Shown piece by piece: positions 1 to 64,000 of a stretch of 64,000 bases of DNA; within the stretch, counting starts at the first letter, position 1, and the number at the start of each line of letters is the position of its first letter. The position numbers were made by a program, and so were the translations under genes. Under the pieces are notes generated by a model that had not been told where the DNA came from, did no database searches, and was given only the letters and a program-made list of their open reading frames with translations. Source of the DNA: Alphaproteobacteria bacterium (GTDB lineage Bacteria; Pseudomonadota; Alphaproteobacteria; MPNO01; UBA830); contig OZ251539.1 of the NCBI GenBank assembly GCA_965243135.1, forward strand, positions 2,528,001 to 2,592,000. Direction: 5' to 3'.

Positions 1-1
1 C

Positions 2-388
2 TCCAAAAAGGCCAAAACCTGGGAGCCCGAAGGCGCGCGCCTCCGCACCTGGCTCTACCGGGTCGCGAACAATCTCTGCATCGACCGGCAACGCGCGCGA
101 CGCCCCGAAATCCCGATCGACGAAACTTCCGAAGCCGCGCCGGTCGATCCGCAGCCCCGTCTTGACGGAAAGCTGGATGCATCCCGGATTGTCCAGAACG
201 CGCTTTCCAGACTGCCGCGACGCCAACAGGCGATCCTGGTGTTGGTATATTGCCTAGGCCACAGGGTACGCGAGGCGGCGGAGATAATGCAGATCAGCGA
301 ACATGCCGCCGAGTCCCTGCTTTCCAGGGCGCGTTGCGCGATGCGCGGCGCTCTCGAGCCGGAGGACATTGCAGGAGTCGCCGTATGA
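2..388 (+). CDS. ECF RNA polymerase sigma-70 factor, 5'-truncated by the window edge
   Basis: Manual translation of frame 2 (not in the ORF track) gives ...LRTWLYRVANNLCIDRQR (region 2) and ALSRLPRRQQAILVLVYCLGHRVREAAEIMQISEHAAESLLSRAR (region 4). TGA at 386-388. Confidence 0.9.
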   Translation, partial: SKKAKTWEPEGARLRTWLYRVANNLCIDRQRARRPEIPIDETSEAAPVDPQPRLDGKLDASRIVQNALSRLPRRQQAILVLVYCLGHRVREAAEIMQISEHAAESLLSRARCAMRGALEPEDIAGVAV

Positions 389-693
389 CCAGCGCCGTCC
401 ACGAACGCCGTCTGAACGAAGCGTTGGCGACTTTGCGGCCATCGCCTCCAACCGAATCGCTGCGCCGCCGCGTTCTGGAGATGGCGCCGGGACGGCGCGC
501 GCTCGATCCTGTCCGGACAGCCCTCGCCGCCTCGCTGCTCGCCGCGCTCGCGACCGCCGCCTCGCTCGGCGTCACCGAAGAGGCTCCGGTCGCGTACCTG
601 GAGGAAATAACCCCTGACACCCTGCCGCTGGTGGACGAACTGGCGGCAAGCGACGCAGAACCGGAGCAAGTCGCGGCTTTGCCGCTCGACTGA
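385..693 (+). CDS. Small single-TM protein, putative anti-sigma factor
   Basis: ATGA overlap with the sigma gene stop. One hydrophobic helix (ALAASLLAALATAASLG) and an acidic C-terminus. Confidence 0.6.
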   Translation: MTSAVHERRLNEALATLRPSPPTESLRRRVLEMAPGRRALDPVRTALAASLLAALATAASLGVTEEAPVAYLEEITPDTLPLVDELAASDAEPEQVAALPLD

Positions 694-1242
694 GGCCTCG
701 GCAGGCCGGGCGACCGCAGGGCGCCAGTCCGGCCTGCCGCGAACGCCGTTCTTCTCGCCAAGGCGTCCGGTCGCCGCGTCCGCCGCCCGCATGGAAGAGG
801 CCGAGCTCTTTTGAGGGCGCGTTCGGTCCGGGCGCGTCGACGGTCGAACCAGCCTCGGAAAAATCGCGCTCGCCGCGGTTCCGCGCGGCGAAACCGCCAG
901 CCGATGCCCGCGCAAAACGCCCGCCTCGCCTTTGCCCGCAATGCACGCGACTGCGGCCGGCGTCCGCTTGAGGACGCATCGTCGATATCGCAATGCCGGA
1001 AGTCGGCGAGACCCTTCCGCCTCGTCCGCCTCGGAAACGCCGCGGCGCGCCCGCTTCGCGCGACCTCGGCGACCGCCCCGGCGCCGTCCGAGACGGAAAA
1101 GTCCACGCCCTCTTTCGCTGCGTCCCGCATAATGCCGGTCAAACCCCGCGGCGGCGCCCGCAACGACCTTGACATCCTTTCGCCTCCGGTAACGAGAATG
1201 TTATTGTAAAGCGGAGCGACGCTGGCCTATGCATAAGGAGAC

Positions 1243-1854
1243 ATGGAAATGACGAGACAGGCGGCCGCCCTCCTCGTGGCGGCCTCGGGCGTCGCCGCCG
1301 ACGCAGCCGCCGCGCAGTTGACGGCGACGTTCGCCGGCGGTTGCTTCTGGTGCGTCGAAGCGGACTTCGACAAGGTGCCGGGCGTGCTGGCGACCACCTC
1401 CGGATATACCGGAGGCAGAACGCCGAACCCGAACTACGGACAGGTTTCCGGCGGCGACACGGGACATCTGGAAGCGCTGCAAGTCACTTACGACCCGGCC
1501 AAGACGACCTACGCGCAACTGCTGACCGTATTCTGGCATTCCATCGATCCGACGGACCCGGGCGGGCAGTTCTGCGACCGCGGGGAACCGTACCAAACGG
1601 CGGTGTTCGTAGGCGACGACGCGCAGCGCCAACTTGCGGAGGAATCCAGGGCGGCGGCAATGCAATCGCTCGGGAAGGACATCGTCACTCCCATCAGGGC
1701 GGCGGCCGATTTCTATCCTGCGGAGGGCTATCATCAGGATTACTACAAGAAGAATCCGCTCCGCTACAAGCTCTACCGATGGAATTGCAGACGCGATCAG
1801 CGGATTCGCAAGCTTTGGGGCGACAAGGCGTTTACGGGCATCCCCGGGAAATAA
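1243..1854 (+). CDS. msrA: Peptide-methionine (S)-S-oxide reductase MsrA, probably exported
   Basis: Motifs FAGGCFWC, GYTGG, GQFCDRG and FYPAEGYHQDY; Ala-rich signal-peptide-like N-terminus; AAGGAG RBS. Confidence 0.95.
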   Translation: MEMTRQAAALLVAASGVAADAAAAQLTATFAGGCFWCVEADFDKVPGVLATTSGYTGGRTPNPNYGQVSGGDTGHLEALQVTYDPAKTTYAQLLTVFWHSIDPTDPGGQFCDRGEPYQTAVFVGDDAQRQLAEESRAAAMQSLGKDIVTPIRAAADFYPAEGYHQDYYKKNPLRYKLYRWNCRRDQRIRKLWGDKAFTGIPGK

Positions 1855-2142
1855 CGGCGGCGCAGGCCGCCGTCCCGCGCCGAGGAAGAACGAAGACCGT
1901 CCGCCCGAGCGCAGCGGGAAGGATGCTCCGCAGCCGGACTCGCAAACGGCGGCGAAGCCGATCGAAAATTCGCAACGCCGGGGAAAAACGCGGCGGCAAC
2001 CCGCGCCATCGCCGGTTCGACGGAAACCGCGGGTTGGAAAACCTTGCCGAACAACCCGAAATTCTTGTCCGCGCGCCGTCGCTCCGACAGGAAAACCGGC
2101 GCGCCGTTCCTTCGCCGAACCGCCGGCAGTTCCGCTTCCAAC

Positions 2143-2988
2143 CTAAAAATCGAGCGCCTGACCGCGGACCGTGTATCTGCGGAGGAGGCGGGTTTGGTCG
2201 CGCGGGAAGTCGGTTCGCGCATGCATCGTGCACCAGTTGTCCCACATGACCAGGTCGCCGGGCCGCCAGGCGTGCTCGTAGACGACGTCAGCCGACCTCA
2301 CGTGGTCGATCGCCGCATCGAGCAATTCGCGGCTCTCGTCCTTCCCGAAGCCCTCGACCAAGGCCGTCATCAATTCGTTCACGTAAAGCGCGCGACGGCC
2401 GCTTCGGGGATGCCTCACCACCGCGGGCTGCCAGCAGTGATCGTAACGATCGACGTCCTCTCCCGGATCGACCCGTTCGACGGGAAGGTATTTGTAGATT
2501 TGAAGAACCCTTCTTCCGTCGAGCCGCGCCTTCAGGTCGCCAGCCAGAGTTTCCCAAGCCTCGTACATGTTGGCGAAGAGCGTATGGCCGCCCTCGCGAG
2601 TCACCTCGATCGCGTAGAGCATGGTGCCCCAGTCGGGTTCGGGCGCGTAGCACTTGTCGTGGTGAAAGAACATCTCTCCGTCCGGCAACGAACCGATCGG
2701 CGCCCCGTCCTTGCGGAGGTTGGTGATCAGCATGACGTTTTCCGCCGCCGGACCTTCGGGGCGTTCCTCCGCCCTGCGCAACCGCCCGCCGAGCGGTCCG
2801 AAAGCCTCGCAAAACCGTCGCTGCGCCTCGGCCGTCAGATCCTGGCCGCGAAAAAGCAGGATCAGGTGTTCCGTCCACGCATCGATCAAGGCATCCCGGG
2901 TCTCCGGATCCAGCGGCCTCGACAGATCGAGTCCGCGCACCTCGGCGCCGAGCGAGCGATGAAGCGGATGAAGCGTGAATTCTCGCAT
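2143..2988 (-). CDS. TauD/TfdA family Fe(II)/2-oxoglutarate dioxygenase
   Basis: LGAEVRGLDL, HxD (FHHDKCY), GGHTLFANM, WRPGDLVMWDNWCTMHAR. Confidence 0.92.
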   Translation of the reverse strand: MREFTLHPLHRSLGAEVRGLDLSRPLDPETRDALIDAWTEHLILLFRGQDLTAEAQRRFCEAFGPLGGRLRRAEERPEGPAAENVMLITNLRKDGAPIGSLPDGEMFFHHDKCYAPEPDWGTMLYAIEVTREGGHTLFANMYEAWETLAGDLKARLDGRRVLQIYKYLPVERVDPGEDVDRYDHCWQPAVVRHPRSGRRALYVNELMTALVEGFGKDESRELLDAAIDHVRSADVVYEHAWRPGDLVMWDNWCTMHARTDFPRDQTRLLRRYTVRGQALDF

Positions 2989-3677
2989 TCGGAAACGCTA
3001 TTCCCCGAAATCCGCAGGGTCAACCGCGGCGAGGCGTCCGCAAAATTCGTCCGAAGCCCGCGGCGCGAGCGGGCGCGACCCGAGGCCGGGCAGGCTCTCG
3101 AACACAATCCGCCGCGGCTGCCGGGGGGTTCGTAAACCGGGCAGAGGGCGTGGACGGGTGGCAGGTCGCTGCAATCGATCACGGCGATCTCCGGTGACGG
3201 GCCCGCCCGGCGTCATGGACGAAAGGACTGTCCTCGTCAGGTCGCTTCGGCCGGCGGGACGGCAGGGTAGCGGCCGGTTCGAGGACATCGGCGTCGGAAA
3301 CAAACACGTGCGCTTTCCAAGAGACGAGATCGGCGGCGCTGCGCTTGAGCGTAGGGAGGCCGTCAGCCCTTCGACCTCGATGCGGTCGGCAAGTCCGGTC
3401 GTGTTGCGGGCGCCAGTTCCAGCCGTTGGCGAGAGGGAACGATGCGGAACGGACAAGAGCCGCGTCGCCGAGGTCAGCCGGGGTTATCTTCGGGCCGCCC
3501 CCGCAGACTGCGCGGAAGGCGATGGCCCGCGTTTCGACCCCAGCTTGAAACTCGGGTTACGCCGGAATACAGTCCGTCGCCGCGAAGCGCTCTCCTGCGC
3601 GCCGCGGAACGGATCGACGATGCGAAACGGGAACCCCGCGCGATTCCACGCGGCGAAGCACGCCGGTTAGCCGACTC

Positions 3678-4511
3678 ATGTCCGACGGCATCGCCCTCTT
3701 CGATCGGCGCGTCGTTCGCCGCCACCGCGACCGCTCGGCCGGCCTCGGCGGCAAGCACGACTTCCTTCACCGGGAAGTCGCCGCCCGTCTCGACGACCGC
3801 CTGCAGGACGTCGCGCGCCCGTTCCCCGCCAGACTGAACATGGGAAGCGGCCATGCGGGTCCGGCTGGAGGGATCGCGACGGATCTGTCGGAGCGTCTGC
3901 TTCGACGCCGCGGATCGCTGCCGGCGGTGGTCGCCGACGACGAATGCCTTCCGTTCGCCGAAAACGCGTTCGACTTGATCACGTCCTGCCTGACGCTGCA
4001 CTGGGCGAACGACCTGCCCGGCGCCCTCATCCAGATCCGCCGGGCTCTAAGGCCGGACGGCCTGTTTCTCGGGGCGCTGCTCGGAGGCGACACGCTCGTC
4101 GAATTGCGCCGCGCCCTTCTCGAAGCCGAAGCCGACGTCACGGGCGGCGGCGCGGCCCGATGCGCGCCGGTCGTCGACATTTCGCAGGCGGGGAATCTGT
4201 TGCAGCGGGCGGGGTTCGCGCTGCCGGTGGCCGACGCCGATACGATCATTGCCGATTACCCGGACATGTTCGGCCTGTTGCGCGACCTTCGGGGCATGGG
4301 CGAAACCAGCGCTCTCGCGAAAAGGCGGCCTCTCCGCCGCGCGGCGCTCTTCGCGGCGGCGGCGCGATACCGGGAGCTCCATGGCGGCCCCGACGGACGC
4401 CTTCCCGCGACGTTTCAGGTGATCTGGCTCTCCGGTTGGGGGCCGCACGAATCCCAGCAGCGAGCGCTGCCTCCGGGCAGCGCAACCGCAAGGCTTGCGG
4501 ATGCGCTTTGA
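3678..4511 (+). CDS. SAM-dependent methyltransferase (BioC/NDUFAF5-like)
   Basis: LPFAENAFDLITSCLTLHWANDLPG, LLQRAGFALPVAD, ATFQVIWLSGWGPHESQ. Confidence 0.9.
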   Translation: MSDGIALFDRRVVRRHRDRSAGLGGKHDFLHREVAARLDDRLQDVARPFPARLNMGSGHAGPAGGIATDLSERLLRRRGSLPAVVADDECLPFAENAFDLITSCLTLHWANDLPGALIQIRRALRPDGLFLGALLGGDTLVELRRALLEAEADVTGGGAARCAPVVDISQAGNLLQRAGFALPVADADTIIADYPDMFGLLRDLRGMGETSALAKRRPLRRAALFAAAARYRELHGGPDGRLPATFQVIWLSGWGPHESQQRALPPGSATARLADAL

Positions 4512-4739
4512 CGGCAAAGGCTTACGCCGCCGCGACGCGCCTTTCCGGCGCCAGCAAGGAATAGACTCCGGCGAGCGCGAATCCCGTAGGCGGCGGATCT
4601 CCCGATAAGGTTGAAACCGCAAGTCGGGCATAGGGAATGAAATGCACGTCGTTCGCCGTCGTGAAGCCGCACGGCGCGCAGCGGCAGAAATGTCCGTTCC
4701 CGAAACAAGGGCTTCGGACGGCAGGGAACCGCCGCCGGC

Positions 4740-4920
4740 CGCCGCGACGGAGGCAGGCGTCGGCGCGTTTTCTGTCGGCGGTCTGAAACGAAGGACGATC
4801 AGCAGGGAGAGCGCCGCCATCGCAGCGCCGATGATCAGATAAGAAGTCCGCCAGCCAAGCGACGCGATCATGAGGCCCGGAAGCGACAGGAATCGTCGGC
4901 GTAGGTCGCCGCGCTGCAAC
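4740..4920 (-). pseudogene. MFS transporter fragment
   Basis: Isolated segment PGLMIASLGWRTSYLIIGAAMAALSLLIVLRF (GWR motif) with no intact start or remaining helices. Boundaries approximate. Confidence 0.4.
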
Positions 4921-5308
4921 GCGGCAACGACGAAGGACACGGCGCGGCGAAGCCGTCGGGGAGGAACGTCCATCCCGTTGAACGGAGGAATTCCAGACTT
5001 GCACTCGGGCCGGTGGGCGCCTTTCGTTATTGCGGCGCAGGATGCCCGCTTCGGCGGCAGGATGTTTTTTCCGTCCGGGCGTTCCCAAGCAGTACCCGCG
5101 CCCCCGCCGCCCGACACCTTGACTCGCGGACCAAGCCGCCTGAATATTGCCCCCACGATTGCCGATCCTTGGGTTACGGTTCCGACTTGATGGGGGATGA
5201 AAAATCGGCGCGATTTGTGGGAACAGGCAGGCTTCGGCCCCTCCCTGTTGTCGTACGCTCCCGCTGCTTGATGGCCGAGAATGTCCGACGCGAGGAAAAG
5301 CGAAACGA

Positions 5309-5730
5309 ATGGACAAGAACGCCAGCGCTCGTTTGACGTCCGATGGGTCGCTTCGTTTCTTCGCGCTGGTGACGCCGCTGAACCTCCCGCCCGAAACGTT
5401 CCCTGACGTATTGCCGCTAGACGAACCGGAACCAGGGTTGCCTCCAGTCGGCGGCATGATGAAGGCGCCGTCCGCCAGGCGGCAGGCGATCGTAGCGACG
5501 CAATCCCCATTACTCGTCGATGCGTTCGGTCTCGACGAGATCCTCGCGCCGGAATTACGTGATAAGGGCCGAACGACCGTTCGCCGATTCGAAGATGAAA
5601 ATTATCGGGACTGGTTGAAAATTATTCGACGAGTGAGCTTTGGCAAAAGAACCTGCTTGGAGACCGTCCGTGATCCGCCTCGCAATATCCGTGGTGGGCC
5701 GGACCGAAGAAGAATTCGTCAAGCGCGGCG
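5309..5730 (+). pseudogene. C-terminal remnant of an AAA_21-type ABC ATPase followed by the first residues of a DUF4276-like gene
   Basis: SDGSLRFFALVT, degenerate Walker B (VLPLDEPEPGL), IVATQSPLLVD, then VIRLAISVVGRTEEEFVK in another frame. No Walker A half. Confidence 0.6.
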
Positions 5731-5739
5731 ATCATGCGC

Positions 5740-6025
5740 TCGCATCGCGCCGTTCGACGGCGAAGGGGGCCGTTCTCTCCTGCGCCGAGGCACTCGCCCG
5801 AAAAAAATCGCCTCGCGGCATCCGGGTCGACGCCGTCGCTCCGGACCCTGTCGACGCGTCCCTCCTGCGGGGGGACGCGCGCGAATTCGAGAAAATGGTT
5901 TTCGAACGCGGGAAGGCCAGGACCGGCTGGCCGCGCCAGCGGCGGCCGGCATCCCTTTTCTGCCGTCGCCGGACGCGAACTGCCTGACCGGGCGCGTCGT
6001 GACCGGCGGCGAGGCGATGAACTGA
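5740..6025 (+). pseudogene. C-terminal remnant of an SDR oxidoreductase
   Basis: KGAVLSCAEALARKKSPRGIRVDAVAP and, frameshifted, FLPSPDANCLTGRVVTGG. Confidence 0.5.
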
Positions 6026-6028
6026 CCC

Positions 6029-8086
6029 ATGGACCCCGCGACGACATGGATCTGCCCGATGCACCCGGAGGTAATCCGGGAAACGGAAAGCGACTGTCCG
6101 ATCTGCGGCATGGCTCTGGAGCCTGCGGGCGCCGCGCCGCAGACCGGCCCGAGCGCCGAGCGGATCGACATGACGCGGCGGTTCTGGATATCCGCCCTGT
6201 TTTTCGCGCCGCTTTTCGCGGTCGCCGCCGGTTTCTCCGATTCTCCGGCCTGGTTGCAATTCGGGCTTGCGGCCCCCGTCGTGCTGTGGGGAGGCCGTCC
6301 GTTCTTCGCGCGCGGCTGGACGTCCGTCGTCAATCGCCAACTCAACATGTTCACGTTGATCGCGCTCGGCACGGGCGCCGCCTTTCTCTACAGCGCGGTC
6401 GCCACTGCGGCGCCCGGAATTTTTTCTTCGCCGCCGCCTCTCTATTTCGAGGCCGCGGGCGCGATCGTAACTCTGACGCTGCTCGGACAGGTTCTGGAGC
6501 TGCGGGCGCGCGAAAGCGCGGGCGACGCGCTCAGGGCGCTGCTCGACCTCGCTCCGGCGACCGCGCGCGTCGTCCGCGAGGATTCCTCCGAGGAAGACAT
6601 GCCCGTCTGCCACGTCTCGGCGGGCGATCGCCTGCGCGTCCGGCCGGGCGAAAAAGTGCCGGTCGACGGTGCCGTGATCGAAGGCGGCGGCTCGGTCGAC
6701 GAATCCATGATCACCGGCGAATCCATGCCGGTTCGCAAGGCCCCCGGGGACGCGGTCATCGGGGCGACGCTTAACGTCGGCGGGAGCTTCGTCATGCGAG
6801 CCGATCGGGTCGGCTCCGACACGACCCTGTCGCGCATCGTGGACATGGTGGCCGAAGCGCAACGCTCCCGCGCGCCGATACAGCGCCTCGCGGACGCGGT
6901 CTCCGCCTGGTTCGTGCCCGCCGTCGTCGCCATCGCGGCGATCGCCTTCGCCGCCTGGCTTGCGGCGGAAGATTTTCCCTTCGCTCTCGTCGCGGCAGTT
7001 TCCGTACTGATCATTTCATGCCCCTGCGCACTCGGCCTCGCGACTCCCATGTCGGTGATGGTCGGAGTCGGCCGCGGCGCGCGCGCCGGCGTTCTGGTCC
7101 GCGAAGCCGGAGCGCTGCAGCAAATGGAGAAGGTCGACACCGTCGTCGTCGACAAGACGGGAACCCTGACCGAAGGACGCCCGGCCGTGACCGCGGTCGC
7201 CGCCGTCGAGGGCTTCGCCGAAGCCGATGTCCTTCGGCTGGCCGCGGCCCTGGAACGGCGCAGCGAACATCCGATCGGGGCGGCGATTCTCAGGGCGGCG
7301 CAGGACGGAAACCTCGATATCGGCGACGTCGACGATTTCGCTTCGGCCGTCGGCGAAGGCGTGTCGGGACGCGAGGGAGCGCGGCGAATCGCCCTCGGCA
7401 GGGAATCCTTCGCTCTTGCCGGCCCCCTGCCCCCGAACTTGGAAGAAAGGGCGGCGCGGCTCCGTGCGGACGGCGCCACCGTCGCCTTCCTCGGCGTCGA
7501 CGGCGCGGCGGCCGGGCTGGTCGCCGTCTCCGACCCGGTGAGAGACGCCGCGCAGGCCGCCCTCGCGGCGCTGCGGCGGGACGGCGTCGCGATCGTCATG
7601 GCGACCGGCGACGACGCCCGCACGGCGCAAGCGGTGGCGCGGCAGGTCGGTCTCGACCGCGTCGTGGCGGATGCCCGCCCGGAAGACAAGAAGCGCCTCG
7701 TCGACGATCTCCGCGGTCGAAACCGTTGCGTCGCCATGGCGGGCGACGGCATCAACGACGCGCCTGCCCTGGCGGCGGCGGACGTCGGAATCGCGATGGG
7801 ATCCGGTTCGGACATAGCGATCGAAAACGCCGGAATCACGCTCGTCAAAGGCGACCTCGCCGGCATCGCGAGGGCGCGGGCGCTCAGCCGGGCCGTAATG
7901 CGCAATATTCGCCAGAACCTGTTCTTCGCCTTCGTCTACAACGCCGTCGGCGTGCCCGTAGCGGCCGGCGTCCTTTACCCGTTCACGGGCGCCCTGCTAA
8001 GCCCCGTCATCGCCGCGGCGGCCATGAGCTTGAGCTCGGTCTCCGTGATCTCGAACGCGCTCCGCCTGCGGTTCCGCAAGCTCTGA
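6029..8086 (+). CDS. copA: Copper-translocating P1B-type ATPase
   Basis: N-terminal [51 protein letters not shown] and MSLSS Cu(I) motifs. Confidence 0.95.
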
Positions 8087-8095
8087 CCGCCGGCC

Positions 8096-8863
8096 TCAGT
8101 GGACGGTCTGACCGCCGTCGACCACCATCGAAACGCCGTGAACGTAAGATGCGGCGTCGGAAGCGAGAAATGCGATCGCATTGGCGATCTCGTCGCATTC
8201 GGCGAGACGGCCCAGCAGCGCCAGCTCCTCGACGGCCCGGCCGTCGACCATGCCGGATTCGATGTAATTCCTGACCCGCGGCGAAAGCGTCGCGCCGGGG
8301 CAGATGCCGTTCACCCGGATGTTCTCCTTGCCGTAGTCGACGGCCAGCTGCCGGGTCAGCGACAGCACGCCTCCCTTGGCCGCGCAATAGACCGGCATTT
8401 CCGGGTGGCCGATGATGCCGAAGGTGGATGCGACGTTGACGATCGACGCGCCGTTCGGCGCCTTGCGCAACAACGGCAAAAATGCCCTGCACATGAAATA
8501 AACGCTGGAAAGATCGATGCCGATGACGCGCTGCCAGTCGTCCTCTTCCAAATCTTCGAGTTTCTTGACGAAGTTGGTGCCGGCGTTGTTGACGACCGAC
8601 TTCACGTGACCGTGCCTCGAAGCGATGTCGGCGGCGAGCGCTTCGACCTGACGCCGGTCCGAGACGTCGGCGACGTGCCCCTCGCACGACGCCCCGGCGC
8701 GCCGCAGGATATCTTCGGTCTCGCGAACGTTGTCGCCGGTCTTGCTGACGACGACGACATGAGCGCCCAGTTCGCCCAGCGTCTCGCAGCAGGCGCGGCC
8801 GATGCCCTGCCCGCCTCCGGTGACCACGACCGGCGCGCCGTGAAACTTGAGCCGTTCGAGCAT
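8096..8863 (-). CDS. SDR family oxidoreductase
   Basis: TGGGQGIG, NNAG, YCAAK. Start placed at MLERLKF after a GGAGG RBS. Confidence 0.93.
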   Translation of the reverse strand: MLERLKFHGAPVVVTGGGQGIGRACCETLGELGAHVVVVSKTGDNVRETEDILRRAGASCEGHVADVSDRRQVEALAADIASRHGHVKSVVNNAGTNFVKKLEDLEEDDWQRVIGIDLSSVYFMCRAFLPLLRKAPNGASIVNVASTFGIIGHPEMPVYCAAKGGVLSLTRQLAVDYGKENIRVNGICPGATLSPRVRNYIESGMVDGRAVEELALLGRLAECDEIANAIAFLASDAASYVHGVSMVVDGGQTVH

Positions 8864-8888
8864 CGTCCCTCCCCCTGCCCGGCAAACG

Positions 8889-10034
8889 TCAGGCGGCTTT
8901 CGCCTTTCTCTTCTTCGGAACCTTGATGCCGTAGAACCGCGCCGGATTGTCATGAAGGATTTTCCGTTGCTGACGCGGCGTGATGTCGGCTCGCGTCCCG
9001 AGATCTTCTCCCGAACCCTCCCGGGCCTCGAGATGCGGCATGTCTTCCGACACCATGAGGTTGTTTTCGCCGAGATATTCGATCGCCTGCGGCAGCAGGC
9101 GTTCGCCGGCTTCGCAGGTAGCGTAGATCCGGTCCTTGTAGGATTCGGGGCTTCCCGACGTGATCGGTTCAAGTCCGAACGACGAACGAAAGAATTCGCA
9201 GACCGGATAGTAGTGATCCATGCGCTCCAGATACCATGGGATCCAGCCCGCTCCGCCTTCGAGAAAGATCACACGAAGCTCGGGATGGCGGTCGAGAATG
9301 CCCCCGCCGGCGAAGGAATAGAAGCCGATGAGCAGCGGCAAGGTGAAAGAAACGTTGAGCGAGGACGAGTGTTCGTCGCACAGCTGCCGCAACGGGCCCG
9401 GCCATCCCACGTGCACTGCGACGGGAAGGCCGCATTCGGCCGCCTGATCCCAAACCCGGTCGAACCTGCGGTCGTGCAGCATGGTATCGCCGACGGTGCC
9501 GTAACACATCAAGCCGACGGCGCCCGCGTCCTTCGCGCGGCGTATCTCCCTGACCGCCGCGCCGGGTTCGCGCAGAGGCAGCGACGCCACCCATCTCAGA
9601 CGACCGGGCGCCTCGCCGCAACGTTCGGCGATCCATTTGTTGTAGCTGACCTCAAGCGCCGCCTGGAATTCATCGTCGTCGGTCAAGGGCGCGAACAGAA
9701 GGGTCGGATAGATCACCTGGACGTCGACGCCGGCGCGGTCGAGGTCGGCGATCCGCGCGGGCACGTCCATCAGCGACTGATTGCCGACGGAGAACTCCTT
9801 CATCCCGGCATGCACGGAGGTCAAAGGGCAGCCGATCTGGACCGTCCCCGGCCCCCAGGTCCACTGCACCGCCTTGCCGTCCACCAGCCAGAACGAATTG
9901 TCCACTCCCATATACGGCGCCTCGGCGGGCGGAACGGTGACGGCCAGGGGCCGCCGGTGCCGGAACTTCCTGGGCAGATAGTCCCATGTCTCCTCCACTT
10001 CGTAGACATGGGAATCGGCGTCGATATAGGTCAT
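8889..10034 (-). CDS. Amidohydrolase_2 family protein
   Basis: IDADSH, VQVIYPT, LPVAVHVG, FLEGGAGW, SEDMPH. Confidence 0.9.
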   Translation of the reverse strand: MTYIDADSHVYEVEETWDYLPRKFRHRRPLAVTVPPAEAPYMGVDNSFWLVDGKAVQWTWGPGTVQIGCPLTSVHAGMKEFSVGNQSLMDVPARIADLDRAGVDVQVIYPTLLFAPLTDDDEFQAALEVSYNKWIAERCGEAPGRLRWVASLPLREPGAAVREIRRAKDAGAVGLMCYGTVGDTMLHDRRFDRVWDQAAECGLPVAVHVGWPGPLRQLCDEHSSSLNVSFTLPLLIGFYSFAGGGILDRHPELRVIFLEGGAGWIPWYLERMDHYYPVCEFFRSSFGLEPITSGSPESYKDRIYATCEAGERLLPQAIEYLGENNLMVSEDMPHLEAREGSGEDLGTRADITPRQQRKILHDNPARFYGIKVPKKRKAKAA

Positions 10035-10071
10035 GGCGAAACTCTCCAGCAGGTGGTTCCCCCGCGGAACG

Positions 10072-11265
10072 TCACTCCGCGGCGGCGGCGGTCGTCGTCT
10101 CGAAGCCGCGATACTGCGCGTCGGACAGGGTTTGCAGCGCCGGAAGCACGTCGGAAGCGAACAACCTGATGCTCTTTTCGGTCGCCGCGGCCGGCAGCGT
10201 GCCGAAATGCGCCAGGGCGACGAAGGTCCCGAATCCCAGCGCCTCATGGCACGCGGCGAGCTTGCGCCGCACGGTCTCCGGGCTGCCGACGACGACCACG
10301 CCGTTTTCCATCAGCCCCTCCATCGTCTGGGTCGACATGATGCCCCGCTTGTGAGCTGCAACCCGTTTCCACGAGCGGGGCGTGAGGTATCCCGGCGGGA
10401 ACAGCGTGTCGAACGGCAGGTACAGAAACTTGTTGAACAGCGCCTCCATGTGCGGCGCCGCCTCCGCAACGGCCCGCTCGTCGGTTTCCGCGACGTAAAC
10501 CGGAGCCGTCCAGGCGATCTGGTCCGAAGACGCGGCGTAGCCGTATTTCGCCTCGGCCGTCTCGCGGTACTGGTCGAGAAACTTGCGGACGTTCCGGAAC
10601 GGGCTGTAGTTCTGGGCGTAAACGTACCGGCGGTCGGGGTGTGCGGCCCATTCGATCGTCTCGGTGGAACCGAGCGACGGGCACCAGATCGGCGGATGCG
10701 GGGTTTGATACGGTCGCGGCCAGACGTTCACGTACTCGAAGTGAAAATGCTTGCCCTCGAACGCGAAGGGCCCCTCCTCCGTCCAGGCGCGGACGACGAG
10801 ATCGTGGACTTCCACGTGGCGTTCGTGACTGAAGGTCGGATTCGCCCCCATCGAATAGAACTCGGCTCCGATGCCCCGCACGAAACCGGTGACCAACCGT
10901 CCCCCGGTGATGCAGTCGATCATGGCGTGCTCTTCGGCCAACGTCAGCGGATGCTCGCGCAACGCGAACGCGTTGCCGAGGATCGCGATGCGGCAGCTTT
11001 CCGTCCGGCGCGAGAGGGACGACGCCATGACCACCGGCGACGGCATCAGGCCGTAGGCGTTCTGATGGTGTTCGTTGACGGCGATGCCGTCGAAGCCGAG
11101 TTCGGCCGCCAGTTCCAGTTCGTCGAGGTAACGGTTGTAGAGTTGGTGCCCCGCCTTCGGATCGTACAGCCGGTTGGGCAACGTGACCCAGGCCGACGAA
11201 TGCCGGCCGCGCTCCGTCATGTCGAGCGCGGCATACGGCATCAGGTGGAACATGAAGACCTTCAT
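10072..11265 (-). CDS. LLM-class flavin-dependent oxidoreductase
   Basis: ELGFDGIAVNEHH, GRLVTGFVRGIG, WPRPYQTPHPPIW, VGSPETV. Confidence 0.93.
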   Translation of the reverse strand: MKVFMFHLMPYAALDMTERGRHSSAWVTLPNRLYDPKAGHQLYNRYLDELELAAELGFDGIAVNEHHQNAYGLMPSPVVMASSLSRRTESCRIAILGNAFALREHPLTLAEEHAMIDCITGGRLVTGFVRGIGAEFYSMGANPTFSHERHVEVHDLVVRAWTEEGPFAFEGKHFHFEYVNVWPRPYQTPHPPIWCPSLGSTETIEWAAHPDRRYVYAQNYSPFRNVRKFLDQYRETAEAKYGYAASSDQIAWTAPVYVAETDERAVAEAAPHMEALFNKFLYLPFDTLFPPGYLTPRSWKRVAAHKRGIMSTQTMEGLMENGVVVVGSPETVRRKLAACHEALGFGTFVALAHFGTLPAAATEKSIRLFASDVLPALQTLSDAQYRGFETTTAAAAE

Positions 11266-12045
11266 TCAGGCGCTTTTCGCCAGAAAGCCGGTCAACGAAT
11301 CGACGAAAACGTCCGGCCGCTCGACATGCGGCAGGTGACCCGCATTCTCGATCATGGTGACTTCGGCCCCGAGTATGCCGCCGAGCTCGCCGGCGTAGAC
11401 GGGGTCGACGATCCGGTCCGAGTCTCCCCACACGACGTGAGCCGGCACCGTTATCCGGTGCAGCCACTTGCGCAGGGCCGGGTTGAACAACCGGGGTTGC
11501 CAGCCGAGCCGGGCCGTCGACACCCGGTTGCGGAGCTGGATGTCGACCTGTTCTTCGGTCAGCTCCGCGCCGAGTATGCGGTCCGCATGGCTCTGATCGA
11601 CGAACAGTTCGCGAACGAGCTGATCGGGATCCATCATGAAGATGTCCGCGATCGGTTTCCCCTTGATGCGTATTCCCGCAGCGCCGATCAACGTAAGGCT
11701 CTTCAGCCGCGTCGCGTTTCGCACCGCGATCTCCATGGCCAACCAGCCGCCAAGGGAATTGCCGACGAGGTGGACGCCTCGCAGATCCAGCGCGTCGAGA
11801 AAATCGAGGTAGAACATCGCGAGATCGTTCATGTCGTCGAGCCAGTCCGGCTCGTCCGAAAGGCCGTAGGACGGATGGTCCGGAACGTGCAGGTCGAAGG
11901 CGTCGGAAAGCGACTGGAAAGCGGGAATCCAGCCGGGAACCCCGCTGGCGCCGTGAAGGAAAAGCATGGGTTCCCCGGAGCCGCCGCGGCACAAATGAAC
12001 GCCGCACCCCCTTACGTCGACCCTGGTCTCGGTGAAATCCGCCAT
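11266..12045 (-). CDS. Alpha/beta fold hydrolase
   Basis: LFLHGA, GNSLGG nucleophile elbow, WGDSD, AGHLPHVE. Confidence 0.9.
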   Translation of the reverse strand: MADFTETRVDVRGCGVHLCRGGSGEPMLFLHGASGVPGWIPAFQSLSDAFDLHVPDHPSYGLSDEPDWLDDMNDLAMFYLDFLDALDLRGVHLVGNSLGGWLAMEIAVRNATRLKSLTLIGAAGIRIKGKPIADIFMMDPDQLVRELFVDQSHADRILGAELTEEQVDIQLRNRVSTARLGWQPRLFNPALRKWLHRITVPAHVVWGDSDRIVDPVYAGELGGILGAEVTMIENAGHLPHVERPDVFVDSLTGFLAKSA

Positions 12046-12062
12046 GTCCTCGCTTCTCCTTT

Positions 12063-12893
12063 TCAGTTCTTCGCTTCGCCGTCCCCGGCCGACGCCGGGC
12101 CCAGCCCCGGCTTGTACTTCTTGTCGAGGAAATCGCCGATGCCTTCTTCCCGAAACGCGTCGTTCTGGCGCTGCGTGTGCCACGCCTGCATTGCCGCCGA
12201 GTAGTTCATCGCCGTATCCCAGTCCATTCCCAGCGAATGGAAATACGCCTCCTTGGTCGCCTGCAACGCGGAGAGATCCTTCTCGGCGATTTCCCGCGCG
12301 AGCGCCGTCACCTCCTCGCGCAGCCGCTCCCGCGGCACGGCGTAATTCACGAAACCCATCTCCGCCGCCCTGGCGCCGTCGAACGGCCGGCCGGTGAGCG
12401 CGTAGAACTTGTAGTCGCGCGGACGCAGCAGGTTGCCCATGGACTTCGACACGCTGCCGCCGGGAAACATCTTGAAGTTGATCTCGCTCAGCCCCATCTT
12501 CGCGTCCTCGGCCGCGACCGCGAGATCGCAGGCCTCGACGATGGTGAACGCGCCGCCGAAGCAGTGTCCGTTGACCATCGCGATAGAGGGTTTCGGAAAC
12601 AGGCGCAGCGTTCGGCCGCGCCATTCGATGGCGACCCGCGACGCGCGGTCGTACTCGGCCGGCTTGTCCCGCAAATCCATGAAGAATTCCTTGAGATCCA
12701 TGCAGGCGCAGAAGGATTCGCCCGCCCCGGTGATCACCAATACCTTGCAACGATCGTCGTTGCGCAGGCGTTCCAGCGCGTCCGCCGCCTCCTCCCCGAG
12801 AAGAGGGTTCATCGCGTTGCGCTTCTCCGGCCGGTCGAGCGTCAGCGTCGTCACGCCATCGTCGAAATCGACGCGTATCGTCCGGTATTCCAT
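12063..12893 (-). CDS. p-hydroxycinnamoyl-CoA hydratase/lyase-like crotonase
   Basis: RPEKRNAM, MDLKEFF, KPSIAMVNGHCFGG, GLSEIN and C-terminal FLDKKYKPGLG, typical of HCHL/Ech. Confidence 0.85.
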   Translation of the reverse strand: MEYRTIRVDFDDGVTTLTLDRPEKRNAMNPLLGEEAADALERLRNDDRCKVLVITGAGESFCACMDLKEFFMDLRDKPAEYDRASRVAIEWRGRTLRLFPKPSIAMVNGHCFGGAFTIVEACDLAVAAEDAKMGLSEINFKMFPGGSVSKSMGNLLRPRDYKFYALTGRPFDGARAAEMGFVNYAVPRERLREEVTALAREIAEKDLSALQATKEAYFHSLGMDWDTAMNYSAAMQAWHTQRQNDAFREEGIGDFLDKKYKPGLGPASAGDGEAKN

Positions 12894-13159
12894 GCGCCCT
12901 CTCCGGCTGACGGACATCGTTACGTTGCGGGCGAAGTGTCGTCCGACTCCTGTGAATGTCAAGCGCGAGAGCCCGCTCGACTCGCCGCGAGGGCCGGCCG
13001 CTTGCCCTCGCCGGTTACCGCGTCTAGTTTGACGAGCGCCCACGCCGGCCGAGTGGCTGATCGTTCGACGCTGAAGAAACGATCGGTTTTCCGCTTTGGG
13101 ATCGCGCCGCGGAGACGGCGCATCGGGCGCTCGCCTGCGGCCGGGCGTTGCGGAACGGG

Positions 13160-13370
13160 CCGACCCGGCTGTCCGAAAGGGTGAATGAACCGTACGCGGC
13201 GGCCACCGCGAACAAGCTGGAGAACGACGATTTGGCGCGCCATGAGGCGAACGGGACAAACGGGCGCATGGCAAACGTCTTCTCGACCCCTGCCTGTCGG
13301 CGCATGCATCGCAAGGTGATTCCGGATGTCGAAACGCGCAGGACGCTCCTCCGGGCCGTCCCGGAACGGG
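13160..13370 (+). pseudogene. Possible decayed IS1595-family transposase fragment
   Basis: VNEPY...GTNGRMANVF...KVIPDVETRRTLL loosely resembles the DETY...G.K..VFG...VVPD..TL pattern. Weak. Confidence 0.25.
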
Positions 13371-13426
13371 CAGGCGGTGGCGCTCGAACGACGCCTCCGC
13401 GGTGACGTGACCGCGGCCTGAGCCAA

Positions 13427-14590
13427 GTGTCTCGCGCCCGGTACGCGGTGCTGGCAGGCGTCCTGGCGCTGCTGCCCATGCTCCTGCCGCTGACGGTCGA
13501 CGGATCCCTGCCGTTGCTGCCGGTCCTCGCGGCGGATTTCCGCGTCGAAACGGCCCAGTTCTGCGTTACGGCCGCGGTTCTGGGGATCGCGGCCGGCCAG
13601 CTGGTTTACGGCCCGCTGTCGGATAGTTTCGGCCGAAAGCCGGTCATTCTGACGAGCGTTTGCCTCTACGCAGCGGCCTCGGTCGCGGGCGCCCTCGCGC
13701 CTTCCATGGAGGCGTTGCTCGGGATCCGCTTTTTGCAGGGCTTCTTCGCATGCTCAGGCGTGATCGTCGCCCGCGCGGTCATCCGCGACCTCTTCGATCG
13801 CGAAGCCGGCGCGAAATTGTTTTCGCTGATGATGGGCATTCACGGGATCATGCCGGCGATCGCCCCCGGCGCCAGCGGCCTCCTCGCGGAACAATGGGGC
13901 TGGCGAACGGTCTTCGCGGCCATGGCGGGGTTCGGAGCGTTCGCGTTCGCGGCCGTCCTCCTGGGACTCGCCGAAACCCGCCGCGCCAGGCGCCGCCCCG
14001 CCCCGGTCCTCGGCAACTTTCGCCATGTCCTCTCGAACCGGAGTTTCCGCGCCTACGCCGTCTGCGCGAGTTTTTCCTACGCCGGGTTGTTCGCGTATTT
14101 CGCGGGCGCGCCGGTCGGGTTGATACAGTATCTCGGGCTCGCGCCCGAGCAGTACGGAATAGCGATGGCGGTTCCGATGATCGCCTACATCGCAACGCAG
14201 ATCGCGGTGGCGCACCTCGTTCACGCCCTCGGCCTCGACCGGCTGATTCGCGTCGGCGCATGGCTTGCCGTCGTCGCGGGCGCCGGCCTGGCGATTTCGG
14301 TTCTGGCCGGGTTCGTGAACGTCTATACGCTGACCGCGCCCATTGTCCTCCTTCTGACGTCGCTCGCGTTCGTCATACCCGGAACCACGGTCGGCGCCGT
14401 GTCGCCGTTCCCGCAGACGGCCGGCGCCGCCTCTTCGCTGTTGGGCTTCATCCAGTTCATGGCGGCCGCCGTCGCGACCGCCGCCGTCGGAGTCCTCGAC
14501 GACGGAACGCCCGCTCCCATGGCGGGCACGATCTGCTTCTGCGCCGTCGGCGCGCTGGCGACCGCGCCGCGGCGAAAGGCGTTCCCGTGA
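13427..14590 (+). CDS. Bcr/CflA family MFS efflux transporter
   Basis: GQLVYGPLSDSFGRKPV, ARAVIRD, GWR, AGAASSLLG; about 12 TM segments. Confidence 0.9.
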   Translation: MSRARYAVLAGVLALLPMLLPLTVDGSLPLLPVLAADFRVETAQFCVTAAVLGIAAGQLVYGPLSDSFGRKPVILTSVCLYAAASVAGALAPSMEALLGIRFLQGFFACSGVIVARAVIRDLFDREAGAKLFSLMMGIHGIMPAIAPGASGLLAEQWGWRTVFAAMAGFGAFAFAAVLLGLAETRRARRRPAPVLGNFRHVLSNRSFRAYAVCASFSYAGLFAYFAGAPVGLIQYLGLAPEQYGIAMAVPMIAYIATQIAVAHLVHALGLDRLIRVGAWLAVVAGAGLAISVLAGFVNVYTLTAPIVLLLTSLAFVIPGTTVGAVSPFPQTAGAASSLLGFIQFMAAAVATAAVGVLDDGTPAPMAGTICFCAVGALATAPRRKAFP

Positions 14591-15780
14591 AGTTCCCGAA
14601 CGGAATCGGCGTCGCGGCCCTCCTGGGACTGACGACCATGGCGACCGCGATCGGCATCGACGGCACGCTTCCCGCCATGCCGGCCATGGTGGAAGCGTTC
14701 GGAACGACCCGGACGTCCGTTCAGACCACGCTCAGCCTGTTCATGGTCGGCGTCGCCATCGGGCAGCTGGTGCACGGCCCGTTGTCGGACCGCTTCGGCA
14801 GAAAACCGGTCATCGTCGCGGCAATGCTGATCACCGGCGCGGCCACGGCCGGCTGCGCCGCCGCGCAGTCTCTCGAAGCGCTCATGGCGTTCCGTTTCCT
14901 GCACGGCATCTCGGCGTCGGCGGGCTTCATCGTGGCGCGCGCGGCCGTCCGCGACCGCTACGAACGCGCCGAGGCGGCGCGCGTCATTTCGCTCGTGCTG
15001 TTCGTTCACGGGTTCGCGCCGCTGATCTCGCCGGTCGTCGGCGCTCACCTGACCGTCGCCTTCGGCTGGCGCGCCGTCTTCGCCTTTATCGCCGGCTACA
15101 GCGTCCTCGTCGCGCTGGCGTTCGGCGCGATCTTTCGCGAGACGCTCGAACGTCCGGATCCCGACGCGCTGCGAATCGCGCCGATGCTCCGCAATTTCCG
15201 GGAGATTTCGCGCAACGCGACGTTCTGGGCCTACACGGGCTGCGCGACGGCATGCTTCGGCATCCTGTTTTCGTTCCTTTCCGCCTCGTCGCACGTGATC
15301 ATCGCCTTTTTCGGCGAAAGCGAAACCGCTTACAGCTACATGTTCGGCGGCTGCATGATCGGCACCATTGCCGGAATGCTCCTGAACTCCCGCCTGATCC
15401 CCCGTTACGGCACCGACCGGCTCCTGCGGTGGGGAGTCTGGCAGGCGTCGCTGTTCGGCCTGCTGATGCTCGGCCTTTCGCTGGCCGGCGCGCAGAACTG
15501 GGTCGCCGTAATCGGCCCCATGTTCTTCTGCATGATCGCGTTTTCCCTGATCTACCCGCAGACGCTCGCGGGAGCGCTGCAGCCGTTTCCTCATGCGGCC
15601 GGAGCCGCGTCCTCGCTGGCCGGGCTGGCGCAGCAGCTCGCGGCCGCCGTCACCGGCATGGCCGTCGCGGCGCTTACGACCGGCGGCACCCAGACGGCGC
15701 TGGCCGGCGGAGTCGCGTTCTGGGCGCTGTTCGCGCTCGTCCTCTACCTCGCCGCGATCCGGCGCCGCGCCCCGCGATGA
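14587..15780 (+). CDS. Bcr/CflA family MFS efflux transporter (second paralogue)
   Basis: GTGA overlap with the upstream gene; GQLVHGPLSDRFGRKPV, ARAAVRD, AGAASSLAG. Confidence 0.9.
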   Translation: MKFPNGIGVAALLGLTTMATAIGIDGTLPAMPAMVEAFGTTRTSVQTTLSLFMVGVAIGQLVHGPLSDRFGRKPVIVAAMLITGAATAGCAAAQSLEALMAFRFLHGISASAGFIVARAAVRDRYERAEAARVISLVLFVHGFAPLISPVVGAHLTVAFGWRAVFAFIAGYSVLVALAFGAIFRETLERPDPDALRIAPMLRNFREISRNATFWAYTGCATACFGILFSFLSASSHVIIAFFGESETAYSYMFGGCMIGTIAGMLLNSRLIPRYGTDRLLRWGVWQASLFGLLMLGLSLAGAQNWVAVIGPMFFCMIAFSLIYPQTLAGALQPFPHAAGAASSLAGLAQQLAAAVTGMAVAALTTGGTQTALAGGVAFWALFALVLYLAAIRRRAPR

Positions 15781-15823
15781 CCGGGCGCTTTCCCGGCGCG
15801 GCGGTTTTTGATACATCCCGCAC

Positions 15824-17116
15824 ATGGCCATCCCCCGCTATTCGCGACCCCGGATGACGGCGATCTGGGCGCCCGAAAACAGGTTCCGCATCTGGTTCGA
15901 AATCGAAGCGCTCGCCTGCGAGGCGCAGGCCGAGCTGGGCCTGATCCCCAAGGAAGCCGCGAAAGCGGTCCGCGAGCGCGGGCGGTTCGAGATCGAGCGC
16001 ATAGAAGAAATCGAGCGCGAAACCAGGCACGACGTGATCGCGTTCCTGACGAATCTCGCGGAACACGTCGGCGAGGAAGCCCGCTTCGTGCATCGGGGGA
16101 TGACCTCTTCCGACGTGCTCGATACCTGTCTCGCGGTTCAGCTCGCGCGCGCTTCCGACATTCTGCTCGAGGACCTCGACGGTCTGCTGGCGGCGCTCAG
16201 GTCCCGCGCCGAGGAGTTCAGGATGACGCCTACCATCGGGCGCAGTCACGGGATTCACGCGGAGCCGACCACGTTCGGAATCAAGCTGGCCGGGCATTAC
16301 GCGGAATTCGACCGCAATCGCGCGCGGTTGCGCGCCGCGCGCGCGGAAATCGCGGCCTGCGCCCTTTCCGGAGCCGTCGGCACCTTCGCGAACATCGACC
16401 CCCGCGTCGAAGCCTACGTGGCGAAAGCCCTGGGGCTGACTCCCGAACCGGTTTCCACCCAGATCGTGCCGCGCGACCGGCATGCGGCCTTTTTCGCGAC
16501 CCTCGCCGTCGTCGCGTCTTCGGCGGAACGCCTCGCCATCGAAATCCGGCACCTGCAGCGCACCGAGCTGCGCGAGGCGGAGGAGTTCTTTTCCGCCGGC
16601 CAAAAGGGTTCGTCGGCCATGCCGCACAAGCGCAACCCGGTGCTTACGGAAAACATGACGGGCCTCGCCCGCCTGGTGCGAGCGTGCTGCCCGCCCGCGC
16701 TGGAGAACGTGGCGCTCTGGCACGAGCGCGACATCTCGCATTCCTCCGTCGAACGCGTCATCGCGCCCGACGCGACGATCACGCTCGATTTCCTGCTGGC
16801 CCGGGCGGCGGGCGTCGTCGAGAACCTGGTCGTCTATCCGGAAAACATGCGGCGAAACCTCGACGCTCTCGGCGGCCTCGTCCATTCGCAGCGCGTGCTT
16901 CTCGCGCTCACGCAGGCGGGAATGAGCCGCGAGGAGGCCTACGCCGCCGTGCAGCGCAACGCCATGGCGACGTGGCGCGACGGCGGCTCGTTTCGGGATC
17001 GGCTCGAAGCGGATCCGGAAGTGCCGATCGACAAGGCGACCCTGAACGAGCTATTCGACCTCGGTTATCACCTGAAGCACGTCGACACCATCTTCGAACG
17101 GGTCTTCGGCCCGTAG
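15824..17116 (+). CDS. purB: Adenylosuccinate lyase
   Basis: IPRYSR, TRHDVIAF, GRSHGIHAEP, GSSAMPHKRNP, LWHERDISHSSVER. Confidence 0.97.
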   Translation: MAIPRYSRPRMTAIWAPENRFRIWFEIEALACEAQAELGLIPKEAAKAVRERGRFEIERIEEIERETRHDVIAFLTNLAEHVGEEARFVHRGMTSSDVLDTCLAVQLARASDILLEDLDGLLAALRSRAEEFRMTPTIGRSHGIHAEPTTFGIKLAGHYAEFDRNRARLRAARAEIAACALSGAVGTFANIDPRVEAYVAKALGLTPEPVSTQIVPRDRHAAFFATLAVVASSAERLAIEIRHLQRTELREAEEFFSAGQKGSSAMPHKRNPVLTENMTGLARLVRACCPPALENVALWHERDISHSSVERVIAPDATITLDFLLARAAGVVENLVVYPENMRRNLDALGGLVHSQRVLLALTQAGMSREEAYAAVQRNAMATWRDGGSFRDRLEADPEVPIDKATLNELFDLGYHLKHVDTIFERVFGP

Positions 17117-17118
17117 GG

Positions 17119-17445
17119 TCAGCCCTCTTCGGAGTCGATCTGCCGCTCCGCCTCGTCCAGCAACCGGTCCATTTCCCCGCGCAGCCGCGGCTCGTCCATG
17201 CCGATGCCGCGCGCAGCGAAGTCCGCGAGAACCTTGCGGACAACGTCGGCGTCGCCGGGTTCCTCGAAATCGGAGTGCACGACCTCCTTCGCGTATTCGG
17301 CGGCGGGGTCGCCGGAAAGGCCGAACCGCTCCGCCGCCCAGAGGCCGAGCAGCCGGTTGCGGCGCGCCGTGATGCGGAACAGCTTGTCCTGATCCCGCTT
17401 GTACTTGTGCTCGAAGCTTTTCTGGCGCTCTTCCAGAGTGGCCAT
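17119..17445 (-). CDS. DUF1476 family protein (alphaproteobacterial ATP synthase zeta-like inhibitor)
   Basis: LEERQKSFEHKY, ARRNRLLGLWAAE, DFEEPGDADVVRKV; usual position between purB and purC. Confidence 0.88.
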   Translation of the reverse strand: MATLEERQKSFEHKYKRDQDKLFRITARRNRLLGLWAAERFGLSGDPAAEYAKEVVHSDFEEPGDADVVRKVLADFAARGIGMDEPRLRGEMDRLLDEAERQIDSEEG

Positions 17446-17731
17446 GGTCGTTCCTTTTGCTGACGTCGGACTGCAGCGCCGCTCATAATCCGCGTTGGAT
17501 CGTCGGGTCACGATGCGAATGGCCACAATCTACAAAGGATCGTTTACCAACACATCGAAGCGCTAATCAAGTTCGACCTCCCAACGAAGCGTTCCCAAAA
17601 CGAATGGGCGCGACAACGAATCCGCACGCGCGCCGACCATCCGTTCGGCCGGCTCTCCCTTGTCCGGACGCTCCGTCGCCATTCGGCCTTCGATCGGGAA
17701 CGCGCCCTCCCCGGCAGCCGAATTCGGCAAA

Positions 17732-17881
17732 CGATTACCCGAGCGCGCGCGGCCGCGGGCGGAGTTTGAAGCGCCGTGACTTCGGTGTCGCCCGATTACC
17801 CGAGCGCGCGCGGCCGCGGGGGCAGGCCGCCCGCCGCGCCGTCGCTTTCTTTCCGATTACCCGAGCGCGCGCGGCCGCGGG
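17732..17881. CRISPR. Orphan CRISPR-like mini-array: 3 x 28-bp identical repeats and 2 x 33-bp unique spacers
   Basis: CGATTACCCGAGCGCGCGCGGCCGCGGG at 17732-17759, 17793-17820 and 17854-17881, an exact 61-bp period. Spacers are CGGAGTTTGAAGCGCCGTGACTTCGGTGTCGCC and GGCAGGCCGCCCGCCGCGCCGTCGCTTTCTTTC. The repeats are certain; CRISPR identity is inferred, as no cas genes are in the window. Confidence 0.6.
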
Positions 17882-18458
17882 CATCGTCGTCAGCGACGCC
17901 CCAATGATTTTCGTTCGCCGGCGCTCCGCCTATCGAACGGCCTGACGCATGAATGCCCGGCAGGCCGCAAGGCCCTCGTCTGCCCGATTGATCTTGGACG
18001 AGGGAGCCGATCATGATCGTCAAGGACGGAACGATATTCGACGGCCCGAATCGCTGGAATGACCAAACGGTCGGTAAACGCGAGACGAAAAACGCACGGT
18101 CGACACTCGTCGTCGTCTGGCCGTCGAACTCGACAAAACCCGTACGTCGAACCGCCCGGACAACGACAGGCGTTCCGTGCGCAGGCGTCAGAAAAACAGG
18201 GAAAGGTCGTCGGGACAACTTCGGAGGTCGCTCACGGAGCAACTTCCGTCCCGCCGCGGGGGATCCGCCGGAATTCCCGCTCGCCGTCACCGGGAAAACA
18301 GGCGTGTTCGCGGCATGACTTACGGCGAGAGTCGCCGCCGCATCCACGATCGGAGACAGCAGGCCAAGTCTCTGGTATCTTCGGAGCGGAAAAAGCCTGA
18401 ACCTGCCCTTCGCTTGCGCAGGCTTTCCCTGCTTGCGCATTTGGAAACGGTCTGACGG

Positions 18459-20438
18459 ATGGCCGAAAGCATCGATTTCGCGAACCCGATCTGGCAGATC
18501 GCCGACCTGCTGCGCGGCCCCTATCGCCCGTCGGAATACGAGCGCGTCATGCTGCCGATGACCGCGCTACGCCGCTTCGACTGCGCGCTCGCCCCCACCA
18601 AGGAGAAGGTCCTCGCGGATTACGAGAGCTTGAAGGACAAGCTCAAAGGCGCGCAGCTGAACGCAAAGCTGAACGCGACGGCGGGTCAGCGTTTCCACAA
18701 CCGCTCGCCGCTTGATTTCGACCGGCTGAAGGGCGATCCGGACCGGATCGCGCCGCGTCTTGCGAGCTACATCCAAGGCTTCTCGGCCAATGTGCGCCGC
18801 ATCTTCGAGTATTTCGAGTTCGGGAACGAGATCGACAGGATGCGCGAGGCGAACATTCTCTATCTCGTGGTTTCCCGATTCTGCGACGTGGACCTGCACC
18901 CGGGCAGGATCCCGAATCTGCGAATGGGCCTTATCTTCGAAGACCTGATCCGCCGCTTCAACGAGCTGGCAAACAAGACCGTGGGCGATCACTTCACGCC
19001 GCGCGAGGTGATCCGGCTAATGGTGAGCATCCTGTTCATCGAAGACGATGCGCTACTCGCGCGCCCCGGCACGGCGCACACGCTGCTCGATCCGGCCTGC
19101 GGCACCGGCGGCATGCTGGCCGAGGCGCAAAACTACCTGCGCGACCGCCACCCGAAGGCTCGGCTCTTCGTCTACGGCCAAGATTACAACAAGCGGGCCT
19201 ACGCCACCGCCGCCGCCGACATGCTGATGAAGCAGGTGGATAGCGGCGGCGACAACATCCGTTTCGGCGACAGTTTCCTCAAAGACAGGTTCAGGGGCCG
19301 AACCTTCGACTATTTCCTCACCAACCCGCCGTTCGGCATGGACTGGAAGAAGCAACGCAACAAGATCAGGCGCGAACACGAAAAGGGAGGTTTCGCCGGC
19401 CGCTTCGGCGCCGGCCTGCCGCGAGTGAGCGACGCCTCGCTGCTGTTCCTCCAGCACATGATCGCGAAATTCGAGAGGGTCGCGCCACGCGAGCGCAAGC
19501 ACGGCTCGCGCCTCGCCATCGTCTTCAGCGGGTCGCCGCTGTTCGCCGGCGGCGCGGGGTCGGGCGAGAGCGAGATCCGCAAGTGGATCATCGAGAACGA
19601 CTGGCTCGAAGCCATTGTCGCCCTGCCGGAGCGAATGTTCTACAATACCGGCATCGGCACCTATGTCTGGATCGTCACCAACCGCAAGGAGGAGCGGCGC
19701 AAGGGTTGGATCCAGCTCGTCGATGCACGCGATGCGTGGACCGGCGGCAGCGGCGCGGAGAGCAAGCGCAGCCTCGGCAACAAGCGCCGCCACATCGCCG
19801 GGAACCAGATCGACGAGATCGTGCGCCTCTACGGACGCTTCGAGGACGGCGAGCGCTCCAGGCTTTTCGACAATGCCGACTTCGGCTACACCCGCGTCAC
19901 CATCGAGCGCCCGCTGCGGCTGCGCTACCGGATGACGATCGACAGCAAGGCGCGTTTCCTCGACGCCTGCCCGGAATTGCTCGACGATGTGCAGGCCATC
20001 GACAAGGCGATCGGCGGCGAACCCTTGCCGGACTGGAATGCCGTCCGGGGCTGCATCCACGACCTGCTGCGCGAGCGCGGCGCACGCTGGACGCAAAAGG
20101 AATGGAAGCTCTTCCGCGATGTCTTCGCACGGAAGGATCCCGAGGCCGAGCCCGTCTCCGCGGGCAGTCGAGTCGGCGGGTGGGAACCCGACCCGGCGCT
20201 GCGCGATTTCGAGAACGTGCCGCTCAGGCAGAACATCGATGCCTATTTCGAGCGCGAGGTTCGACCGCACCTGCCCGATGCCTGGATGGACCGCGAGAAG
20301 GACAAGGTCGGCTACGAGATCGCCTTCAACCGCCATTTCCGCAAATACACGCCGCCGCGTTCGCTGGAGGAGATCGACGCGGACCTGAAGGCGGCGGAGA
20401 AAGAGATCGCGCGTCTGTTGCGGGAGGTAGTGATGTGA
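18459..20438 (+). CDS. hsdM: Type I restriction-modification methyltransferase subunit M
   Basis: IWQIADLLRG, HFTPREV, LDPACGTGGML, NPPF catalytic motif, MFYNTGIGTY, KVGYEI. Confidence 0.95.
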   Translation: MAESIDFANPIWQIADLLRGPYRPSEYERVMLPMTALRRFDCALAPTKEKVLADYESLKDKLKGAQLNAKLNATAGQRFHNRSPLDFDRLKGDPDRIAPRLASYIQGFSANVRRIFEYFEFGNEIDRMREANILYLVVSRFCDVDLHPGRIPNLRMGLIFEDLIRRFNELANKTVGDHFTPREVIRLMVSILFIEDDALLARPGTAHTLLDPACGTGGMLAEAQNYLRDRHPKARLFVYGQDYNKRAYATAAADMLMKQVDSGGDNIRFGDSFLKDRFRGRTFDYFLTNPPFGMDWKKQRNKIRREHEKGGFAGRFGAGLPRVSDASLLFLQHMIAKFERVAPRERKHGSRLAIVFSGSPLFAGGAGSGESEIRKWIIENDWLEAIVALPERMFYNTGIGTYVWIVTNRKEERRKGWIQLVDARDAWTGGSGAESKRSLGNKRRHIAGNQIDEIVRLYGRFEDGERSRLFDNADFGYTRVTIERPLRLRYRMTIDSKARFLDACPELLDDVQAIDKAIGGEPLPDWNAVRGCIHDLLRERGARWTQKEWKLFRDVFARKDPEAEPVSAGSRVGGWEPDPALRDFENVPLRQNIDAYFEREVRPHLPDAWMDREKDKVGYEIAFNRHFRKYTPPRSLEEIDADLKAAEKEIARLLREVVM

Positions 20439-21709
20439 AGGACGACGTGCAGATGTCCACCCTTCCGACGAAGCGCCTGAAGTATCTCGTGACGCTTCGA
20501 CGTTCGCCCGTACCGGAAAGCGGGGAAGCGCTTCCGTATATCGGACTTGAAAATATTGGTTCACGGACCGGAAGGCTCGTCGGTGACGCAGAAATCAGCG
20601 GCACAACGACTCCTTTAGCAGACGAGGGGGACAAACCATCGGGAAATTACTTTAAAAGAGGCGATGTGCTTTTTGGAACGCTTCGACCGTATCTTATGAA
20701 GGCATGGGTAGCTGAATTTCCCGGCCGTTGCACGACGGAAGCCCTCGTCATGACTCCTCATGCGATCGAGCCCCGATTCTTACGCAGCGTTTGTCTGTCG
20801 TCTGCGTTCATCGATTCGGTCGATGCGTCAACCTTTGGATCGAAGATGCCTCGCGCTGAATGGAGCTTCATCGGGAATATGCCTGTGCCCGTTCCGACTT
20901 GGAAAAGGCAACATGCCGTCGCCGACTACCTCGATCAAGAGACGGCGCGGCTGGATGCGCTGGTCGCGGCAAAGGAACGCCTGCTGGAGTTGCTTGCGGA
21001 AAAGCGCCAAGCGCTCATCATCCATGCCCTCACTAGAGGCATCGAACTTGGCGCAACGTCTCGCGTTTCCGGCATGTCTTGGCCCGGTGAAATTCCAGCG
21101 CATTGGAGAATGGGCAGACTCAAGGATTTTGGATCCCTTATCGTCGGCGCCGGGTTCTCGCATGAATTTCAGGGCGTCGAGGGAGAGATCCTGCCGTTCT
21201 ACAAGGTTGGAGACCTTGCGACCTCGAGAGACGATCAGCATATTGAACAACCATTGAACACAGTCTCATCTGAGACGGCGACGAGGTCGCGTGCGCGTGT
21301 GGTTCCAGAGGGCGCTTATGCCAAGACAGGAGCGGCACCGTTGTTGAATAGACGCCAGATCACGACATCTCCATGCGTCATTGACAACAACATGACAGCC
21401 GATATCCCAAGCAAAGGGAACCTTACTTCCGGGTGGGCATTCTACTGGACCAGCATCCTCGATTTCGGAATGCTTGCCAATCTGGGGGCCGTGCCTTCAC
21501 TGAGCGAGGGAGATCAAGCGCGAATGCCTATCGCGATTCCACCTGTAGACGAACAACGCGCCATCGTCGACCACCTCGACCGCGAAACGGCACGGCTCGA
21601 CGAACTGGCGGCCAAGACGCGAGAAACCGTCGCGCTGCTCAAGGAACGCCGGACCGCCCTTATCTCGGCGGCGGTCACCGACCAAATGCACGTGGAGAAC
21701 GTCGCGTGA
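20435..21709 (+). CDS. hsdS: Type I restriction-modification specificity subunit S
   Basis: GTGA overlap with hsdM. Two TRDs, each followed by a conserved helix (QHAVADYLDQETARLDAL...LAEKRQALI and EQRAIVDHLDRETARLDEL...LKERRTALISAAVT). Confidence 0.9.
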   Translation: MKDDVQMSTLPTKRLKYLVTLRRSPVPESGEALPYIGLENIGSRTGRLVGDAEISGTTTPLADEGDKPSGNYFKRGDVLFGTLRPYLMKAWVAEFPGRCTTEALVMTPHAIEPRFLRSVCLSSAFIDSVDASTFGSKMPRAEWSFIGNMPVPVPTWKRQHAVADYLDQETARLDALVAAKERLLELLAEKRQALIIHALTRGIELGATSRVSGMSWPGEIPAHWRMGRLKDFGSLIVGAGFSHEFQGVEGEILPFYKVGDLATSRDDQHIEQPLNTVSSETATRSRARVVPEGAYAKTGAAPLLNRRQITTSPCVIDNNMTADIPSKGNLTSGWAFYWTSILDFGMLANLGAVPSLSEGDQARMPIAIPPVDEQRAIVDHLDRETARLDELAAKTRETVALLKERRTALISAAVTDQMHVENVA

Positions 21710-22968
21710 GGGTCGCGCGCCTCGAACTGGCGAATGTCCGCGCGGTCGAGGCGGCCGAGTTTCGCTTCCAAGACGGCTTCAACCTCGTCGTCGGGGTCAA
21801 CGGGGTCGGTAAAACCACCGTCCTCGACGCCTTGGCCGTCTGCCTTTCCGATGTGGTCCGGCGCGTCAACACGCTTCGGAGTCGTACACGGCGTTTCGAG
21901 GTCGGAGACATCCGAATGGGCGCCGGCGCCCTGGATGTCGCATGCGACATCGAAAACGTCGAAAAAAATGAACGGCACAGTTACGCGCTCCATAAGCCTC
22001 GCGAGACCGCCGCGCCACGGGCGAAACAGGCAGGCATGCCTCGCGAACAGGTTCATGATACGCCCGTAAAGGCGGAGTTCGTCGGAGAAGCGCCGCGGGT
22101 CGCCACGGGTAACGAGCCGGAAGGCCGTCCGTTGGCCGTTCTGTTCTCGAGGATCCGGGCGATTCCAGAAAAGGCGCCCGCGAAGGGCACGGCGCCGGGA
22201 GGCTTGGAAGCCGCGTTTGGGGGTGCCCTGTTGAGCCGGTCGCTGCGCCTCGGCGAGCTCGCAGCATGGATACGGGTGCAGGAGGCGTTGAAGCCGGAGC
22301 GGCCCGCGGCGGGGCATGTATTGGATGCCATGGAGGATGCGGTAAGGCGCTTTCTCCCCGGTTTCCGAAACCTGCGCGTGGATGGCGAAGGCGCGAGCGG
22401 CAGTTCCCTCCTGATCGACCGCGATGCCACGACGCTGCCGGTTCGACTGCTCTCGGACGGCGAGCGGGGCGTTCTGGCGATGATGCTCGACCTGACTCGC
22501 CGGTTGGCGCAAGCCAACCCGGAGATGAAAGATCCCGCCGCCGAGGCCGAGGCGATCGTCCTGATCGACGAGATCGAGCTTCACCTCCATCCGGCGTGGC
22601 AGCGACGGATCGTAACCAACCTCACCAAGACATTTCCGAAATGTCAGTTCATCGCGACGACTCATTCGCCGCAGGTGATCGGCGAGGTGGAGCAAGATCG
22701 GATTCAAATCATGGCCGATGGCGAGGTCCATTCGCCAGCCCATTCTTTCGGCGTCGATTCCAGCCGGGTGCTGGAAGAAATCATGGGCGCGCCCCCGAGG
22801 ACGGAAAAGGTGAAAGAGCTGCTTTCGAAGATATCCCGGACGATCGGCAACGATCGGTACGACGACGCCCGCAAACTGTTAGCCGGACTGTCGGGCCACC
22901 TGGGAGAGAACGACCCCGAGGTGACGCGTATCCTGACTCTGCTGGACTTCATGACGAGCGACGCATGA
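21706..22968 (+). CDS. ptuA: ABC/AAA ATPase, PtuA (Septu)-like
   Basis: GTGA overlap with hsdS. Walker A GVNGVGKT, signature LSDGER, Walker B VLIDEIELHLHP, FIATTHSP, C-terminal FGVDSSRVLEEIMG. Confidence 0.8.
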   Translation: MRVARLELANVRAVEAAEFRFQDGFNLVVGVNGVGKTTVLDALAVCLSDVVRRVNTLRSRTRRFEVGDIRMGAGALDVACDIENVEKNERHSYALHKPRETAAPRAKQAGMPREQVHDTPVKAEFVGEAPRVATGNEPEGRPLAVLFSRIRAIPEKAPAKGTAPGGLEAAFGGALLSRSLRLGELAAWIRVQEALKPERPAAGHVLDAMEDAVRRFLPGFRNLRVDGEGASGSSLLIDRDATTLPVRLLSDGERGVLAMMLDLTRRLAQANPEMKDPAAEAEAIVLIDEIELHLHPAWQRRIVTNLTKTFPKCQFIATTHSPQVIGEVEQDRIQIMADGEVHSPAHSFGVDSSRVLEEIMGAPPRTEKVKELLSKISRTIGNDRYDDARKLLAGLSGHLGENDPEVTRILTLLDFMTSDA

Positions 22969-23597
22969 GAGCGATCACGAAGGGACCGGAGCCGCAAAGC
23001 CTCACCGCCCATCGTCAGGCTGCGCATAGCGACTACGGCAACTACCAAGACAAGGACGCGCTTCGGGAAGCCTTGGCGACCGAACAGCGAGGGCTATGCT
23101 GCTACTGCATGGAACGCATCCGACCCGATAAAATGAAGATAGAGCATTGGCGATGTCAGGCCCGTTACCCAGATGAGCAGTTGAGCTATCGCAACCTTCT
23201 CGGCGTCTGCTTGGGCGGTGAAGGGCAACCGCCCCCCTTCCAGCACTGCGACACGAAGAAGGGCGATGCCGACCTGCGCTGGAATCCCGCCAATCCCGCC
23301 CATGCGATCGAAGCGCGGGTGCGATATGATCTCAACGGCACCATCAAATCCGATGATGAGACGTTCAATAATCAGTTGAACGAAATTCTGAATCTCAATC
23401 TTGCCTTTCTCAAAAACAACCGCAAAGTCGTTCTGGATGCCTTGTTACATTGGTACAAGCAGCGGAAACCCGTGTCGCCAAAGATATTCGAAAATCAAAG
23501 AGACAAATACATCGTCGAGGGCGGTGAGCTTACTCCTCACTATCAAGTCGCGGTTTGGTGGCTGCAGCAGAAACTCAGGAGGTGCAGCGATGGGTAG
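22965..23597 (+). CDS. ptuB: HNH endonuclease, PtuB / TIGR02646-like
   Basis: ATGA overlap with the ATPase. MRAITKGPEP, EQRGLCCYC, KIEH, YRNLLGVC, HCDTKKG, LNLN. Confidence 0.8.
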   Translation: MRAITKGPEPQSLTAHRQAAHSDYGNYQDKDALREALATEQRGLCCYCMERIRPDKMKIEHWRCQARYPDEQLSYRNLLGVCLGGEGQPPPFQHCDTKKGDADLRWNPANPAHAIEARVRYDLNGTIKSDDETFNNQLNEILNLNLAFLKNNRKVVLDALLHWYKQRKPVSPKIFENQRDKYIVEGGELTPHYQVAVWWLQQKLRRCSDG

Positions 23598-23649
23598 CGC
23601 GCATGATGCGGAAACGGTCACTCGGACACCAAATCCGGGGCTGTGCGCT

Positions 23650-23817
23650 TCAAGGTTGAACGGGCGGCTTGCGGTCGCGGCAGGTCTCCCGTTCCTCGGC
23701 CGCCAGCCGGACGATGTATTTCTTGTGCATGAAAGCGCCTTTATGTTGCATACATCAAACTTCTCGATAGCAAATACTATACGAAAAGTCTAATTTCTTA
23801 TTTGGATAAAGCATCAG
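23650..23817 (-). mobile_element. IS630-family remnant (one end plus the first ~20 codons of the transposase)
   Basis: Minus-strand ATG at 23730 gives MHKKYIVRLAAEERETC, a typical IS630 N-terminus, preceded by an AT-rich end-like sequence; truncated soon after. Confidence 0.55.
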
Positions 23818-24161
23818 CAATTCCCGTTAAGGCTCTAATCCTTGGAAAATATTAGGTCTCAGAAAAATTTTTCGTAGACTTTTCTAGGTAGTGCGATTTA
23901 CCTTCGAATGAGGGATTTGTCGCGGCGGCTTGTTCATTGGTAATTTCGCTTTCTCGGCGCACCTTCCGGACATGCGGCCGCCTCAGCGGGAATCGCTGAT
24001 AAAACGCTAGCGAGGCTTCGCCTCAGACCCACGAGGCATGCGCGCTCCCCGGACAGGACTCCAGTCGCTGTTCCGCTCTGCGGCCGAAGCCGCGTCCATA
24101 GTCGCACAAAGGCGTCAGTGGCCATGGCCATGTGGGGAACTCATCGACTGGAGTCCATGCC

Positions 24162-25728
24162 GTGAAGATAGCACGATCCGTTGCCGAGGTCCTGTCGGAC
24201 CACACGACCTTGGAGCTCGAATGCATCGACCGCCTTTACCTGAACGTTTACGTTCCCCTGCTGCAGACCGGAGCTGGAGTATCGCACTTCTTCCGCCACA
24301 TCCGGGGCAACCCTGTACCATCATCCGTGCTCATGGAGCCGATGACCCGTCGCTTCGTCAAGGGTTTGGAGCGCTTCGCACGGCAACATGAAATCGATAT
24401 CGTCAAATTCGAGCGCAAGGAACGCAAGGACGACCGCACGAAGGAATACCTAAGTCGGTGGCAAGGCGACGAAGGAATACTGTACATCGGTAAAGCTCAA
24501 GAACGCGCCCGTGTGCTCCGTACCGAACGACGATACGATCCTGTCACGGGCACTCCGTACCCTTGGTTGACCAACAGTACGGCGATGGTGAATCACTATT
24601 ACATTTACATTTTCGACGAAGACTTTGGCCCACTGTTTTTGAAGTTTTGTTCGTACTTTCCATACAATGCCAAGCTCTGTCTGAATGGGCACGAATACCT
24701 CAAGACGCAATTAACAAAGCGCGGCATTGCTTTTGAGGCACTGGATAACGGCATTTTGCGTTGCGACGACCATGAGGTCATGAACGCCATTTCGCAAGAG
24801 ATCACATCGGCATGTATCGACGCCCTGTTACGCAAATGGTTGGCACGTCTGCCGCATCCTTTCACCGCCCAGGATCGCATCCATGGTATTCGTTACGATA
24901 TCTCAATTCTACAAGCCGAGTTCGCACTAACCTGCGTGTTCGACCGACCGATTCAAGGTCGTGTGTTCTTTGAGGAAGTAGGAATGTTGACATTGGCCGT
25001 CCTGACCATGTGCAGTTGATCTTTGAGCGTCGAATCACCAGACGCACTCCCTCACGGTGCCGTGTCATTACCGAAGGTGTTGTGCCCTCGTTGCATGTGG
25101 ACTACAAACACTCCCGTATCAAGCAGTACCATAAGGAAGGCCGTGCGCTAAGAACAGAAACAGTCATTAACGACACTTACGACTTCCGCGTCGGCAGACG
25201 ACTATGCAACCTCGATGCTCTAAAGCAAATCGGCTTCGCAGCCAATCGACGCCTCCTGCGCGTCCAACGCATCAGTCACGACAGCCTTCTCGGAACCGAT
25301 ACCTTCGACCAACTTCATCAACCTGTCATCGTGGACAATCGCCGTGTTTCCGCTCTGCGATTCGGAGAACCTCGTGTCGTTGCTGTCCGCTTTGCTGGCT
25401 TTTCGCCTGCTTCCCGCAGGCTTCGCCAACCGGCAATTACGAGAACATGCGGCACCCCTGATGGGTTTGTCCACCGATGCTTATTCACCTAACCGTGCCA
25501 CATCTACGAAGGCTGCGGTTGCGTGGATTGGTTGAACGCATCCCGCACTCACATCGTTACCGCGTAACCGGAACCGGAATAAGGATTGCCCTATGTTATC
25601 AACGGACCCATCGGCGCGTTCTCAGCCCCGCTCTTGGCGCAGTCTTCGACGAACAAACCGGTCCACTCATCCAGAGATTCGATCACGAGATTCAACGCCT
25701 CTGGGAAGGGCATTCCGTTGCCATGTAA
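24162..25728 (+). pseudogene. Frameshifted gene of an uncharacterised mobile element (putative transposase / Rep-like protein with C-terminal wHTH)
   Basis: Continuous homology across four reading-frame pieces: TLELECIDRLYLNVYVP, VNHYYIYIFDEDFGP...CSYFPY, IKQYHKEGRALRTETVIND, GFANRQLR, LRRLRLRGLVERIPHSHRYRVT. Frameshifts near 24980, 25380 and 25500. Visibly lower GC than the host. Confidence 0.75.
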
Positions 25729-25768
25729 ATTTGGCTCAAATGGAACGTATTCGGTTCTTTCAAGGTGT

Positions 25769-26662
25769 CTAGTCTCCTTCGACCACTACGTTCTCGATTC
25801 CGCCAAGGCCTTCGATCTCGATCCGGCATACGTCGCCGGGAGAAAGGTAGGTGCCGTGCGGATGACCGACTCCGCTTCCGGTGCCGGTCGCGATGACGTC
25901 TCCCGGCAACAGCGTGAAGTGCTCCGAGAGAGCTTCGATCTGCTCGACGATGGTGAACACCATCCATTTCGAATTGCTGTCCTGCTTGAGTTCGCCGTTG
26001 ACCCAGGTGCGAAGCGACAGAGACTGCGGATCTTCGACCTCGCTTTTCGGCGTGATCCAGGGCCCCATCGGCGCGGAACCGTCGAACGATTTCTGCCACA
26101 ACCAGTCGGAACTCATGGCGGGCCAGTCCTCGCGCCTCAGATAGTCGCGGGCGGACAAGTCGTTGATGACGGTGTAGCCGACGACGTGATCCATCGCGTC
26201 GGCCGCGCGGACGTTGCGAGCCGCCTTGCCGATGACGACGGCGATCTCGGCTTCCCAATCGAGTTTTCGCGTTATCCGCGGACGGCGAATCGGCTCGCCG
26301 GTTCCGATCACGCCCTGGGGCGAGATCTTGCTGAAGAAATACGGCTTGATCTTCGACTTGTCGACGTCCCTGCCGCTCATTTCCCGAAAGTGATCCTGAT
26401 AATTCGCGGCGGCGCAGAAAATGTTGGCCGGATAGAGAATCGGCGCGGCGAGGACGAGTTCCGCGAGCGGCCGGCCCGCCTTGCCGCCGGCCGCCAGTTC
26501 CTCCAGACGCGGCGCGGACGCCTCCCAGTCCTGCAGCAGGGACAGCGTGGAACATGCCGCGCCGAAGGCATCGGCGACGTCAATCACCGAATCGTCCCGA
26601 AGCAGACCCGCGCGCGGCTCGTCCGCCGGGTTCGCCCTGTAGCTCAAGAGTCGAAACGACAT
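25769..26662 (-). CDS. Fumarylacetoacetate hydrolase family protein
   Basis: LDWEAEIAVVIG, GYTVINDLSARD, KSFDGSAPMGP, LLPGDVIATGT. Confidence 0.93.
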   Translation of the reverse strand: MSFRLLSYRANPADEPRAGLLRDDSVIDVADAFGAACSTLSLLQDWEASAPRLEELAAGGKAGRPLAELVLAAPILYPANIFCAAANYQDHFREMSGRDVDKSKIKPYFFSKISPQGVIGTGEPIRRPRITRKLDWEAEIAVVIGKAARNVRAADAMDHVVGYTVINDLSARDYLRREDWPAMSSDWLWQKSFDGSAPMGPWITPKSEVEDPQSLSLRTWVNGELKQDSNSKWMVFTIVEQIEALSEHFTLLPGDVIATGTGSGVGHPHGTYLSPGDVCRIEIEGLGGIENVVVEGD

Positions 26663-26689
26663 CGTCCTTTCCTTCCCGCTGCTCCGGAG

Positions 26690-27400
26690 GCGAAACGCTC
26701 GCTCGATTGGACATCGTCGAGGGCAGCCAGAGCGAGAGTACCGGAAACAGGACGATGAACGCCAGCTTGCCGACGTCGGCGACGACGAAAGGAAGCACGC
26801 CCAAGTGGACGGTGGTCAGCGGCGCGTCGGGCGCGACGCTTCTCAAAACGGGCATGTATAAAGGGAGGCGTTATGAGCCCGACTCGATCACGATAACCAT
26901 GACGATCCCCGCCAGACGAGGCTGTAGTCGAGGACGACGGGTACGATCGCGGGCAGCGTGACGACCATGATGCCGAACGAATCCGTCACGCAACCGAGGG
27001 CGAGGTAAACCGCCGACAACAGGGCGATGACGGCGACCGGCGCCATGTCGAGGTTGGCGATCATGCGAACGATGATGTCCGGCACGCCGCTGACGTTCAC
27101 GAAAAACGAGAACGTCAGCGCGCCGAACGTCCCGGCCGCCGCCGATTCGGTCGCGGTGAAAACTCCCGCGTAGAGACCTCCGAACACGAGGGCGAACAGA
27201 CAGATTACCGGGATCGACCGGCGCAGAGCCGCCCGAATCTCCCGCCGCTCGCTCCTATTCGCCGACGGCGTGTCGGCCGCGAACAGCCGCAACGCGATCA
27301 CCGCGAAATACAGCGATACCGTCGGAATCGCCGGAACGATCGCCGCGATGAACAGCTGACCGATCGAAGTCTCGGTGAAAAGAGCGTGGACTAGAATGGC
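26690..27400 (-). pseudogene. TRAP transporter large permease (DctM) remnant
   Basis: TETSIGQLFIAAIVP, FGGLYAGVFTATESAAAG, YLALGCVTDSF, GVLPFVVAD, split across frames with internal deletions and no N-terminus. Confidence 0.75.
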
Positions 27401-27466
27401 GCCGGCACGCCGCGGCGGACGATCCGGCGCGTTGGCCAAGCCCGGCGAAACTGCTATCGACGCGCC

Positions 27467-28222
27467 ATGTGCACCGTCGTCCTGCTGCGTCGTCCCGATC
27501 GCGACTGGCCTCTTCTTCTCGCCGCGAACAGGGATGAAATGGTCGATCGGCCATGGGGTCCGCCCGGCCGCCACTGGTCCGACCGCGGGAACGTCGTGGC
27601 CGGCATCGATCGGCTCGCCGGCGGCACCTGGCTCGGGATCAACGACGAGGGCGTCGTCGCGGGCGTCCTCAACCGCAGGGATTCCCTTGGCCCCGACCCG
27701 TCCTTGCGGTCGCGCGGAGAACTGCCGCTCGAAGCGCTCGACCACGCGGACGCCGCCTGCGCGGCGGACGCGCTTTCCCGCCTCGACGGACGCAGCTACC
27801 GTTCGTTCAACATGGTTATCGCCGACAATCGCGACGCTTTCTGGCTCCGAAGCCGGGCGTCCCCCGCCGGCGCGGTCGAAAAACGCGAGATTCCGTCCGG
27901 GGTCTCGATGCTGACCGCGTGCGACCTGAACGACGCGGCGTCCGAACGCGTCGCCCACTTCCTTCCCCTGTTCGAGGCCGCGCCGGCCCCCGACCCGGAC
28001 GCCGGAGACTGGCGGGCCTGGGAAGCGCTGTTGTCCAGCACGGAACGCAGCGCGCGCGCCGACCCGCGGGACGCGATGCGAATCGCCGGCGACGACGGTT
28101 TCGGCACCCTGTCGAGCGCCCTGATCGGCCTGCCGTCCGTCGAATCCCCGTCCCGCCGACCGGTATGGCTGTTCTCCGCCGGCCCTCCGGGAACCGTCCC
28201 GTTCGAGCCCGTTCGAGCTTAG
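27467..28222 (+). CDS. NRDE/TANGO2 family protein
   Basis: MCTV, AANRDE, DRLAGGTWLG, SRGELP, FGTLSS. Confidence 0.92.
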   Translation: MCTVVLLRRPDRDWPLLLAANRDEMVDRPWGPPGRHWSDRGNVVAGIDRLAGGTWLGINDEGVVAGVLNRRDSLGPDPSLRSRGELPLEALDHADAACAADALSRLDGRSYRSFNMVIADNRDAFWLRSRASPAGAVEKREIPSGVSMLTACDLNDAASERVAHFLPLFEAAPAPDPDAGDWRAWEALLSSTERSARADPRDAMRIAGDDGFGTLSSALIGLPSVESPSRRPVWLFSAGPPGTVPFEPVRA

Positions 28223-28303
28223 CGTCTTTGATTCCCCGCTCGGAACGGCTATATCTCCATTGCAAGCGCAACGCAGCGCCATCTCCCGAACCGAGGCAAT
28301 GTC

Positions 28304-29071
28304 ATGGCCCGTCGCAGACGCATCTACGAAGGCAAGGCGAAAGTTCTGTTCGAAGGACCGGAACCGGGCACCTTGGTCCAATACTTCAAGGACGACGCCA
28401 GCGCGTTCAACAATCGGAAAACCGGCGTCATCACCGGGAAAGGAGTGCTCAACAACCGCATTTCCGAATACCTGATGCTGAGGCTCGGCGAGGTCGGCAT
28501 CCCGACCCACTTGGTGCGCCGCCTGAACATGCGCGAGCAACTGATTCGCGAACTGGAGATCATCCCGGTCGAGGTGGTCGTCCGCAACATCGCCGCCGGC
28601 TCCATCGTCAAGCGGTTCAAGATCGAGGAGGGATCGCCCCTGCCGCGGTCGATCGTCGAGTACTATTACAAGGCCGACGAACTGGACGATCCGATGGTCG
28701 CCGAGGAGCACATCACCGCTTTCGGCTGGGCGACTCCCCAGGAAATGGACGAGGTGATGCATCTGTCGCTGCGGGTGAACGATTTCCTGTCCGGACTGTT
28801 TCTCGCGGTCGGCATCCGGCTGGTCGACTTCAAGCTGGAGTTCGGCCGGTGGTGGAACAACGACGACATGCGGATCGTCGTGGCCGACGAAATCAGCCCC
28901 GACAGCTGCCGGCTGTGGGACGTCTCCACCAACGAAATCATGGACAAGGACCGATTCCGGCGCGACCTCGGGAGCGTCGAGGAAGCCTATCAGGAAGTGG
29001 CCCGCCGCCTCGGCATTCTGCCCGAAAGCGGCAGCCCCGGAGACATGGCCGGTCCTTCGGTAATGCAGTAG
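28304..29071 (+). CDS. purC: Phosphoribosylaminoimidazole-succinocarboxamide synthase
   Basis: [43 protein letters not shown]. Confidence 0.97.
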
Positions 29072-29209
29072 GGGTCGGGAAAACAGGCTCGTCGAGCCTT
29101 GAGGTTTTGACGCCGCTTCGGATAGAGAAGCCTCGCAGCCGCGCGGACAGAGGCTCAGGCCTTTTCCGCTTCGGAAGCCCCGCAGTCCGGCGACGTGCGG
29201 GAACATGCC

Positions 29210-30811
29210 CTACAGCGTCCAGACCGTCACCCCGCGCCCGTCCTGTCGGCTTGCCTCGCCCTCGCCGCTCCGGCGCCCCTCCACCCCGGTCCGGCGGTCA
29301 ATCACCACCAGATGCCCTTCGTCCGCCCCGCACTTCGCCATGTAGCCCAGCGTCTGCTCCACCCCCCGCTCGGCGGTCCGCTCCGGGCTCTTGCGGTCCG
29401 AGTCCCGCAGCACCTTGCACTCGACCACGAAACGCTCCCACAGGTCCGACGGCTGACCCGCCTCCCGCGGCCACAGCACCAGCAGGTCCGTCCGGCCCCG
29501 TCCGAGGCCGTACTCCCGCTCGATGCGGCCGCCGCCGTTCACCACCCGCTGCAGGTACGCCTGCAGGATGAGCTGCGGGCCGGCCTCCGGATACTCGGCG
29601 AAGCGCTCCAGCCAGTGCTCCGCATGCTCGCCGAAGAACGCGCGGAACGCCGTCAGCAGCTTCGTCATGTCCAGCCGGCCGGCCTCGTCCACGTACCACG
29701 CCAGCTGCACGTCCAGGCTGTCCTGCAACACGTAGCCAAGCTCGCGCGGCACCACCTCCGCGTAAATCGGGTTCGCCATGCGCGGCGGCGAGTCCGGCGC
29801 GAGCAGGCCCAGGTCGCGCGCATATTCCAGGTCGCGGGCATGGTGCCGCGCCTCCCCGCCGCTCAGGATAGGCTCGACGACCCGCCGCACCCGCGCCTCC
29901 TCCAGCTTGTGCGACAACTGGTCCAGATGCGTACGCCGCGACAGGATCAACTCCTCCCGGGCGGCGTAGACGTCGTCCGGTTCGATCGTCCGCGAGCGGT
30001 CCCGCCCCGCCTTGTCGTCGAAGCATGTCCCCGCGCACAGCGCGTTCACCAGCCACGGCTGCCCCCGCGTCTGCGTCCATACCGCTTCCTGCGCCGCCTC
30101 CGAAAAGCGCTGGCCGGTCTCCTCCGTGTGCTGCGCCATCAGCGCGCGCGTCTCCGCCTCGGTGAAGTCGCCCAGGCGAACCGACTTCGCCGCGACGTTG
30201 AACGGGCTGCCGCCGGCGACGACCTCGCCGGCGCTCGACCGGATGCGGTAGTCGCGGATGTCGCGCAACCCGCACAGCACGACGCTCTGCGGAAAGCCCT
30301 CGGGACGATGTTCGTAGCCGGCGCGGAGCTGGCGCAGCACCGAGAGCAGGGTGTCGCCGACTAGCGAGTCGATCTCGTCCACCAGCAGCACCAGCGGCGT
30401 CGGGTTCGCCGCGCACCAGCGGGAGAGCAGCCCCTTCAGCGCGTTGTCCGGCCCCGCCTTCGCCAAAACGTCCGGCCAGACGCCGTCCGGGTAGTCGTCG
30501 CCCAGAAGCAGCGCGCTCTCCGCCAGGTTGCTCAGAACGGCGCGGATGCCGCGCGCGGTGTCGTCGCGCGCCACCTGGCCGACCTCGACGTTCACGTTCA
30601 CGCAGCGGAAGTCGCCGGCTTCGCCCCTGTTGAGCAGGTCGCGCAGGGCGATCAGGGCGGAGGTCTTGCCCGTCTGGCGCGGCGCGTGCAGCGCGAAGTA
30701 GTTCTGGGTCCGAATCAGGTCCAGCAGTTCCGCCAGGTCCATCCGCTCCAGCGGCTGGATGGCGTAGTGCTTGTCCGGACGCACCGGCCCTGCGGTATTG
30801 AAGCGGCGCAT
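29210..30811 (-). CDS. P-loop ATPase with C-terminal PD-(D/E)XK nuclease-like domain
   Basis: MRRFNTAGP, Walker A HAPRQTGKTS, Walker B LLVDEID, SPFN, REYGLGRGRTDL...VVECK, QTLGY. Confidence 0.85.
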   Translation of the reverse strand: MRRFNTAGPVRPDKHYAIQPLERMDLAELLDLIRTQNYFALHAPRQTGKTSALIALRDLLNRGEAGDFRCVNVNVEVGQVARDDTARGIRAVLSNLAESALLLGDDYPDGVWPDVLAKAGPDNALKGLLSRWCAANPTPLVLLVDEIDSLVGDTLLSVLRQLRAGYEHRPEGFPQSVVLCGLRDIRDYRIRSSAGEVVAGGSPFNVAAKSVRLGDFTEAETRALMAQHTEETGQRFSEAAQEAVWTQTRGQPWLVNALCAGTCFDDKAGRDRSRTIEPDDVYAAREELILSRRTHLDQLSHKLEEARVRRVVEPILSGGEARHHARDLEYARDLGLLAPDSPPRMANPIYAEVVPRELGYVLQDSLDVQLAWYVDEAGRLDMTKLLTAFRAFFGEHAEHWLERFAEYPEAGPQLILQAYLQRVVNGGGRIEREYGLGRGRTDLLVLWPREAGQPSDLWERFVVECKVLRDSDRKSPERTAERGVEQTLGYMAKCGADEGHLVVIDRRTGVEGRRSGEGEASRQDGRGVTVWTL

Positions 30812-31404
30812 GGACCGATTATAGCATCTATCGCCGGGGCAGCGTCGGCCGCCCTGTACCGGACGGTCAGCGATGCGAACCCGGCAGCGGCAGCACGTCG
30901 TTTCGCTCGGAATCGACTTCGCTGCATAGCGCGGAGGACCGCCTGCGCCGCCGACCGGTGCGAAGCGCATGTCCCGCCCGCCGCAAACGCGCCGGAGCGC
31001 ACGGCTGCCGGAGCCGGCAGGCGGCAGCGAGGCACCTCGGGCCTGTTTCCCGCTGCCTTCCTTTGCGGAATTCCGGTGGCGCGCGCCGTCAGGCTTTCAT
31101 GCGGCAGCGCTTCGGCAACCGCGCCGGCGATCTCGTCGACCGAGGCGGATTCCGCCTTCTTCGCCGCTGGAATCACGCAGAAGGCCCGGAAGAAAGCGCT
31201 GCCGAGGGCCGCCGCTTGCCTGACGGCAACCTGCTTCAGGGCATGAGCGACAGCGGATGTCGTCGGTCGGTCCGAACGCCTCGTCGGACAAGCGAAGTTT
31301 TTCGCGCACGATGCCTGTTGCCCCGAACCGCGCCCGGTCCGCGCTCGACGATGGGCGATCCCTTGCGTAGCGCGAGGATTCGGCGAATCCTCGCCGCTCC
31401 CATG

Positions 31405-31675
31405 CCGGGTTGTCGCCGAGCGCGGACTTTCCGGGTTGTCGCCGAGCGCGGACTTTCCGGGTTGTCGCCGAGCGCGGACTTTCCGGGTTGTCGCCGAGCG
31501 CGGACTTTCCGGATTGTCGCCGAGCGCGGACTTTCCGGATTGTCGCCGAGCGCGGACTTTCCGGATTGTCGCCGAGCGCGGACTTTCCGGATTGTCGCCG
31601 AGCGCGGACTTTCCGGATTGTCGCCGAGCGCGGACTTTCCGGATTGTCGCCGAGCGCGGACTTTCCGGATTGTCG
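31405..31675 (+). repeat. Tandem repeat, 10 full copies plus 11 bp of a 26-bp unit CCGG(G/A)TTGTCGCCGAGCGCGGACTTT
   Basis: Units start at 31405, 31431, 31457 and 31483 (G variant) and 31509, 31535, 31561, 31587, 31613 and 31639 (A variant), with a partial unit at 31665. Confidence 0.97.
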
Positions 31676-31698
31676 TCATTCAACGACATAAGTATAAT
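31670..31698 (+). promoter_or_regulatory. sigma70 promoter of hipBA with overlapping palindromic operator
   Basis: TTGTCG-N17-TATAAT at 31670-31698; perfect inverted repeat TGTCG-N8-CGACA at 31671-31688. Confidence 0.75.
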
Positions 31699-31733
31699 CC
31701 CGCCGTTCGTCAGCAAATGGACAAGTCAAGGCC

Positions 31734-32012
31734 ATGCAGATTCGCACGCCCTTGGAACTCGGCCTCGTCATTCGCGACCGGCGCCGTAAACTCGAACTGA
31801 CCCAGACCGACCTTGCCCGCAAGGTCGGCGTCGGACGCCAGTGGATCGTGGCCGTCGAGAGCGGAAAATCCAGAGCGGAAGTCGGCTTGGTCCTGCGCGC
31901 GCTGTCCGCCCTCGATCTGCGGGTCGAGATCGGCGCGCCCCTTCCCCGGTCGGACGACAAGATAGACCCCGTCGACATCGACGCCATCGTGAATGCCGCC
32001 AAAAGCGCGTGA
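31734..32012 (+). CDS. hipB: HipB-like XRE HTH antitoxin
   Basis: IRTPLELGLVIRDRRRKLELTQTDLARKVGVGRQWIVAVESGK; directly upstream of hipA. Confidence 0.88.
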   Translation: MQIRTPLELGLVIRDRRRKLELTQTDLARKVGVGRQWIVAVESGKSRAEVGLVLRALSALDLRVEIGAPLPRSDDKIDPVDIDAIVNAAKSA

Positions 32013-33286
32013 TGCTCGTCGTCGTCGCCGACCGCCGCATTATGGGCGAGATCAGGCGCAGCCGGCAAGGGCGCCTCGCCTTCGTCTACGACGACCGATG
32101 GAGGTCGTCGGACGGCGCCTATCCGCTGTCGCTCTCCATGCCGCTCGCCGTCGCGGAGCACGGACATGCAAGGATCGAACCCTGGCTGCAGGGCCTGCTC
32201 CCCGACAACGATGCCGTGCTGTCGAGTTGGGGCCGACGGTTTCACGTATCGCCCCGCAACGCTTTCGCCCTGCTCGGCGCCGTCGGAGAGGACTGCGCCG
32301 GCTCCGTGCAGTTGCTTCGGCCCGACCGCGTCGCGGCCGCCCTCGAAGACGAGGGCCAGCGGATAGACTGGTTGACCGAGGGCGAGGTCGCCGAGCGTTT
32401 GAGGATCCTGAAAAACGATCAGGGCGCATGGTGGATATCGGACGACGCCGGGCGGTTCAGCCTCGCCGGCGCGCAAGCGAAAACGGCGCTCTTGTTCGAT
32501 GGCCGCCGTTGGGGCGTGCCCGGCGGCCGGACGCCGACCACGCACATCCTGAAGCCCCCGATCGAAGCGGGACACGTGGAAAACGAGCACGTTTGCCTCG
32601 CTCTCGCCAGCGCTCTCGGGCTGCCGGCAGCCGGGTCGGAGATCCGCCGGTTCGAAGACGAGACGGCGATCGTCGTGAAGCGGTACGACCGCCTTCCGAA
32701 CTCGGGCGGCATTCGGCGGCTTCATCAGGAAGACATGTGCCAGGCCCTCGGTTTGCCGCCGACGAGCAAGTACCAGAGCGATGGCGGTCCCGGGTGCAAG
32801 GAGATTTGCGAAACGATCTGGACTCATTCGGGAGTGCCGGAGGCCGATGTCCGAACCTTTGCGCGGGCTCAGATTCTGAACTGGATCGTCGGCGGCACGG
32901 ACGGCCACGCAAAGAACTTTTCCTTGCTGATCGGCGCGGGCGGACGCGCGCGCCTCGCGCCGCTCTACGACGTGGCGAGCGCGTTGCCCTACGATTTCCA
33001 GCTGCAAAAACTCAAGATGGCGTTCAAGATCGGCGGCAAATACCGAATCGAGGAAATCCATTCCCGGCAATGGTCCAGGTTCGCCGACGAGGCGTCGCTT
33101 CCAACCGCCGAGGTGCTGGAACTGGGCAGAAGCATGGCCGAATCTCTGCCGGAATTTCTTCGGAAAATCGTCGACCGGACGCGCGCCGCCGGACACGACC
33201 ACCCGATCCTGAAGCGCATGGTGGACGCGCTGAGTTCGCGGGCCGAACGCTGCGCCAGCGTTCTCGCGACGACGTACGTTCCCTGA
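32012..33286 (+). CDS. hipA: HipA family Ser/Thr kinase toxin
   Basis: PLSLSMP, GLLPDN, FSLAGAQAKTAL, THILKP, RLHQEDMCQA, DGHAKNFS, LAPLYDV; TGATG overlap with hipB. Confidence 0.95.
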   Translation: MLVVVADRRIMGEIRRSRQGRLAFVYDDRWRSSDGAYPLSLSMPLAVAEHGHARIEPWLQGLLPDNDAVLSSWGRRFHVSPRNAFALLGAVGEDCAGSVQLLRPDRVAAALEDEGQRIDWLTEGEVAERLRILKNDQGAWWISDDAGRFSLAGAQAKTALLFDGRRWGVPGGRTPTTHILKPPIEAGHVENEHVCLALASALGLPAAGSEIRRFEDETAIVVKRYDRLPNSGGIRRLHQEDMCQALGLPPTSKYQSDGGPGCKEICETIWTHSGVPEADVRTFARAQILNWIVGGTDGHAKNFSLLIGAGGRARLAPLYDVASALPYDFQLQKLKMAFKIGGKYRIEEIHSRQWSRFADEASLPTAEVLELGRSMAESLPEFLRKIVDRTRAAGHDHPILKRMVDALSSRAERCASVLATTYVP

Positions 33287-33413
33287 AGCGTTCGCGCGGG
33301 CGCCGCGACTCTCCGCCCTGCCCGACGGCTCCCGCGGTTCGCCCGACGGGGCGAATCCGGCCGGGCGAACGAATCCGCATGCGATTCGCCGCCGAACGCG
33401 ATATGCATCTCCC

Positions 33414-33656
33414 ATGAAGGCGCGCATCCGCATCACCCTCAAGAACGGCGTCCTCGATCCCCAAGGCAAGGCGATCGGGAACGCGCTCGACGGCTTGGGC
33501 TTCCGGGGAATCGGAGAAGTGCGGCAAGGCAAGTACATCGAAATGGAACTGTCGCAGACCGACCCCGGCAAGGCGCGCGCCGCGGTCGCCGAAATGTGCG
33601 AGAAACTCCTCGCGAACGCGGTGGTCGAAGACTACGAAATCGATATCGGCGAATGA
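33414..33656 (+). CDS. purS: Phosphoribosylformylglycinamidine synthase subunit PurS
   Basis: [23 protein letters not shown]. Confidence 0.96.
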
Positions 33657-34339
33657 AGGCGGCGATCATCGTCTTTCCCGGCGCCAACTGCGACCGCGAC
33701 ATGCAGGTGGCGCTGCGCGCCTGCCTCGGCGTCGAACCGGTCATGCACTGGCACGCCGACCCCGAACTGCCTCGCGTCGACCTGATCGTGGCGCCGGGCG
33801 GCTTCTCCTACGGCGACTACCTGCGCCCGGGCGCCATGGCCGCCCGCTCGCCGGCGGTTCGCGAAACGATCCGGCGGGCGGAAGCCGGCGTGCCGGTTCT
33901 CGGCGTATGCAACGGCTTTCAGATCCTCGCCGAATGCCGGCTGCTGCCCGGCGTTCTGATGCGCAACGCGGGCCTCCGATTCGTCTGCCGCGAGGTGTCC
34001 CTGCGAGTCGAGACCGTCCGGTCGATCTTCACCGCGGGCTACCGGCCGGAACAGGTGGTCCGCATTCCCGTCGCCCACAACGAGGGAAACTACTACGCCG
34101 ACGAGAACACCCTCGACGCGCTCGAAGGAGACGGCCGGATCGCGTTCCGCTATTGCGACGAGACCGGAGCCGCCGCCGCGGCGGCGAACCCGAACGGCGC
34201 TTCCCGGAACATCGCCGGCATCCTCAACGAAGCCCGCAACGTGCTCGGCATGATGCCCCACCCGGAACGGCGGATCGATCCCGGACTCGGCGGCGCCGAC
34301 GCCCGTCCGATCTTCGAGGCGCTGGCGGCGGGCCGATGA
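33653..34339 (+). CDS. purQ: Phosphoribosylformylglycinamidine synthase subunit PurQ
   Basis: [34 protein letters not shown]. Confidence 0.96.
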
Positions 34340-36522
34340 ACGGGCCCGCCGTCGCCGCGGAGCACGGCCTGACCCCCGGGGAGTACGACCGCGTCATGCG
34401 GATCCTCGGCCGGGAGCCGAACCTGACCGAGCTCGGCGTCTTCTCCGTCATGTGGTCGGAACACTGCTCCTACAAATCGTCCCGAACCTGGCTGCGCAAG
34501 CTGCCGACGGACGCGCCGTGGGTCATCCAGGGGCCGGGCGAAAACGCCGGCGCGATCGACATCGGCGGCGGAAAGGCCTGCGTCTTCAAGATGGAAAGCC
34601 ACAACCACCCGTCGTTCATCGAACCTTTCCAGGGCGCCGCGACGGGCGTGGGCGGCATCATGCGCGACGTCTTCACCATGGGGGCGCGCCCGGTCGCGAA
34701 TCTGAACGCGCTGCGCTTCGGCGCGCCGGACCATCCGTCGACCCGGCATTTCGTCAACGGCGTCGTGGCCGGGATCGGCGGATACGGCAATTGCGTCGGC
34801 GTCCCGACGGTCGGCGGCGAGGTCGATTTCGACGCGGGCTACGACGGCAACATTCTGGTCAACGCGATGACCGTCGGCATCGCGGACGCCGACAGAATCT
34901 TCCGTTCCGCCGCCGAAGGAATCGGAAACGCGGTGGTCTACGCCGGATCGAGAACCGGCCGGGACGGCATCCACGGCGCGACCATGGCCTCCGCGGAATT
35001 CGACGGGAAATCGGCCGGGCGGCGGCCTACCGTCCAGGTCGGAGATCCGTTCGCGGAAAAGCTGCTCCTCGAAGCCTGCCTCGAACTCATGGCGATCGAC
35101 GCCGTCGTCGCCATCCAGGACATGGGCGCGGCCGGCCTCACGTCGTCCTCGGTCGAAATGTCGGCCAAGGGAGGCGTCGGCATCGAACTCGATCTCGACC
35201 GCGTGCCCCTGCGGGAAAAAGGGATGACGGCCTACGAGATCATGCTGTCCGAGAGTCAGGAACGGATGCTGATGGTGCTCAGGCCCGGCATGGAGGACGC
35301 CGCGCGCGCGATCTTCGAGAAGTGGGAACTGGAGTTCGCGGTCATCGGGCGGCTGACCGGGACCGGACGGCTGGCCGCGACGCAAGGCGGCGAGACGGTG
35401 TGCGACGTTCCGGTGGCCCCGCTGGTCGATCAGGCGCCGGTCTGCGACCGCCCCCTGACGGCTCCGCCGCCCGCTCCGCCTCTTGCGCCCGAAGCCGCGC
35501 TCTCGGGCATCGGCCACACGCCCGTCGAGGCTCTCATGGCGCTGATGTCCTCGCCCGACCTTTGCTCGCGCCGCTGGATATGGGAGCAGTACGACCACAT
35601 GGTGATGGGCGACACCGTGCAGGGGCCCGGAGGAGACGCGGCGGTGGTTCGCGTCCACGGAACCTGCCGGGGACTCGCGATCACGACCGATTGCACCCCC
35701 CGCTACTGCGCCGCCGACCCTGTGGAGGGCGGGCGGCAAGCGGTCGCCGAAGCGTGGCGCAATCTCACGGCGGCGGGGGCCGTTCCGCTCGCGGTCACCG
35801 ACAACCTGAACTTCGGCAATCCGGAGCGGCCGGAGATCATGGGGCAATTCGCGGGCTGCATCGAAGGCATGGCGGAAGCCTGCCGCGCGCTGGACTTCCC
35901 CGTCGTCTCTGGCAACGTTTCGTTCTACAACGAGACCGAAGGCCGGAGCATCCCGCCGACGCCCGTGATCGGCGGCGTCGGGCTGATCGCCGACGTCCGG
36001 ACCGGAATGGCGCGTCCCGCCCTGACGCGCGGCGGCGACGCGCTCGTGCTGATCGGCGACGCGTCGGGCCACCTCGGCCGCTCCATGCTGCTGCGCGTGC
36101 TGGCGGGCCGCGACGAAGGGGCGCCGCCGCCGGTGGACCTCGCGGCGGAACGCCGCAACGGCGACCTCGTTCGCCGCCTCGTCGCGGACGGCGCCGTCTC
36201 CGCGTGCCACGACGTCTCGGACGGCGGCCTTCTGGTCGCGGTCGCCGAAATGGCGCTGGCGGGCGGCGTCGGCGCCCGGCTCTTCGCCCCGGAGACGCGC
36301 CTCCCGGCGCTGGCCTGGTTTTACGGCGAAGACCAGGCCCGGTACGTGCTCGCCGCCGCCGATTCCCGCCCGGTTCTCGCTGCGGCGGCGGACGCGGGCG
36401 CGCCCGCGGCCGTCGTCGGCGAGACGGGAGGGGCGGAGTTGACCGTCGGAGACGGCGCCTCTATATCTTTGCAGGCTCTGCGGGACGCGCACGAGCGCTG
36501 GTTTCCCGACCGCATGGACTGA
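34336..36522 (+). CDS. purL: Phosphoribosylformylglycinamidine synthase subunit PurL
   Basis: [47 protein letters not shown]. Confidence 0.97.
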
Positions 36523-36553
36523 GGCCGGCGCGACGCGAGAAGGGAGGGAAACC

Positions 36554-36796
36554 ATGCCTATGGACGCCACGCAGATCGAGGTTCTGATCAGGCAAAGCCT
36601 TCCCGACGCGCAAGTGACGATCAAGGATCTCAGAGGAGACGGCGACCATTACGCCGCGCGGGTCGTCTCCAGCGCTTTCGCGGGAAAGACCCGCGTCCAG
36701 CAACACCAGATGGTGTACGAGGCGCTGCAGGGACGCATGGGCGGAGAACTGCACGCGCTGGCGCTCCAGACCGACGTTCCGCGGAAAGGCGAATGA
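36554..36796 (+). CDS. bolA: BolA/IbaG family protein
   Basis: GDGDHY, RVQQHQMVY, LHALAL; adjacent to grxD. Confidence 0.92.
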   Translation: MPMDATQIEVLIRQSLPDAQVTIKDLRGDGDHYAARVVSSAFAGKTRVQQHQMVYEALQGRMGGELHALALQTDVPRKGE

Positions 36797-37155
36797 CAAC
36801 ACAGGAGGAACTTATGGACCGGGTATCCAAACGCATCAAAACGGAAATCGACGAGACGCCGGTGGTCCTCTTCATGAAGGGCACCCCGGTGTTCCCGCAG
36901 TGCGGCTTTTCGTCCGTCTGCGTGCAGGTCCTGAGCAATCTCGGCATACCGTTCAAGGGAATCAACGTCCTCGAGGATCCGGAAATCCGCGAGGGCATCA
37001 AGACCTTTTCCAACTGGCCGACGATTCCGCAACTCTACGTCAAGGGCGAATTCCTCGGCGGCTGCGACATCGTGCGGGAGATGTACGAGTCCGGCGAGTT
37101 GATCGAATACTTCAACACCAACGGCATCGAGGTGCAGCTCGCGAATCCGCAATAA
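36793..37155 (+). CDS. grxD: Monothiol glutaredoxin Grx4
   Basis: LFMKG, CGFS, WPTIPQLY, GGCD. Confidence 0.95.
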   Translation: MTTQEELMDRVSKRIKTEIDETPVVLFMKGTPVFPQCGFSSVCVQVLSNLGIPFKGINVLEDPEIREGIKTFSNWPTIPQLYVKGEFLGGCDIVREMYESGELIEYFNTNGIEVQLANPQ

Positions 37156-38422
37156 CCCGCGCGCGGCGGCGGCGCTGGTCGCCGTCCTGCTTCTTTCCGG
37201 CTGCGAACGCCCGACGAATTTTTCGCAGTTTCCCGGTTTCGCGGACTACTTCGTTCGAAACCCGCCGAAGACGGAGCCGCCCCCGGAGGCGGACCGGGCG
37301 CTGCTCCGGAAGCACCGGCCGCGCATCTTCGTCGCGGAAGGCGCCGTGCGCCCGATCCGGTTCTACGAGGACTACGTCGCGCGGGGCCGCCTGACGGACG
37401 GACGGGGCCGGTCGATATCCGAAAGCGTCACCCCGGAGATCCTCAACGCGCACAAGGAAGATCCGCGGGCGACGTTCGAGCACTGGCCTGCCGGCGACCC
37501 CGGGCGGGCGGCGCTGTACGGACGCGTCGACCGCGAACGCTTCGCGCTGGGAGGCCGCGAACGCGAGTTCACCTTTCTCACCTGGAACGCGGTGTTCCGC
37601 GTCTCGGGAATCGGCGCCGGCATCGACTGGTGGAAGGGGACGCTGCTCGGCCTCGCCGGCGACCTCGACGACTGGCATCAACTCGACCACTACACGGCGG
37701 TCACGCTGGCGCTGGACGAAACGGGCGATCCCGTCGCGGTTTCCTTCCAGCAGCACAACTACCGCCAGACGCGCGTTTTCGGCCACGACATCGACCGGCC
37801 TGCGGACGGCCGGGTCGCGGTGGACGTGGCGCTGCGCTCGAACGAATTCTATCCGCACAGCCCGGAGCGGCGGCGGCGGCGCGCCGTCGGCTTCCTCTCC
37901 CCCGCCAACGTCGACTACCTCGTGACCGGCAGGAACCCGCCCTTCCGCGCCGCGGACGACATCACCGATCCCGCGACCGAGATCGAATACGACCTCCTCT
38001 TCCTGGCGCCGTCCGACGCCTTCTACACCTTCAAGGGGTTTCTGGGCGAAAAGCGCCTTCTGCCGGGACGGTCGGGACCGCCCGGGGCGGACTACAACAC
38101 CCTCCCGGATCTCAAGCCGATGCATCGTCAGATGATCGCGTTTCACTGGTACGAAAACGACCCGGATTACGCGAACTGGTTCAGGGAAGGCCCGGCCGGC
38201 CTGACGAAACTGCGGCAACGTTTCGCCGAGGCGCTCGCAGCCGGGGCGACCGGGACGCGAAGGAAGGAACGCAGGCGAACCGCCGAACGCCGCCGGGCGA
38301 CCGGGGGTCCCGGACCTTCGCGGCGCCGGCGTCCCCGGCGCGTGCGTCCCCGCGTTCCATCGAACGGGAATGAGGCGTATAATCCGCCGCGCTTCAAGGC
38401 ATGCAAGGAAAGAGATCCATGA
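37145..38422 (+). CDS. Hypothetical protein, probable lipoprotein; start uncertain
   Basis: The ORF-track ORF 37346..38422 is open upstream in frame through AAAALVAVLLLSGC (lipobox), but there is no ATG/GTG/TTG between the in-frame TGA at 37100-37102 and the lipobox. Confidence 0.6.
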   Translation: MRNNPRAAAALVAVLLLSGCERPTNFSQFPGFADYFVRNPPKTEPPPEADRALLRKHRPRIFVAEGAVRPIRFYEDYVARGRLTDGRGRSISESVTPEILNAHKEDPRATFEHWPAGDPGRAALYGRVDRERFALGGREREFTFLTWNAVFRVSGIGAGIDWWKGTLLGLAGDLDDWHQLDHYTAVTLALDETGDPVAVSFQQHNYRQTRVFGHDIDRPADGRVAVDVALRSNEFYPHSPERRRRRAVGFLSPANVDYLVTGRNPPFRAADDITDPATEIEYDLLFLAPSDAFYTFKGFLGEKRLLPGRSGPPGADYNTLPDLKPMHRQMIAFHWYENDPDYANWFREGPAGLTKLRQRFAEALAAGATGTRRKERRRTAERRRATGGPGPSRRRRPRRVRPRVPSNGNEAYNPPRFKACKERDP

Positions 38423-38877
38423 AGGTCGGCGACCGGGTTCCCGACTTCGCGCTCCCCTCGGACGACGGCGCGGAGGTCAGTCTCTCCAGCCTGCGCGGCA
38501 GCAAGGTCGTGCTCTACTTCTATCCGAAGGACGACACCCCCGGCTGCACCAGGGAAGCCTGCGGCTTCCGCGACGCGTTCCCGGACTTCTCGGAAATCGA
38601 CGCGAAGATCGTCGGCGTATCGAAAGACAGCGTCGCCAGGCACCGGAAATTCAAGGCCAAGAACGACCTTCCTTTCGCGCTGCTGTCCGACGAGGGCGGA
38701 GAGGTCTGCGAGGCCTTCGGCGCGTGGACCGAAAAATCCATGTACGGACGCAAGTTCATGGGAATCGAACGCTCCACCTTCCTGATCGACGAAACCGGCA
38801 CGCTGCGGGCGGAATGGCGCAAGGTGAGGGTGCCGGGTCACGTGGAGAAGGTGATCGCGGCCGCGCGCGAGCTCTGA
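38419..38877 (+). CDS. bcp: Thioredoxin-dependent peroxiredoxin Bcp
   Basis: YFYPKDDTPGCTREACGF, RSTFLID. Confidence 0.95.
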   Translation: MKVGDRVPDFALPSDDGAEVSLSSLRGSKVVLYFYPKDDTPGCTREACGFRDAFPDFSEIDAKIVGVSKDSVARHRKFKAKNDLPFALLSDEGGEVCEAFGAWTEKSMYGRKFMGIERSTFLIDETGTLRAEWRKVRVPGHVEKVIAAAREL

Positions 38878-38952
38878 CGCGCGCCCGGACCGGGCCTTTT
38901 CGCCGGCCCCGGCGCGTCCGGCGGCGACACGCAACGAAGGACGAGTGCAACC

Positions 38953-41900
38953 ATGTCTGAACAGGGCTCGAAGGAGCGCCTCAACGAGTTTCCGCAACTG
39001 TCCGCGCGGATGCCGGAAATCGACCGGGAAATCGTCGATTACTGGAAGAAGGACGGCACGTTCGAGGCGTCCGTGCGGCAGCGTCCGAGGGACCGCGAGT
39101 ACGTCTTCTACGACGGGCCGCCCTTCGCCAACGGGCTGCCCCATTACGGGCACCTGCTGACGGGCTTCGTCAAGGACGTCATTCCGCGCTTCCAGACGAT
39201 GGCGAACCGGCGCGTCGAGCGGCGGTTCGGCTGGGACACGCACGGCTTGCCGGCGGAGCTCGCCGCCGAGGAGGCGGTCGGGATCTCCGGACGCAAGGCG
39301 ATCGTCGAGTTCGGCGTCGGCCGGTTCAACGAAGCGTGCCGCGAGTCGGTCCTGAAGTTCACCGGCGAGTGGGAGGAATACGTCACGCGGCAGGCGCGCT
39401 GGGTGGATTTCGAGGATTCCTACAAGACGCTGGACCGCGACTACATGGAGAGTTGCCTGTGGGCGTTCAAGCAGCTCCACGACCGGGGCTTCGTCTACAA
39501 GGACTACCGCGTCGTTCCCTATAGCTGGGCGGTGCAGTCGCCGCTCTCGAACTTCGAGACGCGGCTCGACGATTCGTACCGGACCAGGACGGATCCGGCC
39601 GTCACGGTCGCGTTGCGCCGCGAAGGCGGCGGGGCGGAAGAATTCCTCCTCGTCTGGACGACGACGCCATGGACCCTGCCGTCCAATCTCGCCGTCGCGG
39701 TCGGGCCGGACATCGACTACGCGATCATGGAGACGGACGGGCGGCGCTACGTCCTCTCGGCGAACGCGTTGCCGAGATACGAAAAGCAGTTCGAAGGGGC
39801 GGCGCAAGTCGGCGCGATCAAGGGCGCCGAGCTCGTCGGATCGGCCTACGACCCGCCGTTCGCGTACTTCGGGGAGACCGAAAACGCTTTCCGCGTCCTC
39901 GCCGCGGACTTCGTCGAGGACGAGGAAGGCACGGGCCTCGTCCACATGGCGCCCGGCTTCGGGGAGGACGACCTCCTGACCTGCAGGGCCGCGGGCATCG
40001 GCGTGGTGGTGCCGGTCGACGAGGCCGGCAGGTTCACCGACCCGGTGACCGACTACGAGGGCATGCAGGTGTTCGAGGCCAACGAGCCCATCATCCGCAG
40101 GCTCAAGGAAAGCGGCCTGCTTTTTCGCCGCGACACCGTCGATCACAACTATCCCCATTGCTGGCGAACGGACGAGCCGCTGATCTACAGGGCGGTGGAA
40201 AGCTGGTATCTGAAGGTCAGCGCGTTCAGGGACCGGATGACGGCCCACAATCGGAAGATAAACTGGATCCCGGGCCACGTGCGGGACGGCCTTTTCGGAA
40301 ACTGGCTGGAGAACGCCGCCGACTGGAACATCAGCCGCAGCCGATTCTGGGGCACGCCCATCCCGGTATGGGCGAGCGACGATCCGGAGCGCCCGCGAGT
40401 CGACGTCTACGGCTCCATCGCCGAGCTCGAACGGGATTTCGGCGTCGAGGTCCGGGACCTGCACCGTCCGTTCATCGATTCGCTGACGCGCCCCAATCCC
40501 GACGACCCGACGGGCCGCTCGACGATGCGCCGCGTCGAGGACGTGTTCGACTGCTGGTTCGAATCCGGCGCGATGCCGTTCGCCTCGATCCACTACCCGT
40601 TCGAAAACAAGGAGTGGTTCGAGACCCATTTTCCGGCGGACTTCATCGTCGAGTACGTCGCCCAGACGCGGGGATGGTTCTACACGCTCATGGTGCTGGG
40701 AACGATGCTGTTCGACTCCCCGCCGTTCACCAACGCCATCTGCCACGGCGTCGTGCTGGACGAAAACCGCCAGAAGCTCTCGAAACGGCTGCGCAACTAT
40801 CCCGATCCCCTCGAGTTCTTCGACGAGTACGGGGCGGACACGATGCGCTGGTTCCTCGTCTCGTCGCCGGTGCTGACCGGCGGCGACATCGTCATCCCGC
40901 GCGAGGCGCGCGCGATCGCGCAGGTCCAGCGCGAGGCGATCTCTCCCCTGCTCAACGCCTATTCCTTCTTCGCGTTGTACGCCAATCTCGAAAGCCTCGA
41001 GCCCGCCGCGATCTCCGACGCGGGCGACGCGATGGACCGCTACATCCTCGTCAAGCTGGGAGTTCTCGCGAAAGACGCGCATTCCGCGCTGTCGCGGTAC
41101 GATATCCCCGAGGCCTGCCGGGCCGCCGCGACCTTCATGGACATCCTGACCAACTGGTACATCCGGAGAAGCCGCAACCGGTTCTGGGAAGAGGATTACT
41201 CGAAGTCGAAGCACGACGCGTTCAACGTCCTCTACACCGTTCTCGTAAGGTGTTGCGAGATTCTCTCGCCCCTGCTGCCGATCCTCGCGGAGAAGCTCTA
41301 TCGCGGACTGACCGGCGCGCGGTCGGTGCATCTCGCCGACTGGCCGGACGCGCGGTCGTTCCCGGACGACGGCGCGCTCGCGCACGAGATGGACCTCGTC
41401 CGCGGAGCCTGCTCGGCGGGCCTCGGCGTCAGGGACCGCTTCCGCCTGCGCGTGAGGCTGCCGCTGAAGCGCGCGGTCGTCGCGCATCCGGACGCCCCCG
41501 CCCTCAAGAAGTACGCCGCGACCGTCCGCGACGAGCTGAACGTCAGACAAGTGGAATTCTCCGACGACCTCGCCGCCTTCGGCAAGCGTCAGATCAAGGT
41601 CGATCCCCGGATCGGCAAGCGCCTCGGGCACAAGATGAAGGAGGTGCTCGCGGCCGCCCGAAAAGGCGAGCACGAGCTGCTGGAAGACGGCCGGGCCCTC
41701 GTCGCCGGCGAGACGCTCGACCGGAACGAGTTCGAGATGCGGCTGATCTGCGACGACGGCGGCGAGGCGGAATCCTTCGGCGGGACCGGGGCCGTCGTCC
41801 TCGACATCTCGGTCGACGAGGAGCAGAAGCGGGAAGGCACGGCGCGCGATCTGGTCAGGGTCGTCCAGAACGCCCGCAAGGACGCCGGCCTGCACGTTTC

Positions 41901-42093
41901 GGACCGGATCGCGCTCGGGGTCGACGGCTCGCCCGCCGTCGTCGAGGCGGCGAAACGCCACGCGGCGCTGATCGCCTCCCAGACGCTCGCCCTCGATCTC
42001 GAATTCGGCGTCGGCGACGGCGCCGTGAGCGAGCACGAGATGCGGGGCGAGAAATTCAGGCTGTCGATCAGGAAAGCGGAACGGCAGGCCTGA
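38953..42093 (+). CDS. ileS: Isoleucine--tRNA ligase, type 2 (IleRS2)
   Basis: GPPFANGLPHYGH, WTTTPWTLP, DWNISRSRFWGTP, QTRGWFY, KLSKR; long C-terminus without the IleRS1 zinc finger. Confidence 0.96.
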   Translation: MSEQGSKERLNEFPQLSARMPEIDREIVDYWKKDGTFEASVRQRPRDREYVFYDGPPFANGLPHYGHLLTGFVKDVIPRFQTMANRRVERRFGWDTHGLPAELAAEEAVGISGRKAIVEFGVGRFNEACRESVLKFTGEWEEYVTRQARWVDFEDSYKTLDRDYMESCLWAFKQLHDRGFVYKDYRVVPYSWAVQSPLSNFETRLDDSYRTRTDPAVTVALRREGGGAEEFLLVWTTTPWTLPSNLAVAVGPDIDYAIMETDGRRYVLSANALPRYEKQFEGAAQVGAIKGAELVGSAYDPPFAYFGETENAFRVLAADFVEDEEGTGLVHMAPGFGEDDLLTCRAAGIGVVVPVDEAGRFTDPVTDYEGMQVFEANEPIIRRLKESGLLFRRDTVDHNYPHCWRTDEPLIYRAVESWYLKVSAFRDRMTAHNRKINWIPGHVRDGLFGNWLENAADWNISRSRFWGTPIPVWASDDPERPRVDVYGSIAELERDFGVEVRDLHRPFIDSLTRPNPDDPTGRSTMRRVEDVFDCWFESGAMPFASIHYPFENKEWFETHFPADFIVEYVAQTRGWFYTLMVLGTMLFDSPPFTNAICHGVVLDENRQKLSKRLRNYPDPLEFFDEYGADTMRWFLVSSPVLTGGDIVIPREARAIAQVQREAISPLLNAYSFFALYANLESLEPAAISDAGDAMDRYILVKLGVLAKDAHSALSRYDIPEACRAAATFMDILTNWYIRRSRNRFWEEDYSKSKHDAFNVLYTVLVRCCEILSPLLPILAEKLYRGLTGARSVHLADWPDARSFPDDGALAHEMDLVRGACSAGLGVRDRFRLRVRLPLKRAVVAHPDAPALKKYAATVRDELNVRQVEFSDDLAAFGKRQIKVDPRIGKRLGHKMKEVLAAARKGEHELLEDGRALVAGETLDRNEFEMRLICDDGGEAESFGGTGAVVLDISVDEEQKREGTARDLVRVVQNARKDAGLHVSDRIALGVDGSPAVVEAAKRHAALIASQTLALDLEFGVGDGAVSEHEMRGEKFRLSIRKAERQA

Positions 42094-42120
42094 AACGCTC
42101 GCCGGACCGCTCGCCGCGGC

Positions 42121-43290
42121 TCATCCGGCCGTTCCCGCCGCGACCCCGAGTTCCTGAACCATGGGATCGTAGGCGTAGACCCAGTCCGGATTCGTTTCGC
42201 GGCGCATCCACTTGTTGAGGCGCGAGTGGAGCTGGACGTCGGAGGTCCGGGCCTTGCGGCTCGCTTCGTAAAGTTCGAACGCCGCGCTCGGATCCCGGTA
42301 CCCGCAGGCTTCCAGGCATCTGACCAAAATCGCGGCGTCCTCGGCCGCCATGGCTGCGCCCTGGCCGAGATGCGGCTTCATCGGGTGGCAGGCGTCTCCG
42401 AGCAGCACGATCCGCCCCGAACTCCAGAGAGGCAGCGGGTCGCGCTCCAGAAGCGGCCATTTCGTCGCGGCCGGACAGGCGTGGAGCACCTGCATCAAAT
42501 CGTCGTGGAACCCGTCGAACATGGCGATCATCTCGTCCAGATCGGCCTCCGCCCAAGGGGCGTCGCTGTCCCAGCCGGGATCCGGAACGCCCGAGACGAT
42601 ATAGACCTCGTCCCTGTTTCGCGTCAGGTAGTAGACGAGGATGTGGCGGTCGTCGTTCGCTTCGTGCGTGTCGTCCGACCACCATTTGGTAAGGTCGTGC
42701 GGAATGGGCGCTTTCACGAGCTCGCGCGGGAAGATCGCTCGATGAGCCACGAAGCCGGTGTATTTCGGCTCTTCCGGGCCGAGCAGGATATCGCGCACCG
42801 TCGAGTTGATTCCGTCCGCGCCGATGACGATCTCCGCTTCCGCCCGGTCCCCGTCCTCGAACGCCAGTTCGACGCGGGACGTCTTCTCGGTCATCCCGAC
42901 GAGTTTCTTGCCGAACCGGATCGTTCCCGGCCGCACGGCTTCGGCAAGCACCGCGTGAAAGTCGCCGCGATGAATCAGCAGGTACGGCGCCCCGTATTTT
43001 CGGACGCTGTCGCCCTTCAACCTGAACTCGAACTGCATGCGCCCGGTATTCCACTCGCGGTTCGTCCAGGCCGCCGGTTCGACGCCGATCCGCAGCAACC
43101 GGCCCTCGACGCCGATTTCCCGAAGCACCTTCATGACGTTGGGGCCGAGATTGATCCCGGCGCCGAGCCGCGAGAACTCCGGCGCCTGCTCGTAGACCGC
43201 GACGTCGCGGCCGCGCGCCTGCAGCATCGCCGCCGCGGGAAGCCCCCCGAGGCCGGCGCCGATGACGGCAATGGGCGGGTTGTCGCTCAT
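42121..43290 (-). CDS. FAD-dependent monooxygenase, 6-hydroxynicotinate 3-monooxygenase (NicC)-like
   Basis: GAGLGG, RLGAGINLGPNVMK, GADG, VAHRA, KWW, LLGDACHPMKPH, PDWVYAYD; next to nicX. Confidence 0.85.
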   Translation of the reverse strand: MSDNPPIAVIGAGLGGLPAAAMLQARGRDVAVYEQAPEFSRLGAGINLGPNVMKVLREIGVEGRLLRIGVEPAAWTNREWNTGRMQFEFRLKGDSVRKYGAPYLLIHRGDFHAVLAEAVRPGTIRFGKKLVGMTEKTSRVELAFEDGDRAEAEIVIGADGINSTVRDILLGPEEPKYTGFVAHRAIFPRELVKAPIPHDLTKWWSDDTHEANDDRHILVYYLTRNRDEVYIVSGVPDPGWDSDAPWAEADLDEMIAMFDGFHDDLMQVLHACPAATKWPLLERDPLPLWSSGRIVLLGDACHPMKPHLGQGAAMAAEDAAILVRCLEACGYRDPSAAFELYEASRKARTSDVQLHSRLNKWMRRETNPDWVYAYDPMVQELGVAAGTAG

Positions 43291-43504
43291 ACCTTCTCCT
43301 TCGCCCTTGCGCCGGCCGGGCGACGCCGCGCGAATGGCGAACGGGCGCCGCCCCGGCCCGCGAACCGGAAGAAGGCGGCCCGCGGCGCGCGCCGCTTCGG
43401 CGCGCCCGGCAACGGTCTTTCGCGTTTCCCCGACGCCGCTTCGCCGGAGCGTTCCGCCGCCGAGCCGCAGCCGAACGAAGGGCTCGCAGGCGGGAACGCG
43501 GGAG

Positions 43505-44563
43505 TCACGACGCGTCCGCGGAAACCCTCCCCGCCTGAAGGTCGGACGGGACGATCCTTCCGTCCCTCACGATTTCGGCGCCGTCGAGGGTGAGCGTGCA
43601 GTTTCGGAGCGGCATGTCCAGATGGCACGGCGTGTCGTTCGCTCCGCCCAGCTCGCGGTTGGGGCCGGTGGAAAACAGAACGTTGCCGTAGAACGCCAAC
43701 GCGTCCATGCCGATTTCCCGCTGGGGATCGGCGACCGCCATGTGATGCCAGTCGGCGCGATGATTCAGGCCCCAGCCGATGTGGGATACGGCGTAGGCCC
43801 GCGGGTCGCCGAAGCTCTCCATGTAGTTCCGCAGCAGCGAGGCCTCGAGACCCTTGCCCTCGATCTTCGTGACGAAACCGCGTTCGATCGTGAACCTGAC
43901 CGGATTTTCGACGTAGCGCCGGAAGGCGCAGACGATGTCTCCCGGCGAGAGAACGACGGCGCCGTCCACGCCGTCGTCGTCTCCGCCGGTGAACAGGAAG
44001 CCGCTGGGCCAGTGATCCCACCGTCCCGGCTCGTCGGTGAATCCGTACTCCGTGATCACCGGATAATTCCCCAGCCTGTAAACGACGTCGGTGCCCGACG
44101 GCGAGGTAATGCGCATTTCCTTCGCCTTGCCGAGATATTCCGCCCCGCGCTCGACGCGCCTGCGCAAATCCGCGTCGGGGAACATGCGGCGCAGAACCTC
44201 GACGGGTTCCATGACCAGCAGCATTCGCGTTCCCGATTCCGTGATTTCCAGCTGTTCGTCCGAGAACAGCAGGAACATCAGGTCGATCACGATGTCCGAA
44301 CTCTTCAAGGCGTCGATAACGGCCCTGTTCCCCGCGAGCGCGGTCTTTCCCATGTTGCCGGCGAATCCCTGGGACGCCATGCGCGGAGCCACGTTGACGT
44401 GGAAGGCGGCGGCGCCGAGTTCCTGCGCGGCAATGAGAAAGGCTTCCGCGTAATCCGCCCGGCTGCCGGTCTCCGCAAGCACGGAAACCGTCTGACCGGG
44501 GCCTACCTTGCAGAGTTCCAATTCGGCCTTGAACAGCGAAACCAGCGTCGTGTCGGCAGTCAT
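43505..44563 (-). CDS. nicX: 2,5-dihydroxypyridine 5,6-dioxygenase
   Basis: EYGFTDEPGRWDHWPSGFLFT, SHIGWGL, AFYGNVLFSTGPN, PCHLDMPLRNC. Confidence 0.88.
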   Translation of the reverse strand: MTADTTLVSLFKAELELCKVGPGQTVSVLAETGSRADYAEAFLIAAQELGAAAFHVNVAPRMASQGFAGNMGKTALAGNRAVIDALKSSDIVIDLMFLLFSDEQLEITESGTRMLLVMEPVEVLRRMFPDADLRRRVERGAEYLGKAKEMRITSPSGTDVVYRLGNYPVITEYGFTDEPGRWDHWPSGFLFTGGDDDGVDGAVVLSPGDIVCAFRRYVENPVRFTIERGFVTKIEGKGLEASLLRNYMESFGDPRAYAVSHIGWGLNHRADWHHMAVADPQREIGMDALAFYGNVLFSTGPNRELGGANDTPCHLDMPLRNCTLTLDGAEIVRDGRIVPSDLQAGRVSADAS

Positions 44564-44658
44564 TCTCTCCTCCCCTGTCCGCCATTCCCGAAAGCGGCGA
44601 CCCGGACATTCTATCAGCGCCGGCGCCGGAGCGGCAGCGAATTCTGACGGGCCTCCGC

Positions 44659-44687
44659 TTGACATGGCGTCGAGGCGCGGCGACCAT
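44659..44687 (+). promoter_or_regulatory. Putative sigma70 promoter of the TRAP operon
   Basis: TTGACA-N17-GACCAT ending 30 bp upstream of the dctP ATG. Confidence 0.45.
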
Positions 44688-44717
44688 CCGGTTCCGAACA
44701 AAACAGGGAGAAAATTC

Positions 44718-45716
44718 ATGAAACGTTTTCGGCTCATGGGCTGGGCGCTTGTCGGCGCGTTCGCCCTCGGGATCGGCGGCGCCGTCGCCGCCGAGGTCAC
44801 GCTGAAGACCATAACCGCGCTGCCGCGCAAGCATCCGCTGAACGAACCGGTCGATCACTTCACCAAGCTGGTCCACAAGTATTCCAACGACCGTATCGCA
44901 ATCCGGTACATCGGGGCCGGCGACACCATTCCCGTGCCCGAGCAGATGAAGGGCCTGACCCGCGGCGTCGTCGACGTATTCTACGGACCGATGTCGTACT
45001 ATCAGGGATCGATCCCCGAAGTGCAGGCTCTCAACGGCAGCAACAAACATGCCATGAACGTGCGCAGCAGCGGCGGACTCGCGCTGCTGAACAAGTTCGT
45101 CAACGAGCGGCTGCAAGGCGAATTGATCGGATATTACGCTTCCGGCTACACGTTCTACATCTACACGAAGAATCAACCGAAGATCGGCGCCGACGGCCTG
45201 CCGGATCTGACCGGCCTGAAGCTGCGCGCGGCTCCGATCTACCGCGAGATGTTCGCCCAGTTCGGCGCCAGCACCGTTCTCGTTCACGTCGCCGAGATCT
45301 TCACCGCCCTGGAGCGCGGGGTCGTCGACGGCATCGGATGGATCGGGCCGTTCGTCACCAACCTCGGCTGGGACAAGTTCCTGAAATACCGGATCACGCC
45401 GGCTTACTGGCAGGGCGATATCGTGCTCGTCGTCAACAAGGGCAAGTGGGACGGACTCGACCTCGCGTCGCAGCGCGCGATCACCCGAGCGGCGATCGAA
45501 ACAGAGTTCTACGCCCACGACCTCTTCACCCGATACAGCGCCGAGGAAGAGAAAAAACTGGCGGAACGCGGCATGGTCAACGTCGACCTCGAGGGCGACG
45601 CGGCGAAACGCTACCTGTCGGTCGCCTACGACATCGGCGTATGGAAAGGCATGGCCAAGAACGGCGTTCCGGAGGAAGTCATAGAGGATTTCAAGGCGCG
45701 CATGCACCGTCCGTGA
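44718..45716 (+). CDS. dctP: TRAP transporter substrate-binding protein
   Basis: Signal peptide, DLTGLKLR, EIFTALERGVVDG; upstream of dctQ and dctM. Confidence 0.9.
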   Translation: MKRFRLMGWALVGAFALGIGGAVAAEVTLKTITALPRKHPLNEPVDHFTKLVHKYSNDRIAIRYIGAGDTIPVPEQMKGLTRGVVDVFYGPMSYYQGSIPEVQALNGSNKHAMNVRSSGGLALLNKFVNERLQGELIGYYASGYTFYIYTKNQPKIGADGLPDLTGLKLRAAPIYREMFAQFGASTVLVHVAEIFTALERGVVDGIGWIGPFVTNLGWDKFLKYRITPAYWQGDIVLVVNKGKWDGLDLASQRAITRAAIETEFYAHDLFTRYSAEEEKKLAERGMVNVDLEGDAAKRYLSVAYDIGVWKGMAKNGVPEEVIEDFKARMHRP

Positions 45717-45735
45717 CGGAAGGCGGCGACCTCCT

Positions 45736-46236
45736 TTGTTCTTCAAGGCCTACGACCGGTTGATCGACGCCCTCGCCTTCGTCGGCGGGGTCGTCGTCGC
45801 CGGCATCTTCCTCGCCATCGTCTACGACGTGACCATCCGCACCATCGGACTGCGAACGCCGCTGTGGACCGTGGCGCTCGCCGAATACGGACTGCTCTAC
45901 GCGACGCTGCTGGCCAGTCCCTGGGTTTTGCGCCGCAAGTCGCACGTGTTCATCACCATTCTCACCGGACGCCTTCGCGGCGCGGCGCGGACGACGGTGG
46001 AGAAATTCGGCTATTCCGCCGCCTGCGTCGTATGCCTGCTGCTCGCCGGCGTTTCGCTCGGAGTCGCGATCGACGAATTCCACAGGGGCATCGTCGACAT
46101 CCGGACCTTTCGAACGCCGTTCTGGATCGTCACGGCGCCTATGCCGCTGAGTTTCCTGCTGCTCGCGATCCAGTTCGTCCGTTTCCTGCTCGGCCCGGAG
46201 TCGATGCTGGAAAGCGACCGGCAAAGGGGGCTCTGA
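45736..46236 (+). CDS. dctQ: TRAP transporter small permease
   Basis: Four TM segments, YDVTIR, HVFI; lies between dctP and dctM. Confidence 0.85.
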   Translation: MFFKAYDRLIDALAFVGGVVVAGIFLAIVYDVTIRTIGLRTPLWTVALAEYGLLYATLLASPWVLRRKSHVFITILTGRLRGAARTTVEKFGYSAACVVCLLLAGVSLGVAIDEFHRGIVDIRTFRTPFWIVTAPMPLSFLLLAIQFVRFLLGPESMLESDRQRGL

Positions 46237-46237
46237 C

Positions 46238-47557
46238 GTGGCGTGGTACGAGATCGGCGGCATGATGATCGGCCTCGTCGTGGGGCTGATGGCGCTGGGC
46301 ATTCCCGTCGCTTTCGCCTTTCTTCTGGCGAACGTCATCGGCGCTTACCTGTTCATGGGCGGGGTCGCCGGCATCGAGCAGCTCGTCAACAATTGCACGC
46401 GCTCGATAAGCAGCTTCCTGCTCGTCCCGGTGCCGCTCTTCATCCTGATGGGAGAAATTTTCTTCCATACCGGCCTTTCGAACCGGATCTTCGAGACCCT
46501 CGACAAGCTGTTCGGCCGCCTGCCGGGCCGCCTGTCCTACATGGCCGTCGCCGGCGGCACCATCTTCGCGGCGCTCTCCGGATCGAGCATCTCGACGACC
46601 GCCATGATGGGCACGAGCATGGTCCCGGAAATGACCGCCCGCGGCTACAAGAAGCACATGGCGATGGGCCCGATCCTCGGAAGCGGCAGCCTCGCCATCC
46701 TCATTCCGCCTTCGGCCCTCACCGTGCTGCTCGGCAGCCTCGCCTTTCTCGACATCGGCGCCCTGCTCATCGGCGGCGTGCTCCCCGGCCTGTTCCTCGC
46801 GCTCCTCTACGCCGCGACGATCTACATCCTGATCCGGATCGATCCCTCGGCCGCGCCGCAATACGACGTCGAAACGGCGCCGTTCCTCGAAAAACTTAAG
46901 CTGATCGCCGTCTATCTCCTGCCGCTCGGCCTCGTGTTCTTCCTCGTGGTCGGGTTCATCGTCCTCGGCATCGCGACGCCGTCCGAATCCGCCGCGTTCG
47001 GCGTCCTGGGCGTCATCGCGCTTGCCGTCGCTTTCGGTTGCTTCAGCTGGGAAGCGCTTCGCAAGTCTCTCGAAGGAACGCTGGTCGTCACCGTAATGGT
47101 GCTGATGATCCTGCTCGGATCCTCGACCTTTTCCCAGATAATGGCGTTCTCGGGCGCCAGTTCCGAACTGGTGGCCTGGGCGACCGATTTCGAGCTTCCG
47201 GCCCTCGTCATGCTGCTGGCGATGTTCGCGGTCCTGATCGTGCTCGGCATGTTCGTCGATCAGATCTCGCAGATGATGCTGACGATACCGCTGTTCCTGC
47301 CGCTCGCGAAGTCTTTGGGCTTCGATCCGATATGGTTCGGCATCGTCGTCATCCTGGCGCTCGAGATCAGCACGGTGACGCCGCCGTTCGGCCTGTTGCT
47401 TTTCGTCATGATGGGCGTGGCGCCGCCGAACACCTCCTTCGGCGAGGTCGTGATCGCCGGCCTGCCCTACATCGCCTGCGCGTTCGTGATGCTCGCGCTG
47501 CTCGTGGCGTTCCCCGAAATCGTCCTGTTCCTGCCCGACCTCATGTCGCCGGGGTAG
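46238..47557 (+). CDS. dctM: TRAP transporter large permease
   Basis: VPLFILMG, FAALSGSS, LIPPS, ATPSESAA, TPPFG. Confidence 0.93.
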   Translation: MAWYEIGGMMIGLVVGLMALGIPVAFAFLLANVIGAYLFMGGVAGIEQLVNNCTRSISSFLLVPVPLFILMGEIFFHTGLSNRIFETLDKLFGRLPGRLSYMAVAGGTIFAALSGSSISTTAMMGTSMVPEMTARGYKKHMAMGPILGSGSLAILIPPSALTVLLGSLAFLDIGALLIGGVLPGLFLALLYAATIYILIRIDPSAAPQYDVETAPFLEKLKLIAVYLLPLGLVFFLVVGFIVLGIATPSESAAFGVLGVIALAVAFGCFSWEALRKSLEGTLVVTVMVLMILLGSSTFSQIMAFSGASSELVAWATDFELPALVMLLAMFAVLIVLGMFVDQISQMMLTIPLFLPLAKSLGFDPIWFGIVVILALEISTVTPPFGLLLFVMMGVAPPNTSFGEVVIAGLPYIACAFVMLALLVAFPEIVLFLPDLMSPG

Positions 47558-48590
47558 CGTTCGCGCCGTCCGGCGCAGGAAGAGCCTCCTCCTCGACCAG
47601 CCGGTCGACCCAGCGTTGCGCCTGGGTCACGCCCTTGTCGACGCTCCACCGGATCGGACGCTCCGGGGCGGGTGCCCGATCGATCATGACCTGCTGCGGT
47701 TCGATCACGGCGACATCCTCGTCGAAGGTGCTCTTGTTCGCCTGGAACATCCATTCGGTGAGCGCCTCGTCCTCGAGTTCCATGTTGCGGAGAAGCGACC
47801 AGAAGTAGAGGGTCGTACGGTCGGTCTCCGGGGTCAGCGCGTTCAGGACGCGCATTTCGACGGCATGGTTCTCCCGCTCCGCGCCGGCGACGCGCAGGTG
47901 AATGACGATATTGCCGGGCGGCGTGAATTCGATTCGCTGGCGGTGATTCACGCTATCCGCGAATCCGCCGCAACGCGCGAAGAACGGCGAAGGCGCGATA
48001 TCCCGCATATCGCGCGTCACGGTCAGCCGCTCTCCGTCGAAACCGGTTTCCGTAGGAAACTCGATGACCCCGTCGGTCGCAAGCGTCTGCAGGTGCACGA
48101 AATGCGCATGGGTGAGATCCAGCAAGTTGTCGCGCAACAGGCCGTAATTCGCCTTGACGCGCAGCGTTTCGCCCTTGCCGACCCATTCCGGATCGTCCTT
48201 CCAGTGGAAATCCGGAAGAAGCGCCGGATCGGCGCGCCCCGCTTCCCCCGGCCACAGAAACACCCAGCCCCAGCGTTCGACCGCCGGATAGGCGCGCGTG
48301 CGCGCGCCGACGGGAATTCGGGACTGGCCGGGCACATGGACGCAGGCTCCGTCGGCGTCGAAGCGAAGGCCGTGGTAGCCGCACTGGATTTCGCCGTCGA
48401 CCACGCGGCCTCGCGACAACGGCGCGTCGCGATGCGGACAGCGGTCGGCAAGCGCGGAGATTCGTCCGTCGCGGCGGCGCCACAACACGACCGGTTCGCC
48501 GCAAATCCAGCGCTGCAACGGAACCTCGCCGACTTCGCGGTCCCAGGCGCAGACGTACCAGGCATTCCTGACAAGGCCGGTGCCGTTCAT
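47541..48590 (-). CDS. Rieske non-heme iron oxygenase alpha subunit (VanA-like)
   Basis: RNAWY, CPH...CGYHG Rieske motif, DNLLDLTHAHFVH, FDED. Confidence 0.92.
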   Translation of the reverse strand: MNGTGLVRNAWYVCAWDREVGEVPLQRWICGEPVVLWRRRDGRISALADRCPHRDAPLSRGRVVDGEIQCGYHGLRFDADGACVHVPGQSRIPVGARTRAYPAVERWGWVFLWPGEAGRADPALLPDFHWKDDPEWVGKGETLRVKANYGLLRDNLLDLTHAHFVHLQTLATDGVIEFPTETGFDGERLTVTRDMRDIAPSPFFARCGGFADSVNHRQRIEFTPPGNIVIHLRVAGAERENHAVEMRVLNALTPETDRTTLYFWSLLRNMELEDEALTEWMFQANKSTFDEDVAVIEPQQVMIDRAPAPERPIRWSVDKGVTQAQRWVDRLVEEEALPAPDGANATPAT

Positions 48591-48597
48591 CGCTCCC

Positions 48598-49371
48598 CTA
48601 CAAATGCACGCAGCCGCCATCGACCGCGATCGACTGGCCGGTCAGATAGCCGCTTGCGGGCGACGCCAGGAAGAGCAGCATGCCGACCAGGTCGCCCGGC
48701 TCGCCGAGATGCTTGACGCACTGCATGTCCAGCACCCGTTGCCGGACCGCGTCGGTGCGTCCCTGATTGTCGACCTCCGTCTCGATAAGGCCGGGCAGAA
48801 TCGCGTTGACGGTGATGCCGTCGCCCCCGAGTTCGCGCGCCATCGAGCGGGTCATGCCGATCACCGCGGCCTTCGAGGTGACGTAATGCAGGAAACCCGC
48901 CATCCCGAGCGGCACCGTGGAGGACGAAATGTTGACGATCCTTCCCCAACCCGCCGCGCGCATGTCGGGCAGCGCCGCGCGGGCGCAAAGCATCGAACCG
49001 GTGACGTTGACCCGCAACACCCGCTCCCATTCGTCGAGCGGAATGTCCTCGAAGCCGCTGCGCCCGAGTTGCGAGAAAATCGCGGCGTTGTTGACCAGCA
49101 CCTCCAGACGCCCGAAGGCGTCCCGGGCTGCGGCGAACATCGCCTGCACCGAATCAGGGTCGCCGACGTCGGCGGCGGCGGCGCGGGATTGTCCGCCCTC
49201 CCGCGAGATCTCGTCCGCGACGCGGGCTGCGTTCTCCGCATCGATGTCGGAGACGACGACGCGGGCGCCGGCGCGAGCGAACTCGCGCGCGTAGACGCGG
49301 CCAATTCCCTGACCCGCCCCCGTGACGACAACCGCACGGCCGCGTACGTTCGTTTCGAAGGAACCGGCCAT
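48598..49371 (-). CDS. SDR family oxidoreductase
   Basis: TGAGQGIG, NNAA, YVTSK. Confidence 0.92.
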   Translation of the reverse strand: MAGSFETNVRGRAVVVTGAGQGIGRVYAREFARAGARVVVSDIDAENAARVADEISREGGQSRAAAADVGDPDSVQAMFAAARDAFGRLEVLVNNAAIFSQLGRSGFEDIPLDEWERVLRVNVTGSMLCARAALPDMRAAGWGRIVNISSSTVPLGMAGFLHYVTSKAAVIGMTRSMARELGGDGITVNAILPGLIETEVDNQGRTDAVRQRVLDMQCVKHLGEPGDLVGMLLFLASPASGYLTGQSIAVDGGCVHL

Positions 49372-49464
49372 CCTCGTCTCCCCGGGGAACGGCTTCCCGA
49401 TGCGACGCGGAGCAGCTTCCGGCGCCGCCCCTCCGCCCGCGTTTCGCGGATCATCGTGCGCGAA

Positions 49465-49575
49465 CGCCGGAGCGTCAAGAGGGCCCGCGACGCGGGCGTT
49501 GCGCCATTTGTTGCCGGCTGCCGTCCGTTCGTCTCCCGCGGGACCGCCCGTCTGCAGGCTCGCAAGAGTCGCGCG
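49465..49575. repeat. Imperfect ~110-bp direct repeat, copy A (copy B at 51292-51409)
   Basis: Shared blocks CGCCGGAGC(C)GTCAAG, GCCGGCTGCCGTCCGTTCG, CCGCCCGTC.GCAGGC.CGCAAG.GTCGCGC. Confidence 0.8.
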
Positions 49576-49735
49576 GTCCCTCGAGCGAAGCTGCAGTTGG
49601 CTCGACGACCGCGCGGAAAGACATGCATGGGCGCCGGCGGCCCGGCTTGGCGACGCCCGGTCGCCGACAGGCCGAACGCCGGAAGCCGCCGACAGCAATT
49701 TTTCGCGAAGGCGGCCGCCCAAACGCCGTCCGGCT

Positions 49736-51271
49736 TCAGGCGGCCTCGCAATCGAACCCGACGACGTTGCGCTCCTCGCGGCTGAACTCCACCCCGATCA
49801 GGTGGACCGAACGCCCGAGATGGCGGTACTTGTCCGCATAGCCCTTCTCCCGCAGCTGCGCGAGCGCGATCCCCTCCCGCCCGCGCTCCACCACCTTGAA
49901 CTCGAACAGGTAGACGCGCCCGCCGACGCGTATCGCCATGTCGGCGCGCCCCCGGCTGCCGCTGTCCTCGGCCACCGGCTCGATGCCGTGCATCAGAAAG
50001 CAGCAGTGGATGACGCTTGCGTAGTGGGCTTCGTACTTCGCGACAGGGCTGGTCGCGTACCATTGGTGCGGGATGGCGGCGAAGACGCCGCGGAACAGGG
50101 TCTCGATGCGTTCGAAGTCGTTCGCCTCCAAAAGTTCGGGCAACTGCGGGTCGCCCGCCTTCTCGCGGGCATGATGCGGGAGCAGTTCTCCCAGCAAGGC
50201 CTCGCCCAGGCTCCGGCGCACCTCGAGGTTCGGGTAGTCCAGCCGGTAGCGCCCGTCCTCCTCGCCGACGATGGTGAGGTAGCCGGTCTGGAACAGAAGC
50301 GCCTCGACCGAGATATTGTCCACGTCGAAGGTCGAGAGCAGGCTCTCGCTGCCGGTCATGCCGTCCAGGTCGGGAGTGGGCAGATCGCGGCGCGCCAGCG
50401 TCTCGACCAGGAAGGTCGGCGTGCCGCTCTGGAACCAGTACGGACGGAACTCGCGCCGCCGAAACAGCAGCAGCAGGCCGAACGGGTTGTAGACCTTCTC
50501 CGGACCGCGCCAGTTGTAGCCATTGTACCAGCGGCGGACCTCGTCCCTGTCCAGGCCCTCGAGTTCCGGGGCGAAGACCGCGTCCAGTTCCGCGTCCGTG
50601 TACCCGCAAATGTCCGAGAACTCCGGCTCCAGCGTGACGTCGATCAGGTTGTTCAGGCCCGAGAACAGGCCCGCCTGCGAGAACTTGCTCACCCCCGTCA
50701 GGAAAACGAAGCGGAGATGCTCGTCGCAGTCCTTGATCGCCCCGTACAGGCTGCGCAGGAAGTCCCGGTTGGCCCGCGCCAGTTCCCGGTCGCCGAGCGC
50801 GTCCAGGATCGGCTTGTCGTACTCGTCCACCAGAACGACCGCCCGCTGCCCGGTGCGCTCGTGCAGGGCCTCGATCAATTCCCCGAAACGGTTCGACGCC
50901 TCGACGGGACCCGGTTCGACGCCGCCGCGCCTCTCCGCCGCCGCCAGCTGCGCTTCCACGGTTGCCCGAACCCCGTCAGGGACGACGAAATTGCCCCTGC
51001 CGAAGCTGAGCCGCACGACAGGATGGCGGGCCGACCAGTCCCACTTGCCGTGCACGGCGAGACCCCGGAACAACTCCTCGCTTCCCTCGAACAGCTTCTG
51101 GAGCGTGTCCACCAGGAGGGTCTTGCCGAACCGGCGCGGACGCGACAGGAAATAGTAATCGCCCCCTTCGACGAGGCGGCGCACATGCTCCGTCTTGTCG
51201 ACGTAGTAGCAATCCCTCGTCCGGATTTTCCGGAGGGAGGTCATGCCGGTCGGAAGCATGCGTTTCGCCAT
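49736..51271 (-). CDS. AAA-ATPase-like protein with C-terminal PD-(D/E)XK (PDDEXK_9-like) domain, paralogue 1
   Basis: YYVDKT, LSRPRRFGKT, VLVDEYDKP, FLTGVSKF, WYNGY, YNPF, GYLT, GRADM...FEFK, QLREKGY. Confidence 0.92.
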   Translation of the reverse strand: MAKRMLPTGMTSLRKIRTRDCYYVDKTEHVRRLVEGGDYYFLSRPRRFGKTLLVDTLQKLFEGSEELFRGLAVHGKWDWSARHPVVRLSFGRGNFVVPDGVRATVEAQLAAAERRGGVEPGPVEASNRFGELIEALHERTGQRAVVLVDEYDKPILDALGDRELARANRDFLRSLYGAIKDCDEHLRFVFLTGVSKFSQAGLFSGLNNLIDVTLEPEFSDICGYTDAELDAVFAPELEGLDRDEVRRWYNGYNWRGPEKVYNPFGLLLLFRRREFRPYWFQSGTPTFLVETLARRDLPTPDLDGMTGSESLLSTFDVDNISVEALLFQTGYLTIVGEEDGRYRLDYPNLEVRRSLGEALLGELLPHHAREKAGDPQLPELLEANDFERIETLFRGVFAAIPHQWYATSPVAKYEAHYASVIHCCFLMHGIEPVAEDSGSRGRADMAIRVGGRVYLFEFKVVERGREGIALAQLREKGYADKYRHLGRSVHLIGVEFSREERNVVGFDCEAA

Positions 51272-51277
51272 CGGAAG

Positions 51278-51306
51278 AGAGTAGGCCGCCGCGCCGGAGC
51301 CGTCAA
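51278..51306 (-). promoter_or_regulatory. Putative leaderless sigma70 promoter of paralogue 1
   Basis: Minus strand TTGACG-N17-TACTCT, then 6 nt to the ATG; no RBS. Confidence 0.55.
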
Positions 51307-51409
51307 GAAGTCGGCGGCTGGAAGCGTTTGCGCTGCGCCGTTTTTGGCCGGCTGCCGTCCGTTCGACGCCCAGCGAGGCCGCCCGTCGGCAGGCCCGCAA
51401 GGGTCGCGC
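51292..51409. repeat. Imperfect ~110-bp direct repeat, copy B
   Basis: Homologous to 49465-49575. Confidence 0.8.
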
Positions 51410-51577
51410 AGGCGTGCGTCGGCGGAACAAAATCGACTGTCGCTCCGGCGCCGCGAGGCCAAGTCGCTGGCGCGCTCGCCCCGCCCTGCATACATCAGGC
51501 TTCGATCAGGCTAACATGAGGCCATGGTCGGCCGCGTTTCGCGAACGCCGACAGAATTGCGACCTGGAGGCTTCCGC

Positions 51578-52639
51578 ATGCGCATCCTGCAGACCGGTCT
51601 GACGCATATCGACGAGAGCAGGGCGACGCCCGGCTTCACGCTGTTCTCGCCGATCTGGGGCACGAACGCCTACCTCGTCGACATGCGGGGACGGGTGGCG
51701 CACCAGTGGGATCTCCCAGCCACGCCCGGCGGCTACGCGAGATTGCTGCCCAACGGCAACCTGTTCGTGTCGACCATGACCGAAACGGGCCCGGATTTTA
51801 CGGGCGGCGCGCAAGGCGGCCTGATGCAGGAACTCGACTGGCACGGCAACGTGATCAACGAATTCGTGGATCATTTCCAGCACCACGACTGCCGGCGCCT
51901 TCCAAACGGCCATACGATCTACGCGGCCTGGGAAAGGATGCCGGAGGAGCACGCCGCGCGAGTAAGGGGCGGCCGGCCCGGGTCGAAGCCGGAATCCGGC
52001 ATGTACGCCGACGTGGTGCGCGAGGTCGACGCGGCCGGCAGTCTCGTTTTCGAATGGCGCGCCTGGGACATGGAGATCGAAAAGTACGAGATCAACCCCG
52101 CAACGGCGGCCAGGGTCTGGGCGTGGTGCAACACCACCTGCCCGCTGGACAACGGCGACGTGCTCGTAAGCCTTCGCTTCATCAACACCTGCGCCATAAT
52201 CGACCGGCGGACAGGCGGATTTCGATGGGAGAAGACCGACTTTTCGTGGGGCGGGCAGCACGATCCGCAGATGCTGCCGAACGGGAACGTCATCCTGTTC
52301 GCCAACGGCGACAACACCCTCGAGCCTCATCCCTTCTCGCGCGTGCTCGAGCTGAACCCCGAGACGGGCGAGGAAGTCTGGGAGTACCGCGAATCTCCGA
52401 GCCAGAGCTTCTATTCCCATCACATCAGCGGACAAGAACGGCTGCCGTCCGGCAATACGCTGATTTGCGAAGGTCTGTGGGGACGGATCTTCGAGGTAAC
52501 GACCGCGGGCGATCTGGTCTGGGAATACATTTCTCCTTACCATCACAAGGCCGCTTACGGCGAAACGGTTAACTGGGTGTTCCGCGCGTTCCGTTACGCC
52601 GAGGATTCGCCGGAGATCGCCGGAAGGCTGACCTTGTAG
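51578..52639 (+). CDS. Arylsulfotransferase (ASST)-like beta-propeller protein
   Basis: QHHDCRRLPNG, WCN, GQHDPQMLPNGN, ISGQERLPSGNTLICEG, WVFRAFRY; GGAGG RBS. Confidence 0.85.
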   Translation: MRILQTGLTHIDESRATPGFTLFSPIWGTNAYLVDMRGRVAHQWDLPATPGGYARLLPNGNLFVSTMTETGPDFTGGAQGGLMQELDWHGNVINEFVDHFQHHDCRRLPNGHTIYAAWERMPEEHAARVRGGRPGSKPESGMYADVVREVDAAGSLVFEWRAWDMEIEKYEINPATAARVWAWCNTTCPLDNGDVLVSLRFINTCAIIDRRTGGFRWEKTDFSWGGQHDPQMLPNGNVILFANGDNTLEPHPFSRVLELNPETGEEVWEYRESPSQSFYSHHISGQERLPSGNTLICEGLWGRIFEVTTAGDLVWEYISPYHHKAAYGETVNWVFRAFRYAEDSPEIAGRLTL

Positions 52640-52989
52640 CCGGTTCGCCGCTTTCCGGCGGCGTCGTTTCGCGGCGATTCGGCGCGGACGGCATGCGCCG
52701 CCGGAAGCGACTACGAGTCCGAACCGAGGAAAACCAGAGAGAACTACCCTGAATTAGAGCGAACGATCCGCTCGAAATGCGCGATTTTCGACGCTTCGGG
52801 GCGTAGCTGATCGTCTCGGAGCGCGGGCGATCCGCACCGAAATTGCCGAAGAACGGAAGTGTCTGCGAGTCCGGCGTTCAAAACTGCGCCGACAGCCCGG
52901 CCTCGCGACGCCCGGTCGCCGACAGGCCGAACGCGGGATCTGCCGACAGCAATTTTTCGCGAAGGCGGCTGCCCAAACGCCGTCCGGCT

Positions 52990-54525
52990 TCAGGCGGCCT
53001 CGCAATCGAACCCGACGACGTTGCGCTCTTCGCGGCTGAACTCCACCCCGATCAGGTGGACCGAACGACCGAGACGGCGGTACTTGTCCGCATAACCCTT
53101 CTCACGCAACTGCGCGAGCGCTGTCCCCTCCCGCCCGCGCTCCACCACCTTGAACTCGAACAGGTAAACGCGCCCGCCAGCGCGGATCGCCATGTCGGCG
53201 CGCCCCCGGCTACCGCTGTCCTCGGCCACCGGCTCGAGGCCCTCCATCAGGAAGCAGCTGTGGATGACGCTCGCGTAGTGGGCCTCGTACTTCGCGACCG
53301 GGCTGTTCATGTACCACTGGTGCGGGATGGCGGCGAAGACGCCGCGGAACAGGGTCCCGAGGCGCTCGAAGTCGTTCGCTTCCAGCAGTTCGCCCAGCCG
53401 CAGGCGCCCCGTCTTCTTGCGCGCCTCGACCGGGAGCAGTTCTCCCAGCAGGGCCTCGCCCAGGCTCCGGCGCACCTCGAGGTTCGGGTAGTCCAGCCTG
53501 TAGCGCCCGTCCTCCTCGCCCGCGATGGTGAGGTAACCGGTCTGGAACAGAAGCGCCTCGATCGAGATATCGTCCACGTCGAAGGTCGAGAGCAGGCTCT
53601 CGCTGCCGATCATGCCGTCCAGGTCGGGAGTGGGCAGGTTGCGGCGCGCCAGCGTCTCGACCAGGAAGGTCGGCGTGCCGCTATGGAACCAGTACGGGCG
53701 GAACTCGCGCCGCCGAAACAGCAGCAGCAGGCCGAACGGGTTGTAGAGCCTCTCCGGCCCGCGCCAGTTGTAGCCGTTGTACCAGCGGCGGATCTCGTCC
53801 CGGTCCAAGCCCTCGAGTTCCGGGGCGAAGACCGCGTCCAGCTCGTCGTCCGTGCAGCCGCAGATGTCCGAGAACTCCGGCTCCAGCGTGATGTCGATCA
53901 GGTTGTTCAGGCCCGAGAACAGGCCCGCTTTCGAGAACTTGCTGACCCCCGTCAGGAAAACGAAACGGAGCTGTTCGTCGCAATCCTTGATCATCGCGTA
54001 GAAGCCGCGCAGGAAATCGCGGTTGGCCAGCGCCAGTTCCCGGTCGCCGAGCGCGTCCAGGATCGGCTTGTCGTATTCGTCGACCAGAACGACCGCCTGT
54101 TGCCCGGTGCGCTCGTGCAGCGTCCTTATCAGGCGCCGGAAACGGATCGACGCTTCGGCAGCGCCCGGTTCGAGGCCGGCCAACCGCTCCGTTTCCTCCA
54201 GTTGGTCGTCCACGTTGCTCCGAATGAAGTCCGGGGAGTCGAAATTGCCCCCGCCGAAGCTGATCCGCACGACCGGATGGCGCGCCGACCAGTCCCAATC
54301 GCCGTGTATGGCGAGGCCCCGGAACAGTTCCTCGCTTCCCTCGAACAGCTTCTGCAGCGTGTCCACCAGGAGGGTCTTGCCGAACCGGCGCGGACGCGAC
54401 AGGAAATAGTACTTGCCGCCCTCGACGAGGCGGCGCACATGGTCCGTCTTGTCGACGTAGTAGCAGTCCATCCTCCGGATCTCCCGGAGGGAGGAGATGC
54501 CGATCGGGAGCATGCGCTTCGTCAT
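52990..54525 (-). CDS. AAA-ATPase-like protein with C-terminal PD-(D/E)XK domain, paralogue 2
   Basis: Same length (511 aa) and motifs as 49736..51271. Confidence 0.92.
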   Translation of the reverse strand: MTKRMLPIGISSLREIRRMDCYYVDKTDHVRRLVEGGKYYFLSRPRRFGKTLLVDTLQKLFEGSEELFRGLAIHGDWDWSARHPVVRISFGGGNFDSPDFIRSNVDDQLEETERLAGLEPGAAEASIRFRRLIRTLHERTGQQAVVLVDEYDKPILDALGDRELALANRDFLRGFYAMIKDCDEQLRFVFLTGVSKFSKAGLFSGLNNLIDITLEPEFSDICGCTDDELDAVFAPELEGLDRDEIRRWYNGYNWRGPERLYNPFGLLLLFRRREFRPYWFHSGTPTFLVETLARRNLPTPDLDGMIGSESLLSTFDVDDISIEALLFQTGYLTIAGEEDGRYRLDYPNLEVRRSLGEALLGELLPVEARKKTGRLRLGELLEANDFERLGTLFRGVFAAIPHQWYMNSPVAKYEAHYASVIHSCFLMEGLEPVAEDSGSRGRADMAIRAGGRVYLFEFKVVERGREGTALAQLREKGYADKYRRLGRSVHLIGVEFSREERNVVGFDCEAA

Positions 54526-54531
54526 TCGAAG

Positions 54532-54560
54532 AAAGTAGGCCGCCATGCCGGAGCCGTCAA
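54532..54560 (-). promoter_or_regulatory. Putative leaderless sigma70 promoter of paralogue 2
   Basis: Minus strand TTGACG-N17-TACTTT, then 6 nt to the ATG. Confidence 0.55.
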
Positions 54561-55127
54561 GAAGGAGACGGTTAGCTTGCGAGGTTGGAGTCGTACGGCG
54601 TAAGCGGAACAATCCGGCCGGTCAGGAGGACGAAAGTGGTTGTCAAATGAAGCCGCGAAAATACGAAGCGGCAATCCGCGCCTTGGAAAGGCGGAAGCTG
54701 CGGTTTCAACCCGGTCCGCACGAAAAGGGGTGAGAGGAGTTTCTCGCGCGGAGCTTTCTCCAACGAAAGAATCGCGGTTTCTCTCTCCCGAGGGTAAGCG
54801 CCTCCGGCCTGGGAACTTTCCAATGGCCGCTTCCCGGACAAGCGCGCGCTTCCGCAACTTTCGCTGGGCCGCGCATCCTCCAATGACTTCGGCTGCGTCG
54901 CGCGCGCGGGCTTCTCCGCCCTTCCGCCGGAGCGGCCTCCCTGGTTCGTTCCCGCAGGACGCATTCCCCCTTGCCGTCGACGAAGCCCTGCGCGGACATT
55001 CCGGGCGCGGCCGCGCCGCGCTCGCTCATGCGTCGGGCGGCGGCGCCCGGACGTCGCCGTTGCGGCGGCGGCGGCGTTCGACGAACATTTCCGGCCGGAG
55101 ATCGAAGATACGCTGCGAGGCCGGCGT

Positions 55128-56450
55128 CTATCGGAGGCTGAGCATGAGGTCCGGAAGAAGGAGCGCGATTTGCGGAAACGCGCAGATCGCCGCCAACCCG
55201 ACGAGCGTCGCGAACAGGAACGGCCAGATGCCGTTGAAGACTGTCCAGATGTCCACGTCCCTGAGCACGGTCTTGACCATGAACACGTTCATGCCGATCG
55301 GCGGCGTGATCAATCCGATCTCGACCACGATGATCACCACGATCCCGAACCAGATGCCGTCGACGCCGAGCGCCTCAACGATCGGATAGAAGATCGGCAC
55401 GGTCAGCAGCAGCATCGCGAGGCTGTCGAAGACGCAGCCCAGAACCACGTAGATGACGCAGATCGCGATCACGACCCCGATCGGCGGCACGTCGAGCGAC
55501 GCGATGAAATCAATCATCGCCTCCGGCAGTCCGGCGAGATTGATGAAATTCGAAAACACCAGGGCGCCGAAACCGACGAGGAAAATCATGGCCGTCGTCC
55601 GCCCGGCGTCGATCAGCGAGGCGGTCAGCGCGCGAAACCCCAGCTTGCGGCGGCCCCAGGCGAAAAGCATCGCGCCGGCCGCGCCGATGGCCGCCGCCTC
55701 GGTCGGCGTGAACACGCCCAGATAAATTCCGCCCAGCACGAGAACGAAGAGCACGACCACGCCCCACACCTTGGCCAGCGCCCGCCGCCGCTCTCTCCAT
55801 CCGACGCGCGCGCCGGGCGGACCCGCCTCCGGCCTGAGCCTGACCGTCACGGCGATCGAACCGAAATAAAGCAGCACCAGAAGGACGCCGGGAAGAATGC
55901 CGGCGACGAACAGCTTGCCGATGTCGGTCTCGGTCAGAATGCCGTAAATCACCATCGGCACGCTCGGCGGAATCAGGATGCCGAGCGTCCCCCCCGCCGC
56001 GATGGTGCCCGCCGCGAGACTGTCCGAATACCTGAACCGCCGCATCGGCGGCATCGCGACCTTGCTCATGGTCGCCGCCGTCGCGAGGGAACTGCCGGAG
56101 ACCGCGGAAAAGCCGGCGCAAGCGGCGATGGTCGCCATGGCGAGGCCGCCCCTGCGATGGCCGAGAAAGGCGTAGGTCGCGTCGTAGAGCTCCTCGGACA
56201 GCTGCGCCCGGTGGATGAAGGTGCCCATCAGCACGAACAGCGGCAGCACCGAAAGCCCGTAATTCGTCGAAAGGTCGAGGACCTGCTGGCCGGCCATGGA
56301 CAGCCCGGCGACGAGCGAATCCATCTCGAACAAGCCGCCGCGCACCATGGCGAAACCGCCGATGCCGACGAGCAGGAGCGTGATGCCGAGCGGGATCCCG
56401 AGAAAGGCGAGCAGAAGAACGAGACCGAAGCCCGCGAGCGACAGAGCCAT
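55128..56450 (-). CDS. dctM: TRAP transporter large permease
   Basis: LPLFVLMG, FSAVSGSS, GGTLGILIPPS, FTPTEAA, TPPIG. Confidence 0.93.
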   Translation of the reverse strand: MALSLAGFGLVLLLAFLGIPLGITLLLVGIGGFAMVRGGLFEMDSLVAGLSMAGQQVLDLSTNYGLSVLPLFVLMGTFIHRAQLSEELYDATYAFLGHRRGGLAMATIAACAGFSAVSGSSLATAATMSKVAMPPMRRFRYSDSLAAGTIAAGGTLGILIPPSVPMVIYGILTETDIGKLFVAGILPGVLLVLLYFGSIAVTVRLRPEAGPPGARVGWRERRRALAKVWGVVVLFVLVLGGIYLGVFTPTEAAAIGAAGAMLFAWGRRKLGFRALTASLIDAGRTTAMIFLVGFGALVFSNFINLAGLPEAMIDFIASLDVPPIGVVIAICVIYVVLGCVFDSLAMLLLTVPIFYPIVEALGVDGIWFGIVVIIVVEIGLITPPIGMNVFMVKTVLRDVDIWTVFNGIWPFLFATLVGLAAICAFPQIALLLPDLMLSLR

Positions 56451-56456
56451 GCTGCT

Positions 56457-56966
56457 CTACGCTTCCATGTGACGGTCTTCGTAGACGGGATAACTCCGGC
56501 CCAGCGCGGCGCAGAGAAGCAGGCCCGCAGCCAGGAGGCACGACAGGCCTGCGAACCCGCTGATGAAGTAGGCGATCGGCGCCCGAGGCCACAGCAGAAA
56601 TCCGGTCGTCGCTCCGGTTTCGACGAGCCGGTCCCCCTGATCCCACATCCGAACGGAAATGATCGCCATGCCGAGCGTGCTCACCGCCGTCACGACGACC
56701 TGCTGGACGCGCCGCCCCGCGCCCCTGAACAGGCCGTCGAACAGGGAAACGGTGATGTGTCCGCGATCCCACGTCACGAGCGGCATCGCGGAGAACACCA
56801 CGACGGCGAGGCCGAACTCCATCAGCTCGAACGTGCCGGGCAGAGGGCTGGTGAACACGAAGCGCGCGGTCACGTCCACCGTGGTCACCGCCATCATGAA
56901 GAACAGGGCGACCGCCGTAAGCCCGCCCAGCAGACCGCGAAGCCGAATTGCAGCCTTTCCGCCCAA
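56457..56966 (-). CDS. dctQ: TRAP transporter small permease
   Basis: VDVTARFVF, GHITV, four TM segments; TTG start inferred just after the dctP stop. Confidence 0.82.
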   Translation of the reverse strand: MGGKAAIRLRGLLGGLTAVALFFMMAVTTVDVTARFVFTSPLPGTFELMEFGLAVVVFSAMPLVTWDRGHITVSLFDGLFRGAGRRVQQVVVTAVSTLGMAIISVRMWDQGDRLVETGATTGFLLWPRAPIAYFISGFAGLSCLLAAGLLLCAALGRSYPVYEDRHMEA

Positions 56967-56967
56967 G

Positions 56968-58020
56968 CTATCTCTTCGCGGCGGCTTCCGCGACCTCTTT
57001 CTGGGTCTGCCGATAGAAAGCCAACGCCGCCTTGCCGTCGACGCCGAGGCCGTCCATCTGCTTGCTCCAGTCGTCAAGCATCGCGGCCGAAATCCGCTTG
57101 ATGGCGGCGTTCAGGCTGGGGTCGGCCTGATGATAGGGCTTTCCCGACGCCTTGTACTGCGCTAGCGCCTTCTGGTCGAGCGCGTCCCAGGTCCGCGCCC
57201 GCGAGGCGAACGCCTCGCCGGACAGCTTCGCGATCTTGTCCCTCGCGGACTGCGGCAAACCGTCCCATTTCTTCTTGTTGAGGAACACCGCGAACGTCGG
57301 ATTGAACACGAACCCGTCGACGTGGGTGACGGATTTGGCGAACTTCAGAACCTTGAATCCGATGGCGTCCGATACGCCCAGGCCGACGTAGCCGTCCACC
57401 GTCTTCTTGGAGACGATGGGATAGATCCGCGCCGCCGGACCCGGCACCACGGCGACGCCGAGCTGCTTGAGAGTTTGCGCGAGAGCGAACGGCAGGCTCC
57501 AGAGCTTCGCCTTTTTCAGGTCGTCGATCGTCCGGATCGGCTGGTCCTGCATGCTGAAGATCTCGCCGCCGGGACCGGCGAAAAAGCTGATGAGCTGAAC
57601 GGTCTTGAACGGGTCCTTGACCGCGAAATGCTTCCGGTAGGTGCGCCACAACGCGACTCCGTCGGCCTCGGCCGAGGTGGCCATCTGCGGCATGATCGAA
57701 AACCGCAGATAGGGCACGCTGTTGCTCAGAAAGGCATTGAAGATGAACGCGCCGTCCGCGATTCCCTGGCTGACGATATCGAGCTGGCGAGGCGGCGCGG
57801 CCAGGTTCTTCGCCGGAATCTTGAAGGTCACGCCCTCCGGCTTCAACGCCTCGTTGAGCGCGTCGACCCACGGCTTCACGATCCCCGTCATCGTTATGAA
57901 CTTCGGCGGCGGAAAATGGTTGAACAGAATGCGCGTCTCGGCTCCGGCCGGCGACGAAACGGCCGTCGCGGCGCCTGCGGCGACCGCGATCGCGACCGCC
58001 GCCTTAATCTGAATCTTCAT
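56968..58020 (-). CDS. dctP: TRAP transporter substrate-binding protein
   Basis: Signal peptide, PIRTIDDLK, TVDG, NKKKWDGLP. Confidence 0.88.
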   Translation of the reverse strand: MKIQIKAAVAIAVAAGAATAVSSPAGAETRILFNHFPPPKFITMTGIVKPWVDALNEALKPEGVTFKIPAKNLAAPPRQLDIVSQGIADGAFIFNAFLSNSVPYLRFSIMPQMATSAEADGVALWRTYRKHFAVKDPFKTVQLISFFAGPGGEIFSMQDQPIRTIDDLKKAKLWSLPFALAQTLKQLGVAVVPGPAARIYPIVSKKTVDGYVGLGVSDAIGFKVLKFAKSVTHVDGFVFNPTFAVFLNKKKWDGLPQSARDKIAKLSGEAFASRARTWDALDQKALAQYKASGKPYHQADPSLNAAIKRISAAMLDDWSKQMDGLGVDGKAALAFYRQTQKEVAEAAAKR

Positions 58021-58088
58021 GCGTCTGGCTCCCTTGCGTGGCGGCGCCGACGATCCGGTCCGCGCGGGCCGGCGACGCCGCGCATTTC

Positions 58089-59105
58089 CTACTTGTCGTA
58101 GTTGAGGACCTTTCCGATCTCAACGCCCTTCTCGCGATAGTAACGTTCCGCCCCGGGATGCAACCGGCCTGCCGGAGCGGAAACGGCGTTCTTGAGATTA
58201 ACCGCCCCCTTCATCCAGGCCGCGGCCTGCCACGCCTCGTCGATATGCTCGAAGAACGCCTTGGTCATCTTGTAGACCAGCTCGTCGGACATCGAGGCCC
58301 TGACGCCGAGACCGACCCATGCGCCGGTCGCGACGACCGGTTTTTCGTTGGCCTGGTTCTCGCCGTAGATGTCGGGCGGCACTTCGATCACCGTCCGGCC
58401 GGGCTGCCCGAAATATCGCTTCGCCGCCGGATGGTCGAACTTGCTCCGATCGAGGCTCAGCAACCGGATCTTGTTCTTGAGGGCGAGCTGCTGCACCGCC
58501 GGGCTCGGCGCGTTGGTGACCGGGATCCAGACGTCGAACTTTCGGTCCAGAAACGCGTTCTGGGCCGGTCCCCAGCCCATCTTGATCTGCTTGAAGTCCG
58601 CTCCCGGCTTGAAGCCGGTCATGGCCTCCACGAGGAGTCTGGTGTTGCGGGTCGCCGCGCCGCCGGGCGGCCCGAGGAACACCCGCTTGCCCTTGATGTC
58701 GGAGAGCGTCTTGATTCCGGAACTCTCGTAGACCACGAAGTGGTAGACGCCGATCGGATAGGAAAAAATCGTGGCCAGCTTTTGCGAGCGCGCCGGTCCG
58801 TCGGTGATCTTCTTGAACGGGCCGATCTGCTTGTACATCAGGTGATAGCCGAGGACGCCGTACATGAAGAAGTCCATCTTGCCCTCGCTCGCCATCAGCT
58901 GATGCCGCAACGCCGGGCCCGTGGCGGAAATCCGGACTTCGGCATCGGGCACGTACTTGTTGACCGCCTGGATCCAGGACGTATTCACGATGAACGGAGT
59001 CGTTCCCGGCGGCAGGCTGCCCAAGGTGAACTTTTGCTGCGCCTGAGCGCCTGCGGCGCAAAACGCGCCGGCTGCCGCGACGGCGGCGATTGTTGCGAGC
59101 TTCAT
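58089..59105 (-). CDS. TAXI family TRAP solute-binding protein
   Basis: DIKGKRVFLGPPG, DELVYKMTKA, LHPGAERYYRE. Confidence 0.9.
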   Translation of the reverse strand: MKLATIAAVAAAGAFCAAGAQAQQKFTLGSLPPGTTPFIVNTSWIQAVNKYVPDAEVRISATGPALRHQLMASEGKMDFFMYGVLGYHLMYKQIGPFKKITDGPARSQKLATIFSYPIGVYHFVVYESSGIKTLSDIKGKRVFLGPPGGAATRNTRLLVEAMTGFKPGADFKQIKMGWGPAQNAFLDRKFDVWIPVTNAPSPAVQQLALKNKIRLLSLDRSKFDHPAAKRYFGQPGRTVIEVPPDIYGENQANEKPVVATGAWVGLGVRASMSDELVYKMTKAFFEHIDEAWQAAAWMKGAVNLKNAVSAPAGRLHPGAERYYREKGVEIGKVLNYDK

Positions 59106-59157
59106 TTTTTGCCTCCCTGCATTCAACCGGGCAGAATCGAGACATTGTCGCGGACTG

Positions 59158-61056
59158 TCAAGAGTTGCGGCGATGCCGCAAGCGGTGCAGCGCCACGATG
59201 CCGATGCCCAGTGCAGCGGCAGGTACGTAGACCTGGACGGTGTCCGCAATGACGGCGTCCGCCAGCACCGCGACGCCGACCGCCGCCCGCAGCGCCTGTT
59301 CCGGCACTCCGATCCGCGCCCGGTCGACGCCGGCCAGCGAGGTCGCGATCATCCAGATCGCCAGCGGCAGCCGCACCATTATCGACGCAAGCGCTTCCCA
59401 GTCGATGCCCAGCACAAGCAGCAACGACGGGTTGAACGCGAAGACGAAGGGAATCAGAAATCCCACGGCCGCGATGCGCAACGCCTGGAATCCGGTCGCG
59501 AGCGGGTTGGCTCCGGCGATCGGCGCCGCCGCGTACGCGGCGATGGCGACGGGGGGAGTGACGTTCGAAAGCACCCCGAAATAGAGAACGAACAGGTGCA
59601 CGAGAAGCGGCTCGAGTCCCAGCTTGACGATGGCCGGTCCGATGATCAGGACGATGATGAGATAGGCGGGCAGGGTCGGAAGCCCCATGCCGAGCAGCAG
59701 GCAGGCCGCCATGGCGACGACCAGCGCGAGGAACAGCGAGCCTTCGGCGACGCCGAGCATGACCGAGGCGAAATGCACTCCGATTCCGGTCTGGTTGATG
59801 ACCCCGATCACGATGCCGATAGCGCCGACAGCAATCAGTATCTGCGCGCACTGACGGCCGCCCTTGACGAGGGAGTCGACCAGCCGCCACGGCTTGCGTC
59901 TCAGTTCCGGGTTCAGAACCAGGGCCGTCAGGACAACGGCGACGACGGCCCAGAAACCGGCCGCCGCCGGCGACCGGCCGACCAGAAGAACCGTCACCAC
60001 GACCACGATCGGGATCACGAAGCCCGCCGACCGAATCCAGTCTTCGACCGTGATCGCGGGCCGCTCCTCGACGGGCACGACGCCGATGCCGCGCCGCACG
60101 GCTTCCGTGTAGACCGACGCGAACAAGCTGACGTAATAGAACAGCGCCGGAAGGATCGCCGCGCCGGCGACGACCACGTAAGGCAAGCCCACGAGATCGG
60201 CCATGATGAACGCCACCGCCGCCATGATGGGCGGCGTGAACTGGCCGCCGCTGGACGCCGCGGCTTCGACGCCGCCGGCGAAGGAGTTCGGAAAGCCCTG
60301 CCGTTTGATCAACGGTATCGTGAAGACGCCGGTGCCCACGACGTTGGCGGTGGGACTGCCGGAGATAGTGCCGAACAAGGCGCTGGCGACGATCGCCGAA
60401 TGCGCCGGTCCGCCCCTGATGCGCGCCGTCGCCGCGACCGCGATTTTGAGCAGCACCGCGCTCGCCCCGGTCCCCTCCAGCAACGCCCCGAAAACGATGA
60501 AGATGACGACGATCGACGCGACGATGCCGACCGGAAATCCGAACACGCCATCGTAACCGTACCAAGTGCTTTGCATCACCTGGTCGAGGCTGAACCCGCC
60601 ATGCCCGAGAACCCAGGGAAGTTCGTCCCCCAGCAACGCGTAGAGAACGGCGAGAACGCTGATGCCGGCGAGAATCGGACCGAACGTCCGGCGCGTAAGC
60701 TCGATCACGACGAAAAGGCCGAACAATCCGAGAAAAAGGTCCCAATCGTTCAGAAAGTAGAGCGCCTCGTCGATTTCCTCGATGGTGCGGAAAAACCAGA
60801 AGATCGCGTAAACGAAACCGGCCAGCAGGACGAGGTCGACCGACCATAGCGCGGCCTTCGCGGAACTACGGCGGACGGAACGCGCGAGCGGATTGGAAAG
60901 GAGCAGAACCGCGGCGGAAAGTCCCACGGCGGCGCCGCGAAGCAGCCCTTCGTCGACGAGGGCGAAACCGACGACATAGATCGCAAGCGCCGACACCGCG
61001 AACGCGAGCGACGCGGCGGCGCGCCCCGCCCAAGTTTCGATCGTTCCGATGTTCAT
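59158..61056 (-). CDS. TRAP 4TM/12TM fused permease
   Basis: FIVFGALL, GTISGSPTANV, EAAASSGGQFTPPIM, GMGLPT, TPPVAIAAY. Confidence 0.92.
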   Translation of the reverse strand: MNIGTIETWAGRAAASLAFAVSALAIYVVGFALVDEGLLRGAAVGLSAAVLLLSNPLARSVRRSSAKAALWSVDLVLLAGFVYAIFWFFRTIEEIDEALYFLNDWDLFLGLFGLFVVIELTRRTFGPILAGISVLAVLYALLGDELPWVLGHGGFSLDQVMQSTWYGYDGVFGFPVGIVASIVVIFIVFGALLEGTGASAVLLKIAVAATARIRGGPAHSAIVASALFGTISGSPTANVVGTGVFTIPLIKRQGFPNSFAGGVEAAASSGGQFTPPIMAAVAFIMADLVGLPYVVVAGAAILPALFYYVSLFASVYTEAVRRGIGVVPVEERPAITVEDWIRSAGFVIPIVVVVTVLLVGRSPAAAGFWAVVAVVLTALVLNPELRRKPWRLVDSLVKGGRQCAQILIAVGAIGIVIGVINQTGIGVHFASVMLGVAEGSLFLALVVAMAACLLLGMGLPTLPAYLIIVLIIGPAIVKLGLEPLLVHLFVLYFGVLSNVTPPVAIAAYAAAPIAGANPLATGFQALRIAAVGFLIPFVFAFNPSLLLVLGIDWEALASIMVRLPLAIWMIATSLAGVDRARIGVPEQALRAAVGVAVLADAVIADTVQVYVPAAALGIGIVALHRLRHRRNS

Positions 61057-61130
61057 CCGCCAATAACTCCCGTGTCGCCGATGCGCCGCGAACCGCTCGC
61101 GGCGTCCTGCCCGGGAATCGGACTTCGCCG

Positions 61131-61988
61131 CTATGCTGGCACGTTCCGCCGAATGAACGCAATGAAGATCAACGCCGTCGCAAACATGATCAGGCTGTAG
61201 GTCGCCGCCGGGACGATCGCGGCGCTGCCTCCGAACAGCAGCGTCGCCACGGCGATGGCCAGCGTCCCGTTCTGCAGGCCGCACTCGATCGAGATGGCTA
61301 TGCGCTGGCGCAGGCCGGTAGCGAAGGCGCGCGCGATCGCATAGGCGAGCGCCATCATGACCAAGTTGAGGACCAGGGTGATCAGCCCGGCCTGAGCGAA
61401 ATACGCGACGACGTTGTCGCGCTGGGAGTAGACCGCGCCCGCAAGGACAAGAACGAACAGCACCGCCGAGATCGTGCGCGCCAACGACTCGAACCCGACG
61501 GCGAAACCCTCGGCGAACCGGCGCACGAAAAGGCCCGCGAGAACCGGAAGCGTGACGATAAGAAAGACGCTGATCGCGGTCCCGGCGATGGATACGTTCC
61601 CGCCGCCGTCTCCGCCGATCAGCCTGCCGTACGAAAACACCACGATCAGCGGGACGGTAACGACGCAGAGAAGGCTGATCACGGCGGTCAGGGAAATCGA
61701 CAACGCCACGTCGCCGCGCGCGAAAGCGGTAAGGATATTGGACGTGGCGCCGCCGGGCGCAGCGGCGATGATCATAACGCCGAGCGCGAGTTCGGGCGCG
61801 ATAGGCCAGACGCTAACGAGCAGAAAAGCGACAACGGGAAGCAACGCGATCTGGCACAACGCCCCCACCAGGAAGTCTCGCGGACGTTTCGCGACGCGCG
61901 CGAAGTCGTCGAAGGTAAGCCCCAAGCCGAGCGCGAACATGATAAAAGCCAGCGCGACAGGCAGTAAAACGTCGGTCACGATTCCCAT
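61131..61988 (-). CDS. Bile acid:sodium symporter family protein
   Basis: IMFALGLGL, APGGATSN, GDVALS, ISIECGLQNG. Confidence 0.92.
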   Translation of the reverse strand: MGIVTDVLLPVALAFIMFALGLGLTFDDFARVAKRPRDFLVGALCQIALLPVVAFLLVSVWPIAPELALGVMIIAAAPGGATSNILTAFARGDVALSISLTAVISLLCVVTVPLIVVFSYGRLIGGDGGGNVSIAGTAISVFLIVTLPVLAGLFVRRFAEGFAVGFESLARTISAVLFVLVLAGAVYSQRDNVVAYFAQAGLITLVLNLVMMALAYAIARAFATGLRQRIAISIECGLQNGTLAIAVATLLFGGSAAIVPAATYSLIMFATALIFIAFIRRNVPA

Positions 61989-62771
61989 GATCCACCCCGC
62001 CGATTACATCGTCCACTACAGTACCCGCCCGGTCCGCGATTCCCAATAGCCGAATCTCCGCCGCCGAACGGCACCGCCGCCTCGACCGGCAAGTCGGCAG
62101 GCCTTGCTCGCACCCGGCCGACCCGCGCAGCCCGACATGCCGAGGGAACCGGCCCTCGGACGGAGCCAACTCGCCGACATCGCTTCGCCAGGAAACCGCC
62201 TGCCGACCCGCCCTGCTTCCGAAGCAGGCCGTCGAGGAGAAAATTTCAGGAGCAGCAGGGCAACCGGCAGAACCCGGCGGCAGCGGCTTCGGACGAACGT
62301 TCCCTGCTCGAGGGACGGACGCGGCGTTTCGCTGGCCAAGAGACAACCGGCAGCCACGCGCGCTGCGGTCGCAGGCGCCGGGCGATCACGAAAACCGGCG
62401 CGTCCCGGCGGGACGCGTTTCGAGAAGCGGCGCTCCGTCCCGCGGCGACCGCGAAAATGCGGCCGCGCGGCAAGCCGGCGCGGGCCTTCCCGGCGAAGCG
62501 GACCGGCCCTCGGGCCTTCCCGTCGACAAGCCGCTGCCGTAGCGCCCCGCGCTCTCCGAGGCCGTCCGCCCCGTCGAGAAGGCGAAGAACGCCCGGAAGA
62601 CAGCGTTCCCTCGACGCAACCGCAGGCGACCGCAGGCGCGCACGATATCCGGCGCGGTCGTCGCCGCTTCCCCGCCTCAAGCGGCGCTCGTACGGCTTCC
62701 ACCGCTCCCTGCGGCGGAATCGCCGTTCGCAGGCGGCCCGCCGTCGGGGTCGGCAAGACTGTTGTTCCGAA

Positions 62772-64000
62772 TCACGATCCGATGCGCTCGCCGATCGCCT
62801 CGAACAGCCGCGCGATCCGCACGAACATCCAGCCTGCACGGCCATCCACCTCAAGCCGTTCCCGGCTCCAGCGCGAATACGCCCAAGCGACTCCCCGCTC
62901 GGCCTGAGCATCCTCGCTCCGCTCCCGGAGATCGGGCAACCATTCTTCTCGCGACCGCGCCGCCAGATAATCCCACTCATCGTCGCCGATCACCTTCAGC
63001 GTCCGCAGCGAACCCACCGTGCCGAATCGAACGTCGCCGGTCAGCGCGGCCTCGATCAGGTTGCGCGAGTCGTCATCGCCGGGACTTTCGGCCAGCCGCA
63101 ACTCCACGACGCCGATAGAGTCCAGCGACGCGGCCAGCGACGCCCGCTCGGCGTCGGTGAACGCGCGCTCCGCGCCCGGAGGCGACAGTTGCGGATGAAG
63201 CAACCCTTCCGTCAGAGGGACCAGCGCCGATCGCAGTTCTTCCGCGCCGCGCCGCAAAAGATCGTCGTTCGCGTCCTTGCCGGCCGGCAGCGCCCGCGAC
63301 ACGCGTACATCCGAGCCTTCGTGACGCTCCTGCAGCGCCTCCCACGCCCGTTCGCCCGCCGCGTCGCGATCCTGAACGAGCACCACTTCCCGCACCGACC
63401 TCGGGAATTCGACCCGCGCCACGCGTCCCGCCGAAACGCTCGCGACCAAGGCGATCTCCCGCTTCTCCTCCGGCGTCAGAACGCGGAGAACGGCAAGCGC
63501 GTCTTCCACGCCCTCGCAGATCGCGACCCGCGACGCCGCTTCCGGATCGCCGAACCACACGCCGCCCCGTCCGGGCGAACCCAGAGTGCGCTTGTGGCCG
63601 TCGATCTCCGCCGGGCTTCCATCCGGCGCCAAGAAGATTCGATGCACCGCTTCGAGAGTGCCGTCGGCGATTCGGACCGGCGCCAACAGCGCCGGCAGTT
63701 CGCGCATCTCGCCCGCCGCCTGGACCCATGCGGCAGGATGGTAACGCAGGCCCATTGCATCCGCCGGCGAGAGCCCGCGGCGCTCAAGGTAGCGCGCCGC
63801 GGGGCTGTTTTCGCCGAGAATGCGGGCGGTTCGCAGGAACCGCGCCAAGCGCGCCGTATCGACTCGGGCCGGCGCCTCCTCCACCGCGCGATCCGGCGCC
63901 GGCGCGTCGCCGAGGAAGGCGACGGCCTCGTCCTTCGCGTCGATCAGCCGGGCGTGTCCGCGCGCCGCGCGAATCAAATCGAGCAGGTCGCCTTTCTCTC
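62772..64000 (-). CDS. Toprim-domain primase-like protein (DUF7146/Toprim_3 type), 5'-truncated by the window edge
   Basis: GDLLDLI, AARYLERRG, PALLA, AVHRIFL, KRTLG, ICEGVEDAL, QDRDAAG, GKDAND; typical of plasmid/ICE/phage primases. Confidence 0.8.
   Translation of the reverse strand, partial: EKGDLLDLIRAARGHARLIDAKDEAVAFLGDAPAPDRAVEEAPARVDTARLARFLRTARILGENSPAARYLERRGLSPADAMGLRYHPAAWVQAAGEMRELPALLAPVRIADGTLEAVHRIFLAPDGSPAEIDGHKRTLGSPGRGGVWFGDPEAASRVAICEGVEDALAVLRVLTPEEKREIALVASVSAGRVARVEFPRSVREVVLVQDRDAAGERAWEALQERHEGSDVRVSRALPAGKDANDDLLRRGAEELRSALVPLTEGLLHPQLSPPGAERAFTDAERASLAASLDSIGVVELRLAESPGDDDSRNLIEAALTGDVRFGTVGSLRTLKVIGDDEWDYLAARSREEWLPDLRERSEDAQAERGVAWAYSRWSRERLEVDGRAGWMFVRIARLFEAIGERIGS

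Follow-up and report, generated by a model that had tools for sequence, protein, structure and literature searches.

Three identical 28-nt repeats separated by two 33-nt spacers, located upstream of an hsdM-hsdS-ptuA-ptuB operon and far from cas genes, raise the question of how such a small array originated and whether it serves any function. The array was noticed in a first-pass annotation of the window, i.e., the whole analyzed stretch of 64,000 nucleotides, and its position at 17732-17881 was reproduced here. Our analysis indicates that the mini-array is very probably a neo-CRISPR locus, generated by off-target spacer integration by the type I-E Cas1-Cas2 proteins of the same genome.

Structure and surroundings of the mini-array

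The array and its neighbors are listed in Table 1. TRF determined a period of 61 with 2.5 copies. The locus displays the defining properties of a CRISPR array, namely identical direct repeats of fixed length and unrelated spacers of near-constant length; a degenerate terminal repeat is absent, all three repeats being identical. Repeats 2 and 3 are preceded by a C, which represents a 29th common base, and a reading as 29 + 32 is equally valid. The annotation had described the 61-bp period as being of the type I-E kind and the reverse-complement strand as loosely I-E-like in layout. The first statement agrees with the resident type I-E array, named array C, which shows the same 28 + 33 geometry, and the second was borne out when the repeats were oriented via the consensus of the sister repeats described below.

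Table 1. Coordinates of the mini-array and of neighboring features in the window.
Feature	Position	Strand	Remark
ATPase-inhibitor zeta gene	17119-17446	-	borders the left flank
Left flank, intergenic (zeta gene to array)	17447..17731	.	contig of the related strain (run X5) matches up to exactly 17731
Repeat 1	17732..17759	-	trailer-end copy if the minus orientation holds; presumed copy of the 28-bp target site
Spacer 1, 33 nt	17760..17792	-	self-derived; older spacer under minus orientation
Repeat 2	17793..17820	-	identical to repeats 1 and 3
Spacer 2, 33 nt	17821..17853	-	newer spacer under minus orientation
Repeat 3	17854..17881	-	adjoins the leader-like side under minus orientation
Right flank, unique DNA (array to IS fragment)	17882..17979	.	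leader-like side under minus orientation
Degraded internal part of a ~2.3-kb IS transposase gene	17980..18362	+	outside the array, bounds it
hsdM	18459-20438	+	context only
hsdS	20435-21709	+	context only
ptuA	~21.7 kb-22968	+	context only
ptuB	~22965-23597	+	context only

The tract of lower GC content at about 17520-17620, previously proposed as a possible leader, is indeed present; it lies on the trailer side at a distance of about 110 bp from the array, and its reading as a leader is not supported. A leader common to the mini-array and array C was considered and rejected: similarity to the leader of array C was found on neither flank, and only 5-9 of the last 30 nt were identical. Furthermore, neither an adjacent cas operon nor an AT-rich leader of the canonical I-E kind was found beside the array, its neighbors being the zeta gene, the IS fragment, and hsdM. 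All Cas1-family matches of this genome fall within 5.26-5.31 Mb, roughly 2.7 Mb from the array, in accordance with the earlier description of an isolated array. The start of hsdM was confirmed at 18459, 578 bp downstream of the array, followed by the genes for HsdS, PtuA, and PtuB; no link between the array and hsdM, hsdS, ptuA, or ptuB was found. The stretch 17447-18458 has no counterpart in four genomes of the same genus. The IS fragment has 14 other matches in the genome, seven of which span most of it (71-76% identity) and seven of which are shorter (73-84%). Derivation of the array or its flanks from this IS was rejected, as the alignment to the full IS is limited to 17983-18388.

The repeat is not a dispersed, REP-like element; only three copies exist in the genome (≤3 mismatches, both strands). 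At the same threshold it was found in 0 of 25 genomes of the family, 12 of which are <90% complete or >5% contaminated, and the exact 28-mer gave 0 matches in each of three public collections (genome_contigs, metagenome_contigs, and viral_contigs). Hence, a canonical cas-linked array with this repeat, which the annotation had considered, was encountered neither in the genome nor in the 25 family genomes and the three collections. A search for a periodic 11-mer pattern yielded 2 + 29 loci, which by inspection turned out to be unrelated short tandem repeats; one of them (L029) is an unrelated two-copy repeat of low GC content. The whole window contained no Rfam match at gathering thresholds. The stem-loop and 3' handle of a canonical I-E repeat were not recognized, as 14 of 28 positions agreed and the fold was no better than that of shuffled sequences. 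The array also does not resemble a mini-array by which a mobile element borrows the Cas proteins of its host: its repeat and the I-E repeat of the host share 50% identity, phage or plasmid matches were not obtained, and the flanks are chromosomal.

Spacer origin and strain variation

Spacer 1 is identical in 33 of 33 positions to the chromosomal site G000:C1:3798571-3798603, and the flanks of that site do not match; the match is thus bounded exactly by the repeats, and for this reason the array cannot be a product of chance. The protospacer is located within a gene encoding a 978-aa ABC transporter, 1.25 Mb from the array. The 33-mer was found in 0 of the 25 family genomes (≤3 mismatches). Orthologues of the ABC gene in the same genus share only 56-58% protein identity; it follows that spacer 1 was acquired within this lineage. 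A CAST-like homing spacer was rejected from the layout, the target being separated from the array by 1.25 Mb and the scanned ORFs showing no family of transposition genes. The annotation had found no spacer match inside the window, which is correct, as the match of spacer 1 lies outside. The search against phage and plasmid sets and the own genome which it had proposed was successful for spacer 1 and gave nothing for spacer 2, whose best match in the own genome comprised 16 nt and which had no exact match in viral_contigs. A blastn comparison of 17700-17915 with plasmids and phages returned only matches with E ≥ 0.01.

Sequencing runs gave further information on variation among strains. Contigs of runs X4 and X8 show the array without differences where it is covered. 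In the metagenome run X5, which represents a related strain, a contig of 1155 nt matches 16744-17731, where the fit ends. When its remaining 168 letters were placed at 17854-18021, two depth bins were reproduced to two decimals (5.41 and 8.83), with about 4 units left over in the bin 17684-17840. From this depth arithmetic, the X5 strain appears to lack 17732-17853, i.e., 122 bp or 2 x 61, and to keep one 28-mer. Spacer content, the invariance of which would have spoken against a CRISPR array, hence appears to differ in X5 and shows no difference in the X4 and X8 contigs. Contigs of run X2 stop at 17760 and resume at 17854, and repeated 30-mers nearby occur only inside spacer 1; such a break would be produced if alleles with and without the expansion were mixed in a graph with k=31, an assumed word length, and it is taken as a hint only.

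The resident I-E system and further loci with a 61-bp period

The genome comprises 6.1 Mb and contains three cas-linked arrays in the region 5.26-5.31 Mb. Array C (type I-E; G000 5302391-5307163) consists of 78 perfect 28-nt repeats, with 75 of its 77 spacers being 33 nt and two being 34 nt long; the I-E operon is complete as open frames (cas3, cse1, cse2, cas7, cas5, cas6e, cas1, cas2). A compatible adaptation module, I-E cas1 and cas2 together with a 28 + 33 array, is thus encoded in the same genome. The other two cas-linked arrays have repeats of 36-37 nt. Comparison of array C with plasmids by megablast gave no match, and consequently external protospacers defining the I-E PAM were not available.

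The genome was scanned for perfect repeats of ≥24 nt at fixed distance (d), excluding the three big arrays. At d=61, 22 pairs were obtained, compared with one at d=60 and none at each of d=55-59 and d=62. A relaxed scan (≥25/28 identical repeats, unlike spacer, d=52-70) revealed 27 pairs at d=61; the remaining distances gave 0-1 pairs each if not a multiple of 3, and 0-8 if a multiple of 3. The pairs form 11 non-canonical loci, including the mini-array, with 10 distinct repeats; besides these, one small array with the true I-E repeat was found. Most sister loci lie outside long intact frames, as judged by a crude GC3 test of gene context. One of them now comprises 10 spacers, including AT-rich and foreign-looking ones. 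The 28 + 33 geometry of array C and an excess of pairs at d=61 only point to the resident I-E system, the mini-array repeat being only 14/28 alike. The annotation had also proposed a non-Cas RNA linked to HsdMS-PtuAB, either a guide or an antitoxin; this proposal is not supported, because the ten further 28 + 33 loci sit at unrelated chromosomal places, and the position of the array beside hsdM looks coincidental for the same reason.

Among the spacers of these loci, 13 of 24 (54%) match the own genome, eight of them at 33/33, two at 32/33, and three partially. In array C, self-matching spacers account for 2 of 77 (Fisher p = 2.5e-8). These two are accompanied by AAG, but the orientation of the array would place it on the other side; we assume that flipped spacers survived. 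Protospacer flanks were compared by eye, with repeats oriented by the neo-repeat consensus. Of the 10 full-length matches, nine have A at position -2 (p = 1.3e-6) and five have AA (p = 2.5e-5), which amounts to an AAG-like bias. The mini-array follows this pattern only in minus orientation; the protospacer of spacer 1 does not carry the full AAG, its flank reading A, C, and then G as the first spacer base.

The repeats of the non-canonical loci resemble the I-E repeat loosely, with a mean of 13.4/28 identical positions; random 28-mers of the genome averaged 8.97, or 9.61 if GC-rich, and none of 200,000 resamples reached 13.4. For the mini-array alone the value is 14/28, which about 2% of random 28-mers reach in their best orientation. 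A consensus built from the neo repeats without array C retains the I-E register CC.C.C...GG...CC.

Several sister loci have paralogues representing the unexpanded allele. The paralogue of the locus at 2992257 contains a single 28-mer at 2794036-2794063, with 88/88 identity over the 28-mer and its flanks; single-copy 28-mers are likewise present in the paralogues of the loci at 2742314 and 1912721, and in that of the locus at 2208565, the latter read by eye from a side-by-side alignment. Additionally, another copy of the 1912721 repeat family gained a different spacer at the homologous site. The mini-array itself has no paralogue in the genome, and hence no internal empty site.

Origin and possible function of the mini-array

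These observations suggest the following route. The I-E Cas1-Cas2 proteins, which we infer to be the agent, would have acted twice at a site outside CRISPR arrays that is loosely similar to their own repeat, each time adding a 33-bp spacer. Each insertion would duplicate the 28-bp target, leaving three identical repeats with a period of 61 bp, and one of the spacers would have been captured from the cell's own chromosome. Such a self spacer could be tolerated, since a working crRNA is probably not produced from the pseudo-repeat. The mini-array is probably inert, as judged only from its weak hairpin, and probably unrelated to HsdMS-PtuAB.

The array might instead be functional, i.e., transcribed, processed, and used in trans by I-E or another effector for defense or for regulation of the ABC-transporter gene, or it might act as an RNA partner of HsdMS-PtuAB. 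The perfect 33-nt match of spacer 1 to a chromosomal gene and the position upstream of the hsdM operon fit this explanation, and the 10-spacer sister locus shows that such loci persist and grow. We regard it as improbable, however. The hairpin on either strand is no more stable than those of shuffled sequences (z = 0.76 and 1.05), and the repeat agrees with the resident one in only 14 of 28 positions; taken together, these two properties make use in trans by Cas proteins unlikely. No Rfam family was matched, the sole promoter-like site found lies 240 bp off at the start of the zeta gene, and the sister loci are not associated with hsdM or ptuAB. Furthermore, a perfect self-match combined with a working effector is expected to be toxic, and spacers of which 54% are self-derived look like an unselected record.

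Still less credible is descent from a canonical I-E array with a different repeat, which would be either native, with its cas operon lost, perhaps by IS-mediated deletion after a self-targeting spacer had been gained, or imported together with the HsdMS-PtuAB island. Self-targeting spacers are linked to degraded CRISPR systems, the array is separated by 98 bp from an IS fragment, the region 17447-18458 is missing from the four same-genus genomes, and the reverse complement is loosely I-E-like in layout. Nevertheless, a remnant of this kind does not account for a repeat absent from every other record searched, for three identical repeats without a degenerate terminal copy, or for a spacer from this lineage's own DNA. 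A longer array would also not predict that a related strain keeps, as it seems to, one 28-mer between the same flanks, and the ten sister loci, some with empty-site paralogues, demonstrate that an in situ route exists in this genome. It is hardly conceivable that the locus is no CRISPR array at all and consists of protein-binding iterons or of a tandem duplication with diverged 33-bp parts. Three identical, regularly spaced intergenic sites adjoining a mobile-element fragment would agree with that idea; however, divergence of a tandem duplicate cannot produce a repeat-bounded 33/33 match to a distant gene, neither inverted nor further copies of the site exist in the genome, and the 61-bp period is common only to the I-E array and the sister loci.

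Implications and comparison with known systems

Off-target integration by I-E Cas1-Cas2, which best explains the mini-array, may extend to the genome as a whole. On balance, we tend to view this genome as a natural example of CRISPR arrays arising de novo, and repeatedly so. Its I-E module would have seeded at least 11 non-canonical loci; among them are a hotspot used independently in two members of the same repeat family and a locus that has expanded to 10 spacers. Three more loci may stem from a second resident system, the repeats of which are 37 nt long, and in the largest locus a new repeat family may be developing into a working array. The interference machinery probably does not read the non-canonical loci. 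If so, they preserve naive adaptation free of selection, with self DNA making up 54%, with a relaxed AAG-like motif, and with a possible hotspot of source DNA at 4.66-4.94 Mb. Being half self as compared to 2/77 in the canonical array, such an unselected sample of captured DNA bears on the autoimmune purging of self-acquisition.

For the question of how new CRISPR arrays and repeat families arise, these loci form a natural data set containing filled and empty sites side by side, reuse of a hotspot, growth from 1 to 10 spacers, and a sequence logo of the targets accepted by a native I-E integrase. Moreover, array finders can be misled by such by-products, as can interpretations of orphan arrays as guide RNAs, regulators, or partners of defense genes.

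The mini-array has in common with array C the 28-nt repeat, the 33-nt spacer, a GC-rich and partly palindromic core, and the AAG-like bias of the protospacer flank; it differs in its repeat sequence and in lacking adjacent cas genes, an AT-rich leader, a strong Cas6e-type hairpin, and a degenerate terminal repeat. Self-targeting CRISPR spacers are spacers perfectly matching the host's own chromosome. Unlike these in general, the self-match described here resides in a pseudo-array probably without a functional crRNA and looks neutral rather than related to autoimmunity or regulation.

The 2020 survey by Shmakov et al. reportedly showed that most isolated arrays have repeats identical or similar to those of a cas-adjacent array. 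Like isolated or orphan arrays, the mini-array belongs to a genome whose cas genes lie elsewhere, far from the array; in contrast to such arrays, its repeat is only 14/28 like the resident one and unique in the collections searched. According to the passage citing it, the same work proposed three origins of isolated arrays, off-target spacer acquisition being among them (Shmakov et al. 2020, CRISPR J 3:535; via PMC13142298).

Neo-CRISPR loci as such are already known; their scale in one natural genome is unusual. A description of many such loci in one natural genome was not found in the literature searched, outside which most subscription journals and supplements lay. The citing passages describe neo-CRISPR loci as arising from off-target integration by over-expressed type I-E Cas1-Cas2 of E. 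coli (Nivala 2018, Nat Microbiol 3:310; via 10.1101/148544, PMC7054753, PMC11788318, PMC6698737), and natural evidence, from two other species, is called 'circumstantial' in the passage citing Nivala, Shipman, and Church 2018 (same sources). The loci reported here resemble those of E. coli in the spacer-sized insert, the duplicated target of repeat length outside arrays, the presumed I-E integrase, and the repeatability of the event, which can build up a small array. In contrast to E. coli, the present case concerns a natural genome without over-expression. Its non-canonical loci number at least 11, and one of them holds 10 spacers; in addition, there are empty-site paralogues, an apparently empty related strain, and spacers of which half are self-derived.

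Structure and surroundings of the mini-array

The host genome consists of a single contig of 6.10 Mb with a G+C content of 65%, on which the window occupies positions 2528001-2592000. In the mini-array (window 17732-17881), repeats 2 and 3 have one additional upstream base in common; a 29+32 description is equally valid. Unique DNA of 98 bp separates its right end from the fragment of an IS transposase gene, which has 14 other matches in the genome, seven covering most of the fragment (71-76% identity) and seven being shorter (73-84%). The parent IS is about 2.3 kb long, with full copies e.g. at G000:C1 531998-534288 (G000, host genome), and its transposase carries a C-terminal motif of the HWEIENR...DEDRRR type. 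One match (5288426-5288870) is located about 150 bp outside the 37-nt-repeat array, on its trailer side.

Beyond the IS fragment, hsdM, hsdS, ptuA and ptuB were found; ptuB is followed, within window 18459-25700, by a tract of about 2 kb with low G+C (52-55%), whose ORFs gave no Pfam or PADLOC match. No hsdR was seen ahead of the FAA-hydrolase gene (25769-26662); therefore, the genes represent a type I methylase/specificity pair plus Septu without a nearby restriction subunit. At window 31405-31675, 26 bp are repeated in tandem (10.4 copies, 99% matches).

Features of the mini-array region (window coordinates) and non-canonical loci with 28+33 build (genome coordinates of their starts)
Feature	Position	Strand	Description
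purB	15824-17116		left neighbour of the mini-array
ATPase-inhibitor zeta-subunit gene	17119-17446	minus	left neighbour of the mini-array
Repeat 1	17732 (start)		28 nt, identical to repeats 2 and 3
Spacer 1	17760-17792		33 nt
Repeat 2	17793 (start)		28 nt
Spacer 2	17821-17853		33 nt
Repeat 3	17854 (start)		28 nt
IS transposase gene fragment	17980-18362		degraded, internal; right of the mini-array
Locus	385672		4 repeats
Locus	973349		2 repeats
Locus	1912721		2 repeats
Locus	1922849		2 repeats, exact duplicate of 1912721
Locus	2208565		3 repeats
Locus	2510624		3 repeats
Locus	2545732		3 repeats, the mini-array
Locus	2742314		11 repeats
Locus	2992257		2 repeats
Locus	4477871		2 repeats
Locus	5621020		2 repeats

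The 28-mer of the mini-array occurs in the genome only in these three copies (≤3 mismatches), none of them inverted. All 25 other genomes analysed from the family lacked it, as did, for the exact word, the genome, metagenome and viral contig collections; a periodic pattern derived from the least GC-rich part of the repeat retrieved unrelated tandem repeats only. Spacer 1 is identical over 33/33 positions to 3798571-3798603 of the host genome, the identity ending at the repeat borders. The target is located inside a gene for a 978-aa ABC transporter with ordinary local G+C, in a cluster encoding a C39-peptidase ABC exporter, a HlyD-type protein and a radical-SAM enzyme. Orthologues of the same genus show just 56-58% protein identity and the 33-mer is present in no relative's genome; hence, the source of spacer 1 was DNA of this same lineage. 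Spacer 2 gave no match in the own genome, viral contigs, plasmid records or phage records.

Resident CRISPR-Cas systems and sister loci

The region at 5.26-5.31 Mb contains three large arrays and as many Cas1 genes. The type I-E locus is complete, with cas3, cse1, cse2, cas7, cas5, cas6e, cas1 and cas2 all present as open frames. Its array C (5302391-5307163) comprises 78 perfect 28-nt repeats and a degenerate one at the far end; 75 of the 77 spacers are 33 nt and two are 34 nt long. The remaining two large arrays have repeats of 36-37 nt, and type I-E is the sole resident system built 28+33 like the mini-array. The 61-bp period had been read correctly as type I-E in the first-pass annotation. 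The mini-array repeat and the I-E repeat are alike at 14 of 28 positions. A small, isolated canonical array with a true I-E repeat (25/28 to array C) was observed at 4812991-4813140, 0.49 Mb from the cas operon; one of its spacers matches the chromosome at 30/31.

A scan of the chromosome minus the three large arrays, in which perfect repeats (≥24 nt) were sought at each fixed spacing between 45 and 90 bp, revealed 22 pairs at a distance of 61, with repeat lengths of 26-32 nt throughout, none at 55-59 and 62, and a single one at 60; the remaining pairs were mostly at multiples of 3, resembling coding tandem repeats. When conditions were relaxed (≥25/28 identical, adjacent 33 nt dissimilar), 27 pairs were found at 61 bp and 0-1 at each other non-multiple of 3 in the range 52-70. 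The 61-bp pairs constitute 12 loci, namely the canonical I-E array (4812991) and 11 non-canonical loci (Table). Each of the latter has a repeat of its own, but 1922849 exactly duplicates 1912721, resulting in 10 distinct loci. Locus 2742314 contains 10 spacers, one present twice, and two repeat variants.

Self-matching spacers amount to 13/24 in the 10 distinct loci (8 at 33/33, 2 at 32/33, 3 partial) as compared to 2/77 in array C (33/33 at 4133743, 30/33 at 5244039; Fisher p = 2.5e-8). For the sister loci, i.e. with the mini-array left out, 12/22 spacers match the chromosome elsewhere; all of these loci are located outside the window. At the 11-repeat locus, some of the spacers without a match are AT-rich, with a G+C content of 36-39%, and look foreign. 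Both self-spacers of array C have an exact AAG, although the array orientation would predict it on the other side; we assume that only such flipped self-spacers, useless for interference, persist in a working array. Five of the 13 sources of non-canonical spacers lie inside 280 kb (4658567-4935997), which was equalled in 1.8% of 20,000 simulations; the cumulative GC skew has its minimum at 5.16 Mb and its maximum at 1.65 Mb, and this source cluster is not the skew maximum.

Paralogous sequence was available for four sister loci. The paralogue of 2992257 (2794036-2794063) contains a single 28-mer and is identical at 88/88 positions, comprising the 28-mer and 30 nt on each side; that of 2742314 has a single copy (77/88), several paralogues of the 1912721 family likewise, and the paralogue of 2208565 near 3781337 has a single related copy, as seen when the sequences were compared by eye. 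As read from these sequence pairs, the comparison shows directly that the arrival of a 33-bp insert also duplicates 28 bp already present at the site, which is the signature of Cas1-Cas2 integration. Furthermore, 973349 is another copy of the 1912721 family in which the homologous site received another spacer, and this site is therefore an integration hotspot. The filled copy at 1912721 is itself duplicated 10 kb away (1922849), and this repeat family is dispersed.

Additionally, three loci (2242318, 3444841, 5399736) have a single insert of 35-39 nt and a perfect duplication of 36-37 nt, close in build to the second resident array, whose repeats are 37 nt and whose spacers are 37-44 nt long. 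One of their inserts matches the chromosome at 565156 (35/35) and two are AT-rich; these loci may be off-target products of the second adaptation module.

Target and flank preferences and alleles in other samples

The ten repeats, each in its best orientation, share a mean of 13.4/28 positions with the I-E repeat. Control 28-mers reached 8.97 (random genome) and 9.61 (random with ≥20 G+C), and 13.4 was never attained when sets of ten were resampled 200,000 times. When the ten repeats were oriented solely against one another, array C not being used, a consensus was obtained with CC at 8-9, C at 11, 13 and 15, GGG at 20-22 and CC at 27-28, in the register of the I-E repeat. This solution places the mini-array repeat on the minus strand, in agreement with the first-pass view that its reverse complement is loosely I-E-like. 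The leader proposed at 17520-17620 then falls beyond the trailer end, and this tract more probably represents DNA upstream of the zeta gene.

When the repeats were oriented in this way, the base at the second position ahead of the protospacer was A in 9/10 full-length matches (p = 1.3e-6), and the flanking dinucleotide was AA in 5/10 (p = 2.5e-5); G as first spacer base, also in 5/10, was not significant. AAG is the known type I-E motif, and the flank bias of the non-canonical loci is a relaxed form of it. Spacer 1 of the mini-array fits this pattern as A, C, G on the minus strand only.

The window sequence was partly present in 11 sequencing runs, four of which (X2, X4, X5, X8) were compared as contigs. 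Contigs of X4 (17770-17987) and X8 (17547-17802) showed no difference; both contain the allele of the window at low depth. The sponge metagenome run X5 contains a related strain with flanks about 2-4% different. The first 987 letters of its contig (1155 nt, depth 5.9) correspond to 16744-17731, the agreement breaking off immediately ahead of repeat 1. The remaining 168 letters were modelled at 17854-18021. This assumed placement predicts 5.9 x 144/157 = 5.41 for bin 17841-17997 and (24 x 5.9 + 150 x 8.3)/157 = 8.83 for bin 17998-18154; the tabulated depths were 5.41 and 8.83. Hence, the X5 strain would possess flank, one 28-mer and flank, and the depth arithmetic suggests that it is without exactly 17732-17853 (122 bp = 2 x 61); about 4 depth units in bin 17684-17840 are left unexplained by this model. 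Contigs of X2 stop at 17760 and resume at 17854, a break not explained by the genome's repeated 30-mers. Provided that these contigs derive from a k=31 graph, they give a hint that expanded and unexpanded alleles coexist in that sample.

Origin of the mini-array and comparison with known arrays

The mini-array is a CRISPR product although its repeat stands alone, and the resident type I-E system very probably generated it by off-target integration. The starting point would have been a GC-rich, partly palindromic intergenic stretch of 28 bp, with the zeta gene on one side and the IS fragment on the other, in register with the I-E repeat core; this stretch would have been accepted as a target by the resident I-E Cas1-Cas2. 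One event would have inserted the chromosome-derived spacer 1, with its non-consensus flank, and duplicated the 28-mer; another would have inserted spacer 2 at the repeat copy adjoining 17882. That spacer 1 preceded spacer 2 is conditional on the minus orientation. The three repeats would be identical because these events were recent; the related X5 strain seems to be unexpanded.

The first-pass annotation had considered an orphan array used in trans or an RNA partner of HsdMS-PtuAB. The hairpin of the pseudo-repeat was no better than that of shuffled sequence and a search of Rfam gave no family match; hence, it is unlikely that Cas6e processes this repeat or that Cascade uses it, and use of the mini-array in trans by Cas proteins is likewise unlikely, judging from sequence. 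Lack of processing and use would explain the tolerated perfect self-match and the abundance of self spacers at the non-canonical loci. The link to HsdMS-PtuAB found no support because the sister loci are located at unrelated places.

Off-target integration by the E. coli type I-E system is reported to create new arrays (Nivala et al. 2018). According to passages citing that study (10.1101/148544, PMC7054753, PMC11788318, PMC6698737), off-target events, detected under over-produced Cas1-Cas2, spawn 'neo-CRISPR arrays' and might spontaneously generate CRISPR loci, the evidence for two other species being circumstantial. Among three origins proposed for arrays lying apart from cas genes is off-target acquisition (Shmakov et al. 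2020, as quoted in PMC13142298). In the literature collection searched, which is incomplete, no account of a genome of this type was found. The significance lies more in the wider picture of the genome to which the mini-array led than in the mini-array by itself. The mini-array is of the same kind as the E. coli neo-CRISPR arrays; as compared to known arrays of this kind, many loci in one natural genome, direct filled/empty pairs, an integration hotspot and one locus grown to 10 spacers seem unusual.
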